Source: Oscillospiraceae bacterium (lineage in GTDB: Bacteria; Bacillota; Clostridia; Oscillospirales; Ruminococcaceae). Taken from it: a stretch of DNA of 64,000 nucleotides. The stretch is from NCBI GenBank assembly GCA_017472965.1, contig JAFUNR010000050.1:22112-86111 (forward strand), given 5' to 3'. Below are positions 1 through 64,000 of this stretch, in pieces. A model generated the notes under the pieces. It saw nothing but the letters and a program-made list of their open reading frames with translations. It did no database searches and had not been told where the DNA came from. Position numbers and translations under genes: made by a program. Every line of letters begins with the position of its first letter. Position 1 is the first letter of the stretch.

Positions 1-81
1 GTTTTGAAAAGATTTGTTTGCAGTTTGAACAATTTTTTTCAAAAAAGGAGTTGTCCGGCCAAACGGCCTGAAAAAACAGGC

Positions 82-2133
82 TCATCCCAGCAGAGTGTTT
101 TCGGGGATGACATTCAGACTGCTGCTTTTGCTGAAGTAATAGGCGTCAAAAATATCCACCACGGTCTGGGTAAGCCAGTAACCGTTGGCGCAGTTTTCCA
201 CCACGATGGCCACGGCGATCTCGGGGTCCTCGGTGGGGCCGTAGGCGATGATGGTGCCGTTGGTTTTGTTTACCGTTACCTGAGGGGTGCCGGTTTTGGT
301 GGCGATGGTGTAGGGGTAGTTTGCCAGATACAGGCTGGAGGAGCCCTGCAGCGAGGCGGCCACCATGCCCTTTTCCACCGCATCGAATGCGCCGCCCGGA
401 TCGCTCACCTGTCCAAGGATCTCCGGCTCGATCTCGGTGATCCGGCTGTAATCGTAGGTGGTGGTGGCGCCCACAAAATGGGTGCGGTAGCGCACACCGT
501 CGTTGGCCAGTGCAGCCGCCCATGTGGCAAGCTGGATGGGAGTGACAAAGGTGTCCAGCTGGCCGATACCCGCCTGCAGGATATCACCCTCCTGCCAGTC
601 CTCCACGGGCAGACCCGCATCGATCTGGGCGCGGCGGTATGCCGGGCTGGAAAGACTGCCGGTGGATTCGCTGATCTCCACGCCGGTGGGAACACCCAGC
701 CCGAGTGTGGAGGCGGTATCCACGATGGAATCGATACCCACGCGGCGCGCCACATCGTAAAAGAAGCTGTTGCAGCTGGCCATCAGTGCCCGCACAATGT
801 TGATATTGCCGTAGCCGTGGCCGTGCATCAGGCAGCCGGGGGTGTAGGTGGGAGCATAGTACATATAAGTGCCGCCGCAGTACACGGTGCTGTTTTCCAC
901 GATCTCACCGTTCAGCAGACCGGTCAGACCGGTGCAGGTCTTGAAAGCGGAGCCGGGACGGTAGGTGCCGTGCAGCGCCCGGTTGAACAGCGGGTTCAGC
1001 TCATCATTGAGATAGTTGTAATAGTTGGAGGAATACAGATTCAGGTCGTAGCTGGGGTAGGTGCTGCAGGCGAGGATGCCGCCGGTCTTGCAATCGATGA
1101 CCACGGCGGCGGCGCCTTCGGCAGGGCCCAGCTCGGTCTGGGATTTTGAGCCGCCGGCAGAGTACCCTGTGATGGTGGCCACCAGTTTTTCCAGCGAGGC
1201 ATTCAGCTGCTGCTGCAGATAGCTGTCCACCGTCAGCACCAGCGTGTCGCCGGGTACAGGCTCCTTCACTACTGTGGTGGAAAGGATCGCGCCGCCGGAG
1301 CTGCGCAGCGTGTGGCGGGTGCCGTCAGTACCGCGCAGCACATCCTCAAAGGCTTTTTCCAGACCGCTTTTACCGATGATGGCGTTCATGCTGTAGCCGC
1401 GCTGCTTCATCTCGGCGTATTCTTCTTTATAAATAGGGCCCACCGAGCCAAGCACATGGGGCATCAGGCTGCCGTCAGCGTAATGACGGATGGATTCCTC
1501 CAGAATCTCTACACCCACCAACTCCTGACTACGTTCACGGATGGTGGCCACCGTTTTCATGGAAACATCGCTGGCCAGAGTGAACGGGGTCACATTGGAG
1601 TATTCGCGCAGTTCCATCTCGTAACGGATGCCGCACAGAATGCGCTGGGTGGCGGTGTCGTAGTCTTCCAGCTTGTAACGGCGCACCATCTGACTCCACG
1701 CGTTTTCGGCGGTAGCCACACTGGAAAGCTCCAGGGTGTTTTTCAGCTTGCTCACAGCAGCGTCATCGCCGGTAAAACTCCACGGCTCCTGCTTTGAAAG
1801 CGGCATGGAATCGCTCCACTCCTCATCGGCGGCGCTCAGGATCTCCGTCAGCCGGACCAGTGTGTCGTTCAGGTTGTCATCCGGCAGGTACAGCCGGTTG
1901 AGCGACACGGTGTAGCCCACGCGGTTGCCCACGATCACACGGCCGTAGCGATCCACCATTTCACCGCGGGCGGCGGTGATGGCACCGGTGACGGTGACGG
2001 TGGAGCTGGCCTTTTCCAGATATTCCTCACCGTGGACGATCTGCAGGCGCATCAGGCGCACCGCAAAAACCGCCAGAATACACAGCAGCAGGCAGATAAG
2101 GATCACGCTGCGCACAGTAAAGCGTTTGGTCAT
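82..2133 (-). CDS. mrdA: Penicillin-binding protein 2 (elongation-specific transpeptidase). Real start is the internal MTKRFTVRS, not the ORF-track start at 2544.
   Basis: N-terminal TM helix, PBP dimerisation and transpeptidase-like sequence (RGEMVDRYGRVI, SAFK motif in PGSAFKTCT, KTGT near the C-terminus). Lies directly downstream of mreBCD. CAT (ATG) at 2131-2133. Confidence 0.85.
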   Translation of the reverse strand: MTKRFTVRSVILICLLLCILAVFAVRLMRLQIVHGEEYLEKASSTVTVTGAITAARGEMVDRYGRVIVGNRVGYTVSLNRLYLPDDNLNDTLVRLTEILSAADEEWSDSMPLSKQEPWSFTGDDAAVSKLKNTLELSSVATAENAWSQMVRRYKLEDYDTATQRILCGIRYEMELREYSNVTPFTLASDVSMKTVATIRERSQELVGVEILEESIRHYADGSLMPHVLGSVGPIYKEEYAEMKQRGYSMNAIIGKSGLEKAFEDVLRGTDGTRHTLRSSGGAILSTTVVKEPVPGDTLVLTVDSYLQQQLNASLEKLVATITGYSAGGSKSQTELGPAEGAAAVVIDCKTGGILACSTYPSYDLNLYSSNYYNYLNDELNPLFNRALHGTYRPGSAFKTCTGLTGLLNGEIVENSTVYCGGTYMYYAPTYTPGCLMHGHGYGNINIVRALMASCNSFFYDVARRVGIDSIVDTASTLGLGVPTGVEISESTGSLSSPAYRRAQIDAGLPVEDWQEGDILQAGIGQLDTFVTPIQLATWAAALANDGVRYRTHFVGATTTYDYSRITEIEPEILGQVSDPGGAFDAVEKGMVAASLQGSSSLYLANYPYTIATKTGTPQVTVNKTNGTIIAYGPTEDPEIAVAIVVENCANGYWLTQTVVDIFDAYYFSKSSSLNVIPENTLLG

Positions 2134-2147
2134 GGCGGCTCCTTTCG

Positions 2148-2675
2148 TCAGTTTTCCGTGCGGCCGATGCGGTGCATCAGGCTGCACAGCGGGTACAGCG
2201 GCACACAGGCGACCACGGTGTAAACGATGGTGGGGATCAGCGTGCCCACATAATAAATGCCGCTTTGCGGCAGGCTGAACAGCACATAGCTGAACAGAAA
2301 ATCCAGCCCGGTGACAAGAAACAGACAGCCCAGTGTCAGCATACAGGTGTTGAATACGGTGCGGCGCAGCACCAGCTGGGTGATGCTGCTGCAGAAAAAG
2401 CAGCACACCATCATGCAGATGGCAAAAAAGCCGGCGAGCCGGTTGGAGGATACATCCCACAGCAATCCGGCAAACATACCGTACAGGACACTGGGAAAGG
2501 CATCCTCCCACATGGCCAGCACAAGACAGGCGGCGGGCAGCCACAGCGGTCGGATGCCGCCCAGATCAAAGAGCACCCGGTTGGTCTGCAGCATATAGCA
2601 GACCGCCAGCAGCAGGGCATAACACAGCCAGCGTGCGGTAACCAGCAGCCGCCGGCGGTTGATATCATGGGTCAT
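2148..2675 (-). CDS. mreD: Rod shape-determining protein MreD
   Basis: 175-aa polytopic hydrophobic protein immediately after mreC. Position and size are typical of MreD. Confidence 0.75.
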   Translation of the reverse strand: MTHDINRRRLLVTARWLCYALLLAVCYMLQTNRVLFDLGGIRPLWLPAACLVLAMWEDAFPSVLYGMFAGLLWDVSSNRLAGFFAICMMVCCFFCSSITQLVLRRTVFNTCMLTLGCLFLVTGLDFLFSYVLFSLPQSGIYYVGTLIPTIVYTVVACVPLYPLCSLMHRIGRTEN

Positions 2676-2710
2676 GGTCAGAAGACCTTCCTTCCAAAAA
2701 GGGATCGGGG

Positions 2711-3652
2711 TTATTCCTCTTCACCGGCAGGGACTGTCTGCTGCGCGGTATCCTCCGGGACAGTGCCTGCAGATTCCTCTGCGGCAGTATCCTCTGCAGC
2801 GGAGGCGGAGAAAACGGTGTCGGGTTCGTAGTCGGTGATGATGAAAACACTGGTGATGGTTCGCACATCGGCGGCGGGATTGATCACAGCGTACATGCTT
2901 TTTCCGCTGCTCTCCGGCAGCATATCCTCCACCGTGCCCACCACAAGGCCGGAGGGGAACACACCGCCAAGACCGGTGGTCACCACCAGATCGCCGGCGG
3001 CCACACGGGCCTCGCGGGGAAGATAACTCATTTTCAGCCGGGTTTCCTGCGCCAGCATGCTCTCGCCCTCGGCAAGGCCGATATCGCGGGTGCGGCCCAC
3101 GGCAGCGCCCATGCTGACGGCGGGATCCAGCAGCGTCAGCACCTCGGCATAGTTATAGCTTACCGAGGCCACGCGCCCCACCACACCCTCGGGGCTGATC
3201 ACCACATCATCCACCGCAACGCCGTCGCGGCTGCCCCGGTCGATGGTGAAGGAGTAGTATTTTTCCAGCGGGTCACGGCCGATGACAAAGGCCGTGACCA
3301 GCTCGTAATCGCTGTAGGTGTCGCGGATGTTGTAATACGCCCGGAAAAGCTCGTTCTCCGCTTTCATGTCGTCGTAATCCACCATCTCACGGCGCAGCCG
3401 GTTCAGCTCCTCTTTCAGTGCTTCATTTTCTGCCAGCACCTCATCAATGGCGACGGTGCGCTCATACATGGCCTCGATGCCGCCGGAGATCATCCTTCCC
3501 AGCCGCTGAAAGGGCACCAGTGCGGTGGCCAGCAGCTCCTGCGGAGCAGCGCTCCACCGGCCGTTGGCGCCGGCGTAGGCAAGAAATCCGGCCATCAGCA
3601 CCAGCAGAAAGACCAGAACCTTGAATTTGACAGAGGTGAAAAAATTCTTCAT
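2711..3652 (-). CDS. mreC: Rod shape-determining protein MreC
   Basis: N-terminal TM, a coiled-coil (ENEALKEELNRLRRE) and a beta-rich C-terminus (GDLVVTTGLGGVFPSGLVVGTV). Pro/Glu/Ala-rich tail. Confidence 0.85.
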   Translation of the reverse strand: MKNFFTSVKFKVLVFLLVLMAGFLAYAGANGRWSAAPQELLATALVPFQRLGRMISGGIEAMYERTVAIDEVLAENEALKEELNRLRREMVDYDDMKAENELFRAYYNIRDTYSDYELVTAFVIGRDPLEKYYSFTIDRGSRDGVAVDDVVISPEGVVGRVASVSYNYAEVLTLLDPAVSMGAAVGRTRDIGLAEGESMLAQETRLKMSYLPREARVAAGDLVVTTGLGGVFPSGLVVGTVEDMLPESSGKSMYAVINPAADVRTITSVFIITDYEPDTVFSASAAEDTAAEESAGTVPEDTAQQTVPAGEEE

Positions 3653-3749
3653 GGCGTAAGCTCCGGAAGATACAGAATGAGGTCAGGCGATGGAAAATGC
3701 GAAAAACGGACCGCCGGGGTCATCGGCGGTCCGCAGGTGAAGTGCTTGC

Positions 3750-4766
3750 TCAGACGGAACGCTCGGCGTCCGCCACGACTTCGCGCAGCAGCTCCATGTT
3801 GTCCAGCACCGAGCCGGCGCCGGCGGCCACGCAGTCCAGCGGATTTTCCGCCACATGAACGTCAATGCCGGTCTCCTTCTGGATCAGCTGGGAAAGGCCG
3901 CGCAGCAGCGCGCCGCCGCCGGTCAGGGTGATACCGCGGTCGATGATATCGGCAGCCAGCTCGGGCGGGGTCAGCTCCAGCGTCTCCTTGATGGCATCGA
4001 GGATCAGAGAAACGGATTCATCCAGCGCCTCGCGGATCTCCTCGCTGCTGATGGTGATGTTCTTGGGCAGACCATCCACCAGATTGCGGCCCTTGATGTC
4101 CATGGTGGTCTCTTCCTCCATGGGATAGGCGCTGCCGATGTTGATTTTGACCTGCTCGGCGGTACGCTCACCGATCAGCAGGTTGTATTTGCGTTTGATG
4201 AAGGCGATGATGGCAGAATCGAATTCATCGCCGCCGTTGCGGATGCTGCGGGCAGCCACGATGCCGCCCAGAGAGATGACGGCGACCTCGCTGGTGCCGC
4301 CGCCGATATCCACCACCATGTTGCCGGTGGGCTCCTCAATGGGCAGACCGGCGCCGATGGCGGCAGCCATGGGCTCCTCGATGATCATGACGGAACGGGC
4401 GCCGGCATGCTCGGCGGCCTCGCGCACGGCGCGGCGCTCCACCTCGGTAACGCCGGAGGGAATGCAGATGACGATACGGGGGCGGAACAGCACGGCTGCG
4501 CCGCAGGCACGCTTGATAAACAGCTTCAGCATGCTGGTGGTGATGTCGAAGTCGGCGATGACGCCGTCCTTCAGCGGACGGACAGCCACGATGCTGCCGG
4601 GGGTACGGCCGATGACCTGCTTGGCCTCCTGACCGACGCAGCGGACGGTGTCGGTTTTGGTATCCACGGCCACGACGCTGGGCTCACGCATGATGATGCC
4701 CTTGCCGCGCATAAAAACCAGAGTGTTGGCGGTGCCCAGATCGATACCGATATCTTTCGTAAACAT
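3750..4766 (-). CDS. mreB: Actin-like rod shape-determining protein MreB
   Basis: Canonical MreB N-terminus DIGIDLGTANTLV and actin-fold motifs (VVDIGGGTSEVAVISLGG, ITLTGGGALLRGL). Confidence 0.95.
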   Translation of the reverse strand: MFTKDIGIDLGTANTLVFMRGKGIIMREPSVVAVDTKTDTVRCVGQEAKQVIGRTPGSIVAVRPLKDGVIADFDITTSMLKLFIKRACGAAVLFRPRIVICIPSGVTEVERRAVREAAEHAGARSVMIIEEPMAAAIGAGLPIEEPTGNMVVDIGGGTSEVAVISLGGIVAARSIRNGGDEFDSAIIAFIKRKYNLLIGERTAEQVKINIGSAYPMEEETTMDIKGRNLVDGLPKNITISSEEIREALDESVSLILDAIKETLELTPPELAADIIDRGITLTGGGALLRGLSQLIQKETGIDVHVAENPLDCVAAGAGSVLDNMELLREVVADAERSV

Positions 4767-4861
4767 ATTCCTTGTACCTCACGATTCAGGAGGGATCCTT
4801 CCTCGAGGAGATTTTCCCGGGAAAGAGCCTTCTCCGTTGTATTTTTACTTTGTCACCTTAT

Positions 4862-4890
4862 AGTATATCGTATTTACGGTAAATTCTCAA
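4862..4890 (-). promoter_or_regulatory. Candidate sigma-70 promoter for mreB operon (TTGAGA-17 nt-TATACT on the minus strand)
   Basis: Reverse complement reads TTGAGA (4890-4885), a 17-nt spacer, then TATACT (4867-4862). About 95 nt upstream of the mreB start, in an AT-rich intergenic stretch. Confidence 0.45.
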
Positions 4891-4934
4891 CTGATAAATT
4901 GGAAACTTTTATGAAGAATTATTAAGATTTTTCG

Positions 4935-4966
4935 GCAAAAAGACAGGGAAAGCCCCCCGTTTCCCC
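4935..4966 (-). terminator. Candidate intrinsic terminator after maf
   Basis: On the minus strand: GGGAAA-CGGGGGGC-TTTCCC hairpin followed by TGTCTTTTT. Confidence 0.45.
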
Positions 4967-5014
4967 ATAGACAAAGCGGAGTGCGCCGCGCAGGGAAGCA
5001 GCAGAGAAAAAGGC

Positions 5015-5578
5015 TTACAGCGGCCAGTCCAGCGCCAGCAGCATTCTGTATACCGCCTGTACGGGAAAGCCCATCACATTGTAAAAACAGCCGTCGATAC
5101 CGGTGATGTGCTTTGCCGCCCAGCCCTGAATGCCGTACGCACCGGCTTTGTCATAGGGCTCTTCGGTGGCAATATAGGCCTCGATATCCGCAGCCGGAAT
5201 GGGAGCAAAATGCACGGCGGTGGTCACCGTGCACCGCTGTTCCTTTTCGCCGCGGCGGATGCATACGCCGGTATGTACCAGACTGCTTTTGCCGCTGAGC
5301 AGCTGCAGCATCCGGCGCGCATCGGCGGTATCGCGGGGCTTGCCCAGCACTTCGCCGCCGGCCTCGACGACCGTATCGGAGCCGATGACGCAATCCTGCG
5401 GCCACAGCGCGGCGGCAGTGCGGCATTTTTCGGCGGCAAGCCGGCCTGCCAGCGCGGCAGGATTGCTTTCGCAGAAGCCGCTTTCGTCCACATCCACGGT
5501 GCGGACACAGAAATCATGGGTCAGCAGCCCCAGCAGCTCACGGCGGCGGGGCGAAGCGGAAGCGAGGATCAGTGCCAT
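5015..5578 (-). CDS. maf: Maf-like nucleoside triphosphate pyrophosphatase (septum formation protein)
   Basis: LILASASPRRRELL N-terminus and GKP / AYGIQG motifs typical of Maf. Confidence 0.9.
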   Translation of the reverse strand: MALILASASPRRRELLGLLTHDFCVRTVDVDESGFCESNPAALAGRLAAEKCRTAAALWPQDCVIGSDTVVEAGGEVLGKPRDTADARRMLQLLSGKSSLVHTGVCIRRGEKEQRCTVTTAVHFAPIPAADIEAYIATEEPYDKAGAYGIQGWAAKHITGIDGCFYNVMGFPVQAVYRMLLALDWPL

Positions 5579-5602
5579 GGATGTTTTCTCCTTACAGGTG
5601 CA

Positions 5603-5872
5603 TCAGCGGATGCGGGAGTGGTTGTAGATCAGGATGGAAAGCGCGATGGTGAAGATCTGAGCGGTGTACAGACCGAAATTCACGCCGAAGGTCAGCTGAA
5701 GAATGCCCAGATCCAGCACCAGCGGCCGGTCGGCGGAAATGCCGAAGGAAACATAGTAGGAAAGCCAGGAAAGGAAGGGCACGCCCTCGCACAGATTGGC
5801 CAGCAGCGCACCGGTGACGATGCCGCCCAGCAGACAGACAATAAACAGCAGGTTTTTCTTGAATTCGCTCAT
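5603..5872 (-). CDS. Small membrane protein, DUF4321-like. Start at the internal MSEFKK.
   Basis: 89-aa protein with two hydrophobic segments. Its position between the U32 peptidase and maf/mreB matches where I recall DUF4321 genes in Clostridia. The upstream part of the 134-aa ORF overlaps the U32 gene end. Confidence 0.6.
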   Translation of the reverse strand: MSEFKKNLLFIVCLLGGIVTGALLANLCEGVPFLSWLSYYVSFGISADRPLVLDLGILQLTFGVNFGLYTAQIFTIALSILIYNHSRIR

Positions 5873-5954
5873 GGGGGATCCTCCTTGAAAAGCCGCACAG
5901 CCGCAGGAAACCGGCGCGGCGGCAAAAGATAGCGGTGAAGAAACCGGTGCGGCC

Positions 5955-8150
5955 TCAGATGCCGTCCGGTGTGCCGTAATAAAGACCGCGGGTAAAGCGC
6001 CCGTCAAAGGGTGCGCCCGCGCGGAAAAGCTCGGTGACGGCGCGTACGCGCTCGGGGCTTTCCCATGTGAAATACAGCGTCAGCAGATCGCAGTCGCACT
6101 CGTCCTGACGGTCGCCCAGCCACAGCGGGATGGGGTTGAAGATCTCGCGCACGCTGCCGCGGCAGACGACCGGCAGCTGTTCGCCCTTGCGGTCCAGCAA
6201 ACGGCCCCGTTTGGGACAGCTTTCGCAGTCGGTGACATTGTGCAGCGGACAGGCACGGGTCATCATCACCGGCAGCCGGCCGTAGGCCAGCACCGCGGTG
6301 CGCACGCCTTCGGCTTTGAAAAGCGGCAGCGCTGCCAGCGGCAGCTCACAGCTGACGGTTCGGGTGGTAACACCCAGCGCGGCCAGCTCCTGTGCGGCCA
6401 GCGGGTTGAGAAGGTTCATGCTCCAGCCTGCCCAGAGCTCCGGCTTTTCGCCGGCGGCATCCGGTACGCCGCCCAGTGCGCCCAGCAGCTGCAGATGACC
6501 GATGTTTGTCACCTCGAACCGGTTGAAGCCCGCTTTGCGGGCGGCGGCGACGGCGGCGGCAAGTTTATCGCTTGCGCCGAAATTGCCGCGGGGGATCTCC
6601 AGCACCGTTTTGCCCCGCCATTCCTGCGGGATCTCGCCGGCGCTGCGCAGCGGGAACACCATCCGGTGGAAAAGCGCATCCAGTCCCTGCGGCACCTGCC
6701 GGGGGGATTCAAACCGGCCGACCAGCATCCGGCGGCCGTATTCATCCCGCCAGCCGGCGGCGGGGTTCTTCACAGGCTCTCTGCCCACGGGAGCGCACAG
6801 CTCTGCGGGGATCGCCCACGGGCGGTACTCCACCCGGCGGGCGGAGGCGCGCTTTTCGTAAAGGGCATCCAGTGCGGTGCGGCGCAGCTCGTTGATGCGG
6901 GCTAAAGGCAAAAAATGCTCCTGTGCGCCGGTAAGGGCGATGTGCTCCTCTTTGGTGTAAAACGGTGTACCGCCGGTTTTGCACAGGCTCTTTTTCAGCG
7001 CGGCGGGATAGCTTTCGCCCGGGGTGCCCTGTGCGGGGGCGGTATCGTAGGCAGCGGCTTTGTGAACGCCGTCGCTCACCGTCAGCTTTGCACCGTCGGC
7101 ATCCAGCTCCAGTGCCATATCCACGGCGGCGCGGGGCAGGGGACGGCGGTAGTATTCCCGGATGCGGGGTGCGGCGGCACGGGCGGCGGCGGCATCCTCC
7201 GCTGTGCGCATACCGAACATGGCGCCGCTGCGCTTTCCGGTGAAATAGCCGTCGGTAAAACCGCTGCGGGAGAAGATGCTGCGCAGCTCCTCCTCGTCAT
7301 AGGGCTGCCCGTCCCGGGCAAGGCGTGCGGCGTGCACCACGGCGGCCACATATTCCGGGCCGCGCAGGCGGCCTTCGATCTTCACGCTGGCCACGCCCAT
7401 CGCCTCCAGCTCGGGCAGATGTGCCAGCGCGGACATATCCTTCAGGCTCAGATGATTGCAGCCGGTGTTCTGCGCCGTTTTCGCCGGGGGCTTTGCATCC
7501 GTAAAAGCGGCACAGGGCAGACGGCAGGGCTGGGCGCAGCCGCCGCGGTTGCCGCTGCGGCCGCCAAGAAAGGCGCTCATGTAGCACTGGCCGGAAACGC
7601 TCATGCACTGTGCGCCGTGGATAAAGGCCTCGGTCTCGATGCCGCAGACCTGTGTGATATGGGCGATCTCGGCGCCGCTCAGCTCCCGCGCAAGCACCAC
7701 GCGGGAAAAACCGTGGGCGGCGGCGGCCAGTGCGCCGGCGGCATCGCACACCGCCAGCTGGGTGCTGGTGTGCAGCTTCAGCCCGGGGGCACACTGCCTG
7801 ACCAGCCTTGCCACAGCCCAATCCTGCACCAGCACCGCATCCGCACCGGCGGCGCACACCGCCTCCAGCGCACGCTGCACGGCGGGCAGCTCGTCGGCGC
7901 GTACCAGTGTATTCAGGGTCACATGCACATTTACGCCGTGGGCATGGCAAAGCCGCACGGCATCCTTCAGTTCTTCGGGTGTGAAATTACCGGCGCCGCG
8001 GCGGGCGTTGAAGCCCTGCAGCCCCAGATAAACACTGTCCGCCCCTGCCCATACGGCGGCCTCCAGTGTCTGGGGGCTGCCCACCGGGGCAAGGATCTCG
8101 ATGCGTTTTTCGCCGCGCAGCGCGGCGGAATTCTCTGTCTTATTCTGCAC
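5955..8150 (-). CDS. Peptidase U32 family protein (collagenase-like). Start uncertain: GTG at 8150 preferred, GTG at 8192 is the longest ORF.
   Basis: IEILAPVGSPQTLEAAVWAGADSVYLG ... HVTLNTL matches the U32 N-terminal TIM-like region. GAGG lies 5 nt upstream of the GTG at 8150 and overlaps the zapA stop. Confidence 0.8.
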   Translation of the reverse strand: MQNKTENSAALRGEKRIEILAPVGSPQTLEAAVWAGADSVYLGLQGFNARRGAGNFTPEELKDAVRLCHAHGVNVHVTLNTLVRADELPAVQRALEAVCAAGADAVLVQDWAVARLVRQCAPGLKLHTSTQLAVCDAAGALAAAAHGFSRVVLARELSGAEIAHITQVCGIETEAFIHGAQCMSVSGQCYMSAFLGGRSGNRGGCAQPCRLPCAAFTDAKPPAKTAQNTGCNHLSLKDMSALAHLPELEAMGVASVKIEGRLRGPEYVAAVVHAARLARDGQPYDEEELRSIFSRSGFTDGYFTGKRSGAMFGMRTAEDAAAARAAAPRIREYYRRPLPRAAVDMALELDADGAKLTVSDGVHKAAAYDTAPAQGTPGESYPAALKKSLCKTGGTPFYTKEEHIALTGAQEHFLPLARINELRRTALDALYEKRASARRVEYRPWAIPAELCAPVGREPVKNPAAGWRDEYGRRMLVGRFESPRQVPQGLDALFHRMVFPLRSAGEIPQEWRGKTVLEIPRGNFGASDKLAAAVAAARKAGFNRFEVTNIGHLQLLGALGGVPDAAGEKPELWAGWSMNLLNPLAAQELAALGVTTRTVSCELPLAALPLFKAEGVRTAVLAYGRLPVMMTRACPLHNVTDCESCPKRGRLLDRKGEQLPVVCRGSVREIFNPIPLWLGDRQDECDCDLLTLYFTWESPERVRAVTELFRAGAPFDGRFTRGLYYGTPDGI

Positions 8151-8157
8151 GGCGGCC

Positions 8158-8544
8158 TCACATATCCTGTCCGCGCATATAGCCCACCTCACGGCGCAGA
8201 CGGTCGCACTCCATGCGGCTGCGCTCCAGCTGGGCGGTCAGCTCCCGCAGCTCGCGGGCGGCATTCTCGGCGGTGGCCTTGGCGGAAAGGGCATCCTCCA
8301 GATAACCCTTCAGCTGGCTGCGCAGGTTGTCCGCACCGTCGTTGGAGCGGCGCAGCTCATCCAGATAATCCAGCGCGGTCAGCACCGCCGCGCCGGTGAC
8401 GGTGATGCGGTCGCTGGAATCCAGCAGCCCCTGCATCTTGGCATTCAGATCCTTCGCCAGCTCCTCATAATATTCCGGTTCACCCTCCACTGCCAGCAGA
8501 TACGGCGTACCGCAAATTTCAATTTTCACTCTGTTCATCGCCAT
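8158..8544 (-). CDS. zapA: Cell division protein ZapA. Start at MAMNRVKIEI.
   Basis: Small protein with an N-terminal ZapA fold signature (VKIEICGTPYLLAVEG...AKDLNAKM) and a C-terminal coiled-coil. Confidence 0.8.
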   Translation of the reverse strand: MAMNRVKIEICGTPYLLAVEGEPEYYEELAKDLNAKMQGLLDSSDRITVTGAAVLTALDYLDELRRSNDGADNLRSQLKGYLEDALSAKATAENAARELRELTAQLERSRMECDRLRREVGYMRGQDM

Positions 8545-8827
8545 GAAAAAGCACCCCTTTTCCGTATTGTGAAAAGCCGCGTCCGCGCCGGGCGGCGCAG
8601 CTGTGTATCCTGTCCTTCTTATTATAAACGAAACACGGCAAAATGCAAAGCTTTTTTCCCGCATTGTACCGCAAACATTTTCCGGCAGTTTTGCTGCGGA
8701 ATGTGGGAATATGCTTCGGCGGTAGCGTTTTCGGGAACGATTTCAGTGCTTTTGCACGGAAAATTTTGCCGCGAAGCGCCGTTTCTTGCGCGATGGTACG
8801 AAAATACCGGATTTCGCGCATTGGAGG

Positions 8828-8856
8828 TTGAATTTTTTGCGGATTTTTTGTATACT
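8828..8856 (+). promoter_or_regulatory. Candidate sigma-70 promoter for glgP (TTGAAT-17-TATACT)
   Basis: TTGAAT at 8828-8833, a 17-nt spacer, TATACT at 8851-8856. About 68 nt upstream of the glgP ATG. Confidence 0.5.
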
Positions 8857-8923
8857 CTTATTTATGTGAAATTAAAATGGCAGAGCTATCTGTTGAAACC
8901 CCGAAAGGAGCTTTTTTCGATTT

Positions 8924-11335
8924 ATGAAACCCACCTACACCGAGCAGCAGTTCGATACCCTGCTGCGCGACAAGCTGTTTGGCGAATTCGGCGTCAAGCT
9001 GGAGGAGGCCTCCAACCAGCAGATCTACCGCGCCCTGGCCCTGCTGGTGCGTCAGCGTCTGAGCGATGACCGCAAGCGTTTTATGGCGCGTACCTACGGC
9101 AACAACTCCAAGCAGGTCTACTACCTGTGCATGGAATTTCTGATGGGCCGTTCTCTCAAGACCAACCTGTTCAATCTGGGCTGGAATGTGCCCGCCGGCG
9201 CCGCGCTGAAGGCTGCCGGCATCAAGCTGGAGGATATCTACGAGGAAGAGCCGGATGCCGGCCTTGGCAACGGCGGTCTGGGCCGTCTTGCCGCCTGCTA
9301 TCTGGACGGCATGGCCAGCACCTCCACCCCCGGCATGGGCTACTCCATCCTGTATGAGTACGGCATCTTCAAGCAGAAGATCGTGGACGGCTGGCAGCAG
9401 GAGACCGCCGACAACTGGCTGCCCGGCGGCGGCGTGTGGCTGAAGAGCCACCCCGATCAGGCCATCGAGATCCGCTTCGGCGGCGATCTGACCGAGAGCT
9501 GGGATGCCAACGGCTACCACCGTGTCATCCACCAGAATTACGACAGCGTCATGGCCGTGCCCAGCGATATGTATGTGTCCGGCTTTGACGGTCAGGGCGT
9601 CAGCCAGCTGCGCCTGTGGGCTGCCAAAGCCCCCAGCATGGATATGGACAGCTTCAACCGGGGCGATTACAGCCGCGCCATCAGCGCCAACGCCTCTGCC
9701 GAGCTGATCAGCAAGGTGCTGTACCCCAATGATAACCATCAGGAGGGCAAGATCCTGCGGCTGCGCCAGCAGTATTTCCTGTCCGCCGCATCCATCGCCG
9801 ATATTGTGGAGCGCCACGCCGCCCAGTACGGCAGCATGGAGAGCCTGCCCGACAAGGTGGCCATCCAGCTGAACGATACCCATCCCACTCTGGCCATCCC
9901 CGAGCTGATGCGCATCCTGATGGATGACTGCGGCCTGTCCTGGGATCAGTCCTTCGATATCTGCCGCCGCACCTTTGCCTACACCAATCACACCGTCATG
10001 AGCGAGGCGCTGGAGAAGTGGGATGTCAACATCTTCCGCGCCACCCTGCCCCGCATCTGGGCCATCGTGGCCGAGATGGACCGCCGCGCCCGCGCCGATC
10101 TGGCCCGTGTGTTCCCCGGCGATCAGGGCAAGATCGATTATATGGCTCCCGTGGGCGACGGTCAGGTGCGCATGGCCAACATCTGCTGCTACACCTGCCA
10201 CCGCATCAACGGCGTTTCCAAGCTGCACAGCCAGATCATCAAGGACAGCGTTTTCCACGATTACTATCTGTATGCCCCCGACCGCTTCACCAATGTGACC
10301 AACGGCATCGCCTACCGCCGCTGGCTGCTGGCCTCCAACCCCGGCCTGACCGGCCTGCTGGAGCAGACCATCGGCGAGGATTTCAAGTACGATGCCGCCA
10401 ACCTGAAGAAGTTCGAGGCCTTCCGCGACGATAAGGCCGTGCTGGAGCAGCTGGGCGCCATCAAACGGAAAAACAAGGAGATCTTCGCCGCCCATCTGGA
10501 GAAGATGACCGGCCAGCGCATCGACCCCGCCTCCACCTTTGATGTGCAGGTCAAGCGTATGCATGAGTACAAGCGCCAGCATCTGAATGCGCTGTCCATC
10601 GCCGCCGATTACCTGTTCCTGAAGAACAACCCCAACGCGGAATTTGCGCCCAAGACCTACATCTTCGGCGCCAAGGCTGCCCCCGGTTACTACATGGCCA
10701 AGCAGATGATCCGCTTTATCTGCAGCCTGGGCAAGCTGATCGACCGCGATCCTCTCATCCGCGAAAAGCTGCGCATCGTCTATCTGGAGGATTACAACGT
10801 CACTACCAGCGAGCACCTGATGCCCGCCAGCGAGATCAGTGAGCAGATCTCTCTTGCAGGCACCGAGGCCTCCGGCACCGGCAACATGAAATTCATGCTC
10901 AACGGCGCCATCACGCTGGGCACACTGGACGGCGCCAATGTGGAGATCGCCGATGCCGCCGGTATGGATAACGAGATCATCTTCGGTATGCGTACCCCCG
11001 AGGTCAACGAGCTCAAGCGTACCGGCTACCATCCCGAGGCGTTCCTTGCCTCCGACGATGAGGCCCGCGCCGTGCTGGCCTTCATCCAGAAGGGCTGGAA
11101 CAGCCACAGCTTTGAGGATCTGTACAACAATCTGGCCTACAGCGATCCGTATATGGTGCTGGCCGATTTCCGCTCTTACCGCGATGCACAGGCCCGTGCC
11201 CGCGCCCTGTATGCGCAGCCCGAGGTCTGGAACCGCATGAGCCTGATGAACATCGCCAACGCCGGCGTGTTCAGCGCCGACCGCTCCGTGCAGGATTATA
11301 ACCGTGATATCTGGGGCACCCGTCCCGTCCGCTGA
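8924..11335 (+). CDS. glgP: Glycogen/alpha-glucan phosphorylase (GT35)
   Basis: 803 aa. YYLCMEFLMGRSL, GLGNGGLGRLAAC, and the EASGTGNMKFMLNGA pyridoxal-phosphate lysine region. Confidence 0.95.
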   Translation: MKPTYTEQQFDTLLRDKLFGEFGVKLEEASNQQIYRALALLVRQRLSDDRKRFMARTYGNNSKQVYYLCMEFLMGRSLKTNLFNLGWNVPAGAALKAAGIKLEDIYEEEPDAGLGNGGLGRLAACYLDGMASTSTPGMGYSILYEYGIFKQKIVDGWQQETADNWLPGGGVWLKSHPDQAIEIRFGGDLTESWDANGYHRVIHQNYDSVMAVPSDMYVSGFDGQGVSQLRLWAAKAPSMDMDSFNRGDYSRAISANASAELISKVLYPNDNHQEGKILRLRQQYFLSAASIADIVERHAAQYGSMESLPDKVAIQLNDTHPTLAIPELMRILMDDCGLSWDQSFDICRRTFAYTNHTVMSEALEKWDVNIFRATLPRIWAIVAEMDRRARADLARVFPGDQGKIDYMAPVGDGQVRMANICCYTCHRINGVSKLHSQIIKDSVFHDYYLYAPDRFTNVTNGIAYRRWLLASNPGLTGLLEQTIGEDFKYDAANLKKFEAFRDDKAVLEQLGAIKRKNKEIFAAHLEKMTGQRIDPASTFDVQVKRMHEYKRQHLNALSIAADYLFLKNNPNAEFAPKTYIFGAKAAPGYYMAKQMIRFICSLGKLIDRDPLIREKLRIVYLEDYNVTTSEHLMPASEISEQISLAGTEASGTGNMKFMLNGAITLGTLDGANVEIADAAGMDNEIIFGMRTPEVNELKRTGYHPEAFLASDDEARAVLAFIQKGWNSHSFEDLYNNLAYSDPYMVLADFRSYRDAQARARALYAQPEVWNRMSLMNIANAGVFSADRSVQDYNRDIWGTRPVR

Positions 11336-11358
11336 ACCTTTATTTCCGGCAATTTCAG

Positions 11359-11401
11359 GCTGCCGCAGCCAAGTCTGCACGCTGCGGCAGCTTCGTCTTT
11401 T
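11359..11401 (+). terminator. Intrinsic terminator after glgP
   Basis: GCTGCCGCAGC-loop-GCTGCGGCAGC (11-bp stem) followed by TTCGTCTTTT. Confidence 0.7.
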
Positions 11402-11447
11402 ATACCCCGGCCGCCGCGCGGCACGGTGAAAAGGAGACCGCACGTCT

Positions 11448-13286
11448 ATGACCACTCCGGTTTACAACAGCTACGATCCGTTCCATAAAAGCCCCTTCGG
11501 CGCGGTGCCTGCCGGACAGGAGGTTCGCTTCCGTCTGCTGCTGCCCCACGATCCCCGCGCCCTGCGTCCCCGCTTTTTCCTGATGGAGGACGGTCAGGGC
11601 AGGGAGGAGGCCGCCGTCACCGTCATGCGGGTGGAGGAGCACCGTCCCGATGGTACGGATGTGTACGCCTGTACCCTGAAGGTGGAGCGCCCGGGCCTGT
11701 ATTTCTATTTCTTTGATCTGTACCGGGATTACAACAAGGTGTTTGAGAGCGAGGCCGGCGGCGCCTGCACGGTCACCACGCAGGACGGTCAGCCCTACCA
11801 GCTCACCGTGTACGATCCCGCTTTCACCGTCAATACCGCCATGACCGGCGGCGTGATGTACCAGATCTTCCCCGACCGCTTTTTCGAGGGTGAGCCGGAT
11901 AAGACCATGCCCTTTGCCGACCGGGTCTACCGCACCGACAAGCAGAATCCGCCCTATTACTGGCCCAATGAAAAGCCGGAGGGCTACCTCAACATGGATT
12001 ATTACGGCGGCGACCTGAAGGGCATCCTGCAGAAGCTGCCCTATCTGGAAGAGCTGGGGGTCACCTGCATCTATCTGAATCCCATTTTCGAGGCGCACTC
12101 CAACCACCGCTACAACACCGCCGATTACATGAAGGTGGATCCGGTGCTGGGCACCAACGAGGATTTTTCGGCCCTGTGCAGCGCTGCCCATGCCCGCGGC
12201 ATCCGCATCCTGCTGGACGGCGTATTCAGCCACACCGGCTCCGACAGCCTGTACTTCAACAAGGAGGGGCGCTATCCCACCCGCGGCGCGTGGCAGGATA
12301 AGCAAAGCCCCTACCGCAGCTGGTATGATTTCAGCGCCGAATACAAATGCGGCTACCGCAGCTGGTGGGGCTTCGAGACTCTGCCGGAGGTGGAGGAGAA
12401 CGACCCCGCCTACCGGGAGTTCATCTGCGGCGAAAACGGGGTGCTGCGCACCTGGCTGCGCCGCGGCGCCGACGGCTGGCGGCTGGATGTGGCCGACGAG
12501 CTGCCGGATGATTTCATCGCTGCCATCCGCGCCGCTGTCAAAGCGGAGGGCGCGGATAAATTCCTGCTGGGCGAGGTGTGGGAGGATGCCACCACCAAGA
12601 TAAGCTACGGCGGCCGCCGGAAGTATTTCTGGGGCAGCGAGCTGGATACCGTGATGAACTATCCCTGGCGCACCGCCGTGCTGGATTTTGTGCGCTTCGG
12701 CAACGGCGAGGCCGCCGCCCGCAGCTTTATGAGCATCTGTGAGCACTACCCGCCCGCCGCGCTGCATACGCTGATGAATTCGCTGGGCACCCACGATACC
12801 GAGCGTGCCATCACCATGCTGGCGGGCGAAAGCAGCGAGGGGCATGACCGCCACTGGCAGAACCACACCGCCATGAGCCCCGCCGCCCGCGCCGCCGGCA
12901 TGCGGCTGCTGCGGCTGGCCATCTGGCTGCAGTTCTTCCTGCCGGGCAACCCCTGCATCTATTACGGCGACGAGATCGGCATGGAGGGCTACCGCGATCC
13001 CTTCAACCGCGCCTATTTTGACTGGAGCAACGGGGACAACAGCCTGCGCAGCGTCATCCGCACCATGGCGGCGGCGCGCAAAAAGTGCCGCGCCCTGCAC
13101 GACGGCGATCTGCGGGTGCTTTCCGCCACCGCCGAGACCATCGCCCTGACCCGCACCAGCGGTGAAAGCCACGCCGCCATTCTGGTCAACCGCAGCAGCT
13201 ATACCCCCGCATCCGTCATGCTGCCCTGCGGTCGGGTACTCACCGCCGCGCCGCTGCACGCCGCTTTCCTGTGCACGGAGGAATGA
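11448..13286 (+). CDS. Glycoside hydrolase family 13 (alpha-amylase superfamily, neopullulanase/cyclomaltodextrinase-like)
   Basis: GH13 conserved regions: GVTCIYLNPIFEAHSNHRY, GIRILLDGVFSHTG, GWRLDVADEL, FLLGEVWED, NSLGTHDTER. Confidence 0.85.
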   Translation: MTTPVYNSYDPFHKSPFGAVPAGQEVRFRLLLPHDPRALRPRFFLMEDGQGREEAAVTVMRVEEHRPDGTDVYACTLKVERPGLYFYFFDLYRDYNKVFESEAGGACTVTTQDGQPYQLTVYDPAFTVNTAMTGGVMYQIFPDRFFEGEPDKTMPFADRVYRTDKQNPPYYWPNEKPEGYLNMDYYGGDLKGILQKLPYLEELGVTCIYLNPIFEAHSNHRYNTADYMKVDPVLGTNEDFSALCSAAHARGIRILLDGVFSHTGSDSLYFNKEGRYPTRGAWQDKQSPYRSWYDFSAEYKCGYRSWWGFETLPEVEENDPAYREFICGENGVLRTWLRRGADGWRLDVADELPDDFIAAIRAAVKAEGADKFLLGEVWEDATTKISYGGRRKYFWGSELDTVMNYPWRTAVLDFVRFGNGEAAARSFMSICEHYPPAALHTLMNSLGTHDTERAITMLAGESSEGHDRHWQNHTAMSPAARAAGMRLLRLAIWLQFFLPGNPCIYYGDEIGMEGYRDPFNRAYFDWSNGDNSLRSVIRTMAAARKKCRALHDGDLRVLSATAETIALTRTSGESHAAILVNRSSYTPASVMLPCGRVLTAAPLHAAFLCTEE

Positions 13287-13302
13287 CCGGTCTGTATATA
13301 CC

Positions 13303-13338
13303 GAAGCTGCCGCCTTCTGCGCGGCGGCTTCTTTTTTT
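13303..13338 (+). terminator. Intrinsic terminator after the GH13 gene
   Basis: GAAGCTGCCGC / GCGGCGGCTTC stem (one U-G pair) followed by TTTTTTT. Confidence 0.8.
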
Positions 13339-13406
13339 GCCGTCTGCGGCACGGCGCCGCAGCGCCCGCACTTCTTTTCCGGCGGCGGCCCTCTTTGCGT
13401 TTCCCC

Positions 13407-13435
13407 TTGCATTTACGGCGGCTTTGCGGTATAGT
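13407..13435 (+). promoter_or_regulatory. Candidate sigma-70 promoter (TTGCAT-17-TATAGT) for the M42 peptidase gene
   Basis: TTGCAT at 13407-13412, a 17-nt spacer, TATAGT at 13430-13435. Confidence 0.5.
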
Positions 13436-13478
13436 TGATTTACAAAACCGATACATTTCACCCGGGGAGGATTTATTT

Positions 13479-14516
13479 ATGAAACGTTCGTATGCCGAAT
13501 ACGCCGCCGAAGCCGCCGCACAGCTGCTTGCCGTCGACAGCCCTACCGGTTACACGGCCGCCGCCGCACAGTGGGTGCAGCAGGCCTTTGCCGCGCTGGG
13601 CTTTGATGCCGTCATCACCAACAAGGGCGGCGTGATCATCGATCTGGGCGGTGCCGATGCCGACGATGCGCTGCTGCTGGAGGCCCACGCCGATACGCTG
13701 GGCGCCATGGTGGCCGAGGTGAAAGCAAGCGGCCGTCTGCGGCTGACTGCGCTGGGCGGCATGAGCGCCTACAACGGCGAGGCAGAATGTGTCCGTGTGC
13801 ACACCCGCGAGGGCCGTGTCATCGAAGGCACGCTGCAGCTGTGCAACGCCTCGCTGCATGTCAACCCCGATTACAGCGATGCCAAACGCAATTTCGATAC
13901 CACCGAGGTGGTGCTGGATGAGGATGTGGATTCCGCTGCCGATACCCGTGCGCTGGGCATCGAGGTGGGCGATTTTGTCGCCTTTGAGCCCCGTACCCGT
14001 ATCACGGAAAGCGGCTACATCAAGAGCCGCTTTCTGGATGACAAGCTCTCTGTGGGCATTCTGCTGGGCTTCGCCAAATATCTGAAGGATACCGGCGCCG
14101 TGCCTGCCCGCCGCGTGTGGGTGCATGTCACGGTGTATGAGGAGGTGGGCCACGGCGGCTCCTCCAATGTGCCCGCCGGCGTCACCGAGGCCATCAGCGT
14201 GGATATGGGCTGCGTGGGCACCGGCCTTGGCTGCACCGAAAAGATGGTCTCCATCTGTGCCAAGGATTCCGGCGGCCCCTACAATTATGATGTGGTGGGC
14301 GGTCTGATCGCCGCCGCCAAAAAGGAAAACGCCGCCTATGCGGTGGATGTGTACCCCCGCTACGGCTCGGATGTGGAGATGACCCTGCGCGCCGGCTACG
14401 ATATCCGCCACGGTCTGATCGGCGCGGGCGTGTACGCCAGCCACGGCTATGAGCGCAGCCACATCGACGGCGTGTGGAACACGCTGAAGGTGCTCAAGGG
14501 TTACCTGAACCTGTAA
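13479..14516 (+). CDS. M42 family metallo-aminopeptidase (FrvX/glutamyl aminopeptidase-like). Start at MKRSYAEY.
   Basis: LLLEAHADTLG, SRFLDDK and YEEVGHGG metal-ligand style motifs. GGGGAGG RBS 8 nt upstream of the ATG at 13479. Confidence 0.8.
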   Translation: MKRSYAEYAAEAAAQLLAVDSPTGYTAAAAQWVQQAFAALGFDAVITNKGGVIIDLGGADADDALLLEAHADTLGAMVAEVKASGRLRLTALGGMSAYNGEAECVRVHTREGRVIEGTLQLCNASLHVNPDYSDAKRNFDTTEVVLDEDVDSAADTRALGIEVGDFVAFEPRTRITESGYIKSRFLDDKLSVGILLGFAKYLKDTGAVPARRVWVHVTVYEEVGHGGSSNVPAGVTEAISVDMGCVGTGLGCTEKMVSICAKDSGGPYNYDVVGGLIAAAKKENAAYAVDVYPRYGSDVEMTLRAGYDIRHGLIGAGVYASHGYERSHIDGVWNTLKVLKGYLNL

Positions 14517-14531
14517 GTTTTCCGGAAATGT

Positions 14532-14580
14532 AAAAAGCGGAACCGCTGCACGGCAAGGTGCAGCGGTTCCGTCTTTTCTG
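14532..14580. terminator. Bidirectional intrinsic terminator between convergent M42 and DD-carboxypeptidase genes
   Basis: 14-bp perfect stem CGGAACCGCTGCAC / GTGCAGCGGTTCCG, flanked by AAAAA upstream and CTTTTCTGTTT downstream. Confidence 0.85.
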
Positions 14581-14597
14581 TTTATGGCTGTTCGCGG

Positions 14598-16019
14598 TCA
14601 TTTCCGCGGCCGGCGCTGGCGGCTGATCCTGCGCTCCACCGGTGCGCCGCGGCGCGGGGCGGAACGCGGCTCGGTATAGCCTTCGGCCTGCATTTTGTGG
14701 CGGCGCTCCAACAGGTGTATCATCACAAAATAGGCGGCGATCAGGATGGCCAGCAGGATGAGCACCGTGCGGAAATACAGACTGCCGGCAAATTCTTTCA
14801 GCTGCGCCCAGCTGTACAGCAGCTCGCTGCGCTCGATATCCGTGTGGCTGACCAGCGCCACCGTGCCCAGCTCCTCGCCGGCAAGGCTCAGCTTTACGGC
14901 GCCGATCACATCGCCTTTTTTGATGGGCGCGGCCACGCTCTCCGGCAAAAGGTAGGTCTTTTGCAGCACGCTTTCATCCGCCTCGTTGGGCAGCAGGGTG
15001 GCAAAGCTTTCCTCCGGATACAGCAGCACGGTGTCGGTCACATCGGAATATTTGACCGGCACCTCCTGCAGAGGCTTGTCCACATCCAGCGCAGGCGATA
15101 CGCTGAAATTGGCAAATGCCCAGTCGTACAAAGCGGAGGATACCGAAAAGGAAAGTCCATAGCCGTATTCATCCAGCTCGTAGGGGGTGCCCATCACGAT
15201 CAGCATATAGGTCTCGCCGTTTCTGGTGGCGGTGGAGGCCAGATTGTAGCCTGCATCCGGTGTGGAGCCGGTCTTCAGGCCGTGCACATCGCTGCGGTAG
15301 ATCTTGGAGGAGGTGCGCTGCAGATAGTTGGTGGAGCGGATGGTGTAGGCACAGTCCGGCTTGCTGGCGTATTCGGGGTGGGTGTGCTTGTTGGTAAAGG
15401 GCATATCGTAGCTTTCGCTGCTTGCCACCTCCATAAAGCCGGGGGTGTCGTAACAGGCTTTGGCGATCAGATACATATCGTAGGCGCAGGAGTAGTGGTT
15501 TTCCTCCATACCCCAGATGCCGTGTGCATTGGTGAAATTGGTGTTGACACAGCCCAGCTGTTTGGCGCGGGCGTTCATGGTGAAGAAGAAGTTGTCCAGA
15601 TTGCCGCCGCCCAGATAATCCGCCGTGATGCTGGCCGCCTCGTTGCCGCTGGGCAGCAGCATGGCATACAGCAGGGTCTCGGCGGTGACGGTCTCCCATG
15701 GGCGGATATCGGCATTGGAGACCTTCAGACCGAACATTTCGTCATAAATGTAGCCCGGCGCGGTGACCTCGGTACCGGCGAGATCGGCGCAGTTTTCCAT
15801 CAGCAGCAGGCTGGTCATCATCTTGGTCAGACTGGCGGGAGCGCGGGCCTTTTTGGCGTTCTTTTCATATACCACCCGGCCGGTGTCCAGATTTACCATG
15901 TACACCGCATCGGCATTCACCTCAAACGGCGGGGTAAAGGCCGCCTGCGCAGGCTGGACAGGGCATAAGCAGCACACCAGCACGCAGCACAGCACAAAGG
16001 CTGCTATCTTTTTTCGCAT
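14598..16019 (-). CDS. D-alanyl-D-alanine carboxypeptidase (S11 low-MW PBP) with C-terminal TM anchor. Start at MRKKIAAF.
   Basis: Signal peptide, then SxxK (ASLTKMMT), SxN (LPSGNEAA) and KTG (GLKTGST) motifs. C-terminal hydrophobic helix and basic tail. Confidence 0.85.
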   Translation of the reverse strand: MRKKIAAFVLCCVLVCCLCPVQPAQAAFTPPFEVNADAVYMVNLDTGRVVYEKNAKKARAPASLTKMMTSLLLMENCADLAGTEVTAPGYIYDEMFGLKVSNADIRPWETVTAETLLYAMLLPSGNEAASITADYLGGGNLDNFFFTMNARAKQLGCVNTNFTNAHGIWGMEENHYSCAYDMYLIAKACYDTPGFMEVASSESYDMPFTNKHTHPEYASKPDCAYTIRSTNYLQRTSSKIYRSDVHGLKTGSTPDAGYNLASTATRNGETYMLIVMGTPYELDEYGYGLSFSVSSALYDWAFANFSVSPALDVDKPLQEVPVKYSDVTDTVLLYPEESFATLLPNEADESVLQKTYLLPESVAAPIKKGDVIGAVKLSLAGEELGTVALVSHTDIERSELLYSWAQLKEFAGSLYFRTVLILLAILIAAYFVMIHLLERRHKMQAEGYTEPRSAPRRGAPVERRISRQRRPRK

Positions 16020-16249
16020 GGGACTCCTTGCCCCCTTTCGTGAATTGTGATAGAATGAATATATCCCGTGCAGCCGCCGGCACAAACGGCGCGCCGCACA
16101 CAGAAAAAATGTGCAGGATCCTCACCTCCCGTCTGTATATAAAACGGCGGCGGGCGGCGGTTCTCTTCAATCATATCACATCCGCGTGCAAAAGAAAAGC
16201 GAAAAACTGTGTATTTTCTGTACGCGATACCGGCGGGGAGAAATTTTTC

Positions 16250-16957
16250 ATGATCTATGTGACAAGCGATACCCACGGCGATGCCGACCGTTTCCGCGCG
16301 CCGGCGGTGCGCAGACTGCGCCGCGGCGACACGCTGGTGGTGCTGGGGGATTTCGGCTTTGTGTGGGATGGCTCGAAAGCTGAGAAAAAACAGCTGAAAA
16401 AGCTGAGCCGGCGCCGTTACAAGCTGCTTTTCATCGACGGCAGCCACGAAAATTTTGCGCTGCTGGCGCAGTATCCCGAGGTGGATTTCGCCGGCGGGCG
16501 GGCGCAGCAGCTGGGCAAAAACCTGTACCGGCTGCAGCGCGGCGGGCTGTATACTATAGAGGGCAAGACCCTGCTGGTGCTGGGCGGCGGCGAAAGCCTT
16601 GACCGCGAAAGCCGCGAGGAGGGTGTGACCTGGTGGCCGGAGGAGCTGCCCGCGGCGGAGGAGCTTGCCCGCTGCGATGCGGCGCTGGACGCCTGCGGCG
16701 GCAGGGTGGATTTCATCCTGACCCACGATGCCCCCGCCCGCCTGCTCGGCTTTCTCAAGCTGGATAAGGACAGCGTTCTTTACGAGGAAAACGCGCTGGA
16801 GCTGTATCTGGACGGTCTGATGAAGCGGGCGCAGTACCGGCTGTGGTGCTTCGGCCGCTACCATCTGGATCAGCCCGTCGGCACCACCGTGTGCGCCGTG
16901 TATAAAAAGGTGATCCCGCTGTGGAAAGCGGAGAAAAAACGCCGCGGCGCAAAATGA
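16250..16957 (+). CDS. Metallophosphoesterase family protein. Start at MIYVTSDTHGD.
   Basis: DxH (SDTHGD), GDxxD-like (VLGDFGF), GSHEN and THDAP motifs of calcineurin-like phosphoesterases. GGGGAG RBS upstream. Confidence 0.75.
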   Translation: MIYVTSDTHGDADRFRAPAVRRLRRGDTLVVLGDFGFVWDGSKAEKKQLKKLSRRRYKLLFIDGSHENFALLAQYPEVDFAGGRAQQLGKNLYRLQRGGLYTIEGKTLLVLGGGESLDRESREEGVTWWPEELPAAEELARCDAALDACGGRVDFILTHDAPARLLGFLKLDKDSVLYEENALELYLDGLMKRAQYRLWCFGRYHLDQPVGTTVCAVYKKVIPLWKAEKKRRGAK

Positions 16958-17096
16958 GCCTTTTTTGTGCGGCGGTCGTTCACAATTTTTAACATCCGCC
17001 TTGCAGTTTGTTCACATTTTTCCTGTATAATGAAAAATGGAATACAATGTGCTGCGTGCCGCCACCCTGCGGCGGCGAAAGAAAGGAGTAAATACA

Positions 17097-17810
17097 ATGG
17101 CCAAACAGAAGATCATGATCGTGGATGACGACAGAAATATCTGCGAGCTGCTGCGGCTGTATCTGGAAAAAGAGGATTTTGCCACCGTGATCGCCGGCGA
17201 CGGCGTGCGTGCGCTGGAGCTTTATGAGAGCGAAAAGCCCGATCTGGTGCTGCTGGATATCATGATGCCCCGCATGGACGGTTGGGAGGTCTGCCGCCGT
17301 CTGCGGGAAAAAAGCCGCGTGCCGGTGATCATGCTCACCGCCAAGGGCGAGACCTTCGACAAGGTGCTGGGGCTCGAGCTGGGCGCCGACGATTACATCG
17401 TCAAGCCCTTTGATACCAAAGAGGTGGTGGCCCGCATCAAGGCGGTGCTGCGCCGCTGCACCGAGGGCGTCGGTGCCGAGGAAAAACCGGAAAGCGATCC
17501 CAACTGCGTGGAATTCGATAAGCTGAGCATCGACCTGAACCGCTACGAGCTGCGTATCGACGGCACAGTGGTGGAAGCTCCTCCCAAGGAGATGGAGCTA
17601 CTGCATTTTCTGGCGGCGCATCCCAATCGTGTCTACACCCGTAACCAGCTGCTGGACGAGGTGTGGGGCTTTGATTACTACGGCGACAGCCGCACCATCG
17701 ATGTGCATGTCAAGCGCCTGCGCGAAAAGCTGGAGGGCGTCAGCGACAAATGGAGCCTCAAGACCGTCTGGGGTGTGGGCTATAAGTTTGAATCGCTGGA
17801 GCAGGAATGA
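17097..17810 (+). CDS. OmpR/PhoB-family response regulator. Start at MAKQKIMIVDDD.
   Basis: Receiver domain (IMIVDDD ... LLDIMMPRMDG ... MLTAKG) plus a winged-helix C-terminus (RTIDVHVKRLREKL ... VWGVGYKF). AAAGGAG RBS. Confidence 0.9.
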   Translation: MAKQKIMIVDDDRNICELLRLYLEKEDFATVIAGDGVRALELYESEKPDLVLLDIMMPRMDGWEVCRRLREKSRVPVIMLTAKGETFDKVLGLELGADDYIVKPFDTKEVVARIKAVLRRCTEGVGAEEKPESDPNCVEFDKLSIDLNRYELRIDGTVVEAPPKEMELLHFLAAHPNRVYTRNQLLDEVWGFDYYGDSRTIDVHVKRLREKLEGVSDKWSLKTVWGVGYKFESLEQE

Positions 17811-17827
17811 TGCGGTGAGGTGCCGGT

Positions 17828-19339
17828 ATGGGCAAGGAAAAACAGCGAAGCATTGCCCGGCGTTACTTTACCTCGGTAACGCTGGTGGTGCTCTGCAGCA
17901 TGGTGCTGCTGGCCGGTATCTTTCTGACACTGGCGGGGCAGTTCATCTATAACGAGAATCTGAAAAATCTGGATATCGCCGTGGAGCGCATCAGTCAGGT
18001 GATGAGCGTGGCGGAAAGCGAGATCGACGATCCCGCCGTCATGGAAAAGCTGGCGCGGCATGCCGCCGCGCTGGTGACCGAGATCACCGATGCCGGTCTG
18101 CTGGTGGCCGACCACGAGGGCCGCATCATCTATTCCGGCGGCGATGTGCAGCTGCGGGGGGATACCCTTTCGCAAAAGACCATGCAGCGCTTCCGCGAGG
18201 CGGGCAGCGCCGTTTCCCGCAGCCGTGCGCAGAGCCTCACCGATCTGGACGGTCTGCTGGAGCAGCGCTATTATGTGGTGGGCAGTGTTTATACGGGCGA
18301 CGGCGGCGAAAACTATCTGGCAGTGCTCTCCGATGCGGGGCGCTTCAGCGGGTATCTTTCCGAGCTGGTGCTGGCCTTTATGTGGGCCAGCCTGCTGATG
18401 CTGCTCATCAGTGCGGTGCTGGCCGTTATCACCGCCCGCCGGGTCTGTGCGCCACTTTCCCAGATCTCCAAAGCGGCAAGTCAGTTCGGACGGGGGGATT
18501 TCTCCGCCCGTATCACGGTGGCCGACGGCAGCAACGATGAGATCTCCCAGCTGGCGCAGAATTTCAATACCATGGCCGCCAATCTGGAGGCCATCGACCG
18601 CTCCCGCCAGAGCTTCATGGGCAACATTGCCCACGAGCTGCGCACCCCCATGACCAGCATCAAGGGTTTTGTGGACGGTATGCTGGACGGGGTCATCCCG
18701 CCCGAGCTTTATCCCCGCTATCTGGGGCTGGTCAGCGACGAGGTGGCGCGGCTGACCCGGCTGATCCAGAGCATGCTGGATATCACCAAGCTGGAGGCGG
18801 GCGAATACAAGGTCAACGCCAAAAACTACGATATCTGGCAGACACTGGGCGCGGTGCTGATGAACAGCGAGCAGCGGCTGGTGGAAGGGCGTATCGGTGT
18901 GGGCGGCTACCATCCGCAGCGTACCATCGTCTATGCGGATGCCGATCTGATCTATCAGGTGGTGTACAACATTGTGGATAACGCCATCAAGTTCACGCCG
19001 GAGGGCGGGCGCATTGATCTGAATGTTGCCGCCGTGAAAGACCGGGTGTATGTGAGCATCCGCAACAGCGGCGAGGGCGTTCCCGCCGATCAGCTGCCCT
19101 ATCTGTTTGAACGGTTTTACAAGGGCGACAAAAGCCGCGGCATTCATGCCAAGGGTGCGGGACTGGGTATGCATATCAGCAAGGTGCTGATCGGTGTCAG
19201 CGGCGGCAGTATCCGTGTGGACAGCGACTCTGCCAGCTGGACGGAGTTTACCTTCGATCTGCCTGCGGGCCGCCCCGAGCTGCCCCCGCCCCGTCCGCGC
19301 GGCGGCCGCCTGATCAAATTCCGGAAAAAACAGCAGTGA
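17828..19339 (+). CDS. Sensor histidine kinase (two TM helices, HAMP, HisKA, HATPase)
   Basis: H-box FMGNIAHELRTPMTSIKG, N-box DNAIKFTPEGG, G-boxes GEGVP and GAGLGMHISK. HAMP-like segment after the second TM. Confidence 0.9.
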   Translation: MGKEKQRSIARRYFTSVTLVVLCSMVLLAGIFLTLAGQFIYNENLKNLDIAVERISQVMSVAESEIDDPAVMEKLARHAAALVTEITDAGLLVADHEGRIIYSGGDVQLRGDTLSQKTMQRFREAGSAVSRSRAQSLTDLDGLLEQRYYVVGSVYTGDGGENYLAVLSDAGRFSGYLSELVLAFMWASLLMLLISAVLAVITARRVCAPLSQISKAASQFGRGDFSARITVADGSNDEISQLAQNFNTMAANLEAIDRSRQSFMGNIAHELRTPMTSIKGFVDGMLDGVIPPELYPRYLGLVSDEVARLTRLIQSMLDITKLEAGEYKVNAKNYDIWQTLGAVLMNSEQRLVEGRIGVGGYHPQRTIVYADADLIYQVVYNIVDNAIKFTPEGGRIDLNVAAVKDRVYVSIRNSGEGVPADQLPYLFERFYKGDKSRGIHAKGAGLGMHISKVLIGVSGGSIRVDSDSASWTEFTFDLPAGRPELPPPRPRGGRLIKFRKKQQ

Positions 19340-19418
19340 TCGCTGTGATTTTTGATGGCTTTGCAAGAACAGTAATTTACCAAGGAACGGCGCAAGCGCC
19401 GTAAGAGGAGGAACCCCT

Positions 19419-20960
19419 ATGTCCGAATTTCCTGTAAACGAGCCGATGGATACCCCACAGAGCCCTGCGGAAACTCCGTCGGAGAATGCTGCCGCCGAAA
19501 CCGCTGCGGCAGACGCTTTCGCAAAGGAGAATGTGGATTTTGCCCAGCGCCTTGCCGCTGCCGCCGAACAGATGAAGGCTGCCGTGGCTGCGGAGGAAGC
19601 CCCTGCGGAGGAGGCTTGCGCCGAAGCGGCTGCAAAGGAAGATGCATCCGTCCGGCAGGAGGGTGAGGTCCCCGCTGCGGAAGAAAGCCCTGCAGAGGAA
19701 GCCGCTGCGGAAGAAACCCCTGTGGAGGAAACCCCTATGGAAGAAACCCCTGTGGAGGAAGTCACTTCCGCAAAGCCGGCCTATGCCATGCCGGCCCCCG
19801 CAAAGAAGAATTCCCGCAATCCCGGCGGGGTCTGGGGCATTATCATCGGCGTGACGCTGGGCGCGCTTTGCTGTGCCTGTATCGCCATGCTGGCAGGCCT
19901 TGCCGTCAGCGCCGGCCGCGGCGTCATCCGTCCTGCGCCGGGCGCACAGCAGAACCAGCAGTCCCAGCAGCAGACGCCCGCCGACCCTGATGCCTCTCTG
20001 CAGGTGCACGAGGTGCCCCGCGAGGAGGACGGCTTCACCACCCAGTATATCGCGGATCAGGTGCGTGACAGCGTGGTCGGTATTCTGATCTATGACGGCT
20101 TCGGTCTGGAGGCTGCCGGCGGCGGTACCGGTATTGTGATGAGCGAGGACGGCTACATCATCACCAATGCCCATGTTGTGGTGGATGCCACCGGCCTGAC
20201 GGTGGTCATGCATGACGAAAGCCGCTATACCGCCCGCGTGGTGGGCTATGACGAAAAGACGGATCTGGCCGTTATCAAGATCAATGCCACCGGCCTGAAG
20301 CCCGCCGAATTCGGCGATTCCGATGCGGTGGTGGTGGGCGAGAAAGCCGTTGCCATCGGCAATCCCGGCGGTCTTGCGGGCAGTGTTTCGCAGGGCATCA
20401 TTTCCGGTCTCAACCGTGAGATCACCATCACCCTTTCCGACAACACCGTCGCCAGTATGAATGTTATCCAGACCGATGCTGCTATCAACCCCGGCAATTC
20501 CGGCGGCCCGCTGCTCAATGCCTGGGGGCAGGTCATCGGCATCAATTCCTCCAAGATCGTGGCAAGCGGCTACGAGGGCATTGGTTTCTCCATCCCCGTC
20601 AACGAGGCCAAGCCCATCATCGATAACCTGATCCAGTACGGCTATGTCAAGGACCGCGCCGTGCTGGGCATCTCGGTCATCGCACTGGATGCCACCAACG
20701 GCCCTGCCAACGGTCTGCCCAGTCAGGGATTGTATATCGCCTCCATTGCGGAGTACAGCGATATGCTCAACCACGGCATCGAGCCGGGCGATGTCATCCT
20801 CAAGGCCAACGGCCGCGAGATGATCACCACGGATGACCTGACGGAGGAACTGAAAAGCTTCCGCCCGGGCGATACCATCCGCATGGAGATCCTGCACTCC
20901 TACAACAACAATGTTATCACAGTGGATGTGCTGCTGAAGGATTCCAAAGCCGGCGAATGA
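19419..20960 (+). CDS. htrA: HtrA/DegP-family S1C serine protease with a PDZ domain, an N-terminal acidic Pro/Glu/Ala-rich tail and a single TM
   Basis: Catalytic triad contexts TNAHVV, DLAVIKI, GNSGGPLL. C-terminal PDZ-like region. GAGGAGG RBS. Confidence 0.9.
   Translation: MSEFPVNEPMDTPQSPAETPSENAAAETAAADAFAKENVDFAQRLAAAAEQMKAAVAAEEAPAEEACAEAAAKEDASVRQEGEVPAAEESPAEEAAAEETPVEETPMEETPVEEVTSAKPAYAMPAPAKKNSRNPGGVWGIIIGVTLGALCCACIAMLAGLAVSAGRGVIRPAPGAQQNQQSQQQTPADPDASLQVHEVPREEDGFTTQYIADQVRDSVVGILIYDGFGLEAAGGGTGIVMSEDGYIITNAHVVVDATGLTVVMHDESRYTARVVGYDEKTDLAVIKINATGLKPAEFGDSDAVVVGEKAVAIGNPGGLAGSVSQGIISGLNREITITLSDNTVASMNVIQTDAAINPGNSGGPLLNAWGQVIGINSSKIVASGYEGIGFSIPVNEAKPIIDNLIQYGYVKDRAVLGISVIALDATNGPANGLPSQGLYIASIAEYSDMLNHGIEPGDVILKANGREMITTDDLTEELKSFRPGDTIRMEILHSYNNNVITVDVLLKDSKAGE
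19710..19760 (+). repeat. In-frame 15-nt tandem repeat (3.4 copies) encoding EETPV/EETPM units inside the htrA 5' region
   Basis: GAAGAAACCCCTGTG / GAGGAAACCCCTATG / GAAGAAACCCCTGTG / GAGGAA, read directly from the sequence. Confidence 0.8.
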
Positions 20961-20987
20961 GTTCCCGGACAGCTCAGACAACAGAAG

Positions 20988-21017
20988 ACCGGTGTGCCTC
21001 AGGGCATGCCGGTTTTT
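20988..21017 (+). terminator. Candidate intrinsic terminator after htrA
   Basis: ACCGG-TG-TGCC / GGCA-TG-CCGGT stem with a 2-nt internal mismatch, followed by TTTTTC. Confidence 0.55.
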
Positions 21018-21080
21018 CATGTGAAAATCGCTCAAAATTGTGAAATTCTGTGGTGTTTTGCCGGAATACCGGCATTTCTC

Positions 21081-21109
21081 TTGCTTTTTTATGCCGTATT
21101 TGTTATAAT
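21081..21109 (+). promoter_or_regulatory. Candidate sigma-70 promoter (TTGCTT-17-TATAAT) for the rpe operon
   Basis: TTGCTT at 21081-21086, a 17-nt spacer, TATAAT at 21104-21109, in an AT-rich intergenic segment. Confidence 0.55.
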
Positions 21110-21203
21110 TTTGTTACCTATACCGATAATAAAAGGGGAAGTGCGCCCTTTTTTCGGACAGGAATCCAAAAGGCGGCGCCGGTCGCCGGGGAAAGGTCAG
21201 ACA

Positions 21204-21872
21204 ATGCTGAAAAAAAACGAAAAGGGCGGGGTTCTTGTGGCACCGTCCATTCTGGCGGCGGATTTCGCCGCACTGGGGCAGGACTGCCGCCGCATTCTGG
21301 ATGCCGGTGCGGACTGGCTTCATATTGATGTGATGGACGGGGATTTTGTGCCCAATATCTCGCTGGGTGTGCCGGTGCTGCAGTGCCTGCACAAAGCGGT
21401 AGATGCGGTGTACGATGTGCACCTGATGATCCGTCACCCTCATGCGTATATCAAACAGTTTGCCGCCGCCGGTGCGGACTGGATCACTTTCCATGCGGAG
21501 GCAGCATCCTCTGTTCCGCAGACGCTGGAAGCCATCCATGCCGCCGGCTGCAAAGCCGGGATCGTGCTCAAGCCGGCTACGCCGGCGGATGCCATCCTGC
21601 CGTGGCTGGCCGATACCGATCTGGTGCTGGTGATGACGGTGGAGCCCGGCTTCGGCGGTCAGTCCTTTATGCCCGACCAGCTTTCCAAGATCCGGCGCCT
21701 TGCCGATGAGCGCGCCGCCCGCGGGCTGGATTTTCTCATTGAGGTGGACGGCGGTGTCAACGCCGTCACCGCTGCGCAGTGCCGCGCTGCCGGTGCGGAT
21801 GTACTGGTGGCGGGCAGCGCCGTGTTCGGTGCGGCCGATCCCGCCGCCGCCGTGGCGGCCATCCGGGGCTGA
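21204..21872 (+). CDS. rpe: Ribulose-phosphate 3-epimerase. Start at MLKKNEKGG.
   Basis: PSILAADF, HIDVMDGDFVPN, MTVEPGFGGQ and VDGG motifs. Confidence 0.92.
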   Translation: MLKKNEKGGVLVAPSILAADFAALGQDCRRILDAGADWLHIDVMDGDFVPNISLGVPVLQCLHKAVDAVYDVHLMIRHPHAYIKQFAAAGADWITFHAEAASSVPQTLEAIHAAGCKAGIVLKPATPADAILPWLADTDLVLVMTVEPGFGGQSFMPDQLSKIRRLADERAARGLDFLIEVDGGVNAVTAAQCRAAGADVLVAGSAVFGAADPAAAVAAIRG

Positions 21873-21927
21873 TCCTTTGCGGACTGCCGCCGGAAACCCA
21901 TTCATTGATTTGTAAGGAACGTGTTTT

Positions 21928-22929
21928 ATGAGCCATTTGAAGATCATTTCCTATGCGGATCTGTACAGCAGGGCCCGCGCCAATGCAAGGGCACGTCTGG
22001 CTGCAGTGTGTCCGCTGCTGGTGATGGCGGTCTATCTGTACGGCCCGCGTCCGCTGGTGCTGGCCGCCGTGGCTGCAGTCACCGCCGTGCTGTGCGATCT
22101 GCTGGCCTGTGCCATGCGCCGCCGCAGCTGGGATCGGGGCGATGTCTCCAGTATCCTGTTCGGTGTGCTGCTGGTGTGTCTGCTGCCCGCATCGGTGCCG
22201 TACCATGTGGTCGTGGTCAGTGTTGCCACAGCCATTCTGGTGGGCAAGCATCTGTTCGGCGGTGCGGAAAGCTACCCTTTCCATCCCGCCGCGCTGGGCT
22301 ATCTGATCGCTGTGATCAGCTGGCCGGTGCAGGTGCTCTCTTTTCCTGCGCCGCTCACGCCGCTGCCGCTGGGCAACACCGTGTATTTCACTGCGGTGAA
22401 TACGCCGGCTGAAACGCTCAAGCTGGGCGGTCTGCCCAATATCGGCGGCATCCATGTGCTGCTGGGCGATTTTGCCGGCCCTCTGGGGGCCTGTGCCGCT
22501 ATTGTGGTGCTGGCCTGCGGTCTGACGCTGGCTGCCGTGCGCCGGTTCGATCTGGCAGGCGGCCTTTCCTTTGCGGTGGGCTGTACCGCTGTGTGCTGGC
22601 TGGTGCCCCGCATTGCCGGCGTGGACCGTGTGGATCTGCTCACTATGGAGCTGATGGTCTGCGGTCTTGCTTTCGGTGCGGTTTTTCTGATCCAGGACGA
22701 GATCACGGCCCCGCGTACCCTGCCGGCCCGCGTGCTGTACGGTCTGGTAGCGGGTGTGTTCGCCATGGGCTATCAGTATTACGGTTCGTATCCCTACGGC
22801 GTGTGTTTCGGCGTGCTGTGTGCCAACGCCGTTTCCGGCTTTCTGGAGCACGCCGATATCGCTGTGCGCAGCCGGATCCTGAATGTCGGGAAAAAGCCGG
22901 GAAAGGGGGCGGTCGGAAATGATCGATAA
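21928..22929 (+). CDS. RnfD/NqrB-family membrane protein (divergent)
   Basis: FGGAESYPFHPAALGYLIAVISWP and FLIQDEITAPRT...GYQYYGSYPYGVCFGVLCAN align to conserved RnfD/NqrB blocks as I recall them. Polytopic. Confidence 0.8.
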   Translation: MSHLKIISYADLYSRARANARARLAAVCPLLVMAVYLYGPRPLVLAAVAAVTAVLCDLLACAMRRRSWDRGDVSSILFGVLLVCLLPASVPYHVVVVSVATAILVGKHLFGGAESYPFHPAALGYLIAVISWPVQVLSFPAPLTPLPLGNTVYFTAVNTPAETLKLGGLPNIGGIHVLLGDFAGPLGACAAIVVLACGLTLAAVRRFDLAGGLSFAVGCTAVCWLVPRIAGVDRVDLLTMELMVCGLAFGAVFLIQDEITAPRTLPARVLYGLVAGVFAMGYQYYGSYPYGVCFGVLCANAVSGFLEHADIAVRSRILNVGKKPGKGAVGNDR

Positions 22930-23554
22930 GCTTCGCGGCTATTATGCCATCAACCGGGATGTTCTGGAAAATCGCGACCGTATCTTTCTGAATAATCCTG
23001 TTGTCATGCAGGGCATGGGTCTTGTGCCCATCGTGGCGGTGAGCAACACCCTGCGCGATGCCTGCATCATGGGTCTGGCGGTATTGCTGCTGCTCACTCC
23101 CACCCGTATCGTGGCGGCATTTCTTTCCCGCAGCACCCATTTCCGCTTCCGCGCGGTGGCGTATTCCGTCACCAGCGCGCTGATCTATGCCCTTGTCAGC
23201 TGGCTGATCGTGGATGTTTTCAAGCTGCCCACACAGGCCATCGGCCTGTATCTGCCGGTGCTGGTGCTGGAGCCGCTGATCATCAAGCGCTATGCCCGTA
23301 CCGGTACCGAGCGCATGGGCAACGCCACCACCAAGGGATTGATTACCACGGTGGGTTTTCTGCTGGTGATGTTCCTGACCGCTGCCTGCCGTGAGCTTCT
23401 GGGCGCGGGCACCTTTTTCGGTATCCGTGTGTTTGCGAATGCTCCCGTACCGTACCTGTATTTCCTCGGCGGCGGCTTCATCTTTGTGGGTGTCTTCATC
23501 GCACTGTGGCGCAATCTGGTGCAGATCTTCAAGGAGGGGGCGAAAAAAGCATGA
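22919..23554 (+). CDS. RnfE/NqrD-like membrane protein (divergent; both conserved Cys absent). Start at MIDKLRGYY.
   Basis: FLNNPVVMQGMGLVPIVAVS and LYLPVLVLEPLIIKRYA align to the RnfE blocks NNPvlvqlLGlCP and PLIvvNCiiLgRa. Overlaps the preceding gene by 11 nt. Confidence 0.7.
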   Translation: MIDKLRGYYAINRDVLENRDRIFLNNPVVMQGMGLVPIVAVSNTLRDACIMGLAVLLLLTPTRIVAAFLSRSTHFRFRAVAYSVTSALIYALVSWLIVDVFKLPTQAIGLYLPVLVLEPLIIKRYARTGTERMGNATTKGLITTVGFLLVMFLTAACRELLGAGTFFGIRVFANAPVPYLYFLGGGFIFVGVFIALWRNLVQIFKEGAKKA

Positions 23555-24180
23555 CCATCGCCAATTCCATCTTTACCGGTACGCTGGGCGGTCTGATCCT
23601 GCACGCCCTGTATGCGATGCTTTCCCAGAATGCGGTTCTGGGCCGTGGCCTGGGCTCCTCCCGCATGACCAAGCTGGTCAACGACGAGGACGGCGATGCC
23701 GGTGTTTTCTGTGTGCTGCTTTTTGTGGTGCAGGTGCTTTCCGGCGCGTTGAGCTGGCTGGCAGGACAGACCGTGCTGCCGCTGTTGGGCGCGGCCCGTG
23801 TTCACCTGCGTCCGCTGGTGCTGGTGCTGTGCATCAGCGTTGTGTTTTTCTTTCTGTTTCTGGTGGTGGTCCGGCTGTTTCCTACCGAGGCGGCACGCCG
23901 CGTGGCGCGACAGCTGCCCATCGCCGCCTTCAACTGCAGTGTGCTGGGTACGCTGCTGCTCATGGGGAACCAGAGCTATGATTTTCTGCAGACGCTGGCC
24001 TTCAGCGCCGGCAGTGCCATCGGCTATATGCTGGCGCTGCTGATGATGATCGAGGGTAACCGCAAGCTTAAAAGGGCCGATTTGCCCGAAAGCTTCCGCG
24101 GCCTGCCTTCTACGCTGGTGTATCTGGGCATCCTTTCGCTGCTGATCTATGCGTTTACCGGGCACGGTCTGTCGGTGTAA
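23551..24180 (+). CDS. RnfA/NqrE-like membrane protein (divergent). Start at MTIANSIF.
   Basis: SQNAVLGRGLGSS and LPIAAFNCSVLGTLL align to the RnfA blocks nNfvL..LGiCP and PLIttNCaVLG. ATGA start/stop overlap with the preceding gene. Confidence 0.7.
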   Translation: MTIANSIFTGTLGGLILHALYAMLSQNAVLGRGLGSSRMTKLVNDEDGDAGVFCVLLFVVQVLSGALSWLAGQTVLPLLGAARVHLRPLVLVLCISVVFFFLFLVVVRLFPTEAARRVARQLPIAAFNCSVLGTLLLMGNQSYDFLQTLAFSAGSAIGYMLALLMMIEGNRKLKRADLPESFRGLPSTLVYLGILSLLIYAFTGHGLSV

Positions 24181-24195
24181 AACACCTGCGCTGTT

Positions 24196-24225
24196 AAAAA
24201 GACCCCGACCGGGGTATACTTTTTG
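24196..24225 (+). terminator. Candidate intrinsic terminator after the rnfA-like gene
   Basis: AAAAAG-ACCCC-GACC-GGGGT-ATACTTTTT: a short GC stem followed by a T-run. Confidence 0.5.
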
Positions 24226-24315
24226 AAAAAGCGTGAAGGAAAATTCTCCCCGGCGCCGTTTATTCCTGCGGGCGAAGTTTTTTTTCGCCCATCATATTTC
24301 TGGAGGAATTTACCC

Positions 24316-25527
24316 ATGGCAAAGAAAGCTATGAAGATCAAGCGCTACCGTTCCGTCAGCGGCGCCGGAAGAAAGCGCGGCAGTGTGGTGGTGCGGCTGC
24401 TTGTGCTTCTGCTCCTCGCAGGCGTCATTTTTGCCATCGGCTGGTTTGGCGCCTCCCGCTGCATCGATGCCATCACAGAGTTCTGGTATACCCACATCTC
24501 AGTCAGCCGTCCCGCACAGGAGGATCCGGTGCAGCCCGCCGATGACAGCACTGTGACCGGGAGCTCCGAAACCGAGCCTGAATCCCGACCGGAGCCTCCG
24601 GCGGAAACCGAGCCCGTCACCGACGATGCGGGTACATGGGGCGAGGTGGCTCTCTCTGCGCTGAATACCGAGGAGACACTGCGTACGGCGCTTTCGGTGC
24701 TGTCGCAGTCCGGTGCGGATCATGCGGTGCTCACCCTGAAGGATGACCGCGGCTATGTTTATTACGATTCCGGCGTGGAGATGGCCGCCGATGCGGTGCG
24801 TGCGCAGGCGGATATTGCCCTGTTTGTGCGTTTGTGTGATGAATACGGCCTTGCTCCCTGCGCCCGTCTGGAGGTTTTCCGCGATCCTCTGACCGCCTAT
24901 GCCCGCCGCGATGCCGCCGTGCATTTTGAGCGCGAGGGCGTGCTTTGGCTGGATACCTCTGCCGAGCTGGGCGGCAAGCCCTGGCTCAACCCCTACAGCG
25001 CCGATGCGCGCAGCTATGCGGCGGCACTGGCGCAGGAACTCGCCGCCGCCGGCATGACGGATATCCTGTTTTCCGGCGTGCAGTTCCCCAGCGGCTATGC
25101 GCTGGAATTCTGCTATTACGGCGAGAGCGCTGCGCAGCTTTCCCGTACCGACTGTCTGCGTGAGTGCGTGGCGATGCTGCACAGTGCAGCGGAGCAGGCA
25201 GGCGCAAATGCATGGTTTATCTGGCCTGCGGATGCGGCGCTCTCCGGTACGGATGTTTCGATGGTGTACGGTGATGGCCCTGCGGCGCTGGGCGCACAGC
25301 GCATCCTGCTGGAGGTGCAGGCCGTGCGCAATGCCGAGGGCATCCTGCAGCTGCCGGAAGCGGATGCAGCCGCACTGAGTGACTTCGCTGCTGCCGCCGG
25401 CGAAAAGGGCACGCAGCGCTTTGCGCTGGATCTTGGCGCACTTGCTGCCGATCCCGCGCTGGAAAACAGCTGGCTGCAGGCCGCACAGGCTGCAGGCTTC
25501 ACCCATTTTGAGAAAACTCTGCCGTAA
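24316..25527 (+). CDS. Hypothetical membrane-anchored protein (N-terminal TM, acidic Pro/Glu/Thr linker, about 280-aa C-terminal domain, possibly a glycoside-hydrolase-like TIM barrel). Start at MAKKAMKIK.
   Basis: GGAGGA RBS 8 nt upstream of the ATG at 24316. Basic N-terminus plus a hydrophobic helix. No motif I can assign with certainty. Confidence 0.5.
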   Translation: MAKKAMKIKRYRSVSGAGRKRGSVVVRLLVLLLLAGVIFAIGWFGASRCIDAITEFWYTHISVSRPAQEDPVQPADDSTVTGSSETEPESRPEPPAETEPVTDDAGTWGEVALSALNTEETLRTALSVLSQSGADHAVLTLKDDRGYVYYDSGVEMAADAVRAQADIALFVRLCDEYGLAPCARLEVFRDPLTAYARRDAAVHFEREGVLWLDTSAELGGKPWLNPYSADARSYAAALAQELAAAGMTDILFSGVQFPSGYALEFCYYGESAAQLSRTDCLRECVAMLHSAAEQAGANAWFIWPADAALSGTDVSMVYGDGPAALGAQRILLEVQAVRNAEGILQLPEADAAALSDFAAAAGEKGTQRFALDLGALAADPALENSWLQAAQAAGFTHFEKTLP

Positions 25528-25742
25528 AAACGGCTTGCACCGCCGAAAATATCCGCAGAAAAGGTCACATAAACAGGAAAGAATCGGTTTTTAAAGCTTT
25601 TTCTGCGGTATTTTGTGGAAAACGACTTCCTTTTTTGTTCCAAATCGTGTATACTGTATTAGTTACAACATACCCTTTGCGAAAACGGGTATACCGAGAT
25701 AAAAACGAAGAACCAACGGTAAATACAGGAGGAGCAGCAGTC

Positions 25743-26894
25743 ATGAGCACCAAAAATGTACAGGAGTTTTTCACACAGCAGCACAGTACCGACACCAACG
25801 AGCTTGGCCTGATCGTTCTGAAGGGCGCATCCGAGCTGGGCGACAAGGTGGACGGTCACCTGACCCGCTGGGCGGCCGAAGGCGGCAACCCCCGTGACAC
25901 TTTCGTTATTCCGAGCGAATGCCCCCGCTTTTCCTCCGGCGACGGCAAGGGCCTGATCCGCAGCACCGTGCGCGGCAAGGATCTGTTCTTCCTGGTCGAT
26001 GTGGGCAACTACAGCGTTAAGTATAAAATGTACGGTCTGGAGAATTGCATGTCTCCCGACGATCACTTTCAGGATCTGAAGCGTCTGATCCAGGCTGCCA
26101 ACGGCAAGGCCGAGCGTATCACGGTCATCATGCCCAGCCTGTACGGTTCCCGTCAGCACCGCCGCAACTACCGCGAGAGTCTGGACTGCGCCGCTGCGCT
26201 GCAGGAGCTGCATGCCATGGGCGTTGCCAACATCATCACCTTTGATGCCCATGATCCCCGTGTGCAGAATGCGGTTCCTCTGATGAGCATCGACAATGTC
26301 ATGCCCACCTATCAGGTGCTGAAGTGCATGATCCGTGAGCTGCCCGATCTGCAGCTGGACCGCGAGAACTTCATGGTCGTCAGCCCCGATGAAGGCGCTC
26401 TGAACCGCAATATGTATTATGCCAGCGTGCTGGGCGTGGATCTGGGTATGTTCTACAAGCGCCGCGATTACTCCCGCGTGGTCAACGGCCGCAACCCCAT
26501 CGTTGCTCATGAGTATCTGGGCAACAGCGTAGAGGGTAAGGATGTGTTCATCGCCGATGACATCATCTCCTCCGGCGAGAGCATGCTGGATATCGCCTAT
26601 GCCCTCAAGAAGCAGAATGCCCGCCGCATCTATACTTACGCCACCTACACCATTTTCACCAACGGTCTGGAGGCGTTTGACAAGGCCTATGCCGAGGGTG
26701 TGATCGACGGCGTATTCGGCACCAACCTGACCTATCTGCGTCCCGAGCTGGCTGACCGTCCCTGGTTCCACAAGGTGGATGTATCCAAGTACATCGCCTA
26801 TTTTGTCGCCGCTCTGAACCATAACATCTCGGTGAGCGAGATCATTGATCCGCACGAGAAAATCAAAGCTTTACTGGAGAAAAATAAGAAATGA
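25743..26894 (+). CDS. prs: Ribose-phosphate pyrophosphokinase family protein (long form). Start at MSTKNVQEF.
   Basis: Prs motifs: RQHRR-type flexible loop (YGSRQHRRN), ITFDAHD, VSPDEGA, and the PRPP-binding DDIISSGES. AGGAGG RBS. Confidence 0.85.
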   Translation: MSTKNVQEFFTQQHSTDTNELGLIVLKGASELGDKVDGHLTRWAAEGGNPRDTFVIPSECPRFSSGDGKGLIRSTVRGKDLFFLVDVGNYSVKYKMYGLENCMSPDDHFQDLKRLIQAANGKAERITVIMPSLYGSRQHRRNYRESLDCAAALQELHAMGVANIITFDAHDPRVQNAVPLMSIDNVMPTYQVLKCMIRELPDLQLDRENFMVVSPDEGALNRNMYYASVLGVDLGMFYKRRDYSRVVNGRNPIVAHEYLGNSVEGKDVFIADDIISSGESMLDIAYALKKQNARRIYTYATYTIFTNGLEAFDKAYAEGVIDGVFGTNLTYLRPELADRPWFHKVDVSKYIAYFVAALNHNISVSEIIDPHEKIKALLEKNKK

Positions 26895-29083
26895 GCAGAA
26901 ATGAACGACAGCCCGGCGGCGGCCGGGCGAAGGGCCTCACCCGGCAGCAGAAGCAGTTCCTGCTTCTTGCGGCAGGCGTGATCCTTTTGGTCGCAGCGGT
27001 GATCGGCATCACTGTGGCCGTGTTCTTCAGCAAAAATCCGCAGAATGATCCCCCGGTCGAGACGGTGGATTCCATCAGCAGCGAGAGCGTCAATTCCGCT
27101 GATCTGGTGGAGGATACCGAGTACGATCCCACCAAAGATGTGCTGGATGTGGAGAAATACTCCGCCACCATTCTGCCCCTTACCGAGGATGCGGGCGAGG
27201 AATATGTGGATGGCACCTATTTTGTGGGCGACAGCAACACCTACCGCTACATGAGCTATTCCCACACCACGCTGAATAACACCATCGGTGTTGTCGGTAT
27301 GGGCATTCAGGATGTGCTCACCTCCAAGCTGGTCAAATTCGTCGGCTACAGCGACCGGGTCACCATTCCCGAGGCGCTGGCCATTGTACAGCCCCGCCGT
27401 ATTGTGATCAGTGTGGGCACCAACAATGCCAACGGCGACTGGTCGGCAGAGTATATGGCTGAGCAGTATGCTGCCATGCTGGACGGTATCGAGGCCAAGT
27501 GGCCCTATGCGGATATCATCATTGCGGCTATTCCGCCGGTGGCCCGTGTGCGTGACGGTTACCAGAATATCTCCATGTCCGTCATCGATAAATACAACAC
27601 CGCTCTGGCCGCTCTGGCCGAGGAGCGCGGCTGCAAGTTCCTGAATATCAGCGAAACGCTGAAGGACCCGGAAACCGGCTTTGCCAAGGACGGCTACACC
27701 GTTTCGGACGGCATTCATCTGAACCAGAAGGCCGTGGATGCTATCTTTGAGTATCTGCGCACCCATGCGCTCACCGGTACCGAGGATCGTCGTCCCATGC
27801 CGCTGAAGAAGATCCCCAAGCGTGATGAGCCCACGCCGCCTACTGTTGATGACAAGGCCGGCTATACCGGTACGGTGCCCGGCTCCATGTCCGCCAAGGA
27901 GGGTCTGGAGATCGTGTTCGCTGTCAACGATGCCAAAATGGGCACGCTGGAGGGCGAGGTGGAACAGATCGTTCCGGCCGGTGAAAAATGCACCGAAGTG
28001 GTGGCTGTGCCCAAGGAGAGCTACAGCTTTGCCTACTGGAGCTGCTCTGTGGGCCGTATCGATGATGTAAAGACCGAAAAGCTGATCTTTGTTTCTCCCG
28101 GCGGCTTTGATACCGATAAGGTGGTGGTCACCGCCAACTTTGTCAAGAGCGGCTATCTGGTCAGCGTCAAGAGCAGTGATGCCGCAGTGGGTACTGCTGG
28201 TATCCGTGTCGGCAGCGAACTGCTGAAGGAAAGCAATGTAGAGGAGGGCAAGAGCGTTCAGCTGTATGCCTCCCTGAATGCCGGCTACGGTGAGCAGTAT
28301 AAGTTTGCCGGTTGGCGCATCAAGGATAAGGATAACAATGTTGTCACCCTTTCCACCGAGCTGGAGTATACCTATACGCCTACCGGATCCGTCGAGATCA
28401 CCGCGGTGTTCGAGCCCAAATACAGCATTACGGTCAAGACCGACGGCACCGGCGGCTGCAGTGTCACCGGACAGGAATCCGCCGGTAAGTATATCGTCGA
28501 GGCCAAGGCGGCTGCCGGCTATGTGTTCGATTACTGGACCATCAACAACGGCACCCCGCAGTACGGCGAAGCACGGTTGGAGTTCAATCTGGCCGGCATT
28601 ACCGAGAATCTGAATGTGGTGGCTCATTTCAAGGCGGAGGGCGGCAGTTCCTCCGGCAGCAGCTCGGGAAGCGGTTCTTCCGGCAGCGGAAACTCCGCTT
28701 CCGACAGCAGCTCCTCCGGCAGCTCTGCGCACAGCCATGTGTGGGCATCCTCCTGGAGCAGCGATGGCACCGCCCATTGGCATGAGTGCACGGTCGCCGG
28801 TTGTCCTGTTACCGATAACACCCAGAAGGACGGCTACAGCGCTCACAGCTATACCGGTGCCAACTGCATCACCCCCGGCAGCTGCATCTGCGGTGCTGTG
28901 GGCAGCGTGGATGCGGCGGTACATACCGGCCGTACCGAGACCGTCAATGCCAGTGACAGCTATACCGGTGATGTGATCTGCTCTGACTGCAGAGCAACCA
29001 TTACCGTCGGTACGGCGATCACGCCGCCTCCGGCCGATCCCGGCACGGGTGCATCGGATGCGGATGACAGCAGCGAGGGCTGA
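26891..29083 (+). CDS. Membrane-anchored multidomain surface protein: SGNH/GDSL hydrolase, three to four InlB-B-repeat-like beta domains, a Ser/Gly linker and a Cys/His-rich C-terminal module
   Basis: TM helix at residues 24-45. GDS block (YFVGDSNTY), GTNNA and DGIHLN blocks of SGNH hydrolases. Repeated ...Y.F..W... modules (SYSFAYWSC, YKFAGWRIK, YVFDYWTIN). GGSSSGSSSGSGSSGSGNS linker. HWHECTVAGC / CxC / CxxC tail. ATGA overlap with prs. Confidence 0.7.
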   Translation: MSRNERQPGGGRAKGLTRQQKQFLLLAAGVILLVAAVIGITVAVFFSKNPQNDPPVETVDSISSESVNSADLVEDTEYDPTKDVLDVEKYSATILPLTEDAGEEYVDGTYFVGDSNTYRYMSYSHTTLNNTIGVVGMGIQDVLTSKLVKFVGYSDRVTIPEALAIVQPRRIVISVGTNNANGDWSAEYMAEQYAAMLDGIEAKWPYADIIIAAIPPVARVRDGYQNISMSVIDKYNTALAALAEERGCKFLNISETLKDPETGFAKDGYTVSDGIHLNQKAVDAIFEYLRTHALTGTEDRRPMPLKKIPKRDEPTPPTVDDKAGYTGTVPGSMSAKEGLEIVFAVNDAKMGTLEGEVEQIVPAGEKCTEVVAVPKESYSFAYWSCSVGRIDDVKTEKLIFVSPGGFDTDKVVVTANFVKSGYLVSVKSSDAAVGTAGIRVGSELLKESNVEEGKSVQLYASLNAGYGEQYKFAGWRIKDKDNNVVTLSTELEYTYTPTGSVEITAVFEPKYSITVKTDGTGGCSVTGQESAGKYIVEAKAAAGYVFDYWTINNGTPQYGEARLEFNLAGITENLNVVAHFKAEGGSSSGSSSGSGSSGSGNSASDSSSSGSSAHSHVWASSWSSDGTAHWHECTVAGCPVTDNTQKDGYSAHSYTGANCITPGSCICGAVGSVDAAVHTGRTETVNASDSYTGDVICSDCRATITVGTAITPPPADPGTGASDADDSSEG

Positions 29084-29123
29084 ATAAATGCAGCATCGGT
29101 TCCGTAAATGAAATCAGATCTGA

Positions 29124-29163
29124 CAGAAGGCGGCACAGTTTTCGTGCCGCCTTCTGTTGTTTG
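29124..29163 (+). terminator. Intrinsic terminator after the SGNH surface-protein gene
   Basis: 13-bp perfect stem CAGAAGGCGGCAC / GTGCCGCCTTCTG, then TTGTTTGG. Confidence 0.8.
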
Positions 29164-29254
29164 GCGATTTTACAGCAGCACTTTCTTTTCTTTCCGGGGC
29201 TGCTGTGGTATAATAAATACAGAAATACAAATACAGAAAGGAACAGCAAATGCT

Positions 29255-29926
29255 ATGAAAATCCCCGGTATTGCCGCTGATGTGCGCGGTGCGGTATTTG
29301 ATTTTGACGGCACGATCATGGATTCCATGCCTGACTGGGCAGGCAAGATGCTCCATTTACTGAATACACATCGGGTGCAGTATCCGGCGGATATCATCCG
29401 TACCGTCACACCGCTGGGCGACGGCGGCTCGGCGCGGTACTTCATCGATGTGCTGGGGCTGGATATGACCCCGCAGGCCATTCAGGCAGAGCTGGATGCC
29501 TATGCGCTGCCGAAATACCGGGATTCCATTCTGCCGAAGGCAGGCGTGGTGTCCCTGCTGGATGCGCTGCGCAGCGCCGGTGTGCCGGTATGTATCCTCA
29601 CCGCCAGCCCGCAGCACATGATCCGGCCATGTCTTGCCCGCAACGGTCTGACGGAATATTTCGATTTTGCGTGGTGCTGCGATGATCTGGGCATGAAGAA
29701 AAACCAGCCGGAGATCTATGTAAAAACCTGTGCCGAGCTGGGTACTCTGCCGGAAAACACCCTGTTTTTTGATGATAATCTGCTGGCGCTGTCCACGGCG
29801 ACGAAAGCGGGAATGCTCTCTGTCGGGGTATATGATGACAGCTCGGCTGCGGATGAGGAGGCTATCCGCGCCGTTACGATGCGCTATCTGCGCAGCTGGG
29901 ATGAATTGCTGCGGCCTGCGGAGTAA
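29255..29926 (+). CDS. HAD-superfamily hydrolase (subfamily IA). Start at MKIPGIAAD.
   Basis: DxDxT motif (VFDFDGTIMDS), a Thr/Ser motif (ILTAS) and FFDDN near the C-terminus. Confidence 0.8.
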   Translation: MKIPGIAADVRGAVFDFDGTIMDSMPDWAGKMLHLLNTHRVQYPADIIRTVTPLGDGGSARYFIDVLGLDMTPQAIQAELDAYALPKYRDSILPKAGVVSLLDALRSAGVPVCILTASPQHMIRPCLARNGLTEYFDFAWCCDDLGMKKNQPEIYVKTCAELGTLPENTLFFDDNLLALSTATKAGMLSVGVYDDSSAADEEAIRAVTMRYLRSWDELLRPAE

Positions 29927-29950
29927 AGGAAGTGCAGCTGCGAAAACTGT

Positions 29951-30000
29951 AAAAAGAACGGGAGCCGTCTGCGGCGATGTGCAGCGGCTCCCGTTTTTGG
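29951..30000. terminator. Bidirectional intrinsic terminator between the HAD gene and the convergent flavin reductase gene
   Basis: AAAAAG-AACGGGAGCCG ... CGGCTCCCGTT-TTTGG: an 11-bp stem flanked by A-run and T-run. Confidence 0.8.
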
Positions 30001-30003
30001 TGG

Positions 30004-30624
30004 TTATTTTTTCGGCGCCTGTTTGCGGGCGGCCGCCTTTTTTACAGCTTCCCTGCGGGCAGTGGATTTTTTCTTGACGCTGAAGCCGAAATGTCCCAGA
30101 CTTTTGCCCAGTGCAAAATACTGGCCGTGGGCATAGGCCACCAGACCGGCACGCTCCATGTGCAGCGCACCGCTTTCATCCAGCAGGCTGTCATCCACAT
30201 TCACGGCAACGATGTCTGCGAGGAACATATCGTGGCTGCCCATGGGGATGATCTGGCACACCTTGCATTCCAGTGTGATGGGACATTCACCGATCTGCGG
30301 TGCATTTACCAGACTGCAGGGCTCGGCGGTCAGGCCCATTTCGGTGAATTTCTGATGGTCGCGGCCGCTGCGCACACCGCACCAGTCGGCGGCTTTGATC
30401 AGCCGCTCGGTGGGCAGATTCAGCACAAACTCGCCGTTTTCCTTGATCAGGTGATAACTGAAGCGCTCCGGACGGATGGATACATAAGTTTTCGGTGGTA
30501 CACTGTTCACATTGCCGCACCATGCGGCGGTGATGATGTTGGGAGACTCCATTGTGCCGCAGCTGACCAGCATGGGCGGTACAGGAGCCACCAGAGTGCC
30601 GGGCTTCCAGGTCTGTTTTGCCAT
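30004..30624 (-). CDS. Flavin reductase-like (FMN-binding split-barrel) protein with a Lys/Ala-rich C-terminal tail
   Basis: PGTLVAPVPPMLVSCG...NIITAAWCG is typical of the flavin reductase family N-terminus. The tail is VKKKSTARREAVKKAAARKQAPKK. Confidence 0.85.
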   Translation of the reverse strand: MAKQTWKPGTLVAPVPPMLVSCGTMESPNIITAAWCGNVNSVPPKTYVSIRPERFSYHLIKENGEFVLNLPTERLIKAADWCGVRSGRDHQKFTEMGLTAEPCSLVNAPQIGECPITLECKVCQIIPMGSHDMFLADIVAVNVDDSLLDESGALHMERAGLVAYAHGQYFALGKSLGHFGFSVKKKSTARREAVKKAAARKQAPKK

Positions 30625-30670
30625 AAATTTCTCCTTTTGTCCTGCAGGCGGTTTTTCTGCCGCAGGAATT

Positions 30671-31642
30671 TCAGTTGTCCTTCACCGGGGTGCTGCCATC
30701 GGTGGATTCACAGATGATGAAGCGTGGACGGCGCTTGACTTCGCTGTAGATCTTGCCTACATATTCGCCGATCACGCCCAGACACAGCAGCTGGATGCCG
30801 CCCATAAAGCAGACAATGCACACCGTAGAGGCCCAGCCGGCCACCACATTGCCCAGAATCGCCTGCACGATGGCCCAGATGATGGCCAGAAAACCGGCCA
30901 GAGAGATCAGCAGGCCCAGTGCGGTGATCAGGCGGATCGGCTTGATGGAAAGGCTGGTGATGCCGTCAAAGGCAAAGGCCAGCATCTTTTTCAAAGGGTA
31001 ATGGCTTTCGCCGGCAATGCGCTCGTACCGTTCGTAATACACGCTGGTGCTTTTGAAGCCTACCAGCGGCATCATGCCCCGCAAAAACAGATTGACCTCC
31101 CTGTACTGGGCAAGCCCGTCCAGTGCGCGGCGGCTCAGCAGACGATAGTCTGCATGATTGTACACACTGTCTACGCCAAGCCCTTTCATCAGCTTGTAAA
31201 AACTTTCGGCGGTAAATCGTTTGAAGAAGGTGTCGGTATCCCGTTTGCTGCGCACACCGTACACCACATCACAGCCATCATGGAACTGCCGCAGCATCTC
31301 ATCCATGGCATTGATATCATCCTGTCCGTCGCAGTCGATGGAGATGGTCACATCTGCAGACTGCCGCGCCGTCATCAGTCCGGCCAGCAGGGCGTTCTGG
31401 TGGCCGCGGTTGCGGGAAAGACAGATACCGGTGAAATGTTCGTCTGCAGCGCAAAGCTCACGGATGATGCGCCAGGTATCATCGCGGCTGCCGTCATTGA
31501 CAAACAGAATGCGGCTGTTTCCGGCACAAAGACCCTGTGCGATCAGTTCCTGCAGCTTGTTCAGAAAAAGCGGCGCAGTAACAGGCAAAACCTCCTGTTC
31601 GTTGTAACAGGGGATCACGAGATACAGAGTGGCAGAACTCAT
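30671..31642 (-). CDS. GT2 polyprenyl-phosphate glycosyltransferase (GtrB/CsbB-like) with two C-terminal TM helices. Start at MSSATLYLVIPCYNE.
   Basis: IPCYNE, VNDGSRD, DCDGQDD (DxD) motifs, then two hydrophobic helices. GGAGG RBS on the minus strand before the start at 31642. Confidence 0.85.
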   Translation of the reverse strand: MSSATLYLVIPCYNEQEVLPVTAPLFLNKLQELIAQGLCAGNSRILFVNDGSRDDTWRIIRELCAADEHFTGICLSRNRGHQNALLAGLMTARQSADVTISIDCDGQDDINAMDEMLRQFHDGCDVVYGVRSKRDTDTFFKRFTAESFYKLMKGLGVDSVYNHADYRLLSRRALDGLAQYREVNLFLRGMMPLVGFKSTSVYYERYERIAGESHYPLKKMLAFAFDGITSLSIKPIRLITALGLLISLAGFLAIIWAIVQAILGNVVAGWASTVCIVCFMGGIQLLCLGVIGEYVGKIYSEVKRRPRFIICESTDGSTPVKDN

Positions 31643-31685
31643 AGGTGGCCTCCGTGTGTGAAATGTGATTTGATAGGTCCATTGT

Positions 31686-33863
31686 TTAACTGGCGGGAAA
31701 GACCTCGTAGATGCGTACACTGTCCTGTGAGAAGACACAGGGGAAGCACTGCAGTTGGGTATCGGTGCCCCAGAAAGACTGAGAACTGAAGATCAAATGG
31801 GTGATACCATAACGCTCGCAAAGAATGCGGATGGTTTCGGCATCTGTGACAGCGCTGAACAACTGTTCGTTGACCGCAATACGCTCGTTTACCACGGCCT
31901 CGGAAACTCCCATGTTGGTCACGGCATATTGATAGCCTTCCATAAAGCCCTGTCGACCGGAAAATGCGGAATAGATGTTGGAGACACCTTCCTTGCGATT
32001 GCCGGTGTGGATACGGTTGGTGGCAAACATGCACACCTGTGCGTCGGTGTTTTCCCGCAGCCACAGTGCAGCCAGTTCGTCCTCGGCGGTCAACTCACAG
32101 TCATAATCATATTTTTCTGTGATGTTGTAATTGCGCAGCAGCTGACGCAGACCACTGCCGCACAGATTAACATAGTTGAAAGCAGCGGTGAGCAGACCGA
32201 TAGCAGCCATCAGGGCAACACAGATGACCCAGCCACGGCAAAGAATAGTGCGCAGCCCGGCATTACGGCCGGTGAGACGCTGCCACCAGACAGGGAGATT
32301 GTCCAGCTGGCGAATGGCCAGCAGATTCAGAAAAACGATAGCCAGCAGGAAAAAGTAAATCTGGCTCAGCGAAGGATGGTCATAGAGAAAGTAAGCCAGA
32401 GTGCCGCCGGCAGCGCAGGCGCTGGCAAAAAGAACATCGGCATCAAGCTTGAACAATCGGCGGATGTCTCCGACGGCACCTGCCAGAACCAAGGGCATGG
32501 CAGCGGGCAGCATCAGTATAGCCTGTATAGGTATAAGTGCCACCAGCATCACTTTGTGGAGGGTGGGGGCAGTGGCCTTCAGATCCAGCAGCCAGCTGCC
32601 GAACAGACCTTTTTCCAGTGTGCCGGAAAGTGAGAGAGAAACGCTGGTGGTGGGGCCGGAACTGAACATGGTAAGGTATACCGTGAGGAACACCGCTCCT
32701 ACGGTCAGGGCCAGCAGCACGCCGCAAAATCCAGTCTTTTTCTGTACCAACAGCAGCAGAACGGTCAGTACGACGGCACAGGCAACAATGGCAGCGGCGG
32801 GGCCTTTGGCAAAACACAGCAGTACAAAACTTGCGACAGTGACCACGAAAGGAATAAAGCCGATGCGGAATTTCAATTGCGCCGCCCGCAGGAATAATGC
32901 GGTGAAGATGGTGAGATGAATGACGAGTGTCGTCTGAGAATTGATATTGGTCACCAGGTGGATGATATTGGTGGTCCAGAACTTTGACCAGCCGTTGGGC
33001 AGGATTGCCCAAAGGCTGGCGCAGGCGAAAATAAAAGGAGAAAAAACAAACAGCATGGCTTTGCCTGTGTGTGGCTGGCCGTCTTGATTGCGAAAGAAAG
33101 AACAGCCGAAGCGGTACAGGCAGGCTATCAATGCGCACAGAGTCAGCGGCTGTTGATAAAAGGCCAGAATGTTATAGCAGGAAGTACCGGTGATCAGAGA
33201 CAAACAGGCAGTGATCATTTCTGTAAGATAGTGGTAGGTTAGCCGTACATCGTAAAAACGCAGGTCCTCCGGAGGAAATTGGATGAGAAAGCTTTCGGCA
33301 TTGCCCACATTCCACAGAAAATCCTGATTGGGCAGAATGATGCCCGCGATGGTGGCATGGGTATACTTGACGGCACCGCACCAACCGTAGACGAAAATCA
33401 ACGCAGAAGCCAATAAAGCGAGCAACAACCGTTCGCCTGTCAGCAGACGGCCGGAGAATTCCCGGATACGCGCGGCGGTCGCGCGCAGAGGGCGGACCAT
33501 GGGGCGGAATATCACCAACCCGGCCAGCCCGCACAGCGGCTGGATGTATTGTATCAGCCAGTGTATGTTTAGACGGATCGCCACGCAGAAGCATACCACC
33601 AGACTGCCTGTGCCCAACAGCAGTGTCAGAGGAAAAGTATATCCGGGCAGGAAGGCATCCAGATTCAGCAGCTTTCGCCAGAAACGGCCCGGCAGCAGAA
33701 TATAAAAAACAACGGCAAGGATCACAGCAGCCAATTCCATCAGACTGCCGCCGGCAGAAAGCATCAATGCGATATATACGAGTAAAGCGCAGCACAGCAA
33801 AATCAGCTTGCCGCGTTTCCAACCATGAACAAAGCGTGTGAAAGGGGATGGGATTGTTTCCAT
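31686..33863 (-). CDS. Large polytopic membrane protein with a C-terminal soluble domain; putative GT-C-type glycosyltransferase partner of the GtrB-like enzyme
   Basis: 725 aa with more than 12 predicted hydrophobic helices in the first 550 aa, then a soluble tail. Immediately upstream of and co-oriented with the GT2 gene. Function is inferred from context only. Confidence 0.55.
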   Translation of the reverse strand: METIPSPFTRFVHGWKRGKLILLCCALLVYIALMLSAGGSLMELAAVILAVVFYILLPGRFWRKLLNLDAFLPGYTFPLTLLLGTGSLVVCFCVAIRLNIHWLIQYIQPLCGLAGLVIFRPMVRPLRATAARIREFSGRLLTGERLLLALLASALIFVYGWCGAVKYTHATIAGIILPNQDFLWNVGNAESFLIQFPPEDLRFYDVRLTYHYLTEMITACLSLITGTSCYNILAFYQQPLTLCALIACLYRFGCSFFRNQDGQPHTGKAMLFVFSPFIFACASLWAILPNGWSKFWTTNIIHLVTNINSQTTLVIHLTIFTALFLRAAQLKFRIGFIPFVVTVASFVLLCFAKGPAAAIVACAVVLTVLLLLVQKKTGFCGVLLALTVGAVFLTVYLTMFSSGPTTSVSLSLSGTLEKGLFGSWLLDLKATAPTLHKVMLVALIPIQAILMLPAAMPLVLAGAVGDIRRLFKLDADVLFASACAAGGTLAYFLYDHPSLSQIYFFLLAIVFLNLLAIRQLDNLPVWWQRLTGRNAGLRTILCRGWVICVALMAAIGLLTAAFNYVNLCGSGLRQLLRNYNITEKYDYDCELTAEDELAALWLRENTDAQVCMFATNRIHTGNRKEGVSNIYSAFSGRQGFMEGYQYAVTNMGVSEAVVNERIAVNEQLFSAVTDAETIRILCERYGITHLIFSSQSFWGTDTQLQCFPCVFSQDSVRIYEVFPAS

Positions 33864-34092
33864 GGGTATCTCTTTCCCGCAGTGAGTACCGCGTGGTTAT
33901 ATATATTTATTTTACATTATAGACCAATTTACAGCGCATTGCAAGGGTAGAAACAGGCAGAGACCCTTGCAAGCAGAAGCACCGCATGGTAAAATAATGA
34001 AAACGCAGGATAAAAGAATTGTTTTTTGAAAAGAGTATATTACATAAATCCTGCATTGCAAAAGTATCACCGGCACAAAGGAGATTGTTGGC

Positions 34093-34932
34093 ATGAAGAT
34101 CATCATCGGTATTGATGTGGGCGGGTCCACCACCAAGATCGTGGGATACCGCAAGGATCGCAGCCTTCTGGGTGTGCAGCGCGTGGTGGCAAAGGATCCT
34201 GTCACCTCGGTGTACGGCGCTCTGGGACGCTTTATCAGTGAAAACAGGCTGCAGCTTTCCGAGGTGGAGCATATCGTGCTCACCGGTGTGGGCGCATCCC
34301 ATTTTGACGGCGATCTGTACGGCATCCCCACCACCAAGGCGGTGGAATTTCAGGCCATCGGCCGCGGCGGCCTGGAGCTTTCCGGCAAGGAACATGCGCT
34401 GGTGGTCAGTCTGGGCACCGGTACGGCGTTTGTGGAGGCCAGCCGTTCCGCCGGCAGCCGTCATATCGGCGGCAGCGGTGTGGGCGGCGGCACCCTGATC
34501 GGTCTGTGCGGGCGTCTTGCCCAGACCAGCAGCTTTGACACCGTGCTGCAGATGGCCCACAAGGGTGACTTGCACAAGGTGGATCTGACCATCGGCGATA
34601 TCAGTACCCGGGATGTGGGCAATATGAACGCCGATGTCACCGCCGCCAATTTCGGCAAGCTGGCGGATGATGCCGCGCCGGAGGATCTGGTGGCGGGCGT
34701 GGTCAACATGGTGTTCCAGACCATCGGTATGCTGGCGGTGTTTGCTTTGCGCAGCAGCGAGACCAGGGATGTTATCCTCACCGGTACGCTCACCGTCATG
34801 CCGGAGATCCGCGATGTGTTCCGCGCACTGGAAGAGCTGCATCCGGTCAATTTTATCCTGCCGGAGAATGCCGTCTTTGGCACCGCGATCGGCGCGGCAC
34901 TGCTGTATCTGGATAAGGAGCTGGAAAGCTGA
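34093..34932 (+). CDS. coaW: Type II pantothenate kinase
   Basis: ASKHA-fold motifs GIDVGGSTTK, SLGTGTAF, GGSGVGGGT. Size and sequence match my recollection of CoaW-type PanK. Confidence 0.8.
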   Translation: MKIIIGIDVGGSTTKIVGYRKDRSLLGVQRVVAKDPVTSVYGALGRFISENRLQLSEVEHIVLTGVGASHFDGDLYGIPTTKAVEFQAIGRGGLELSGKEHALVVSLGTGTAFVEASRSAGSRHIGGSGVGGGTLIGLCGRLAQTSSFDTVLQMAHKGDLHKVDLTIGDISTRDVGNMNADVTAANFGKLADDAAPEDLVAGVVNMVFQTIGMLAVFALRSSETRDVILTGTLTVMPEIRDVFRALEELHPVNFILPENAVFGTAIGAALLYLDKELES

Positions 34933-35080
34933 GCCTGTAAAAGGAGCTGCTGCAAAATCATAAACCGGAAAGAGGCGGCACGAAAACCGTACCGCCCCGT
35001 CCAATTTGATTTGCTGTTCCGGGCAAGCTGCCGCAAGTGTGAAGAGCTTCTCCTGTCCGCAGAACCGCCTGGCGCAATAT

Positions 35081-36067
35081 TCAGTGCGGCAGCAGGCCGA
35101 TGGTATACCCCTCTGTGCGCAGGTTATCGATCAGATCGCCCATCAGCGCCGCATTGGTGGAGCTGACGGTGTGCAGCAGGTAGATGGCCCCCGGATGGGC
35201 CGCTTTGGTCAGCTTCTGCAGGCTGCCGCTCACATCCGGCTGGGCGTCGGTCTTCCAGTCCACATAGGCATAGCTCCAGAATACGCTGGCGTAGCCCAGA
35301 TCCCGTGCCTGCACCAGCGTTTTCTCGCTGAATTCCCCGCGGGGAAAGCGGAACAGTGTCATCTCATAGCCGAAATGCTCTTTCACATACTCGTGCAGTC
35401 CCATGATCTCCTGCTCGGCCTCCTGCGGGGTACAGGCGGGCATACTGGGATGGTGCACCGAATGGTTGCCCAGCACATGGCCCTCGTCGATGATGCGCTG
35501 TACAAGCTCCGGCGCACTTTTCACATAATCCATGGTGACAAAAAAGACTCCCCTAGCGCCCTTTTCCTTTAAGGCGTCCAGAATGGGCGCGGTATAGCCG
35601 TTTTCATATCCCAGATCAAAGGTCAGATAGACCGTGTTGCCGGCCTCCGGCAGAATAAAATATCCGCCCAGCTCGCCGTATTGCTGCAGTCCGTACAGCG
35701 CACCGGTGGGCTGGTTTTTTTCGTTGACCTCCACGCCCTGGCCCCAGCCCACCGTATTGCCGGAAAGCTGCGCCCGCCGCTCGCCGGAAAGCACCGGCCA
35801 TTCCACGCCGCCGGCAATGTTTTCGGCGGCGGTTTTGCTGCCGGCAGCCGGTGCTGCCGCAGCGGTATCCTGCACCGGGGCGCGGTCCGCCGCATAGGGC
35901 TCGATGGGATCGTAAATTTCGCCCGGCTCGGTGACAATGGGTTCGGTATCGCGGGCAAGCCACAGCCCCAGCAGATATGCACCGCCCAGCAGCGCCGCTG
36001 CGGAAAAGAAGATCACCAGCAGGATCTTCAGATAGGGAACAGAAGAGGATTCGCTTTTGTGCCGCAT
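35081..36067 (-). CDS. Polysaccharide deacetylase (NodB domain, PdaA-like) with an N-terminal TM anchor. Start at MRHKSESS.
   Basis: NodB motifs TFDLGYENGY, HSVHHP and LLH. The upstream 417 codons of the 745-aa ORF-track entry are antisense to tldD and not coding. Confidence 0.85.
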   Translation of the reverse strand: MRHKSESSSVPYLKILLVIFFSAAALLGGAYLLGLWLARDTEPIVTEPGEIYDPIEPYAADRAPVQDTAAAAPAAGSKTAAENIAGGVEWPVLSGERRAQLSGNTVGWGQGVEVNEKNQPTGALYGLQQYGELGGYFILPEAGNTVYLTFDLGYENGYTAPILDALKEKGARGVFFVTMDYVKSAPELVQRIIDEGHVLGNHSVHHPSMPACTPQEAEQEIMGLHEYVKEHFGYEMTLFRFPRGEFSEKTLVQARDLGYASVFWSYAYVDWKTDAQPDVSGSLQKLTKAAHPGAIYLLHTVSSTNAALMGDLIDNLRTEGYTIGLLPH

Positions 36068-36193
36068 AAATAGACCTCCGTTTTTCTTTTTACCCATACC
36101 ATGTGCAGCAAACCGCCGGATATACCCCGCCGGGTGCATTGCATTTTGAAAAAAACCTGTTATACTGGTATTAAAATCAAAGATGAAGAAGGG

Positions 36194-37603
36194 ATGAATA
36201 TGAGCTTTTCTGTGTTTCTGGAATCCCGCCGCGCCGCCGCAAAGGCGCTGGTGGCAGAGCTTAAAAAGAATTTTGCCTATACCAGTGTGCTGGGCGCGGA
36301 TATCCGCGCCCGTTCTGTGCGGGCGGATAAGAATACCTCGGCCATCAGCCCGGGCCGGGATACCGAGTGCGGCTTTGTGATCAAGCTGAGCAACGGCGGT
36401 GCGTTTTTTGAATATTCGCTGGATGATATCGCCGGCGATGCATCGGTGCTGGCCGCCGGCATCACCGATGCGTTCCGGCTGAATGAAGAGCTGCTGGCGG
36501 ATGCCGTCACCGGCGCGCTGCCTGCGGATGAACCGCTGGTGCGCTCCTTTGTGCGGGAAAACGACATTGGGGAATTCTCCGAACAGGCGCTGCTGGATTT
36601 CTGTACGCAGCAAAAAGATGCGCTGCTGGCCAAAAGCGAAAATGTGCGCAACGCGGTGGTGATCCTCGGTTCCATCGAGGTGAGCAAGCTGTTTGTCTCC
36701 GTCAACCGGGAGCTGGATCAGAACTATGCATGGATCAACGGTACGATGTGGGTGGTGTACCAGTCCGGTGAGCGTGTGGTGCAGTCCTTTGACGGCGCAA
36801 GCTCTCACCGGATCGCCGATGTGCTGGCGCAGCTGCCCGCCCTGCAGGATAAGCTGCTGAAAAAAGCGCAGATGCTTGCTGCGGCAAAGCCTGTCACCCC
36901 CGGCGTGTACGATGTGATCACCGATCCCTCTATCAGCGGTCTGATCGCCCACGAGGCTTTCGGCCACGGCGTGGAGCTGGATCAGTTCGTCAAGGATCGC
37001 GCCCTTGCAAAACAGTATATGGGAAAATATGTGGCCTCGCCCATCGTCAATATGCGGGACGGCGCGGCCAGCACCCTCAGCGCCGCCTCCTATTTCTTTG
37101 ATGACGACGGCGTACCTGCGGGGGATACTCAGATCATAAAGGACGGCATCCTCGTGGCCGGCATTTCGGATCTTGCCTCCGCTGCGCAGCTGGGGCTTGC
37201 CCCCACCGGCAACGGCCGCCGCGAATCCACCCGTCGCAAGGCTTATTCCCGCATGACCAACACTTTTTTTGAAAAGGGTACGGATAAGCTGGAGGATATG
37301 ATCGCCTCCATCAAGCACGGCTATATGCTGTTCGAGACCAACAACGGCATGGAGGATCCCAAAAACTGGGCAATTCAGTGCGTGGCCGAATACGGCATCG
37401 AGATCGTGGACGGCAAGCTGACGGAAAATGTGGTCTCGCCGGTGGTGATGAGCGGCTATGTGCCGGATCTGCTGAATTCCATCACCATGATCTCGGACGA
37501 GGTGAAGATCACCGGCGCAGGCAGCTGCGGCAAGGGCTATAAGGAATGGGTGCGTGTCAGCGATGGCGGTCCCGCACTGAAAGTGAAGGTGAAGCTGGGA
37601 TGA
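36194..37603 (+). CDS. tldD: TldD-family metalloprotease
   Basis: HExxxH motif in IAHEAFGHGVELD. GNGRRES and C-terminal GxC blocks typical of TldD. Confidence 0.85.
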   Translation: MNMSFSVFLESRRAAAKALVAELKKNFAYTSVLGADIRARSVRADKNTSAISPGRDTECGFVIKLSNGGAFFEYSLDDIAGDASVLAAGITDAFRLNEELLADAVTGALPADEPLVRSFVRENDIGEFSEQALLDFCTQQKDALLAKSENVRNAVVILGSIEVSKLFVSVNRELDQNYAWINGTMWVVYQSGERVVQSFDGASSHRIADVLAQLPALQDKLLKKAQMLAAAKPVTPGVYDVITDPSISGLIAHEAFGHGVELDQFVKDRALAKQYMGKYVASPIVNMRDGAASTLSAASYFFDDDGVPAGDTQIIKDGILVAGISDLASAAQLGLAPTGNGRRESTRRKAYSRMTNTFFEKGTDKLEDMIASIKHGYMLFETNNGMEDPKNWAIQCVAEYGIEIVDGKLTENVVSPVVMSGYVPDLLNSITMISDEVKITGAGSCGKGYKEWVRVSDGGPALKVKVKLG

Positions 37604-38880
37604 AAAACCTGATCAAAGCGCTGCAGGCACATCCGCAGGCAGAGGAATATAAGATCAATATCCATAAAAAGGAAAGCTGCGAGCTTTTCTATGTGATGGG
37701 AAAGCTGGAGACGGTGCGCCGCACCGATACCTGCGATACCGAGGTGACGGTGTATGTGAGCCACGGTGCGTACAAGGGCGATGCGAAATTTTTCGTGTAT
37801 CCCTCCACTACGCCGCAGCAGCTGGCACAGGCCATTGACGAAGCTGTTGCCCGGGCGCTGCTTATCAACAACGAAAGCTATGAGCTGCCCGCCGGGGACG
37901 GCACGGCAGAGGAATACGCGGTGGAAAGCAATTTCGGCACATACGAGCCGGCGCAGCTGGCCGGTGCGGCGGCACGGGCTGTTTTTTCGGCCGAAGCGCC
38001 GGAGGGCACCTCTCTCAATGCGGTGGAGATCTTCATCAACCGGCACACCGAAACGGTGCTCAACAGCCGCGGCCTGCACAGAACGCAGGTGCGCTACGAT
38101 GCCATGGTGGAAGCGATCCCCACCTGCAGCGGCGAGGCGCAGAGCGTGGAGCTTTATGAGCAGCTGCGCTTCAGCAGCTTTGATGCCGCGCAGCTGAGCA
38201 GCCGCATCGCCGCCAAAATGACTGAGGTAAAAGCCCGGTATTCCGCCGCGGCTCCCACCGCGCCACTGACCGGCAGTGTGGTGCTGGGCGCACAGGAGCT
38301 CAGCGAGCTTTTCTGGTGCATTGCGGATGATGCCGGTTATGCTGCGGCCTACGGGCAGACCGGCGTATTCAAAAAAGGCGATGCAGTGCAAAAAGAACCC
38401 GTCGGCGATATCCTTGGCATCACCATGGCGGGCGCGGTGTCCGGCAGCCCCCGCAGCGCGGCATTTGATGCGGACGGCCTGCTGCTGGGCAGCATCCGGC
38501 TGGTGGAGGGCGGCAGACTGGTCAATTACTACGGCTCCAACCGGTACGGCCAGTATCTGGGCGAAGTCCCCACCGGTGTGCTGGAGTGCATCTGCGTGGA
38601 TGCGGGTACTGCGGATGCCGCAGATCCGGTACAGGGCCCCTGGCTGGAGGTGCTCTCCATGTCCGGTCTGCAGGTGGATTTCTATACCGATTACATCGGC
38701 GGCGAGGTGCGTCTTGCCCTGTGGCACGATGGGGGGAATGTTACACCCGTCACCGGCATCTCCATCGCCGGCAGCCTTGCCGAAGTGCTTTCCGGCATCC
38801 GTCTTTCCGCACAGACCACAGTACAGGGCGGTTACTGCGGCCCCGAAAAAGCCGTGCTTGACGGCATGAAGATCTTCTGA
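37600..38880 (+). CDS. pmbA: PmbA/TldE-family protein (partner of TldD). Start at MKNLIKALQ.
   Basis: Same-fold paralogue lacking HExxxH. ATGA overlap with the tldD stop. Confidence 0.75.
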   Translation: MKNLIKALQAHPQAEEYKINIHKKESCELFYVMGKLETVRRTDTCDTEVTVYVSHGAYKGDAKFFVYPSTTPQQLAQAIDEAVARALLINNESYELPAGDGTAEEYAVESNFGTYEPAQLAGAAARAVFSAEAPEGTSLNAVEIFINRHTETVLNSRGLHRTQVRYDAMVEAIPTCSGEAQSVELYEQLRFSSFDAAQLSSRIAAKMTEVKARYSAAAPTAPLTGSVVLGAQELSELFWCIADDAGYAAAYGQTGVFKKGDAVQKEPVGDILGITMAGAVSGSPRSAAFDADGLLLGSIRLVEGGRLVNYYGSNRYGQYLGEVPTGVLECICVDAGTADAADPVQGPWLEVLSMSGLQVDFYTDYIGGEVRLALWHDGGNVTPVTGISIAGSLAEVLSGIRLSAQTTVQGGYCGPEKAVLDGMKIF

Positions 38881-39069
38881 ATGCGGTTTCTTATCAAAAA
38901 GACGATTTGCACAAAAAGAAAAGCAGCTTTTGTGCACAGCTCCAAAAATGGTAAAACAGCAAAATCGTCATATAAAAAAGCTTGTTTGACATAGAAAGAA
39001 CCTGCGGCGGAAATTTATAATGAAGGTGAAAATTCCGCTGTTGTACGGCGATGAAAACAGGAGGTACAT

Positions 39070-40110
39070 ATGAAAGATATCACCCGCGAGGAGCTTTGCG
39101 CCGTCATCGAGGGCCGCGCAGAGGGTATGGATATCCCCATTCCTCTCATGTATGATATCTGGACATCCCCCACAGTGTTCGGTGAAAGAGAGGAAGAGAT
39201 GCGGGAGTTTCTGCAGCAGATGCCCCGCGCCGTGGAATTTGTGCACGCCATGATGCCCGACAGCCGACCGGACGAGCCGGAGTACACCTGGGGCAAGCGT
39301 ATCGATACCGGCGAAAAGGGCATTGATTCCGCTGTTATCATCGAGGACTGGGAGGATGAGGAGGCCGTGGAGAGATTCTACGCCAACTTCCCCGATCCGG
39401 AATATCCCCGCCTGATCCCCGAGGATTTCTCGCCGAAGCCCGGCAAATATGTGCTGGGCAACTGGTGGTATACTCTGTTTGAGCGCCACTGGTCGCTGCG
39501 CGGCATGGAAAACGCACTGACGGATTACTACCTGTATCCCGAGCAGGTGCACCGGCTGTTCGCCCGTCTGGTGGAGTACTACAGCCGCCTGTTCGAGCGT
39601 CTGCATGAGGAGGCCGGCTGTGACGGCATCTTCATCTCGGACGATATCGGTACCCAGACCGGCCCCTTCTTTTCTGTTGAGGTGTTCCGCGAATTCTTCA
39701 AGCCCTACTACAAGCAGCTGATCGATAAGGCCCATTCGCTGGGTATGCATTACTGGCTGCACTCCTGCGGCGATATCGAGGCATTCCTCGAGGATTTCAT
39801 CGAGATCGGGCTGGATGTCGTCCACCCCATCCAGCGGCACACCGCCATGGATGCAAAGCCCATCGCAGAGACCTACGGCAGCCGCATCTGCATCTTTGCC
39901 GGCTTTGATGTGCAGCAGACCATCCCCTTCGGTACGCCGGAGGAGGTCCGCGCCGAGGTGCGCTATCTGATGGATACCTATGCCCGTCCGGAGGGCCGCT
40001 TTATGCTCACCATGGGCAACGGCTCCACGCCGGATTGGAAGCCGGAGGCCATCAAGGCGCTGTATGACGAAAGCATGCACTATGTTCCCGCGCAGCTGCG
40101 CAAAAAATAA
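39070..40110 (+). CDS. Uroporphyrinogen decarboxylase (URO-D) family protein
   Basis: FISDDIGTQTGPFFS...FKPYYKQLID...WLHSCGDI...GLDVVHPIQ matches URO-D/MtaA-like TIM-barrel blocks. CAGGAGG RBS. Confidence 0.75.
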   Translation: MKDITREELCAVIEGRAEGMDIPIPLMYDIWTSPTVFGEREEEMREFLQQMPRAVEFVHAMMPDSRPDEPEYTWGKRIDTGEKGIDSAVIIEDWEDEEAVERFYANFPDPEYPRLIPEDFSPKPGKYVLGNWWYTLFERHWSLRGMENALTDYYLYPEQVHRLFARLVEYYSRLFERLHEEAGCDGIFISDDIGTQTGPFFSVEVFREFFKPYYKQLIDKAHSLGMHYWLHSCGDIEAFLEDFIEIGLDVVHPIQRHTAMDAKPIAETYGSRICIFAGFDVQQTIPFGTPEEVRAEVRYLMDTYARPEGRFMLTMGNGSTPDWKPEAIKALYDESMHYVPAQLRKK

Positions 40111-40122
40111 GGAGGTATGACC

Positions 40123-41412
40123 ATGGCGGAAAAACTGACGGTCAGATGCAAAAAGAACCCCATCATTCCCCGCATGGGCGTGTGCGATCCGCATATGCAT
40201 GTGTTTGACGGCCGCGTGTGGCTGCATGCTACCCACGATGCCGAGGCCGGCAGCCCCCGTTTCTGTATGCGTGACTGGCAGATCTGGTCCAGTGCCGACT
40301 GTGTGGAGTGGCAGCTGGAGGGTGTGGTGCGTCCCGAGGATATGTACATCGGCCCCAGCGAGCAGTGCTGGGCGGTGGATTGCGCCGAGCGCGGCGGCAG
40401 GTATTACTATTATTTTTCCGACGGCAACCAGTTCACCGGTGTGGCCGTGGCGGATTCGCCCGCCGGTCCCTTTAAGGATGCGCTGGGCAAGCCGCTGCTG
40501 GATGGCAGCCTGACCCCCACCACCGAGTACGACCCTGCCCTTTTTAAGGATGACGACGGCGAATACTATATCGTGTTCGGCGGGCCGGGCTGGTGCTACG
40601 GCGAGGGTGCAGGCTACTACATCGCCCGCCTGAATGAGGATATGATCTCTCTGGCCGAGCAGCCCCGCCGCATCGAGCTGAATCATGAGGCGGACGACAA
40701 GGCCTCGCTGAATAAATTCAACGGCCGCTACTACCTGACCTACGGCGGCTTTTACTCCGTGGCCGATAATGTCTACGGCCCTTATACCTTTGTGGGCCAC
40801 ACCGGCGCCAGCGGCGATCACACCAGCTATTTCGAGTGGAACGGTCAGATCTTCAATGCCATCACCGTCACCGACAGCTATGGCCACTACCGTTCCAGCG
40901 GGATGTGCTATGTGCATATCCGCGAAAACGGCGAGCTGGTCACCGATCCGCTGATCGTGGAATACGGCGTGGGCCAGTACGATTCCGACTGGAATAAAAT
41001 CGAAGCCGAATGGTATATGCGGGGCAAAAATGTGACCAAAAAAGAAAACGCCGATGTGCCCGGCTTCTCGGTCTCCTGTACGCAGCAGGCCAGTGTGATC
41101 TATCCCAATGTGCGCAATCTTTCCGATAAGATCGGCTTTGCCTTCTCCGGCGCCTGCACCGGCAACGGCGGTCTTGGCGGCGGCGAGGTGGAGCTTCGCC
41201 TGAAGGATGAGACCGGTCCGCTGCTGGGGGTCATGAAGTTCGGCTCCAGCGGGCCGCGGTTCAACTGGCGCGCCGGTGTGGGCGGTACGGTGTTCTTTGA
41301 ACAGCCGCTGCCCGATGTGTGCGACATCTGTCTGGTGCTCAAGCCCGGCAGAACCAGTGAGCTTCGTATCGATTCCTTCCGCTTCTTTGCCGAAGCGCTG
41401 GATAATCCCTGA
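40123..41412 (+). CDS. Glycoside hydrolase family 43. ATG at 40123 preferred over 40117 on RBS spacing.
   Basis: NPIIPRMGVCDPHMHVF, WAVDCAE, DPALFKDDDGEYYIVFG and YYIARLNEDM five-bladed propeller blocks, plus a C-terminal beta-sandwich. Confidence 0.85.
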   Translation: MAEKLTVRCKKNPIIPRMGVCDPHMHVFDGRVWLHATHDAEAGSPRFCMRDWQIWSSADCVEWQLEGVVRPEDMYIGPSEQCWAVDCAERGGRYYYYFSDGNQFTGVAVADSPAGPFKDALGKPLLDGSLTPTTEYDPALFKDDDGEYYIVFGGPGWCYGEGAGYYIARLNEDMISLAEQPRRIELNHEADDKASLNKFNGRYYLTYGGFYSVADNVYGPYTFVGHTGASGDHTSYFEWNGQIFNAITVTDSYGHYRSSGMCYVHIRENGELVTDPLIVEYGVGQYDSDWNKIEAEWYMRGKNVTKKENADVPGFSVSCTQQASVIYPNVRNLSDKIGFAFSGACTGNGGLGGGEVELRLKDETGPLLGVMKFGSSGPRFNWRAGVGGTVFFEQPLPDVCDICLVLKPGRTSELRIDSFRFFAEALDNP

Positions 41413-41471
41413 AACTGTATGCCGGGGCGCGGATAAGGCTCCGGTGCAACAATCAAACAGGAGGAAAAATC

Positions 41472-42725
41472 ATGCGTATTATCCCCAAGCAGGGTGTCTG
41501 CGATCCGCACGTCCATATTTTCAACGGCAAGGCCTATCTCTACACCAGTCACGACCGCGGCCCCGGTATGCCCATCTACCGCATGGATGACTGGCAGGTT
41601 TTTTCCAGTGACGATCTGCTGAACTGGAAGCTGGAATTCGTGCTGCGCCCGGAGGATACCTTCCTCGGCAAATGCGAGGAATGCTACGCCACCGATGCCG
41701 CCGAGCGCAACGGTAAGTATTATATGTATTTCTCCCACCAGCAGTACTGCACCGGCGTGGCTGTCAGCGAAAACGGCCCCGGCGGCCCTTACAAGGATGC
41801 GCTGGGCAAGCCGCTGCTGCCCAAGGGGCTGGTGGATACCGCCTGCTACGATCCCACCGTGTTTGTGGACGATGATGAAGCGAAAACGCCCTATATCATC
41901 TTTGGTTATACTGTATTCGGCAAAAAATATTACATCGCCCGCCTGAACGAGGATATGATCTCGCTGGCGGAAGCGCCCCGCGCCATCGAATTCACGGACG
42001 GCAAGGGCTGGCAGAACGACGCCACCTGGGTCACCAAGCGCAACGGCGTCTATTATCTGAATGCCCACGGCTCGGAATATGCCACCGCGGATAATATCTA
42101 CGGCCCGTACACCTACCGCGGCAATTTCTGTCACGATGCCTATGTGGATCACGGTACCTTCTTCAACTACCACAACCAGACCTATTTCACCTACGGCGTA
42201 CCGGAAAACTGGGGCGCGGAAAAAGTGGATCCCTTCTACCGCACCACCAAGATGATCTATGCCCATTATAAGGATAACGGCGATATCGTCATCGATGAGT
42301 TCATTCAGGATGCGGGCGTGGGTCAGTACGATGCCTCGTGGGATGCCATCAAAGGCGAGTGGTACTTTGCCGCCTCCGACGGCATTTACAAAAAGGAAAA
42401 TGCCGACGGCTTTGAGATGCGCGGCATCGGAAACGGTTCGTACCTGTATTACCAGAATGTCAACGGCATGCGCCAGAACGCCCTGATCAAATTCCTTGTG
42501 GCCGCCGAAAAGCCGGCCAAGATCGAGATCCGTGAGGGCAGCCCCTTCGGTGCGGTGCTGGGCGTGTGCAAGGTGCAGCCCACCGGCGGTCTGGAAAGCT
42601 TTGCCGAGGTCTCCTGCCGTCTGGAAAATACCCACGGCACCCACAGCCTGTGCTTTGTGTTCCGCGGTGAGGCGGACGAGGTGCTGCGCTTTGAGCATTT
42701 CGGCTTCGAGCACATCGTTACGTAA
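41472..42725 (+). CDS. Glycoside hydrolase family 43 (tandem paralogue)
   Basis: GVCDPHVHIFNGKAY, YATDAAE, DPTVFVDDD and YYIARLNEDMISLAE. The last block is identical at protein level to the upstream paralogue. Confidence 0.85.
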   Translation: MRIIPKQGVCDPHVHIFNGKAYLYTSHDRGPGMPIYRMDDWQVFSSDDLLNWKLEFVLRPEDTFLGKCEECYATDAAERNGKYYMYFSHQQYCTGVAVSENGPGGPYKDALGKPLLPKGLVDTACYDPTVFVDDDEAKTPYIIFGYTVFGKKYYIARLNEDMISLAEAPRAIEFTDGKGWQNDATWVTKRNGVYYLNAHGSEYATADNIYGPYTYRGNFCHDAYVDHGTFFNYHNQTYFTYGVPENWGAEKVDPFYRTTKMIYAHYKDNGDIVIDEFIQDAGVGQYDASWDAIKGEWYFAASDGIYKKENADGFEMRGIGNGSYLYYQNVNGMRQNALIKFLVAAEKPAKIEIREGSPFGAVLGVCKVQPTGGLESFAEVSCRLENTHGTHSLCFVFRGEADEVLRFEHFGFEHIVT

Positions 42726-42776
42726 AGACCGGCCGCAGCAGCAGAACCGTTTTAAAGCAGAGAAAAGGAGTTTTAT

Positions 42777-44057
42777 ATGCTGAAAACAGAGCTCTTTTGC
42801 AAGGCACAGGATTTCAACAACGGCTCCGGCCCTGCGTGGAGTCACGGCAACTCTCCGATCGTGCGCCATGGTGATCGGGTATTCTGCACCAATTCCCGTG
42901 TGATCCCCGGACGGGAACCGTTCAACCACACCTCGATGGAGCTGTACGAAAAGCGCGGCGACGGTCCGTGGGAGCGGGTGTTCTGTGACGGTGGCGTGTT
43001 CCAGCGGGAGCCCTGCCCCGTGGTGCTGGCGGGGGATAAGCTGCTGGTCACCGTCAATCCCACCGCCCGCGCCTATGCGCCGGACGAGCCCTCCCGCGTG
43101 GTGCCCTGTACGCCGATGCTGTATGTGTTCGATGTGTCCGGTGAGGTGCGGCTGGAAAAGCGCCTGCCCATGCCGTGGGATACAAATACATACAATTTTC
43201 TCGATCATTCCTACCGCGGCGGCGCAGTGGATGCCGTTACCGGCGATGTGTTTTTTGACAACCTGCACTACCCGCCCGAAAGCGAGGGCGAGCATATCTA
43301 TGCCCTGCTGGATAAGGAGCTGAACACCCTGTATACGCGGGATCTGGTTTTTCCCGAGCGAGTCTGCTACCACACCGCCGCTGTGCGCGGCGGCGAGGCC
43401 TATGTTTTCGGCGTACAGGATATCGTGGAGCCGAACCGGGTCTGGCTGGATTACAAGCGGCAGGTCACCGGACAGGAGTGGGATTACGATTTCCGCAGCA
43501 TCTGGATGAAATACACACCGGATATCCGTACCCGGGATTTTGGAGCCGCCGAGCGTGTCTGCGACCGCGAGGCCACCTGCGGCTGGACGGATAATCTGGA
43601 TTGCTGCTATACCGCGGACGGCGCAATGCTGCTGGCGGTGCGGGAGCAGAATGTCCATCAGGCTTTCATGCGCGATCATTTCTTCCCGCAGGAGAAGCTG
43701 TATTCCCGCCTGAGCGTATTCCGCTTTGCCGGCGGTGTGCTGCAGGAGAAATTTGTTGTGGATGAAGCCGGCGAGGAAAACGGAACAGCGGCGGCATACG
43801 GCGCACTCTTCCATACCGCCGCTGACGGCAGTGTGTATCTGGCATGGAGCAAAGAAGGCGGCGAGAGCGGCCTTGCCGCCGGCACCTACCTGATGCCGTT
43901 TGCCACCCGCGAAAGCCGGTATCTGTGCCCGCAGACCGGCACGCTGTTCGGCAGCAAGACCCGTCTTGGCGCTGCGCCGGATGACCGTATGGATCTGCTG
44001 TGGTATACAAAGAAGGAACTCATCTACGGCAGCTTTGATCTCTCCGCTGAAAAGTGA
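42777..44057 (+). CDS. Hypothetical protein (426 aa, soluble, no motif recognised)
   Basis: AAGGAG RBS 7 nt upstream of the ATG. High-GC codon usage like its neighbours. Last gene of the URO-D/GH43 unit. Confidence 0.5.
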   Translation: MLKTELFCKAQDFNNGSGPAWSHGNSPIVRHGDRVFCTNSRVIPGREPFNHTSMELYEKRGDGPWERVFCDGGVFQREPCPVVLAGDKLLVTVNPTARAYAPDEPSRVVPCTPMLYVFDVSGEVRLEKRLPMPWDTNTYNFLDHSYRGGAVDAVTGDVFFDNLHYPPESEGEHIYALLDKELNTLYTRDLVFPERVCYHTAAVRGGEAYVFGVQDIVEPNRVWLDYKRQVTGQEWDYDFRSIWMKYTPDIRTRDFGAAERVCDREATCGWTDNLDCCYTADGAMLLAVREQNVHQAFMRDHFFPQEKLYSRLSVFRFAGGVLQEKFVVDEAGEENGTAAAYGALFHTAADGSVYLAWSKEGGESGLAAGTYLMPFATRESRYLCPQTGTLFGSKTRLGAAPDDRMDLLWYTKKELIYGSFDLSAEK

Positions 44058-44074
44058 GTATATATCCCGCGATA

Positions 44075-44110
44075 CAAAAAGCCTTCGTGCCGGCCGGCGC
44101 GAAGGCTTTT
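44075..44110. terminator. Left copy of a duplicated 36-nt palindromic bidirectional terminator (AAAAAGCCTTCGTGCCGGCCGGCGCGAAGGCTTTTT)
   Basis: 16-nt arms around GGCC with one G-T mismatch, flanked by A5 and T5. 35/36 identical to the copy at 45471-45506. Confidence 0.85.
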
Positions 44111-44132
44111 TCATTTGTTGGCATTGAAACGG

Positions 44133-44348
44133 TTACGTGGCTGAATCTTTTTTGTCGGAAAGTCCGAGTAAATAATCTGTACTCACATGATGAATATGTG
44201 CCAATGCAATCAGCACAGCGGTTGGTATATCCCGTTGTCCTAATTCATAGTTACTGTACACTTGTTGTGAACAGTGCAGCAAGGATGCCATATCCCGCTG
44301 CGTGATATCCTTATCTTCACGTAGCTCGCGTATACGACGGTATAGCAT
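44133..44348 (-). CDS. XRE-family helix-turn-helix transcriptional regulator (71 aa). Start at MLYRRIRELRE.
   Basis: IRELREDKDITQRDMASLLHCSQQVYSNYELGQRDIP is a textbook HTH_3/Cro-C1 motif. Confidence 0.85.
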   Translation of the reverse strand: MLYRRIRELREDKDITQRDMASLLHCSQQVYSNYELGQRDIPTAVLIALAHIHHVSTDYLLGLSDKKDSAT

Positions 44349-44378
44349 TAAAATCACCCGACTTAGTTTAACACACAA

Positions 44379-44419
44379 CAATTTGCAGTATTGACAAATA
44401 CCGCAAATTGCGGTAAGAT
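44379..44419 (+). promoter_or_regulatory. Sigma-70 promoter (TTGACA-17-TAAGAT) embedded in two overlapping palindromes (putative XRE operators)
   Basis: TTGACA at 44391-44396 and TAAGAT at 44414-44419. A 32-nt near-palindrome CAATTTGCAGTATT-GACA-AATACCGCAAATTG spans 44379-44410. A perfect 13-nt palindrome CCGCAAATTGCGG lies at 44401-44413. Confidence 0.6.
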
Positions 44420-44440
44420 GTGAATTGAGAGGTGATAATA

Positions 44441-45268
44441 ATGTCAGTTGTGAACAGTAAGGGTGAAGAGATAATTAGTCAGGTTGGAGTAAATTACTTC
44501 ATCAAAAGGTTTGGTGTACTATATCAGTGGGTCAAAAATAACGGAAGTGACAGTGAAGAAATCTGTGCAGACGAATGGAAATCCCCTTTTCTGTTTCTTT
44601 CAAATGAGATTAGCTTAACGTATCGAATCGGATGGCACGAAGGCGGGAAAATAGAAAATCTGCAACTTGTTGTATCTTCACTGGTAAAAGGGAGTATGGA
44701 GGATATTGAGGATTATTTAAGAGAAAAAGCTTTTTGCGTAGCGGCTATGAAGGATGCGAAAGCGGAAAACCCTCAATACATTGTGGACTTGTTCCGTTTC
44801 TGGGAGATATTTGACGATCTAGATTTAAAGATTGAGAGTTTGTACGGCAATCTTGCCATCTGCTATAGTACAGAAATACCTGGCTTTATGTTGCCCGGAA
44901 ATGTAAATAGGGAAATTGAAACATTGATTGACCAGCTTGTGTATTTGATCCGGCAGAAATATCCAGACTGTAAGCTGCACGTGGATAAACCGGTTTCATC
45001 GACAGGATGTTACATTGCTACAGCGGTTTACGGTTCATATGACTGTCCTGAGGTCTGGACGCTGCGTCGATTTCGGGATGAAATATTGAAAAATAGCATT
45101 TGGGGTCGTATATTTATCAGATTTTATTATATGGTAAGCCCTAAATTGGTCGAGCATTTTGGTAAAAGAGACTGGTTCCACTGTTTTTGGAGAAGAAACC
45201 TTGATAGATTTGTTGCGTATTTGAAAACTGAAGGCTTTTCTGATGCGGCATATATTGACAAAAATTGA
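44441..45268 (+). CDS. Hypothetical protein (275 aa): unknown N-terminal domain plus a C-terminal CYIATAVYGS...LRRFRD module
   Basis: GAGAGG RBS before the ATG at 44441. The ORF-track GTG at 44432 sits too close to the RBS. The C-terminal motif is described under findings. Confidence 0.6.
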   Translation: MSVVNSKGEEIISQVGVNYFIKRFGVLYQWVKNNGSDSEEICADEWKSPFLFLSNEISLTYRIGWHEGGKIENLQLVVSSLVKGSMEDIEDYLREKAFCVAAMKDAKAENPQYIVDLFRFWEIFDDLDLKIESLYGNLAICYSTEIPGFMLPGNVNREIETLIDQLVYLIRQKYPDCKLHVDKPVSSTGCYIATAVYGSYDCPEVWTLRRFRDEILKNSIWGRIFIRFYYMVSPKLVEHFGKRDWFHCFWRRNLDRFVAYLKTEGFSDAAYIDKN

Positions 45269-45287
45269 TGGTGTAAGGAGAAAAAAC

Positions 45288-45431
45288 ATGGCTGATTACT
45301 GGTGCAAATGTAAGAACTGCAAAAACTGTGATCCTACGGAGAAAAAAGGGTACAAGTGGTATTGTGAGGTATATAAAACTTATGAGGATCCGGATGAAGT
45401 GAAGGAGTGCAGAAAATACGCAGAAAGGTGA
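45288..45431 (+). CDS. Small Cys-rich protein (47 aa, putative zinc-binding)
   Basis: AAGGAG at 45275-45280, 7 nt before the ATG at 45288. Sequence is MADYWCKCKNCKNCDPTEKKGYKWYCEVYKTYEDPDEVKECRKYAER (six Cys). Confidence 0.55.
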   Translation: MADYWCKCKNCKNCDPTEKKGYKWYCEVYKTYEDPDEVKECRKYAER

Positions 45432-45470
45432 TTGCTTGGTTCGCATCTAACGTTTAGAATACGGTGAATT

Positions 45471-45506
45471 AAAAAGCCTTCGCGCCGGCCGGCGCGAAGG
45501 CTTTTT
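45471..45506. terminator. Right copy of the duplicated 36-nt palindrome (perfect: AAAAAGCCTTCGCGCCGGCCGGCGCGAAGGCTTTTT)
   Basis: Perfectly self-complementary 36-mer. Serves as the terminator for the convergent PII-like gene ending at 45523. Confidence 0.85.
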
Positions 45507-45522
45507 GTTGCTGCAAAACCGT

Positions 45523-46284
45523 TTATTTCAGATCGGTGATGTCGTGGGCGAAATCGTCCTCGGGGGATTTCAGGCCGATGGCATCCTCCACCGGCAGTGA
45601 GATCACCAGACCGTGGGCATCGCTGTGGAAGCCGCAGTTCTCGCCGATGGCCTGCATGATGGCCTTTTTGTAGGGCTGCTGTGCTACGATCAGCACGATC
45701 TCCTTTTCCGGCTGGATGCTGATACCCCAGAATTTCATGGTCTCCTCATTCACCAGACGGCGGGCGGGGAACACCGTGCCGCCGCGTGCGCCCGCGGGAC
45801 GGGCGGCATTCATCACTTCTTCGCTGTAGCCCTGATTGACGATGGCCATGATCAGGGAACAATTCTGTACGCTCATATCGATCACATCCCTTTCCATGGA
45901 GCCGCGGCCGCCCTGTGCGCCCAGGCTCTCGATCATTTTGATGATAACGCTGCTGCCGCCGGATACCGGAACGGTAAAGGCGATGCCGCTGTTGGTGGCT
46001 ACAAGCCCCAGATCCACCGTCAGACGGCGCAGCATGGCGTCGGCGTATTTTTTCGGCATCATGCTGATCAGCACGGTTTTATCGCGGCTGCCCAGACCCA
46101 GCGTTTCGAGGATCGCGCTGGGGGCGGTGCCGTGGGCCATAAACTGATACTGCAGGGGTACCTGACCCTTGGCGAAAAGCCGGATGGCTTTTTCTGCCAG
46201 TTTCAGGGTGGTGATCACCACCAGCAGACGGTACTCCTGTCTGGGAGCGGCGCTGGTTGCCGGGGTGGAAGGTTCATTGCTCAT
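45523..46284 (-). CDS. Tandem P-II-like (GlnB-fold) domain protein
   Basis: Two approximately 100-aa repeats with beta-alpha-beta PII-like patterns (RLLVVITTLKLAEKAI... and SLIMAIVNQGYSEEVMNAAR...). Adjacent to the DUF1538 membrane gene, a pairing I recall as conserved. Confidence 0.7.
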   Translation of the reverse strand: MSNEPSTPATSAAPRQEYRLLVVITTLKLAEKAIRLFAKGQVPLQYQFMAHGTAPSAILETLGLGSRDKTVLISMMPKKYADAMLRRLTVDLGLVATNSGIAFTVPVSGGSSVIIKMIESLGAQGGRGSMERDVIDMSVQNCSLIMAIVNQGYSEEVMNAARPAGARGGTVFPARRLVNEETMKFWGISIQPEKEIVLIVAQQPYKKAIMQAIGENCGFHSDAHGLVISLPVEDAIGLKSPEDDFAHDITDLK

Positions 46285-46296
46285 TGTGCGTCCTCC

Positions 46297-47922
46297 TCAA
46301 AAATCAATAATTTCATCGGCGCCGGCAGATTCGCTGCTGCCGCTGCCGGCAGCATCCTCATCCAGATCCACGATATCGTCGCCGCCCGGTACCTCAGCAG
46401 CGGTCACAGCGGCGGTCTTTTCAATGGCGGCCATCTTGATGCGGTACTGCAGACCCATGATCTGCACGGCGATCAGCGGGGTCAGCGCCACCAGCGCCAC
46501 CACACCGAAGGCATCGGTCATCAGGTTGCCCCCCGCGGCCTGACATGCGCCGATGGAGAGCGGCAGCAGGAAGGTGGTGGTCATCGGGCCGCTGGCCACG
46601 CCGCCGGAGTCAAAGGCAATACCCACGAACATGGGCGGTACCAGTCGGGAAAGCACCAGTGCGATCAGATAACCGGGGATCACGATCCAGTAAAGGGAAA
46701 TGCCGGTGAGCACGCGCAGCATGGCAAGTCCCACACTGATGGCCACACCGATGGAAAGACAGGCATTCATCTGCCCGGCCGAGATGGTGCCGTTGGTCAC
46801 CGCCTGCACCTGCTTGTTCAGCACCTGAATGGCAGGCTCCGCCTTGACGATGAAATAACCGATCAGCATGCCGATGGGCACAAGAAACCACTTCCATGCC
46901 GAGCCGGCCAGATCGCTGCCCAGCTGTGCACCAACGGGGGAGAAGCCCACATTGACACCGCACAGGAACAGTACAAGACCCAGGATCGTGTAGATAAAGC
47001 CGACGATCATCCGGCGCAGCTGGGTGTGGTGAAAACGCTTTGTCAGCAGCTGGAAAAGCAGGAAAACACCGGCAATGGGCGCCAGCGAGACCAGAACCTC
47101 CTGCCCGTAGCGGGGCAGCTGGCGGGCGAATACCAGCACCGCATCGCGGGTGGTGGCCACATCTGCCAGATCGCCGCCGGAGTACGCCGCCCCGGTTGGC
47201 CGGAAAAAGCAGCCGAGGACCATGACGGCCAGAATGGGGCCAACGCTTGCCAGTGCCACCAGACCGAAGCTGTCGTCCGCCGCATGGCGGTCGCCGCGCA
47301 CCGCGGCAAGACCCACGCCCAGCGCCATGATAAAAGGTACAGTGATGGGGCCGGTGGTCACGCCGCCGGAGTCAAACGCCACGGCCAGAAAATCCGGCGG
47401 GATCAGGAACGAAAGCCCGATGAGCGCCACATACAGGATGATCAGCAGCGTAGACAGTGAAATGCCGAACAGAATACGCAGGATCGCCAGCGCTACGAAA
47501 ATGCCGACGCCTGCGGCAACGGTGAAGATCAGCACCCGGTTGGGAATGCTGGGCACCTGCTCTGCCAGCACCAGAAGATCCGGCTCGGCAATGGTGATGA
47601 TGGCGCCCATGGCAAAGCCGAGGAGCACCAGCAGCCATACACGGCGGGATTGGGTCATGTGGGCGCCGATACCCTTGCCCAGCGGGGTCATTGCCATATC
47701 CGCACCCAGCTGGAACAGCGCCATGCCGACAACCAGCATCATGGCCCCCAGCAGGAACAGCAGAACGGTTCCGGCGGACATGGGTACTAGCAATACGCTC
47801 AGTGCCAGCACGATCACGGTGATGGGCGCAACGGCGGACAGGGATTCCTGAAGCTTTTCCTTCAGCAGAGGATTCAAAGCGTGCACCACCCTTTCTTGTC
47901 TTGCGGCTGTGCGCGCAGCCAC
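46297..47922 (-). CDS. DUF1538-family polytopic membrane protein (duplicated domain) with an acidic C-terminal tail. Start uncertain.
   Basis: Two internally similar halves (FDSGGVTTGPITVPFIMALGVG and FDSGGVASGPMTTTFLLPLSIG). The longest ORF starts at the GTG at 47922. Confidence 0.7.
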   Translation of the reverse strand: MAARTAARQERVVHALNPLLKEKLQESLSAVAPITVIVLALSVLLVPMSAGTVLLFLLGAMMLVVGMALFQLGADMAMTPLGKGIGAHMTQSRRVWLLVLLGFAMGAIITIAEPDLLVLAEQVPSIPNRVLIFTVAAGVGIFVALAILRILFGISLSTLLIILYVALIGLSFLIPPDFLAVAFDSGGVTTGPITVPFIMALGVGLAAVRGDRHAADDSFGLVALASVGPILAVMVLGCFFRPTGAAYSGGDLADVATTRDAVLVFARQLPRYGQEVLVSLAPIAGVFLLFQLLTKRFHHTQLRRMIVGFIYTILGLVLFLCGVNVGFSPVGAQLGSDLAGSAWKWFLVPIGMLIGYFIVKAEPAIQVLNKQVQAVTNGTISAGQMNACLSIGVAISVGLAMLRVLTGISLYWIVIPGYLIALVLSRLVPPMFVGIAFDSGGVASGPMTTTFLLPLSIGACQAAGGNLMTDAFGVVALVALTPLIAVQIMGLQYRIKMAAIEKTAAVTAAEVPGGDDIVDLDEDAAGSGSSESAGADEIIDF

Positions 47923-48112
47923 AAATTACTCCATTATAATAAGTGTATCATATGTTGTATACAAAAAGATAGTGCATTCGGAAATTTTCTGTAAATATTT
48001 TTTGACTGTACTGCGACATGACCGACTGCAAAAAAAGATGTTCGGGCCGTGTCAATCCACCAGATGTAGTATTTGCGCAAAAAAATAACGCTATATTTGT
48101 GGCATTTCCACA

Positions 48113-48141
48113 TTGAAAACACGATGACCTTACGCTATAAT
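48113..48141 (+). promoter_or_regulatory. Candidate sigma-70 promoter for nrdD (TTGAAA-17-TATAAT)
   Basis: TTGAAA at 48113-48118, a 17-nt spacer, TATAAT at 48136-48141. About 70 nt upstream of the nrdD ATG. Confidence 0.6.
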
Positions 48142-48209
48142 AGTAGGGCACACCTGCGCGGCGGCCCCGCCGCGTTCCGATATGCCGAAAAAAGAAGGGA
48201 AAAGAAGCT

Positions 48210-50255
48210 ATGAAGATCATCAAACGCAACGGCTCCGAAGCGGAGTTCGATATCCAGAAGATCAGCGCCGCCGTCACCAAGGCCAATGCCGCCGTGCCCG
48301 AGGCCGAGCGTATGACCCCCGTACAGATCGAACGCATCGCCCAGAGCGTGACGCTTTCCTGCCAGAAGGTCAACCGCGCCCTGTCGGTGGAGGAGATCCA
48401 GGATCTGGTGGAAAAGCAGATCATGGCCCACGGTGCTTACGAGGTGGCCAAGCGCTACATCACCTACCGCTATACCCGCTCTCTGGTTCGTCAGGCCAAT
48501 ACCACCGATGAAAAGATCCTCAGCCTGATCGAATGCAACAACGAGGAGGCCAAGCAGGAGAATTCCAACAAGAACCCCACCGTCAACAGCGTGCAGCGCG
48601 ATTATATGGCGGGCGAGGTCAGCCGCGATATCACCGACCGCATCCTGCTGCCGCAGGAGATCGTGGAGGCCCATCAGGCCGGCATCATCCATTTCCACGA
48701 TACCGATTACTATGCCCAGCATATGCATAACTGCGATCTGGTCAATCTGGAGGATATGCTGCAGAACGGCACTGTTATCTCCGGCACCATGATCGAAAAG
48801 CCCCATAGCTTCTCCACCGCCTGCAACATCGCCACCCAGATCATCGCACAGGTGGCCAGCAACCAGTACGGCGGCCAGAGCATCAGCCTGACCCATCTGG
48901 CGCCCTTTGTGCAGGTCAGCCGCGAAAAGATCATGCGCGCTCTGCGGGAGGAGCTGACCGGCGTGGATATCCCCGAGGAAAAGCTGACCGCCATGGCCGA
49001 AAGCCGCCTGCGTGAGGAGATCCGCCGCGGTGTGCAGACCATCCAGTATCAGGTGGTCACCCTGCTCACCACCAACGGTCAGGCCCCCTTCGTCACCGTG
49101 TTCATGTACCTCAACGAGGCCAAGGATGCGCAGGAAAAGAAGGATCTGGCTCTGATCATCGAGGAGACTTTGCTGCAGCGCCATCAGGGCGTTAAGAACG
49201 AGGAGGGTGTCTGGGTCACCCCCGCCTTCCCCAAGCTGGTCTATGTGCTGGAGGAGGATAACATTACCCCCGGTGCACCCTACTACTATCTGACCCAGCT
49301 GGCCGCCAAGTGCACCGCGCGCCGCATGGTGCCGGACTATATCAGCGAAAAGATCATGCTGGAGCTGAAGAAGGATAAAAACGGCGAGGGCCACTGCTAC
49401 ACCTGCATGGGCTGCCGCAGCTTCCTGACCCCCTATGTGGATGAAAACGGCAAGCCCAAATATTACGGCCGCTTCAATCAGGGCGTGGTCACCATCAATC
49501 TGGTGGATGTGGCCTGCACCGCCTGTCAGGATGTGCGCAGCGAGGAGAAGTTCTGGCAGGTGCTGGAAGAGCGGCTGGAGCTTTGCCACCGGGCACTGCA
49601 GTGCCGTCACGAGCGTCTGGAGGGCACGCTGTCCGATGCCGCCCCCATTCTGTGGCAGCATGGCGCACTGGCCCGTCTGGGCAAGGGTGAGCCCATCACA
49701 AAGCTGCTGCACGGCGGCTACTCCACCATCAGTCTGGGTTATGCCGGCCTGTGGGAGTGTGTCTACGCCGTCACCGGCAAAAAGCTCACCGAGCCGGAGG
49801 GCGAGGCCTTTGGTCTGGAGGTCATGAAGGCGCTCAACGCCGCCTGTGCCAAGTGGAAGGCCGCCGAGGGCATCGATTATTCCCTGTACGGCACGCCTCT
49901 GGAATCCACCACCTACAAGTTTGCCAAATGCCTGCAGAAGCGCTTCGGTATCATCGAGGGCGTCACCGATAAGAGCTACATCACCAACAGCTATCACGTC
50001 CATGTCACCGAGCCCATCGATGCCTTCGAGAAGCTGGCCTTTGAGGCCAAATTCCAGGCGCTTTCTCCCGGCGGCGCCATCAGCTATGTGGAAGTGCCCA
50101 ATATGCAGCAGAATCTGGAGGCCGTGCTGCAGGTCATCCGCTTCATCTATGACAACATCATGTATGCCGAGCTGAATACCAAGAGCGACTACTGTCAGGT
50201 CTGCGGCTGGGATGGCGAGATCGTCATTGAGGAGACCGACGGCAAGCTGATCTAG
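48210..50255 (+). CDS. nrdD: Anaerobic ribonucleoside-triphosphate reductase (class III). The reading frame is closed by an in-frame TAG at 50253-50255, before the glycyl-radical segment.
   Basis: ATP-cone N-terminus (IIKRNGSEAEFDIQKI...), conserved class III core, and the first CxxC (DYCQVCG) of the C-terminal Zn ribbon. Confidence 0.9.
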   Translation: MKIIKRNGSEAEFDIQKISAAVTKANAAVPEAERMTPVQIERIAQSVTLSCQKVNRALSVEEIQDLVEKQIMAHGAYEVAKRYITYRYTRSLVRQANTTDEKILSLIECNNEEAKQENSNKNPTVNSVQRDYMAGEVSRDITDRILLPQEIVEAHQAGIIHFHDTDYYAQHMHNCDLVNLEDMLQNGTVISGTMIEKPHSFSTACNIATQIIAQVASNQYGGQSISLTHLAPFVQVSREKIMRALREELTGVDIPEEKLTAMAESRLREEIRRGVQTIQYQVVTLLTTNGQAPFVTVFMYLNEAKDAQEKKDLALIIEETLLQRHQGVKNEEGVWVTPAFPKLVYVLEEDNITPGAPYYYLTQLAAKCTARRMVPDYISEKIMLELKKDKNGEGHCYTCMGCRSFLTPYVDENGKPKYYGRFNQGVVTINLVDVACTACQDVRSEEKFWQVLEERLELCHRALQCRHERLEGTLSDAAPILWQHGALARLGKGEPITKLLHGGYSTISLGYAGLWECVYAVTGKKLTEPEGEAFGLEVMKALNAACAKWKAAEGIDYSLYGTPLESTTYKFAKCLQKRFGIIEGVTDKSYITNSYHVHVTEPIDAFEKLAFEAKFQALSPGGAISYVEVPNMQQNLEAVLQVIRFIYDNIMYAELNTKSDYCQVCGWDGEIVIEETDGKLI

Positions 50256-50387
50256 AAATGCCCCAGGTGCGGCAACACCGATCAGAGCCGCATGAATGTC
50301 GCCCGCCGCACCTGCGGCTACATCGGCACCCAGTTCTGGAATCAGGGCCGCACGCAGGAGATCAAGGAGCGTGTGCTGCATCTGTGA
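50256..50387 (+). other. nrdD: In-frame continuation of nrdD after the TAG, encoding the second CxxC and the glycyl-radical motif
   Basis: Translation in the same frame gives KCPRCGNTDQSRMNVARRTCGYIGTQFWNQGRTQEIKERVLHL, then TGA at 50385-50387. RRTCGYIG is the class III glycyl-radical signature. Confidence 0.85.
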
Positions 50388-50412
50388 TGCCGCGCGGTTT
50401 TCGGTGGATGCC

Positions 50413-50946
50413 ATGAATTACGCTGAACTCAAAATAAACGATATTGCCAACGGCTACGGGGTGCGGGTGTCGCTGTTTGTCTCCGGCTGCACCCATCGCT
50501 GTCCCGGCTGCTTCAATGAGATCGCGTGGGATTTTGATTACGGTGCGCCCTTTGACGAAGCCGTACAGGAAAGGATCCTCCGCGCTCTTGCGCCGGGCTA
50601 TGTCAACGGGCTGACGCTGCTGGGCGGCGAACCGTTCGAGCCGGTCAACCAGCGTGCACTGGTGGAGTTTGTCCGTCAGGTAAAGCAGACCCTGCCGGAA
50701 AAGAACATCTGGTGCTACACCGGTTATGTGCTGGAAAAGGATCTGCTGGCGGAGGGCGGCCGCGCCCGCTGCGAGGTGACGGATGCGCTGCTGGAGGGCA
50801 TCGATGTGCTGGTGGACGGCCCCTTTGTACAGGCGCAGTATGATATCTCGCTGCTGTTCCGCGGCTCGGCCAACCAGCGGCTCATCGACATGAATGCCAC
50901 CCGCAAAAACGGCGCGGTGACACTATGGCAGCCGCCTGCCGTTTAA
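50413..50946 (+). CDS. nrdG: Anaerobic ribonucleotide reductase activating protein (radical SAM). Start at MNYAELKIND.
   Basis: CxxxCxxC cluster motif CTHRCPGC and GVRVSLFVSGC context. Immediately downstream of nrdD. Confidence 0.9.
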   Translation: MNYAELKINDIANGYGVRVSLFVSGCTHRCPGCFNEIAWDFDYGAPFDEAVQERILRALAPGYVNGLTLLGGEPFEPVNQRALVEFVRQVKQTLPEKNIWCYTGYVLEKDLLAEGGRARCEVTDALLEGIDVLVDGPFVQAQYDISLLFRGSANQRLIDMNATRKNGAVTLWQPPAV

Positions 50947-50960
50947 GAAAGGAATGCCCC

Positions 50961-51398
50961 ATGAATATCCGTGTAAAAAAGCTCTCTCCCGCAGCGCAGC
51001 TGCCCACGCGCGGCAGCGCACAGGCGGCGGGCTATGATCTGTATGCCTGTCTGCCGCAGGGCGGGATCACCATTGCTCCCCACGCCACAGCGAAAATCGG
51101 CACCGGTCTTGCCATCGCTGTGCCGGATGGCTATTTCGGCGCTATTTTTGCCCGCAGCGGCCTTGCCGCAAAGCAGGGCCTGCGCCCCGCCAACTGTGTG
51201 GGGGTGGCCGACAGCGACTACCGCGGCGAGTACATCGTGGCGCTGCACAACGATACCGATGAAGATCGTACCGTCGCCGACGGCGAGCGTATCGCCCAGC
51301 TGGTGGTGATGCCCTACCTGAGCGTGGAATTTGACGAGGTGGAGGAGCTGGATGACACTGCCCGCGGCGCCGGCGGCTTCGGAAGTACGGGCGAATGA
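50961..51398 (+). CDS. dut: dUTP diphosphatase. Start at MNIRVKKL.
   Basis: dUTPase motifs AAGYDLYA, ARSGLA, GVADSDYRGE, and the C-terminal RGAGGFGSTG. Confidence 0.92.
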   Translation: MNIRVKKLSPAAQLPTRGSAQAAGYDLYACLPQGGITIAPHATAKIGTGLAIAVPDGYFGAIFARSGLAAKQGLRPANCVGVADSDYRGEYIVALHNDTDEDRTVADGERIAQLVVMPYLSVEFDEVEELDDTARGAGGFGSTGE

Positions 51399-51526
51399 TC
51401 TTTTGAAGCTGCATTTGCCTGCAAAGGCATCATCTGCGGTCTGAGTTCTCTCTGTAAAACACCTGTTTTGCAAAATTCTGCATAACCTCAGCGGAAAGGA
51501 ACCCCTCCCTTGCTCTTTTCCGCCCG

Positions 51527-51564
51527 GCGCCGTCCGCGCGTTTTGTGCCGGACGGCGCTTTTGT
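51527..51564 (+). terminator. Intrinsic terminator closing the nrdD-nrdG-dut unit
   Basis: 10-bp stem GCGCCGTCCG / CGGACGGCGC followed by TTTTGTATT. Confidence 0.8.
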
Positions 51565-51565
51565 A

Positions 51566-51594
51566 TTGCAAACCGTCCGCCGATTTGCTACAAT
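51566..51594 (+). promoter_or_regulatory. Candidate sigma-70 promoter (TTGCAA-17-TACAAT) for the aminotransferase gene
   Basis: TTGCAA at 51566-51571, a 17-nt spacer, TACAAT at 51589-51594. Confidence 0.55.
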
Positions 51595-51645
51595 AAAAGA
51601 AAACTGAAAAAGATCGAAAACTGTTTTACAGGGAGGAACTGACCG

Positions 51646-52785
51646 ATGTACAATTACGATATCCCCGCCGCGCGTGCGGGCAGCGATTCTGTCAAGTGGC
51701 ATGTGGTGGCCGATGGCGTTATCCCCATGTGGGTGGCCGATATGGATATTCAGGCCGCGCCCCCGGTGGTACAGGCCGTGCAGCAGCGCGCCGCCCATCC
51801 CTACTACGGCTATCCCTACACCGAGGATGAGCTGAAAAATCCGATCATCGCCCATTACAAAAAGCTCTACGGTGCGGAGATTGATCCCGAATGGCTGGTT
51901 TTTGTGCCCAGCGTCATGCCCGGCGTGGCTGCGGCGCTGCGGATGGCAGGCGGCGATTTTATGTATTCCGTGCCCATGTACGACCACATCCGCGCCCTGT
52001 ATAAGGAGACCGGCCTGACGGTGATCGAGGTGCCCATGCAGCGGGATGAAAACTGCCGCTACACGCTGGATATCCCCGCGCTGGAGGCCGCCATCACCCC
52101 TGCGGTCAGGGCTATGATCCTGTGCAACCCCCACAATCCGGTGGGCCGCGTGTTCTCCCGTGAGGAGCTGCTGGAGCTGTACGCCCTGTGCGAAAAGCAC
52201 GGCCTGCTGCTGATCAGTGACGAGATCCACTGCGAATTTGCGCTGGATGTGCCCCATGTGCCCTTCTTCTCCGTCAGCGAGGACGCGGCGCAGCACTCCG
52301 TCACCGTGTGCAGTGCCGGCAAGATCTGCAACATCCCCGGCTTGCCGCTGGGCTTTGCCGTCATCCCCAACGCCGAGCTTCGTGCAAAGTTCATAAAGCA
52401 GCTGGACGGCCTGCAGGCCTGCCCCAACGTGCTGACACTGGCCGCCTACGAAAAGGCCTATGACGGCAGCTGCGACGATTGGAAGGACGGTCTGCGCGAT
52501 TACCTGCGCGGCAACCGCGATATCGCCGAAGCCCGCTTCAATGCCATCCCCGGCGTGCGCACCGGCCACAACGAGGGTACCTACCTGCTGTGGGTGGATT
52601 GCTCCGCCCTCGGGCTGGAGGATCCCGCAAAGTTCTTCCTCGATAACGCCCGCGTCCGTGTCAACAGCGGCGCGATGTACGGCGACGTACAGCATATCCG
52701 CTTCAACTACGGCTGTCCCCGCGCCCAGATGGTGGAGGCCATCGACCGCATGGAGGCCGCACTGAAGGCCCGCGCCGCAGAATAA
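51646..52785 (+). CDS. PLP-dependent aminotransferase class I/II, MalY/PatB-type C-S lyase
   Basis: SDSVKWH...IPMWVADMD N-terminus and LCNPHNPVGRVF, LISDEIH, SAGKICN (PLP Lys) blocks are typical of PatB/MalY. Confidence 0.85.
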   Translation: MYNYDIPAARAGSDSVKWHVVADGVIPMWVADMDIQAAPPVVQAVQQRAAHPYYGYPYTEDELKNPIIAHYKKLYGAEIDPEWLVFVPSVMPGVAAALRMAGGDFMYSVPMYDHIRALYKETGLTVIEVPMQRDENCRYTLDIPALEAAITPAVRAMILCNPHNPVGRVFSREELLELYALCEKHGLLLISDEIHCEFALDVPHVPFFSVSEDAAQHSVTVCSAGKICNIPGLPLGFAVIPNAELRAKFIKQLDGLQACPNVLTLAAYEKAYDGSCDDWKDGLRDYLRGNRDIAEARFNAIPGVRTGHNEGTYLLWVDCSALGLEDPAKFFLDNARVRVNSGAMYGDVQHIRFNYGCPRAQMVEAIDRMEAALKARAAE

Positions 52786-52933
52786 GGCGCTGACAGAATA
52801 AAAAACAACCGCCGCTCCGGCCGGCTGTCTGCTAAACAGGAATCAAAAAATCTGTTCGGCGCAGCCTGCCGGGGCGGCAAAGCTTATGTGCGGAGACAGG
52901 ATGACGAAACCCGCGCCATATTTGAGGTGAAAG

Positions 52934-54304
52934 ATGAGACTTGAAAGCAGCAGCCGCTTTTTGCAGGATGCTTTCCGGTGGGCGGTGGAAAAAACAGGGC
53001 AGTTTGTTGTGACAGGTACCCGCAGCGGGCCGGTCAACAAGGGTGAGGGCGGAAAATGGTACGGCCCGGGCCGGCGGGTGCTGGATGCTCCCACCGAGCC
53101 GTGGGCGCAGCCCCGGGATTATCAGCCGGCTTTCTGGGCCGGCTACTACGACCGCACGGCATACTATATCCGCGATTTTGTGCATCAGGCGGCAGGGGCG
53201 TATCTGGTGGGGCTGGAAAAAGAGCTCTTCAATATGTTCTACACCTTTGTGAGCCATGCAAACGAAAAAACCGGTTGGTTTGCGCCGTGGGCATTCAATT
53301 TTGACAACAGCGTTTACTATATGGATACCCCGAACGAAACGGAATTTGTTCGCGAGCTCACCGCCCAGTTCGAGCTTGTGGAAACCGCGTACCGGCTTTA
53401 TCTGTGGAGCGGTGACCGGCGGTATGTTGAGGATGAGGTGATCTTCAATTTCATTCAAAAAACGCTGACGGAGCTCACCGACCGTCTGGACGGCGCGGTG
53501 CTCGGCGAAAAGAATGGCATACCGGAGGGCTTCGGCCACATTTTCAGGATCTCTGCCACTTATAACGAAAGGGGCTTCAATGCCGCCGAAGCGGCTGACA
53601 GCATTGCTGCGCTGTATCAGGCGATTCTGGCCTATGCCAATATCCTGAAGCTGCGGGGCGATAGCAGGGGGGCTGTAGTGCAGCACAGACGCGCCGAAGA
53701 TCTGAAGGAATATTTCAACCGGGAGTGGAGCGTAGCCGAAGGCACTGACCGGTTTGTCTATGCCGTCGACAACACCGGTACAAAGCATTTTGAATGGGAG
53801 AAAAACGGCAGAGAGATCCACGGCGGGGAGACCCTTATGTTTATCCCGCTGAAGCAGCTTTCCGAACCGGGGGAGCGGAATGAAAGACTGCTGGATTACA
53901 TCCATGACTGTCAGCTGGACCCGCGGACAAGGGGCGACAACATCGAAAGCCTGACTTATCTGCCCGACCTGTTTTTCCGCAGCGGCAGAGCGGAAGAGGG
54001 CTGGTACTGGATGAAGCATATCATCGCGCAAAAGGACCTGCCTCACGAACATAAAACGCAGGGCGCAAACGGCGATTATCCCGAAATTTCCTTTACCTTT
54101 GTTTCGCAGGTCGTCGAGGGTCTTATGGGCATTTCGGTGGATGCGGCGGCAGGCGGGATCTCAGTTTCTCCATGTCTGCCTGCAGAGATCGGGGATGTCC
54201 GGCTCTATGATTTGAGATTCGGTGAATCTGCGGTGGATGTTTTCATTGAAAACGGCCGGATTTCCGTGATCGAGCACGGCGAAAAAACGGTGCTGCGGCG
54301 CTGA
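52934..54304 (+). CDS. Hypothetical protein (456 aa), possibly an (alpha/alpha)6-barrel glycosidase-like fold
   Basis: GAGGTGA RBS. Helix-rich sequence with recurrent aromatic/acidic blocks (WFAPWAFNFDN, EGWYWMKHI). The fold assignment is only an impression. Confidence 0.45.
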   Translation: MRLESSSRFLQDAFRWAVEKTGQFVVTGTRSGPVNKGEGGKWYGPGRRVLDAPTEPWAQPRDYQPAFWAGYYDRTAYYIRDFVHQAAGAYLVGLEKELFNMFYTFVSHANEKTGWFAPWAFNFDNSVYYMDTPNETEFVRELTAQFELVETAYRLYLWSGDRRYVEDEVIFNFIQKTLTELTDRLDGAVLGEKNGIPEGFGHIFRISATYNERGFNAAEAADSIAALYQAILAYANILKLRGDSRGAVVQHRRAEDLKEYFNREWSVAEGTDRFVYAVDNTGTKHFEWEKNGREIHGGETLMFIPLKQLSEPGERNERLLDYIHDCQLDPRTRGDNIESLTYLPDLFFRSGRAEEGWYWMKHIIAQKDLPHEHKTQGANGDYPEISFTFVSQVVEGLMGISVDAAAGGISVSPCLPAEIGDVRLYDLRFGESAVDVFIENGRISVIEHGEKTVLRR

Positions 54305-54327
54305 AACGGCGCAGCCGCCCGAAAACG

Positions 54328-54366
54328 AAAAAATGCGCAGGCCCGCTTTGGGTCTGCGCATTTTTT
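54328..54366. terminator. Bidirectional intrinsic terminator between convergent genes
   Basis: AAAAAATGCGCAGGCCC-GCTT-TGGGTCTGCGCATTTTTT: 12-bp arms with one mismatch, flanked by A-run and T-run. Confidence 0.75.
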
Positions 54367-54862
54367 ACAGCTCTTTCTGGGCGTAGATCACATCGTATTC
54401 CGGTTGATGCGAAACCGCTCCGGTGGGCGCAAAGCCATTTTTCAGCCAGAAGTGCCGGCTTTGCTCATTGGTGCTTACAAATCCCAGCCGGATGCGGTCG
54501 AAATGCCCCTGCAGCATACCGCACAGCGCCTGCACCAGCGCACTGCCGAAGCCGCGGCCCTGCAGGGCGGCATCCACCATGAAAAAGCCCCAGAAAGCGG
54601 TGCGCTCATCCGGAAAACCGAGGATCAGATCCCATACGGCGGCAAGCTTATCCTGCTGCCAGATGCCCAGATAGTATTTATCCTGCGCGGTCTTGCCCGG
54701 GGGCAGCGCCGCCATATCGGCACGGATGCCTGCCTCACAGGGGTCGGGCGGGCAGTGGCGGTAAAACAGCGGGTTGCCGCGGCAAAGCGCCAGCACGGCG
54801 GGGATATCCTCCTCACGAATGCGGCGCAGGGTCACGGCACCGCAGGCGGTGTTCAGCTCCAT
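54365..54862 (-). CDS. GNAT-family N-acetyltransferase. Start at MELNTACGA.
   Basis: Acetyl-CoA binding block LQGRGFGSALVQAL (Q/RxxGxG/A). About 165 aa. Confidence 0.8.
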   Translation of the reverse strand: MELNTACGAVTLRRIREEDIPAVLALCRGNPLFYRHCPPDPCEAGIRADMAALPPGKTAQDKYYLGIWQQDKLAAVWDLILGFPDERTAFWGFFMVDAALQGRGFGSALVQALCGMLQGHFDRIRLGFVSTNEQSRHFWLKNGFAPTGAVSHQPEYDVIYAQKEL

Positions 54863-54920
54863 GACAAAGACCTCCGGAAAAAGGCAATGCCGCCGCAAAA
54901 CGCTCTGCGGCGGCATCGTT

Positions 54921-56405
54921 TTAATAGTGGAAAAGCTTCTTGCTCTGGTAGCGGGGCTCGCAGGTCATCTGCACGCCCAGCTTGCGCCATACGCCGTCAT
55001 CCACCGGCGCAAGGATCACGGTGCTGTGTGCCTGACAGTTTTTCAGCTTCGCCAGACAGTCCATGGCCTTTTTCGCGTTGGGATCGGTGGCGGCGCAGAT
55101 GGAAAGCGCCACAAGGATCTCGTCGGTGTGCAGACGGGGATTGTGGTTGCCCAGATACTCCACCTTCAGCTGCTGGATCGGCTCGATGACCGCGGGGGAC
55201 ATCAGCGGCACCTCATCGGCAATGCCGGCCAGCGCCTTCAGAGCGTTGAGCAGCACGGCAGCGCTGGCGCCCAGCAGGGAGGAGGTTTTACCGGTGACGA
55301 TGCGCCCGTCCGCCAGCTGCAGTGCGGCGGCGGGGGCGCCGCCGGTGGCCTCGCTTTTGGCAAGCGCGGCGGCTACGGCGGGACGGTCGGCGGCGGTCAG
55401 TTTGGTCTGTTTGAGCAGCAGCTCGATCTTCTCCAGCGCGGTATCGCTGCCGGTGCCCTTGCGCTTTTCGCACTGGGCGGCGTACCAGCGGCGCAGGATC
55501 TCCTGCTTGGCGGCATCGCGTACGGCCTCGTCGTCAAAAATGCACATACCCACCATGTTCACGCCCATGTCGGTGGGGGATTTGTAAGGGCTTTCGCCCA
55601 TGATGCGCTCCATCATGGCATCCAGCACAGGGAAGATCTCCACATCGCGGTTGTAGTTGACCGCTGTTTCGCCGTAGGTCTCCAGATGATAGGGGTCGAT
55701 CATATTCACATCGTTCAGATCGGCGGTGGCGGCCTCGTATGCCAGATTCACCGGATGCTTCAGCGGCAGATTCCAGATGGGGAAGGTCTCGAATTTTGCG
55801 TAGCCGCTTTTGATGCCCCGCTTTTCATCGTGGAAAAGCTGGGAAAGGCAGGTGGCCATTTTGCCGCTGCCGGGGCCGGGGGCGGTGACCACCACCAGAC
55901 TGCGGGAGGTTTCGATATATTCGTTGCGGCCGAAGCCCTCCTCGCTGACGATGCGCTCGGGGTCGGAGGGGTAGCCGGCAATGGAGTAGTGCCGGTAGGT
56001 GCGGATGCCCAGATTCTCCAGCTTTTTCTCAAAGGCAGCGGCGCTGGGCTGATCGCTGTAGCGGGTCAGCACCACACTGCCCACATAAAGCCCCTTGCCG
56101 CGGAAGGCATCGATCAGGCGCAGCACGTCCAGATCGTAGGTGATGCCCAGATCGCCGCGCACCTTGTTCTGCTCGATATCCGCCGCGTTGATAACGATGA
56201 CGATTTCGGCGGTATCCTTCAGCTGCACCAGCATGTTGATCTTGCTGTCCGGCGCAAAGCCCGGCAGCACGCGGGCGGCGTGGAAATCGTCAAACAGCTT
56301 GCCGCCGAATTCCAGATACAGCTTGCCGCCGAAGCGGTCGATGCGCTCACGGATCTTCTCCGACTGCAGCTGCAGATATTTGTCGTTGTCAAACCCCAGT
56401 TTCAT
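54921..56405 (-). CDS. DUF1846 (UPF0371) family protein. Start at MKLGFDNDKY.
   Basis: N-terminus KLGFDNDKYLQLQSEKIRERI...GGKLYLEFGGKLFDD matches my recollection of the UPF0371 family. GGAGGA RBS. Confidence 0.8.
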   Translation of the reverse strand: MKLGFDNDKYLQLQSEKIRERIDRFGGKLYLEFGGKLFDDFHAARVLPGFAPDSKINMLVQLKDTAEIVIVINAADIEQNKVRGDLGITYDLDVLRLIDAFRGKGLYVGSVVLTRYSDQPSAAAFEKKLENLGIRTYRHYSIAGYPSDPERIVSEEGFGRNEYIETSRSLVVVTAPGPGSGKMATCLSQLFHDEKRGIKSGYAKFETFPIWNLPLKHPVNLAYEAATADLNDVNMIDPYHLETYGETAVNYNRDVEIFPVLDAMMERIMGESPYKSPTDMGVNMVGMCIFDDEAVRDAAKQEILRRWYAAQCEKRKGTGSDTALEKIELLLKQTKLTAADRPAVAAALAKSEATGGAPAAALQLADGRIVTGKTSSLLGASAAVLLNALKALAGIADEVPLMSPAVIEPIQQLKVEYLGNHNPRLHTDEILVALSICAATDPNAKKAMDCLAKLKNCQAHSTVILAPVDDGVWRKLGVQMTCEPRYQSKKLFHY

Positions 56406-56531
56406 GGCGTCCTCCTGTAAGGCATGTGCATCAAAAAAACAAACAGACCCTGCGCGCACCGGCGAAAACTCGCTGCGGCAAAGGGCCTGTCCCTTTGTCC
56501 TGCCCCGGATAGGGCAAATCATTCCTTCAAC

Positions 56532-56560
56532 ATTTTACCACGAAACAAACGCTTCTACAA
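56532..56560 (-). promoter_or_regulatory. Candidate promoter for the DUF1846 gene (TTGTAG-17-TAAAAT with TGn extension, minus strand)
   Basis: Reverse complement reads TTGTAG (56560-56555), a 17-nt spacer ending in TGG, then TAAAAT (56537-56532). Confidence 0.5.
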
Positions 56561-56755
56561 GTCTTGGTCCGGTGGATTTTTGTGGAATTTTCGTCGGGGA
56601 TTTTGTGCATCTTTGCACAGTACGCTTTATCGGAACCTGTCCTGTGCGGAAAAGCGGCGGCGAAAGCTTGCGGCAAAAAAATACTGCAGGCCGGCTCTTG
56701 TGCTGTGTGCCGTACAGGTGTAAAATAAAAGAAAAAGCGTAAAGGAGAGCAGAAC

Positions 56756-58273
56756 ATGATCATCCGTACCACGCATGGCGATGTAAAGGGCTTTACAAGA
56801 GGTGACACCGCCGTTTTTTGCGGCATCCCCTATGGTGCGCCCTGTGACGGCGCGGCCAGATTCCTTCCGCCGCGTCCCGCACAGGATTGGGAAGGGGTGC
56901 TGGACTGCACCAGAAACGGCCCCATCGCCGTACAGAACGGCGGCAGTATCTCCGGAAGCGAGGGCCTGGGCCCCTATTTCAGCGGCGGCCGGCCGGAGGA
57001 TTTCGGCGTAAAAGAGGAGCGTCAGGATGAAAAATGTCTGGTGCTCAATGTGCTTTCCCCCGATGTGGGCGGCAAAAAGCCGGTGCTGGTGTATATCCAC
57101 GGCGGCGGCTTTGCTTCGGGCAGCGGCTCACTGGTGGTGGGTGCACACCGCTTTGTGCAGGAGCAGGATACCGTGCTGGTGGGTGTCAATCACCGGCTGA
57201 ATGTGTTCGGCTATCTGTATCTGGAGCATCTGGATGCCAAATATGCCGGCAGCGGTATGGCGGGTATGCTGGATCTGGTGCTGGCGCTGGAATGGGTGCG
57301 GGATAATATCGCAGCATTCGGCGGTGATCCCGCGCAGGTGACTGTTATGGGAGAAAGCGGCGGCGGCGCCAAGATCAATACGCTGCTTGCCATGCCGCAG
57401 GCAGAGGGACTTTTCTGCCGTGCCGTGGTGGAAAGCGGCAGTATGCCCGCAGGTACGCTGCTGCCGGAACAGGCGGCGGCGCTGACCGAAAAGCTGGCAA
57501 AGCGGCTGGGCATGGAAAAGCCCGACCCCGCCGCACTGGCGGCAGTGCCGGCGCAGCAGCTGCTGGCGGCGGCCTCCGATCCGGCGCTTTCCTTCGGTCC
57601 CGTGGCGGACGGCGCGAACCTTGCGCCGAATCCCGCCGGCAGCTTTGCACCGCAGGGCTTTGCCTGCAGCATCCCTCTGTTGGTGGGCTCCTCCGAGGAT
57701 GAAATGGCCGTTTTCACCCCGCAGGAAAAGCTGCGGGATATCACATGGGAAAACCTTGCACAGAAGCTGGCAGACAGCGGCCCCCGCCGCGGCATGGCGG
57801 GCGTGAAAGGCTTCACAGAGGAAAATGCCCCGGCACGCATTGCGGTATTCCGTGCAGCCGACCGCAAGGGCGACAGCCCGGCCCATCTGTATCTGAAGAT
57901 GGTTTCCATGTGCGGCATGCTCGGCGGCGGCGCGTTCCATCAGGCGATGGCGTGGGCGAAGAGCGGCGCAGCGCCGGTGTATCATTATGCCGTCAGCTAT
58001 GATGCCCCGCTGCCCGACAGCGGGAATATGCGCTGTGCATGGCATACCGCCGATCTGCCGCTGCAGCTGCGGGTGGTTCTGCATCCCGAAAGCGAAGCAC
58101 TCTCCCGCCGCATGGCGGCGGCACTGGGGGCTTTTGTGCGCAGCGGCTCCCCCGCAACACAGGAACTGCCCTGGCCGGCTTTTGAGCCGCAGCAGCGCCT
58201 GACCATGGTGTTCGATGAGGAATGCCGGGTGGAAAGCGATCCGTGGCAGGCTCTGAGAGAGCAGCTTTCCTGA
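56756..58273 (+). CDS. Carboxylesterase type B (para-nitrobenzyl esterase-like)
   Basis: G(I)PYGAP, oxyanion-hole HGGGF, and nucleophile elbow GESGGG. AAAGGAG RBS. Confidence 0.9.
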   Translation: MIIRTTHGDVKGFTRGDTAVFCGIPYGAPCDGAARFLPPRPAQDWEGVLDCTRNGPIAVQNGGSISGSEGLGPYFSGGRPEDFGVKEERQDEKCLVLNVLSPDVGGKKPVLVYIHGGGFASGSGSLVVGAHRFVQEQDTVLVGVNHRLNVFGYLYLEHLDAKYAGSGMAGMLDLVLALEWVRDNIAAFGGDPAQVTVMGESGGGAKINTLLAMPQAEGLFCRAVVESGSMPAGTLLPEQAAALTEKLAKRLGMEKPDPAALAAVPAQQLLAAASDPALSFGPVADGANLAPNPAGSFAPQGFACSIPLLVGSSEDEMAVFTPQEKLRDITWENLAQKLADSGPRRGMAGVKGFTEENAPARIAVFRAADRKGDSPAHLYLKMVSMCGMLGGGAFHQAMAWAKSGAAPVYHYAVSYDAPLPDSGNMRCAWHTADLPLQLRVVLHPESEALSRRMAAALGAFVRSGSPATQELPWPAFEPQQRLTMVFDEECRVESDPWQALREQLS

Positions 58274-58308
58274 AAAATGTATCTTTTTTGTGAAAACAGG
58301 AAATAGGG

Positions 58309-58338
58309 TTGCCCTTCTTTCGGAATTTGTGATATAAT
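58309..58338 (+). promoter_or_regulatory. Candidate extended -10 promoter (TTGCCC-18-TGaTATAAT) for the orphan permease gene
   Basis: TGATATAAT at 58330-58338. The -35 box is weak. Confidence 0.45.
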
Positions 58339-58344
58339 AGTTAA

Positions 58345-58368
58345 AATTGTGTTGCAGAATTGTGTTGC
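58345..58368 (+). repeat. Tandem direct repeat AATTGTGTTGC (two copies, 13-nt period) in the permease 5' leader
   Basis: AATTGTGTTGCAG-AATTGTGTTGC, read directly between the -10 box and the RBS. Confidence 0.6.
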
Positions 58369-58395
58369 GAAAAACGAAAAAACGAGGGAGCCCTT

Positions 58396-59220
58396 ATGCA
58401 GATGACACGGGTCAAAAGCAGAAAGCATCAGGAGACCGCATTCAATGTGCTGGTGCTGTTCTTTGCGGTGATTCTTCTGGTGATGTCCTACCTGATCATC
58501 TATTGTATGATCACGCTGGCTGTCAAGCCGGGTCTTGAGGTGTACACCGATTTCTGGGGCTGGCCCGCACATCCCAATTGGCGCAGTCTCACCTATGCGC
58601 TGGGTGCGCTGTACCGTCCCACGCTGAATACCATTCTGGTGATCACCATTACCTGCAGCTTCATGCTGCTGGTCAGCGTGCCGGCAGCCTACGCTTTTGC
58701 CCGCATCAAGTTCATCGGACGCGAGTTTTTCTATCTGGCGGTGCTGGCGCTGATGATGATCCCGGATGTGCTGACGCTGACCCCGCGTTTTGTCATGATG
58801 CGTGATTACGGCCTTTACGATACCTGGTGGGCGCTGATCCTGCCGTGGGGCGCAAACGGTGTGATCTGGGGCGTGATCATGATCCGCAACCATATCGAGG
58901 GTCTGCCCCATGAGCTGTTCGATTCCGCCAAGATCGATGGCTGCAACGAGTGGCAGCTGATCACCCGCATCTGTCTGCCGCTGTCCGGCGCCATCATGGC
59001 CACAGTGGTGATCATAAAAATGGTGGAATTCTACAACGATTTCACATGGCCTATGGTGGTGATCAACCGCACGGCCATTCAGGTCATCTCGGTAGTGATC
59101 CGTGTGCAGCACAACAATGTGGCGGGCTGTGTTATCACCTGTGTTCCGCTGCTGTTCCTGTTCCTGTGTGCCAGCTCCCTGTATATGGAGGGACTGACTG
59201 CCGGCGCCGTCAAGGGCTGA
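58396..59220 (+). CDS. ABC transporter permease, carbohydrate (MalG/CUT1) type, orphan. Start at MQMTRVKSR.
   Basis: EAA loop FDSAKIDGCNEWQLITRICLPLSG with six hydrophobic segments. GAGGGAG RBS. Confidence 0.85.
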   Translation: MQMTRVKSRKHQETAFNVLVLFFAVILLVMSYLIIYCMITLAVKPGLEVYTDFWGWPAHPNWRSLTYALGALYRPTLNTILVITITCSFMLLVSVPAAYAFARIKFIGREFFYLAVLALMMIPDVLTLTPRFVMMRDYGLYDTWWALILPWGANGVIWGVIMIRNHIEGLPHELFDSAKIDGCNEWQLITRICLPLSGAIMATVVIIKMVEFYNDFTWPMVVINRTAIQVISVVIRVQHNNVAGCVITCVPLLFLFLCASSLYMEGLTAGAVKG

Positions 59221-59245
59221 TGCCTGAAAAAGTACATATTTCATG

Positions 59246-59283
59246 CGTTCCGCTGCCTTGCCGGGCGGCGGAACGATTTTTAT
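59246..59283 (+). terminator. Intrinsic terminator after the permease gene
   Basis: CGTTCCGCTGCC / GGCGGCGGAACG stem (one U-G pair) followed by ATTTTTAT. Confidence 0.75.
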
Positions 59284-59328
59284 GACCGCAGCACGGAAGG
59301 CTGCGCAGAATGAGAGGGGATTTTTGTG

Positions 59329-60729
59329 ATGGCTTCACATATCCGGGATATGACCGCAGGGCGGCCGCTGCCGCTGCTGCTGCGCTTTGCACTGCCGCTG
59401 ATGCTGGGCAATATGTTCCAGCAGCTGTACACCGTGGTGGATACCATGGTAGTGGGACAGGCGCTGGGCGTCAATGCACTGGCGGCACTGGGCGCCAGCG
59501 ACTGGCTGAACTGGATGGTGCTGGGTGCGGTACAGGGTCTGACACAGGGATTTTCCATCCTGATGGCGCAGGAATTCGGTGCGCGCCGGCAGGAAAGTCT
59601 TCGTACAGCAGTGGGCAATGCCGTCACCCTCTCCGCGATCAGCGCCGTACTGCTTACAACGGTCAGCCTGCTGGCGGCCCGTCCGCTGCTGGTGCTGCTG
59701 CAGACTCCCGCAGAGATCCTGCACGATTCTCTCACGTATCTGTATATCATGTACGGGGCGATTCCCGTGGTGTTTACATACAATCTGCTGGCAAGCACAC
59801 TGCGTTCGCTGGGCGACAGCCGTACCCCGCTGCTGGCCATGATCGTGGCCTCTTTTCTGAATATCGGTCTAGACCTGCTGTTTGTGCTGGTGTTTCACTG
59901 GGGCATTGCCGGGGCGGCTTTTGCCACGGTACTGGCACAGGTGGCGGCAAGCGGCTTCTGCTTCGCGCAGCTGCGGCGTATTCCTCTGCTGCGGCTGCAA
60001 AAACACCACTTCCGGCTGCAGGGGCCGGTGGCAAAACGGCTGCTGGTGCTGGGCTCGCCCATGGGCCTGCAGAATGCCGTCATCGCGGTGGGCGGCATCA
60101 TCGTACAGTCGGTGGTCAACGGCTTCGGTGTGCTGTTCATCGCGGGCTATACCGCTACCAACAAGCTGTTCGGTCTGCTGGAGATCGCCGCAAGCTCCTA
60201 CGGGTATGGCATGACGACCTATGTGGGGCAGAATCTGGGCGCGGGGCGTATCGAGCGCATCCGTGCTGGCATGAAAGCTGCGCTGGGCCTGGCGGCAGTC
60301 ACCTCGCTGATCATCGCCGCCGCCATGCTGGTCTTTGGCCGCGATATCCTCAGTCTGTTCATCTCCGGTACCCCGCAGGAGGTTGCCCGTACACTGGATA
60401 TCGCCTATTACTATCTGGCGCTGATGGCGGTCTGTCTGCCGGTGCTGTACCTGCTGCATGTGCTGCGTGCCTCCATTCAGGGTATGGGCAACACGGTGCT
60501 GCCTATGGCAAGCGGCGCGGCGGAATTCGTTATGCGTGTTGCCGGTGCACCGCTGCTGCCGCTGTGGCTGGGCGAGGTGGGCATTTTTTACACCGAGGTC
60601 GCTGCATGGTTCGGCGCAAATCTGATTCTGATCCCCAGCTGGATCGCTGTGCTGCGCCGGGCACAGCCGTTTGTATCGCAGCAGGAACTGACAGACGGCG
60701 GGGAGAGCCCGCTGCGGGAGAAAAGCTGA
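59329..60729 (+). CDS. MATE-family efflux transporter. The ATG at 59329 is adjacent to the alternative GTG at 59326.
   Basis: LLRFALPLMLGNMFQQLYTVVDTMVVGQ N-terminus and a 12-TM pattern typical of MATE/MurJ-like exporters. Confidence 0.9.
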   Translation: MASHIRDMTAGRPLPLLLRFALPLMLGNMFQQLYTVVDTMVVGQALGVNALAALGASDWLNWMVLGAVQGLTQGFSILMAQEFGARRQESLRTAVGNAVTLSAISAVLLTTVSLLAARPLLVLLQTPAEILHDSLTYLYIMYGAIPVVFTYNLLASTLRSLGDSRTPLLAMIVASFLNIGLDLLFVLVFHWGIAGAAFATVLAQVAASGFCFAQLRRIPLLRLQKHHFRLQGPVAKRLLVLGSPMGLQNAVIAVGGIIVQSVVNGFGVLFIAGYTATNKLFGLLEIAASSYGYGMTTYVGQNLGAGRIERIRAGMKAALGLAAVTSLIIAAAMLVFGRDILSLFISGTPQEVARTLDIAYYYLALMAVCLPVLYLLHVLRASIQGMGNTVLPMASGAAEFVMRVAGAPLLPLWLGEVGIFYTEVAAWFGANLILIPSWIAVLRRAQPFVSQQELTDGGESPLREKS

Positions 60730-60828
60730 AGGCTGCGGCAAAAGGGTTCTTGTATCCCGCTGCAAAATGTGATATACCTTTTAGCAAAGGGCCGCATCGG
60801 CCCGCAGAAAAAATGCGGAGGATTTGCT

Positions 60829-62949
60829 ATGTTTCAGAAGGCTTTGCCGGTATGGGTGCCGTTTGAAAACCGGCAGGACGAGCTGAACAGCCAGCTGGTG
60901 TTCCGCGCACGGGTATCCACCGTCCGCGGAACCAAGCTGTCGCTGGCGGCTGTGGATTTTTACCGCCTGTGGGTCAACGGGCGTTTTGCCGGCTTCGGAC
61001 CGGCGCGCACCGCCAAAAACTGTGCCCGCGTGGATGTGTACGATCTGACCCCTTACGCCAACGATATGGATATCCCTGACGAGATCGTCATCGAGGCGGC
61101 CGGCTATGGCTGCTGCGCGCTCTCCACCGCACGGCAGAAGCCTTTCCTTTGCGCCGAACTGACGGCGGACGGCGAGCCCGTGCTTTTTACCGGAAGGGAT
61201 TTTTCCTGCTGGCGCAATGTCCGCCGGGTGAAAAAGACCGAGCGCTATTCTGTGCAGCGGCATTTTTCCGAGATCTGGGATCTGCGTATCGCCGACCGCT
61301 TTGCCGATGAATACCGGGTGCAGACCGTGCCGGTGGAGCGGTCGATCCGCTTCATCCCCCGCGGCGTACCCATGCCGCACTGTGCGCTGGTGGAGCGTAC
61401 CGGCTATGTCAGTGCCGGCAGCTTTGCACCGGATGAAACGCTGGCGCCGCAGGATGTGCGCATCCACGCCTATTCCTTTGCTCCGGAAAAAGAGCCGGAC
61501 TGGGGGTATTTCCCCGATGAGGAGGTGGAGGAAAAGCCCTACCGCTTCCTCAATGCACAGAAACAGACCGTCACCGCCGGCGCGGGCAGCCTGCCGCTGG
61601 AGCTGGCCGCCGGTCAGTGGGTGCTGCTGGATCTTGGCCGTATCGAGGTGGGTTTTATCCGGGCGCTGCTGGAAAGTGCGGAGGAGTCCACCGTCATCAT
61701 CGGCTTTTCCGAGGTGTGCGACGGCAAGACTCTTTCCTTCAACAAAATGAATGTGCAGAATGTGCTGCAGTACCACCTGCCCGCCGGTATTTTCACCGGT
61801 GTGGAAAGCTTTGAACCCTATGGTCTGCGCTGGGCGGCAGTGTATGTGAAAAGCGGCCGTATCACGCTGGACGGCTTCGGACTGCGTACCTTTGAGAGGG
61901 ATATGTCCGGTGCGGTGCAGCGCAGCTTTGCCGATCCCGGGCTGCAGGCGGTCTACACCGCGGCGCTGCGCAGCTTTGCCCACAATGCGGTGGATCTTTA
62001 CACCGACTGTCCCACCCGCGAACGGGCAGGCTGGCTGTGCGACAGCTTCTTCACCGGCCGCGCCGAGTATTTCTTCTTCGGCGAGACCCCGGTGGAGGAT
62101 GCCTTCCTTGAAAATTACCTGCTGTATGAAAACGAGGGAGAATTCCCTGTCGGCGTGCTGCCCATGTGTTATCCCTCCGACCCGCACCAGAATAACAAGT
62201 TTATCCCCCAGTGGGATATGTGGTTCGTGATGGAGGTGTGCGAGTATCTGGCCGAGCGCCATCCCGAAAAGGACCGCGCCCCCTTCCTGCCGGCGGTGCG
62301 GGGCATTCTGGATTTCCTTGCCGGTTACGAAAATTCCGACGGCCTGCTGGAACGCCTGCCCAGCTGGAACTTTGTGGAGTGGAGCAAGGCAAATACCTGG
62401 ACGCAGGATGTCAGCTATCCCACCAACTTTCTGTATGCGGAGCTGCTGTGCCGCGCCGAAGCGGTGTTCGGCCTTGCGGGTCTTGGCGAAAAGGCCGCCC
62501 GTATCCGGGCATATCTGCTGACCAATGCCTTCAACGGCGAGGTGTTTGTGGATAACGCCGTGCGGGATGAGGCCGGCGTGCTGCACAATACCGCCAATGT
62601 ATCCGAGGCCGGCCAGTATTATGCCGCACTGTACGGCGGCTTCTCTCTGGACGAGCCCCGCTGGGCGAAGCTGAGGACGCATATCGCCGATGGCTTTGCC
62701 GCCTTTGCCGCAGCGGATACCGGCTGTGATTTCTGCCCCGCCAACGCGTTTATCGGGCTGTACCTGCGCATGAATGTGCTGCTGCAGCTGGACGATCCCG
62801 CCATCATGCGGCGGGATCTGGTGGGCTTTTTCGGCGGCATGAGCGCACTGACCGGTACGCTCTGGGAATACCGCACTCCCCACAACAGTCTGGATCACGG
62901 ATTTGCATCCTATGCGGCACTGTGTCTGCCGCTTGCCGACCGCATCTGA
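60829..62949 (+). CDS. GH78-like (alpha-L-rhamnosidase-related) protein. Start at MFQKALPVW.
   Basis: N-terminal rhamnosidase-like beta-sandwich (FYRLWVNGRFAGFGPAR) and six-hairpin block DCPTRERAGWLCDS. GCGGAGGA RBS. Confidence 0.7.
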   Translation: MFQKALPVWVPFENRQDELNSQLVFRARVSTVRGTKLSLAAVDFYRLWVNGRFAGFGPARTAKNCARVDVYDLTPYANDMDIPDEIVIEAAGYGCCALSTARQKPFLCAELTADGEPVLFTGRDFSCWRNVRRVKKTERYSVQRHFSEIWDLRIADRFADEYRVQTVPVERSIRFIPRGVPMPHCALVERTGYVSAGSFAPDETLAPQDVRIHAYSFAPEKEPDWGYFPDEEVEEKPYRFLNAQKQTVTAGAGSLPLELAAGQWVLLDLGRIEVGFIRALLESAEESTVIIGFSEVCDGKTLSFNKMNVQNVLQYHLPAGIFTGVESFEPYGLRWAAVYVKSGRITLDGFGLRTFERDMSGAVQRSFADPGLQAVYTAALRSFAHNAVDLYTDCPTRERAGWLCDSFFTGRAEYFFFGETPVEDAFLENYLLYENEGEFPVGVLPMCYPSDPHQNNKFIPQWDMWFVMEVCEYLAERHPEKDRAPFLPAVRGILDFLAGYENSDGLLERLPSWNFVEWSKANTWTQDVSYPTNFLYAELLCRAEAVFGLAGLGEKAARIRAYLLTNAFNGEVFVDNAVRDEAGVLHNTANVSEAGQYYAALYGGFSLDEPRWAKLRTHIADGFAAFAAADTGCDFCPANAFIGLYLRMNVLLQLDDPAIMRRDLVGFFGGMSALTGTLWEYRTPHNSLDHGFASYAALCLPLADRI

Positions 62950-62964
62950 AAGGAGAAAACCATC

Positions 62965-64000
62965 ATGTTCAACCTGAAAAAGCTCACCGTGGATTACCGC
63001 GAAGCGCCGCTGGGCGTGGAGAGCCGCACCCCGCGCTTCGGCTGGCAGGCCGAGGCGGACACCTGCGATTTTATGCAGAGCAGCTGCCGTATCCGTGTGG
63101 CCACCACCCGCGAAAAGCTGGAGGACCCCGATTGCTGGGATTCCGGTGTACTGACTACCCCCCGCAGCGAGAATATCGTCTATGCCGGCGCACCGCTGCA
63201 GGCGGCCGGTATCTACTGGTTCCGTGTGTCGGTCTGCGCTGCCGACGGGCAGACAGCAAGCGCGGATTCCTGCTTTGAAACGGCGCTGTACAATGAAAAT
63301 TTCACCGCGAAATGGATCGCACAGTCCCGCCCCCGTGCCGGTTGGGCGCCCTATCTGCGGCGGGAGTTCACCGTCAGAAAGCCTGTGGTGCGGGCGCGGC
63401 TGTATTTCAGCGGTCTGGGCTACGGCGAGGCGTGGCTCAACGGCGAACGGGTCACGCAGAATGTGCTGGAGCCGATGATCACCAATTATGAAAAGCTGGT
63501 GGAGTACGCCGCCTACGATGTCACCGGACAGGTACGCATCGGCGGCAATGCGCTGGGTGCGGTGCTGGGCTGCGGCTTCTATAATCAGGACCGTGTCTGG
63601 TGTGACGGCACTCTGTATTACGGTGCCGCCCGCCTGCTGGCCGAGCTGCACCTGTGGTACGCCGACGGCACCAAAGAGGTGATCGGCACCGATGAAAGCT
63701 GGCAGTGCGATTACAGCCCCATCACGCTGAACAATGTGTACGGCGGCGAGACCTATGATGCCCGTCTGGAGCAGCCCGGCTGGTGCCGTGCCGGTTTTGA
63801 TGCGGCGGGCTGGACGGCAGCCGTTGAAATGCCCGCCCCCGGCGGCGAGCTGGTCTGCCGCCAGATGCCGCCCATCCGCCGCACCCGCCGTGTGCAGCCG
63901 GTGAGCATCGGGCATCTGCACCCCGGCAGCATCGATCAGACATGGATCGTGGATATGGGCGAAAACTTTGCCGGCTGGGCAAAGATCAACATCCCCTATT
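62965..64000 (+). CDS. Alpha-L-rhamnosidase (GH78), 5' partial. Runs off the window end, so it is absent from the ORF track.
   Basis: My own translation from the ATG at 62965 gives MFNLKKLTVDYREAPLGVESRTPRFGWQAEAD..., the classical GH78 N-terminus, then GLGYGEAWLNGERV. AAAGGAG RBS. No stop seen in the stretches of this frame I translated. Confidence 0.8.
   Translation, partial: MFNLKKLTVDYREAPLGVESRTPRFGWQAEADTCDFMQSSCRIRVATTREKLEDPDCWDSGVLTTPRSENIVYAGAPLQAAGIYWFRVSVCAADGQTASADSCFETALYNENFTAKWIAQSRPRAGWAPYLRREFTVRKPVVRARLYFSGLGYGEAWLNGERVTQNVLEPMITNYEKLVEYAAYDVTGQVRIGGNALGAVLGCGFYNQDRVWCDGTLYYGAARLLAELHLWYADGTKEVIGTDESWQCDYSPITLNNVYGGETYDARLEQPGWCRAGFDAAGWTAAVEMPAPGGELVCRQMPPIRRTRRVQPVSIGHLHPGSIDQTWIVDMGENFAGWAKINIPY

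Follow-up and report, generated by a model that had tools for sequence, protein, structure and literature searches.

Units that lack a recombinase and are bounded by repeated recombination sites are known as the pdif modules of Acinetobacter plasmids and as CIMEs. Morons and small genomic islets are units of foreign GC content that lie between resident genes, with their own promoter and terminator and no recombinase of their own. In CRISPR arrays, spacer integration by Cas1-Cas2 proceeds by staggered attacks at the repeat borders, and gap filling then duplicates the repeat exactly. Control by XRE-type regulators is known from the CapH regulators of CBASS, the C proteins of restriction-modification and HTH-XRE antitoxins.

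The cassette described here lies on a contig of an Oscillospiraceae bacterium, within a stretch of 64,000 nucleotides that was analyzed as a whole and is called the window below. It resembles pdif modules and CIMEs, which often carry toxin-antitoxin or accessory genes, in being a recombinase-less cargo of 1–3 kb between two short palindromic copies. Unlike in those modules, the site is a host rho-independent terminator rather than dif or att, the hairpins at four loci with this signature (see below) are unrelated, and the module is found in one context alone. As in morons and islets, the unit has foreign GC content and its own promoter and terminator, and lies without a recombinase between two resident genes. 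In contrast to morons, it lies outside any prophage, carries its own repressor and has an exactly duplicated host terminator at its ends, to our knowledge not a described feature of morons. The small divergent HTH_3 protein and the palindromic putative operators over the cargo promoter recall XRE-controlled cassettes, but the cargo matches no known effector, sensor or toxin, and a partner protease like CapP is lacking. The boundaries may be likened to a CRISPR repeat of about 30–36 bp, often palindromic, that is duplicated on both sides of an insert, although there is no Cas1 or Cas2, leader or array here, and the insert consists of 1.36 kb of genes rather than a spacer. The features of the locus are as follows.

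42777–44057, plus strand: native 426-amino-acid gene, the left convergent neighbor (open reading frame; GC 0.60, GC3 0.73)
44076–44111, no strand: left 36-nt palindromic bidirectional terminator, with a T at position 13 that leaves the stem with a G-T or A-C mismatch
44112–45470, no strand: inserted foreign DNA, 1,359 bp, 39.7% GC
44133–44348, minus strand: 71-amino-acid XRE/HTH_3 repressor, DNA-binding domain only (Pfam HTH_3, 47.9 bits, cutoff 23)
44378–44419, no strand: divergent control region with three copies of AATT(T)GC(A/G)GTA as overlapping inverted repeats, putative operators
44441–45004, plus strand: orphan N-terminal head of the 275-amino-acid protein, residues 1–188, predicted α/β fold
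45005–45268 (stop included), plus strand: S/T-G linker and CFI-box-CTERM domain (NF041770) of the same protein, residues 189–275, four predicted helices
45288–45431, plus strand: 47-amino-acid protein rich in cysteine (C8, C11, C26 and C41 conserved), with a TYEDPD motif
45471–45506, no strand: right 36-nt palindromic terminator, a perfect palindrome
45523–46284, minus strand: native 253-amino-acid P-II-like gene, the right convergent neighbor, with DUF1538 upstream

The most prominent feature of the locus is a pair of 36-nt palindromes, AAAAAGCCTTCG(T/C)GCCGGCCGGCGCGAAGGCTTTTT, that bracket the insert and are identical at 35 of 36 positions. A repeat search with shuffles confirmed this pair, which had been reported in a preliminary description of the same DNA; a third copy is absent from the window, where none is expected (100 shuffles). 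The hairpins of both copies are strong on either strand (−27 to −34 kcal/mol, z −3.6 to −5.6), and the left copy now serves as terminator for the 426-amino-acid gene and the XRE gene, the right copy for the gene of the 47-amino-acid protein and the P-II-like gene. The insert has 39.7% GC, compared with 59.3% in the rest of the window, in which the lowest value for any other segment of 1,359 nt is 49.8%. GC3 is 0.39–0.48 in the cargo genes and 0.73–0.76 in the flanking genes. The low GC content and gene layout given in the preliminary description, with XRE on the minus strand, open reading frames for 275 and 47 amino acids and native genes ending at 44057 and 45523, both stand, whereas the length is 1,359 bp rather than 1,360, and the weaker similarity noted for about 20 nt beyond each palindrome is due to chance (1,373 of 5,000 shuffles score equally).

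Because a palindrome is a direct and an inverted repeat at once, the two kinds of terminal repeat are indistinguishable at the ends of the insert; its inner ends show no significant inverted repeat in a shuffle test. The cassette encodes no recombinase: as previously stated, it holds neither integrase nor transposase, and none of its three open reading frames, the only ones present, has a recombinase domain in Pfam or NCBIfam. Direct repeats bracket the insert, and no integrase was found in the flanks examined (41–48.5 kb of the window); an element of the CIME/IME type, served by an enzyme acting in trans from elsewhere in the genome, is conceivable. Rfam gave nothing at gathering score over 43800–45800. 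No DNA similar to the island was found in phages and plasmids, an exact 44-nt pattern from it had no match in viral contigs, and exact-protein look-ups of the cargo returned the same locus only, so that the exact cassette is known from one genomic context.

Four related contigs (L006, L130, L131 and L126) lack the insert. Each has a single palindromic terminator between the same convergent genes, which is the empty site that the preliminary description had predicted, and the one in L131 is identical to the right copy of the window at 30 of 36 positions. Orthologs of the 426-amino-acid gene adjoin the empty site in L006 and L130 (75–81% identical), and those of the P-II-like gene beside empty sites are 85–94% identical. 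The surrounding genes (GH43 genes, URO-D, DUF1538, the P-II-like gene and nrdD) keep their synteny in relatives. An ancestral island deleted in relatives is rejected, given the break in GC and GC3 and the four empty sites with one terminator each. The proposal of a foreign insertion into a bidirectional terminator common to two native genes is thus borne out: a 1,359-bp cassette was inserted there, and in the process the 36-bp hairpin unit, no more and no less, was duplicated in direct orientation. That the duplicated unit is the native terminator follows from the four insert-free contigs with their single terminators. As a consequence of the direct duplication of the hairpin, both new convergent gene pairs retain a terminator.

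The same signature recurs at three other independent loci, where hairpin duplications of 33, 40 and ∼141 nt flank low-GC inserts. The 33- and 40-nt direct duplications are hairpin-exact and the ∼141-nt duplication starts at a hairpin; one of the three loci carries unrelated cargo, and across all four loci the cargo differs and the hairpins are unrelated in sequence. Given this recurrence, the duplication in the window is more than a one-off curiosity, and it suggests that DNA may be inserted at hairpins by a general mechanism not yet described; we found no paper describing terminator duplication at insertions. If general, hairpin-exact duplication would explain how foreign genes come to lie between convergent genes without breaking termination, and its scar would provide a simple sequence signature for recent acquisitions in metagenomes.

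For the origin of the duplication we favor, as possible if somewhat doubtful, a model in which structure-specific nicks at the hairpin are followed by fill-in. Staggered nicks at the base of an extruded hairpin or cruciform would provide each broken end with a complete copy of the hairpin, and fill-in synthesis with joining to a foreign fragment would yield a duplication bounded exactly by the hairpin. Against this model, the sister cassettes at L018, L028 and L030 (see below) have no flanking repeats, the duplication lengths vary (33, 36, 40 and ∼141 nt), no nuclease is implicated, and either integration of a hairpin-bearing circle or template switching during replication would give the same end product. 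Of these, the circle is an unlikely alternative: a recombinase-less module carrying one 36-bp site would integrate by a single crossover, either RecA-dependent or catalyzed by an enzyme supplied in trans (tyrosine, Xer-type or relaxase), and leave one copy of the site on each side, as CIMEs and pdif modules do. The repeat is indeed confined to the palindrome, which can be read as 15-nt inverted arms around a 6-nt CGGCCG center, and the core sites of lox, FRT and dif resemble this layout of inverted arms around a short center. Repeats of variable length (33–141 nt) would also suit a homology-driven single crossover, and at L073 and L092 a CFI-box gene lies inside a classical element with tRNA-derived att repeats and a serine recombinase. 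However, the repeat in the window is GC-rich and host-like, and the single terminator of the empty sites is its homolog, so that the element must first have picked up host DNA; since the four hairpins are unrelated in sequence, no one site-specific enzyme would suit all four; and the single genomic context of the cassette, with no similar DNA in phages, plasmids or viral contigs, also speaks against such a module.

Other routes of insertion were discarded. An autonomous transposon or IS is ruled out by the lack of a transposase or recombinase among the three open reading frames, and the duplication is not a transposon or IS target-site duplication, being 36 bp long and host-derived, with analogous events of 33, 40 and ∼141 nt rather than a fixed length. 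An integron gene cassette does not fit, as the right copy is a perfect palindrome, the left has one mismatch and neither has bulged bases; nor do the sequences after the two copies, GTTGGCA and GTTGCTG, fit the GTTRRRY of attC, and there is no integrase in 41–48.5 kb. Fusion of a hairpin-telomere or protelomerase type is rejected because the asymmetric hairpin at L074 is repeated in direct orientation.

Within the insert, the XRE protein is assigned to the XRE/HTH_3 regulators by its Pfam gathering score. Its best matches are phage repressor families (phrog_8, E = 3e-20; RstR-like, E = 1e-11), and in PADLOC it matches generic HTH models alone (HTH_VI, 3.7e-9; capH, 4e-7). The putative operators span what reads as a −35 element, TTGACA (44391–44396), and a −10 element, TAAGAT (44414–44419). 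XRE probably binds the three AATT(T)GCrGTA half-sites, which lie across the divergent promoter's −35 and −10, and binding would keep the two-gene operon low until derepression. All three cargo genes are intact and have good ribosome-binding sites and, with its own promoter and terminator, the cassette appears to be a self-contained unit.

The 275-amino-acid open reading frame (44441–45268, plus strand), described at first as encoding an unknown protein, does have a catalogued domain. Residues 190–257 match the CFI-box-CTERM profile NF041770 of NCBIfam over positions 1–68 of 69 (75.9 bits against a cutoff of 40, E = 1.5e-21), and the protein belongs to this family by its score, by the C-terminal placement of the domain and by the Cys-[FY]-I-A-T-A start. 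The domain, the last 86 residues, opens G-C-Y-I-A-T-A-V-Y-G-S-Y-D-C-P, with the box CYIATA and with GCYIATAVYGS at residues 189–199. It is 22% aromatic, arginine-rich and amphipathic, with a net charge of +4 and no transmembrane segment. An AlphaFold model of the whole protein has a mean pLDDT of 78, exceeding 90 in the CFI-box tail and lower in the head. In an exhaustive phmmer search of 1.84 billion representative proteins the head finds itself alone. A Foldseek search of the model against PDB and BFVD gave nothing at E ≤ 1e-3, the weak matches being to YbjN and type III chaperone-like folds (E 0.3–1.5), and a PDB sequence-profile search with the family gave nothing at E ≤ 1. Neither this protein nor the 47-amino-acid protein has a match in Pfam, PHROGs or PADLOC.

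The CFI-box is very widespread. Our searches recovered more than 4,000 protein clusters, in Clostridia, Proteobacteria, Bacteroidota, plasmids and phages, and the 4,104 homologs have heads that include Zn-ribbon, TPR/Sel1, LRR, DUF2726 and cold-shock domains, among others. The box is C-terminal in 117 of the 120 top homologs, and 30 columns are invariant across 60 CFI-box proteins. As in the rest of NF041770, the domain in the window is C-terminal, has the Cys-aromatic-Ile-Ala-Thr-Ala box and follows a head that varies by protein; in contrast to the family, the head has no detectable relative. The Clostridia subgroup differs further: it has a second invariant cysteine, C202, and its tail, which ends PY.D, is longer and very conserved; the proteobacterial members read lack both. 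The domain occurs on 49 plasmid records, one phage record and 19 IMG/VR contigs. On 5.2-kb Acinetobacter plasmids its gene is the sole cargo, and on viral contigs the genes adjoin XRE repressors, an antirepressor-like gene and replication genes, while most CFI-box genes are solitary. We found no paper on the CFI-box and its motif. The product of the first gene of the operon would consist of a hypervariable, exchangeable head, a flexible Ser/Gly linker and an extremely conserved 86-amino-acid CFI-box tail.

The second product would be a four-cysteine partner of this head-tail protein, 47 amino acids long, and probably binds zinc. It has 13 homologs with 61–77% identity, and a gene of this type lies directly downstream of CFI-box genes at L010, L018, L028, L030 and L048; the Cys4 protein is also found away from CFI-box genes. 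Its AlphaFold model has low confidence (pLDDT 58), and PDB sequence profiles returned four chance-level matches alone (E 0.44–1). Kinship with the Cys-rich N terminus of a 160-amino-acid protein at L042 is not significant. A reading as a RiPP precursor was rejected, as PqqD and radical SAM genes are lacking here and the 47-amino-acid protein is conserved over its whole length.

At L018, L028 and L030, an XRE gene, a divergent CFI-box gene and a Cys4 gene follow one another in low-GC DNA flanked by unrelated housekeeping genes, so that, as the preliminary description had asked, the cargo genes do occur together elsewhere. The XRE proteins of these sister cassettes are 62–84% identical to one another and 39–46% identical to that of the window; the three share a promoter/operator, and their heads are unrelated. 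L010 has the CFI-box and Cys4 pair without XRE, and its flanks show a single 13-nt inverted match that is reached by 9 of 3,000 shuffles. The DNA of L030 and L048 is unrelated upstream of the CFI-box and 98.6% identical once its first codons are reached; in this pair, the heads were exchanged exactly at the linker. Such natural head swaps suggest where specificity lies. The locus also places a very widespread domain in a tractable three-gene unit of less than 1.4 kb, in which the repressor offers an evident switch and the empty sites a natural control.

We regard the explanation as a whole, namely a foreign insertion that duplicated a hairpin, an XRE-controlled operon for a head-tail and a Cys4 protein, a role in conflict and an origin by nicking of a cruciform, with confidence just short of even. 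Its functional part, that the cassette is an accessory module in conflicts among mobile elements, phages and hosts (defense or exclusion), is tentative, a reading that is quite possible though not probable. Specificity would reside in the head. The tail with the CFI-box, aromatic and rich in arginine, would do the constant part of the work, as effector or as docking domain and perhaps at the membrane. The toxin-antitoxin, abortive-infection or anti-phage cassette of the preliminary description matches no named system, as it had said, and lacks a toxin-antitoxin layout; what survives of it is defense as a plausible guess. None of the known defense, toxin-antitoxin or transposition families matches the cargo: in PADLOC-DB v2 the 275- and 47-amino-acid proteins are without a match at E ≤ 1, and only generic HTH models match XRE. 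With no PADLOC match, no clear enrichment of defense genes around CFI-box genes and no toxin-antitoxin layout, defense or exclusion is no more than a reasonable guess. Weighing against a conflict role are the lack of any experimental or homology link to a function, the empty PADLOC, PHROGs, Pfam and Foldseek results noted above, the heterogeneous neighborhoods with scattered defense matches, the occurrence of the Cys4 protein away from CFI-box genes, and 15 loci that combine SPFH (Band_7_1), a 231-amino-acid membrane protein and a Zn-ribbon CFI-box protein, which point to membrane housekeeping instead.

A wider proposal, which we think distinctly unlikely, is that CFI-box head-tail cassettes form a large undescribed conflict family joined to a recombinase-less, hairpin-targeting route of acquisition in gut Clostridia. 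The exchangeable head would recognize the invader, and the invariant 86-amino-acid tail with its Cys4 partner would act as an effector of a new kind; insertion would be directed to terminator hairpins in the extruded state, which would be duplicated exactly, so that termination is kept on both sides.

It is quite improbable that the cassette is a leftover of a phage or mobile element, a moron-type fragment of lysogeny control (a repressor with an early or accessory gene) captured by illegitimate recombination and now either without a role or serving superinfection exclusion. The phage repressors among the best XRE matches, the company of CFI-box genes on viral contigs and the moron-like promoter and terminator would be expected of such a fragment. 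Yet no other phage gene lies in or beside the island, whose flanks are of housekeeping type with intact synteny, the three open reading frames have remained intact with good ribosome-binding sites, and the same compact set of three genes, found again at other chromosomal sites, behaves as a unit, not as debris.

A classical type II toxin-antitoxin or tripartite addiction module, with XRE as antitoxin, the CFI-box protein as toxin and the Cys4 protein as helper, is very improbable. The module is small and horizontally acquired, XRE weakly matches MqsA, PezA and HipB-type antitoxin models (E 1e-2 to 1e-3, far below cutoffs), and the solitary cargo of the 5.2-kb Acinetobacter plasmids would suit addiction. 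Nevertheless, XRE is divergent rather than co-transcribed with the cargo, so that there is no constant co-transcribed pair, and it is an HTH domain alone without a toxin-binding extension; no toxin family in Pfam, NCBIfam, PADLOC or PHROGs matches; and L010 and the many solitary CFI-box genes dispense with XRE or with partners altogether.

An envelope function outside conflict, in which the CFI-box tail might dock variable heads onto the membrane or onto a complex of the SPFH/PspA type, is a long shot: the 15 SPFH loci and the aromatic, basic, amphipathic tail without a transmembrane segment would accord with it, but the head in the window is different and an orphan, no SPFH or membrane partner lies nearby, and low GC, XRE control, head swapping and carriage by plasmids and phages better suit a mobile accessory gene. 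A parallel for such docking would be YdjG, the Zn-ribbon membrane protein of the pspA-ydjGHI operon of B. subtilis (PMC8581546, PMC9239133). At L015–L017, PqqD and radical SAM genes follow a related CFI-box gene.

Two copies of a 36-nt palindrome, AAAAAGCCTTCG(T/C)GCCGGCCGGCGCGAAGGCTTTTT, lie at the ends of the island and match at 35 of 36 positions; no further copy of the pattern occurs within the 64-kb window (0 expected from 100 dinucleotide-preserving shuffles). Pattern search and shuffling thus bear out the repeat as first described, around low-GC DNA. On both strands, each copy is predicted to form a stable hairpin (−27 to −34 kcal/mol, z −3.6 to −5.6), and the A-run and T-run beside the stem mark each as a bidirectional intrinsic terminator. 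The weaker similarity said to continue ∼20 nt beyond each copy is at chance level, with 1,373 of 5,000 shuffles scoring equally well, so that the repeat is exactly the hairpin unit. The palindrome reads as a direct and an inverted repeat alike, and so speaks neither for nor against the claim that terminal inverted repeats are absent. The enclosed 1,359 bp have a GC content of 39.7%, compared with 59.3% in the rest of the window, where the lowest value for any other stretch of this length is 49.8%. GC3 is 0.39–0.48 in the three cargo genes and 0.73–0.76 in the flanking genes. The cargo is a foreign, compact, and intact transcription unit, laid out as follows:

44076–44111, first palindrome copy
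44133–44348, minus strand, XRE, a single-domain HTH_3/XRE protein of 71 aa
92-nt divergent control region, with −35 TTGACA (44391) and −10 TAAGAT (44414)
44441–45268, gene for the 275-aa protein, with a CFI-box tail and an orphan head
45288–45431, 47-aa protein, with conserved C8, C11, C26, and C41 and a TYEDPD motif
45471–45506, second palindrome copy

The empty site predicted in the preliminary description, with one palindrome between the native genes, is present in L006, an uncultured Faecalibacterium-like MAG and the closest of the species-collection genomes. Here the orthologs of the P-II-like and 426-aa flanking proteins (89% and 75% identical, respectively) are encoded convergently, with a single palindromic terminator in the 81-nt spacer between them. 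Three further loci (L130, L131, and L126), identified through P-II-like homologs of 85%–94% identity, likewise have a single hairpin 3′ of the P-II-like gene, that of L131 matching the window palindrome at 30 of 36 positions. This shows that the palindrome is the resident terminator of the intergenic site and was duplicated by the island, which is an insertion into the native terminator. Proteins identical to the cargo came solely from this genomic context, on a few contigs of a single study, and no DNA resembling the island was found in the phage, plasmid, and viral collections searched.

The left side of the insertion site is itself variable, since the related species behind L126 lacks the 426-aa gene and both of the tandem paralogous GH43 glycoside hydrolase genes found in the window (40117–41412 and 41472–42725, with DNA stretches 85%–88% identical). 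On the right, 231-aa homologs (P0158, P0166, and P0171) of the P-II-like gene (45523–46284) are labeled “transposase” in NCBI records, which looks like a propagated mis-annotation. A 75-nt repeat inside the DUF1538 gene beyond it (46580–46654 and 47342–47416, 72% identical) reflects the two-domain internal duplication of that gene.

We scanned all fetched loci for direct repeats around the CFI-box gene, using other genes in the same loci as controls, and the terminator-duplication signature recurs three further times. In the L074 lineage (also L088, L084, L096, L099, and L102), an exact 33-nt terminator hairpin (L074 4075–4107 and 5352–5384) flanks a 1.2- to 1.4-kb insert of 38%–44% GC, in a host of 60%–65% GC, with a Zn-ribbon CFI-box gene inside the insert. 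The upstream gene has the first copy as its terminator, and the second lies 16 nt past the CFI-box stop codon. The promoter region of the L074 insert (4223–4299) shares 82% identity with another promoter (993–1070), which lies 3.2 kb upstream. At L104, an ∼141-nt direct repeat (1919–2056 and 3830–3966, 95%–98% identical) surrounds a 1.77-kb CFI-box insert. It comprises a terminator hairpin, at its start, and the last ∼60 nt of a small membrane-protein gene, leaving two small genes with identical C termini and different N termini. At L055, an exact 40-nt terminator hairpin (605–644 and 2531–2570) is duplicated around a 1.9-kb insert of 33%–39% GC, adjoined by a Mob_Pre relaxase gene. This insert encodes two proteins (229 and 359 aa) other than CFI-box proteins, so the scar is not tied to CFI-box cargo. 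Nor is it obligatory for such cargo, as the sister cassettes L018, L028, and L030 have no flanking duplication.

We prefer a model for the duplication in which the terminator hairpin or a cruciform would extrude, symmetric nicks at its base would leave one full hairpin copy at each end, and fill-in synthesis with joining of a foreign fragment would yield a hairpin-exact duplication. Holliday-junction resolvases make symmetric nicks of this kind. Single-crossover integration of a circle carrying a copy of the host hairpin would give the same product, as would replication template switching at a stalled hairpin. A single site-specific recombinase or conventional transposase is harder to reconcile with hairpins that are unrelated in sequence and repeats that differ in length. 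Inverted and hairpin-telomere models are ruled out by L074, where the hairpin is asymmetric, containing G-T wobbles and a loop of 6 nt, and both copies point the same way. The island resembles moron-like islets and recombinase-less modules with palindromic bounding sites, such as pdif modules and CIMEs, but differs from all of these in that its bounding site is the host’s own terminator. A full-text literature search found no paper matching this recurrent scar, which is one of two reasons for interest in the island.

XRE is an ordinary HTH_3 regulator with best matches to phage repressor families (phrog_8, E = 3e−20; RstR-like, E = 1e−11). Three AATT(T)GC(A/G)GTA half-sites, set as inverted repeats, overlap the −35 and −10 elements in a textbook operator layout to which XRE presumably binds. 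Together, these features argue well for repression of the divergent operon by XRE through the putative operators.

The 275-aa protein is not family-less: residues 190–257 match NCBIfam NF041770, CFI-box-CTERM (E = 1.5e−21; 75.9 bits, cutoff 40), placing it in a catalogued family of unknown function. Among 5.8 billion proteins searched, 4,104 matched, with only the last ∼86 residues in common. Alignment of 60 of these reveals 30 invariant columns, among them G189, C190, Y191, A193, T194, C202, P203, R209, R210, R212, and D213. The CFI-box always lies 84–94 residues from the C terminus, preceded by a Ser/Gly linker. It is modeled by AlphaFold as four helices (pLDDT >90), and the tail carries a net charge of +4, is 22% aromatic, and has no transmembrane segment. 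We found no resemblance among solved or predicted viral structures and no paper mentioning the domain. The head (residues 1–188) is an orphan, matching only itself when 1.84 billion representative proteins were scanned exhaustively with HMMER. The protein is probably built of two modules, a head that gives specificity and a tail that stays constant.

The 47-aa Cys4 protein has 13 homologs of 61%–77% identity; its structure model was too poor for use. The two cargo genes co-occur elsewhere, a check that the preliminary description proposed, with the Cys4 gene directly 3′ of the CFI-box gene in L010, L018, L028, L030, and L048, and Cys4 is probably the usual partner of the CFI-box protein in this subgroup. 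The homolog also occurs without a CFI-box gene, clustered with Hsp70-like, GrpE, J-domain-like, and FtsK genes (L011 560–9632; L026 2507–7667), and on a Haliscomenobacter plasmid a CFI-box protein adjoins an Hsp70-family protein and an AAA ATPase; the two proteins may be linked to non-canonical Hsp70 systems. At L042 (4360–6039), an XRE lies opposite a 160-aa protein, followed by a CFI-box gene. This protein has a Cys-rich N terminus without significant similarity to the 47-aa protein, a GGSSGG linker, and a related CYLTTAC...LRSFRD domain.

The sister cassettes also carry a divergent XRE, 62%–84% identical among the three, and a conserved promoter/operator, with unrelated heads. Each forms a low-GC block with unrelated housekeeping genes on either side, and L018 has one additional, Sel1-like gene. 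L030 (5124–5860) and L048 (591–1327) share 98.6% DNA identity from the first CFI-box codons through the Cys4 gene, with no similarity upstream and unrelated N-terminal domains, which is a clean head swap that breaks sharply at the Ser/Gly linker. The cassette recurs as a unit, and its heads are exchangeable. The divergent orientation of XRE and the fact that it can be missing make a classical toxin-antitoxin module unlikely: L010 has the CFI-box–Cys4 pair and no XRE anywhere in 10 kb. Of the 74 loci whose upstream sequence is long enough, 9 have an XRE-like ORF within 2.5 kb upstream. On the viral contig L119, an XRE faces a 102-aa protein consisting of little more than the CFI-box.

More widely, CFI-box heads include Zn-ribbon, TPR/Sel1, LRR, DUF2726, InlB-repeat, and cold-shock types, and the genes occur on 49 plasmid records, one phage record, and 19 IMG/VR contigs; on 5.2-kb Acinetobacter plasmids the CFI-box gene is the sole cargo. 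A census of neighbors at 99 loci was heterogeneous, with a serine recombinase at 10 loci, an XRE-family gene at 7, and only scattered defense models (a type III methylase, Shedu, and some candidate families). At 15 of these loci, all from metagenomes (e.g., L075 2241–5276, L081, L087, and L093), SPFH (Band_7_1) and a 231-aa membrane protein form an operon with a Zn-ribbon CFI-box protein, reminiscent of B. subtilis pspA-ydjGHI, and hinting at a possible role of the CFI-box in docking proteins at the membrane.

A role in conflicts between mobile elements, phages, and hosts, as defense or exclusion, is possible for the cargo, if somewhat short of probable. Horizontal spread, repressor gating, plasmid and phage carriage, and the pairing of an invariant tail with a head that evolves fast and can be swapped favor it. 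Against it stand the lack of any match to known defense, toxin, or effector families, the lack of a clear defense-island context, and the housekeeping appearance of the membrane-associated subfamily. The island falls outside the known defense systems, and likewise outside type II toxin-antitoxin pairs, insertion sequences or transposons, integron cassettes, and prophage morons. It is also of interest because it gives a large, uncharacterized domain family a minimal, testable cassette.

Other CFI-box genes have different surroundings. In L015 (4001–6356), L016, and L017, a CFI-box gene with the same head type is followed 6 nt further by a PqqD-like gene, then a radical SAM gene plus a 72-aa ORF whose C terminus is rich in Cys, a RiPP-maturase-like set that the window lacks. 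In L073 (1193–6246) and L092 (1474–6329), the CFI-box gene lies with a serine recombinase in an ∼5-kb element bounded by 46- to 47-nt direct repeats of a tRNA 3′ end, which is a classical integrative element.
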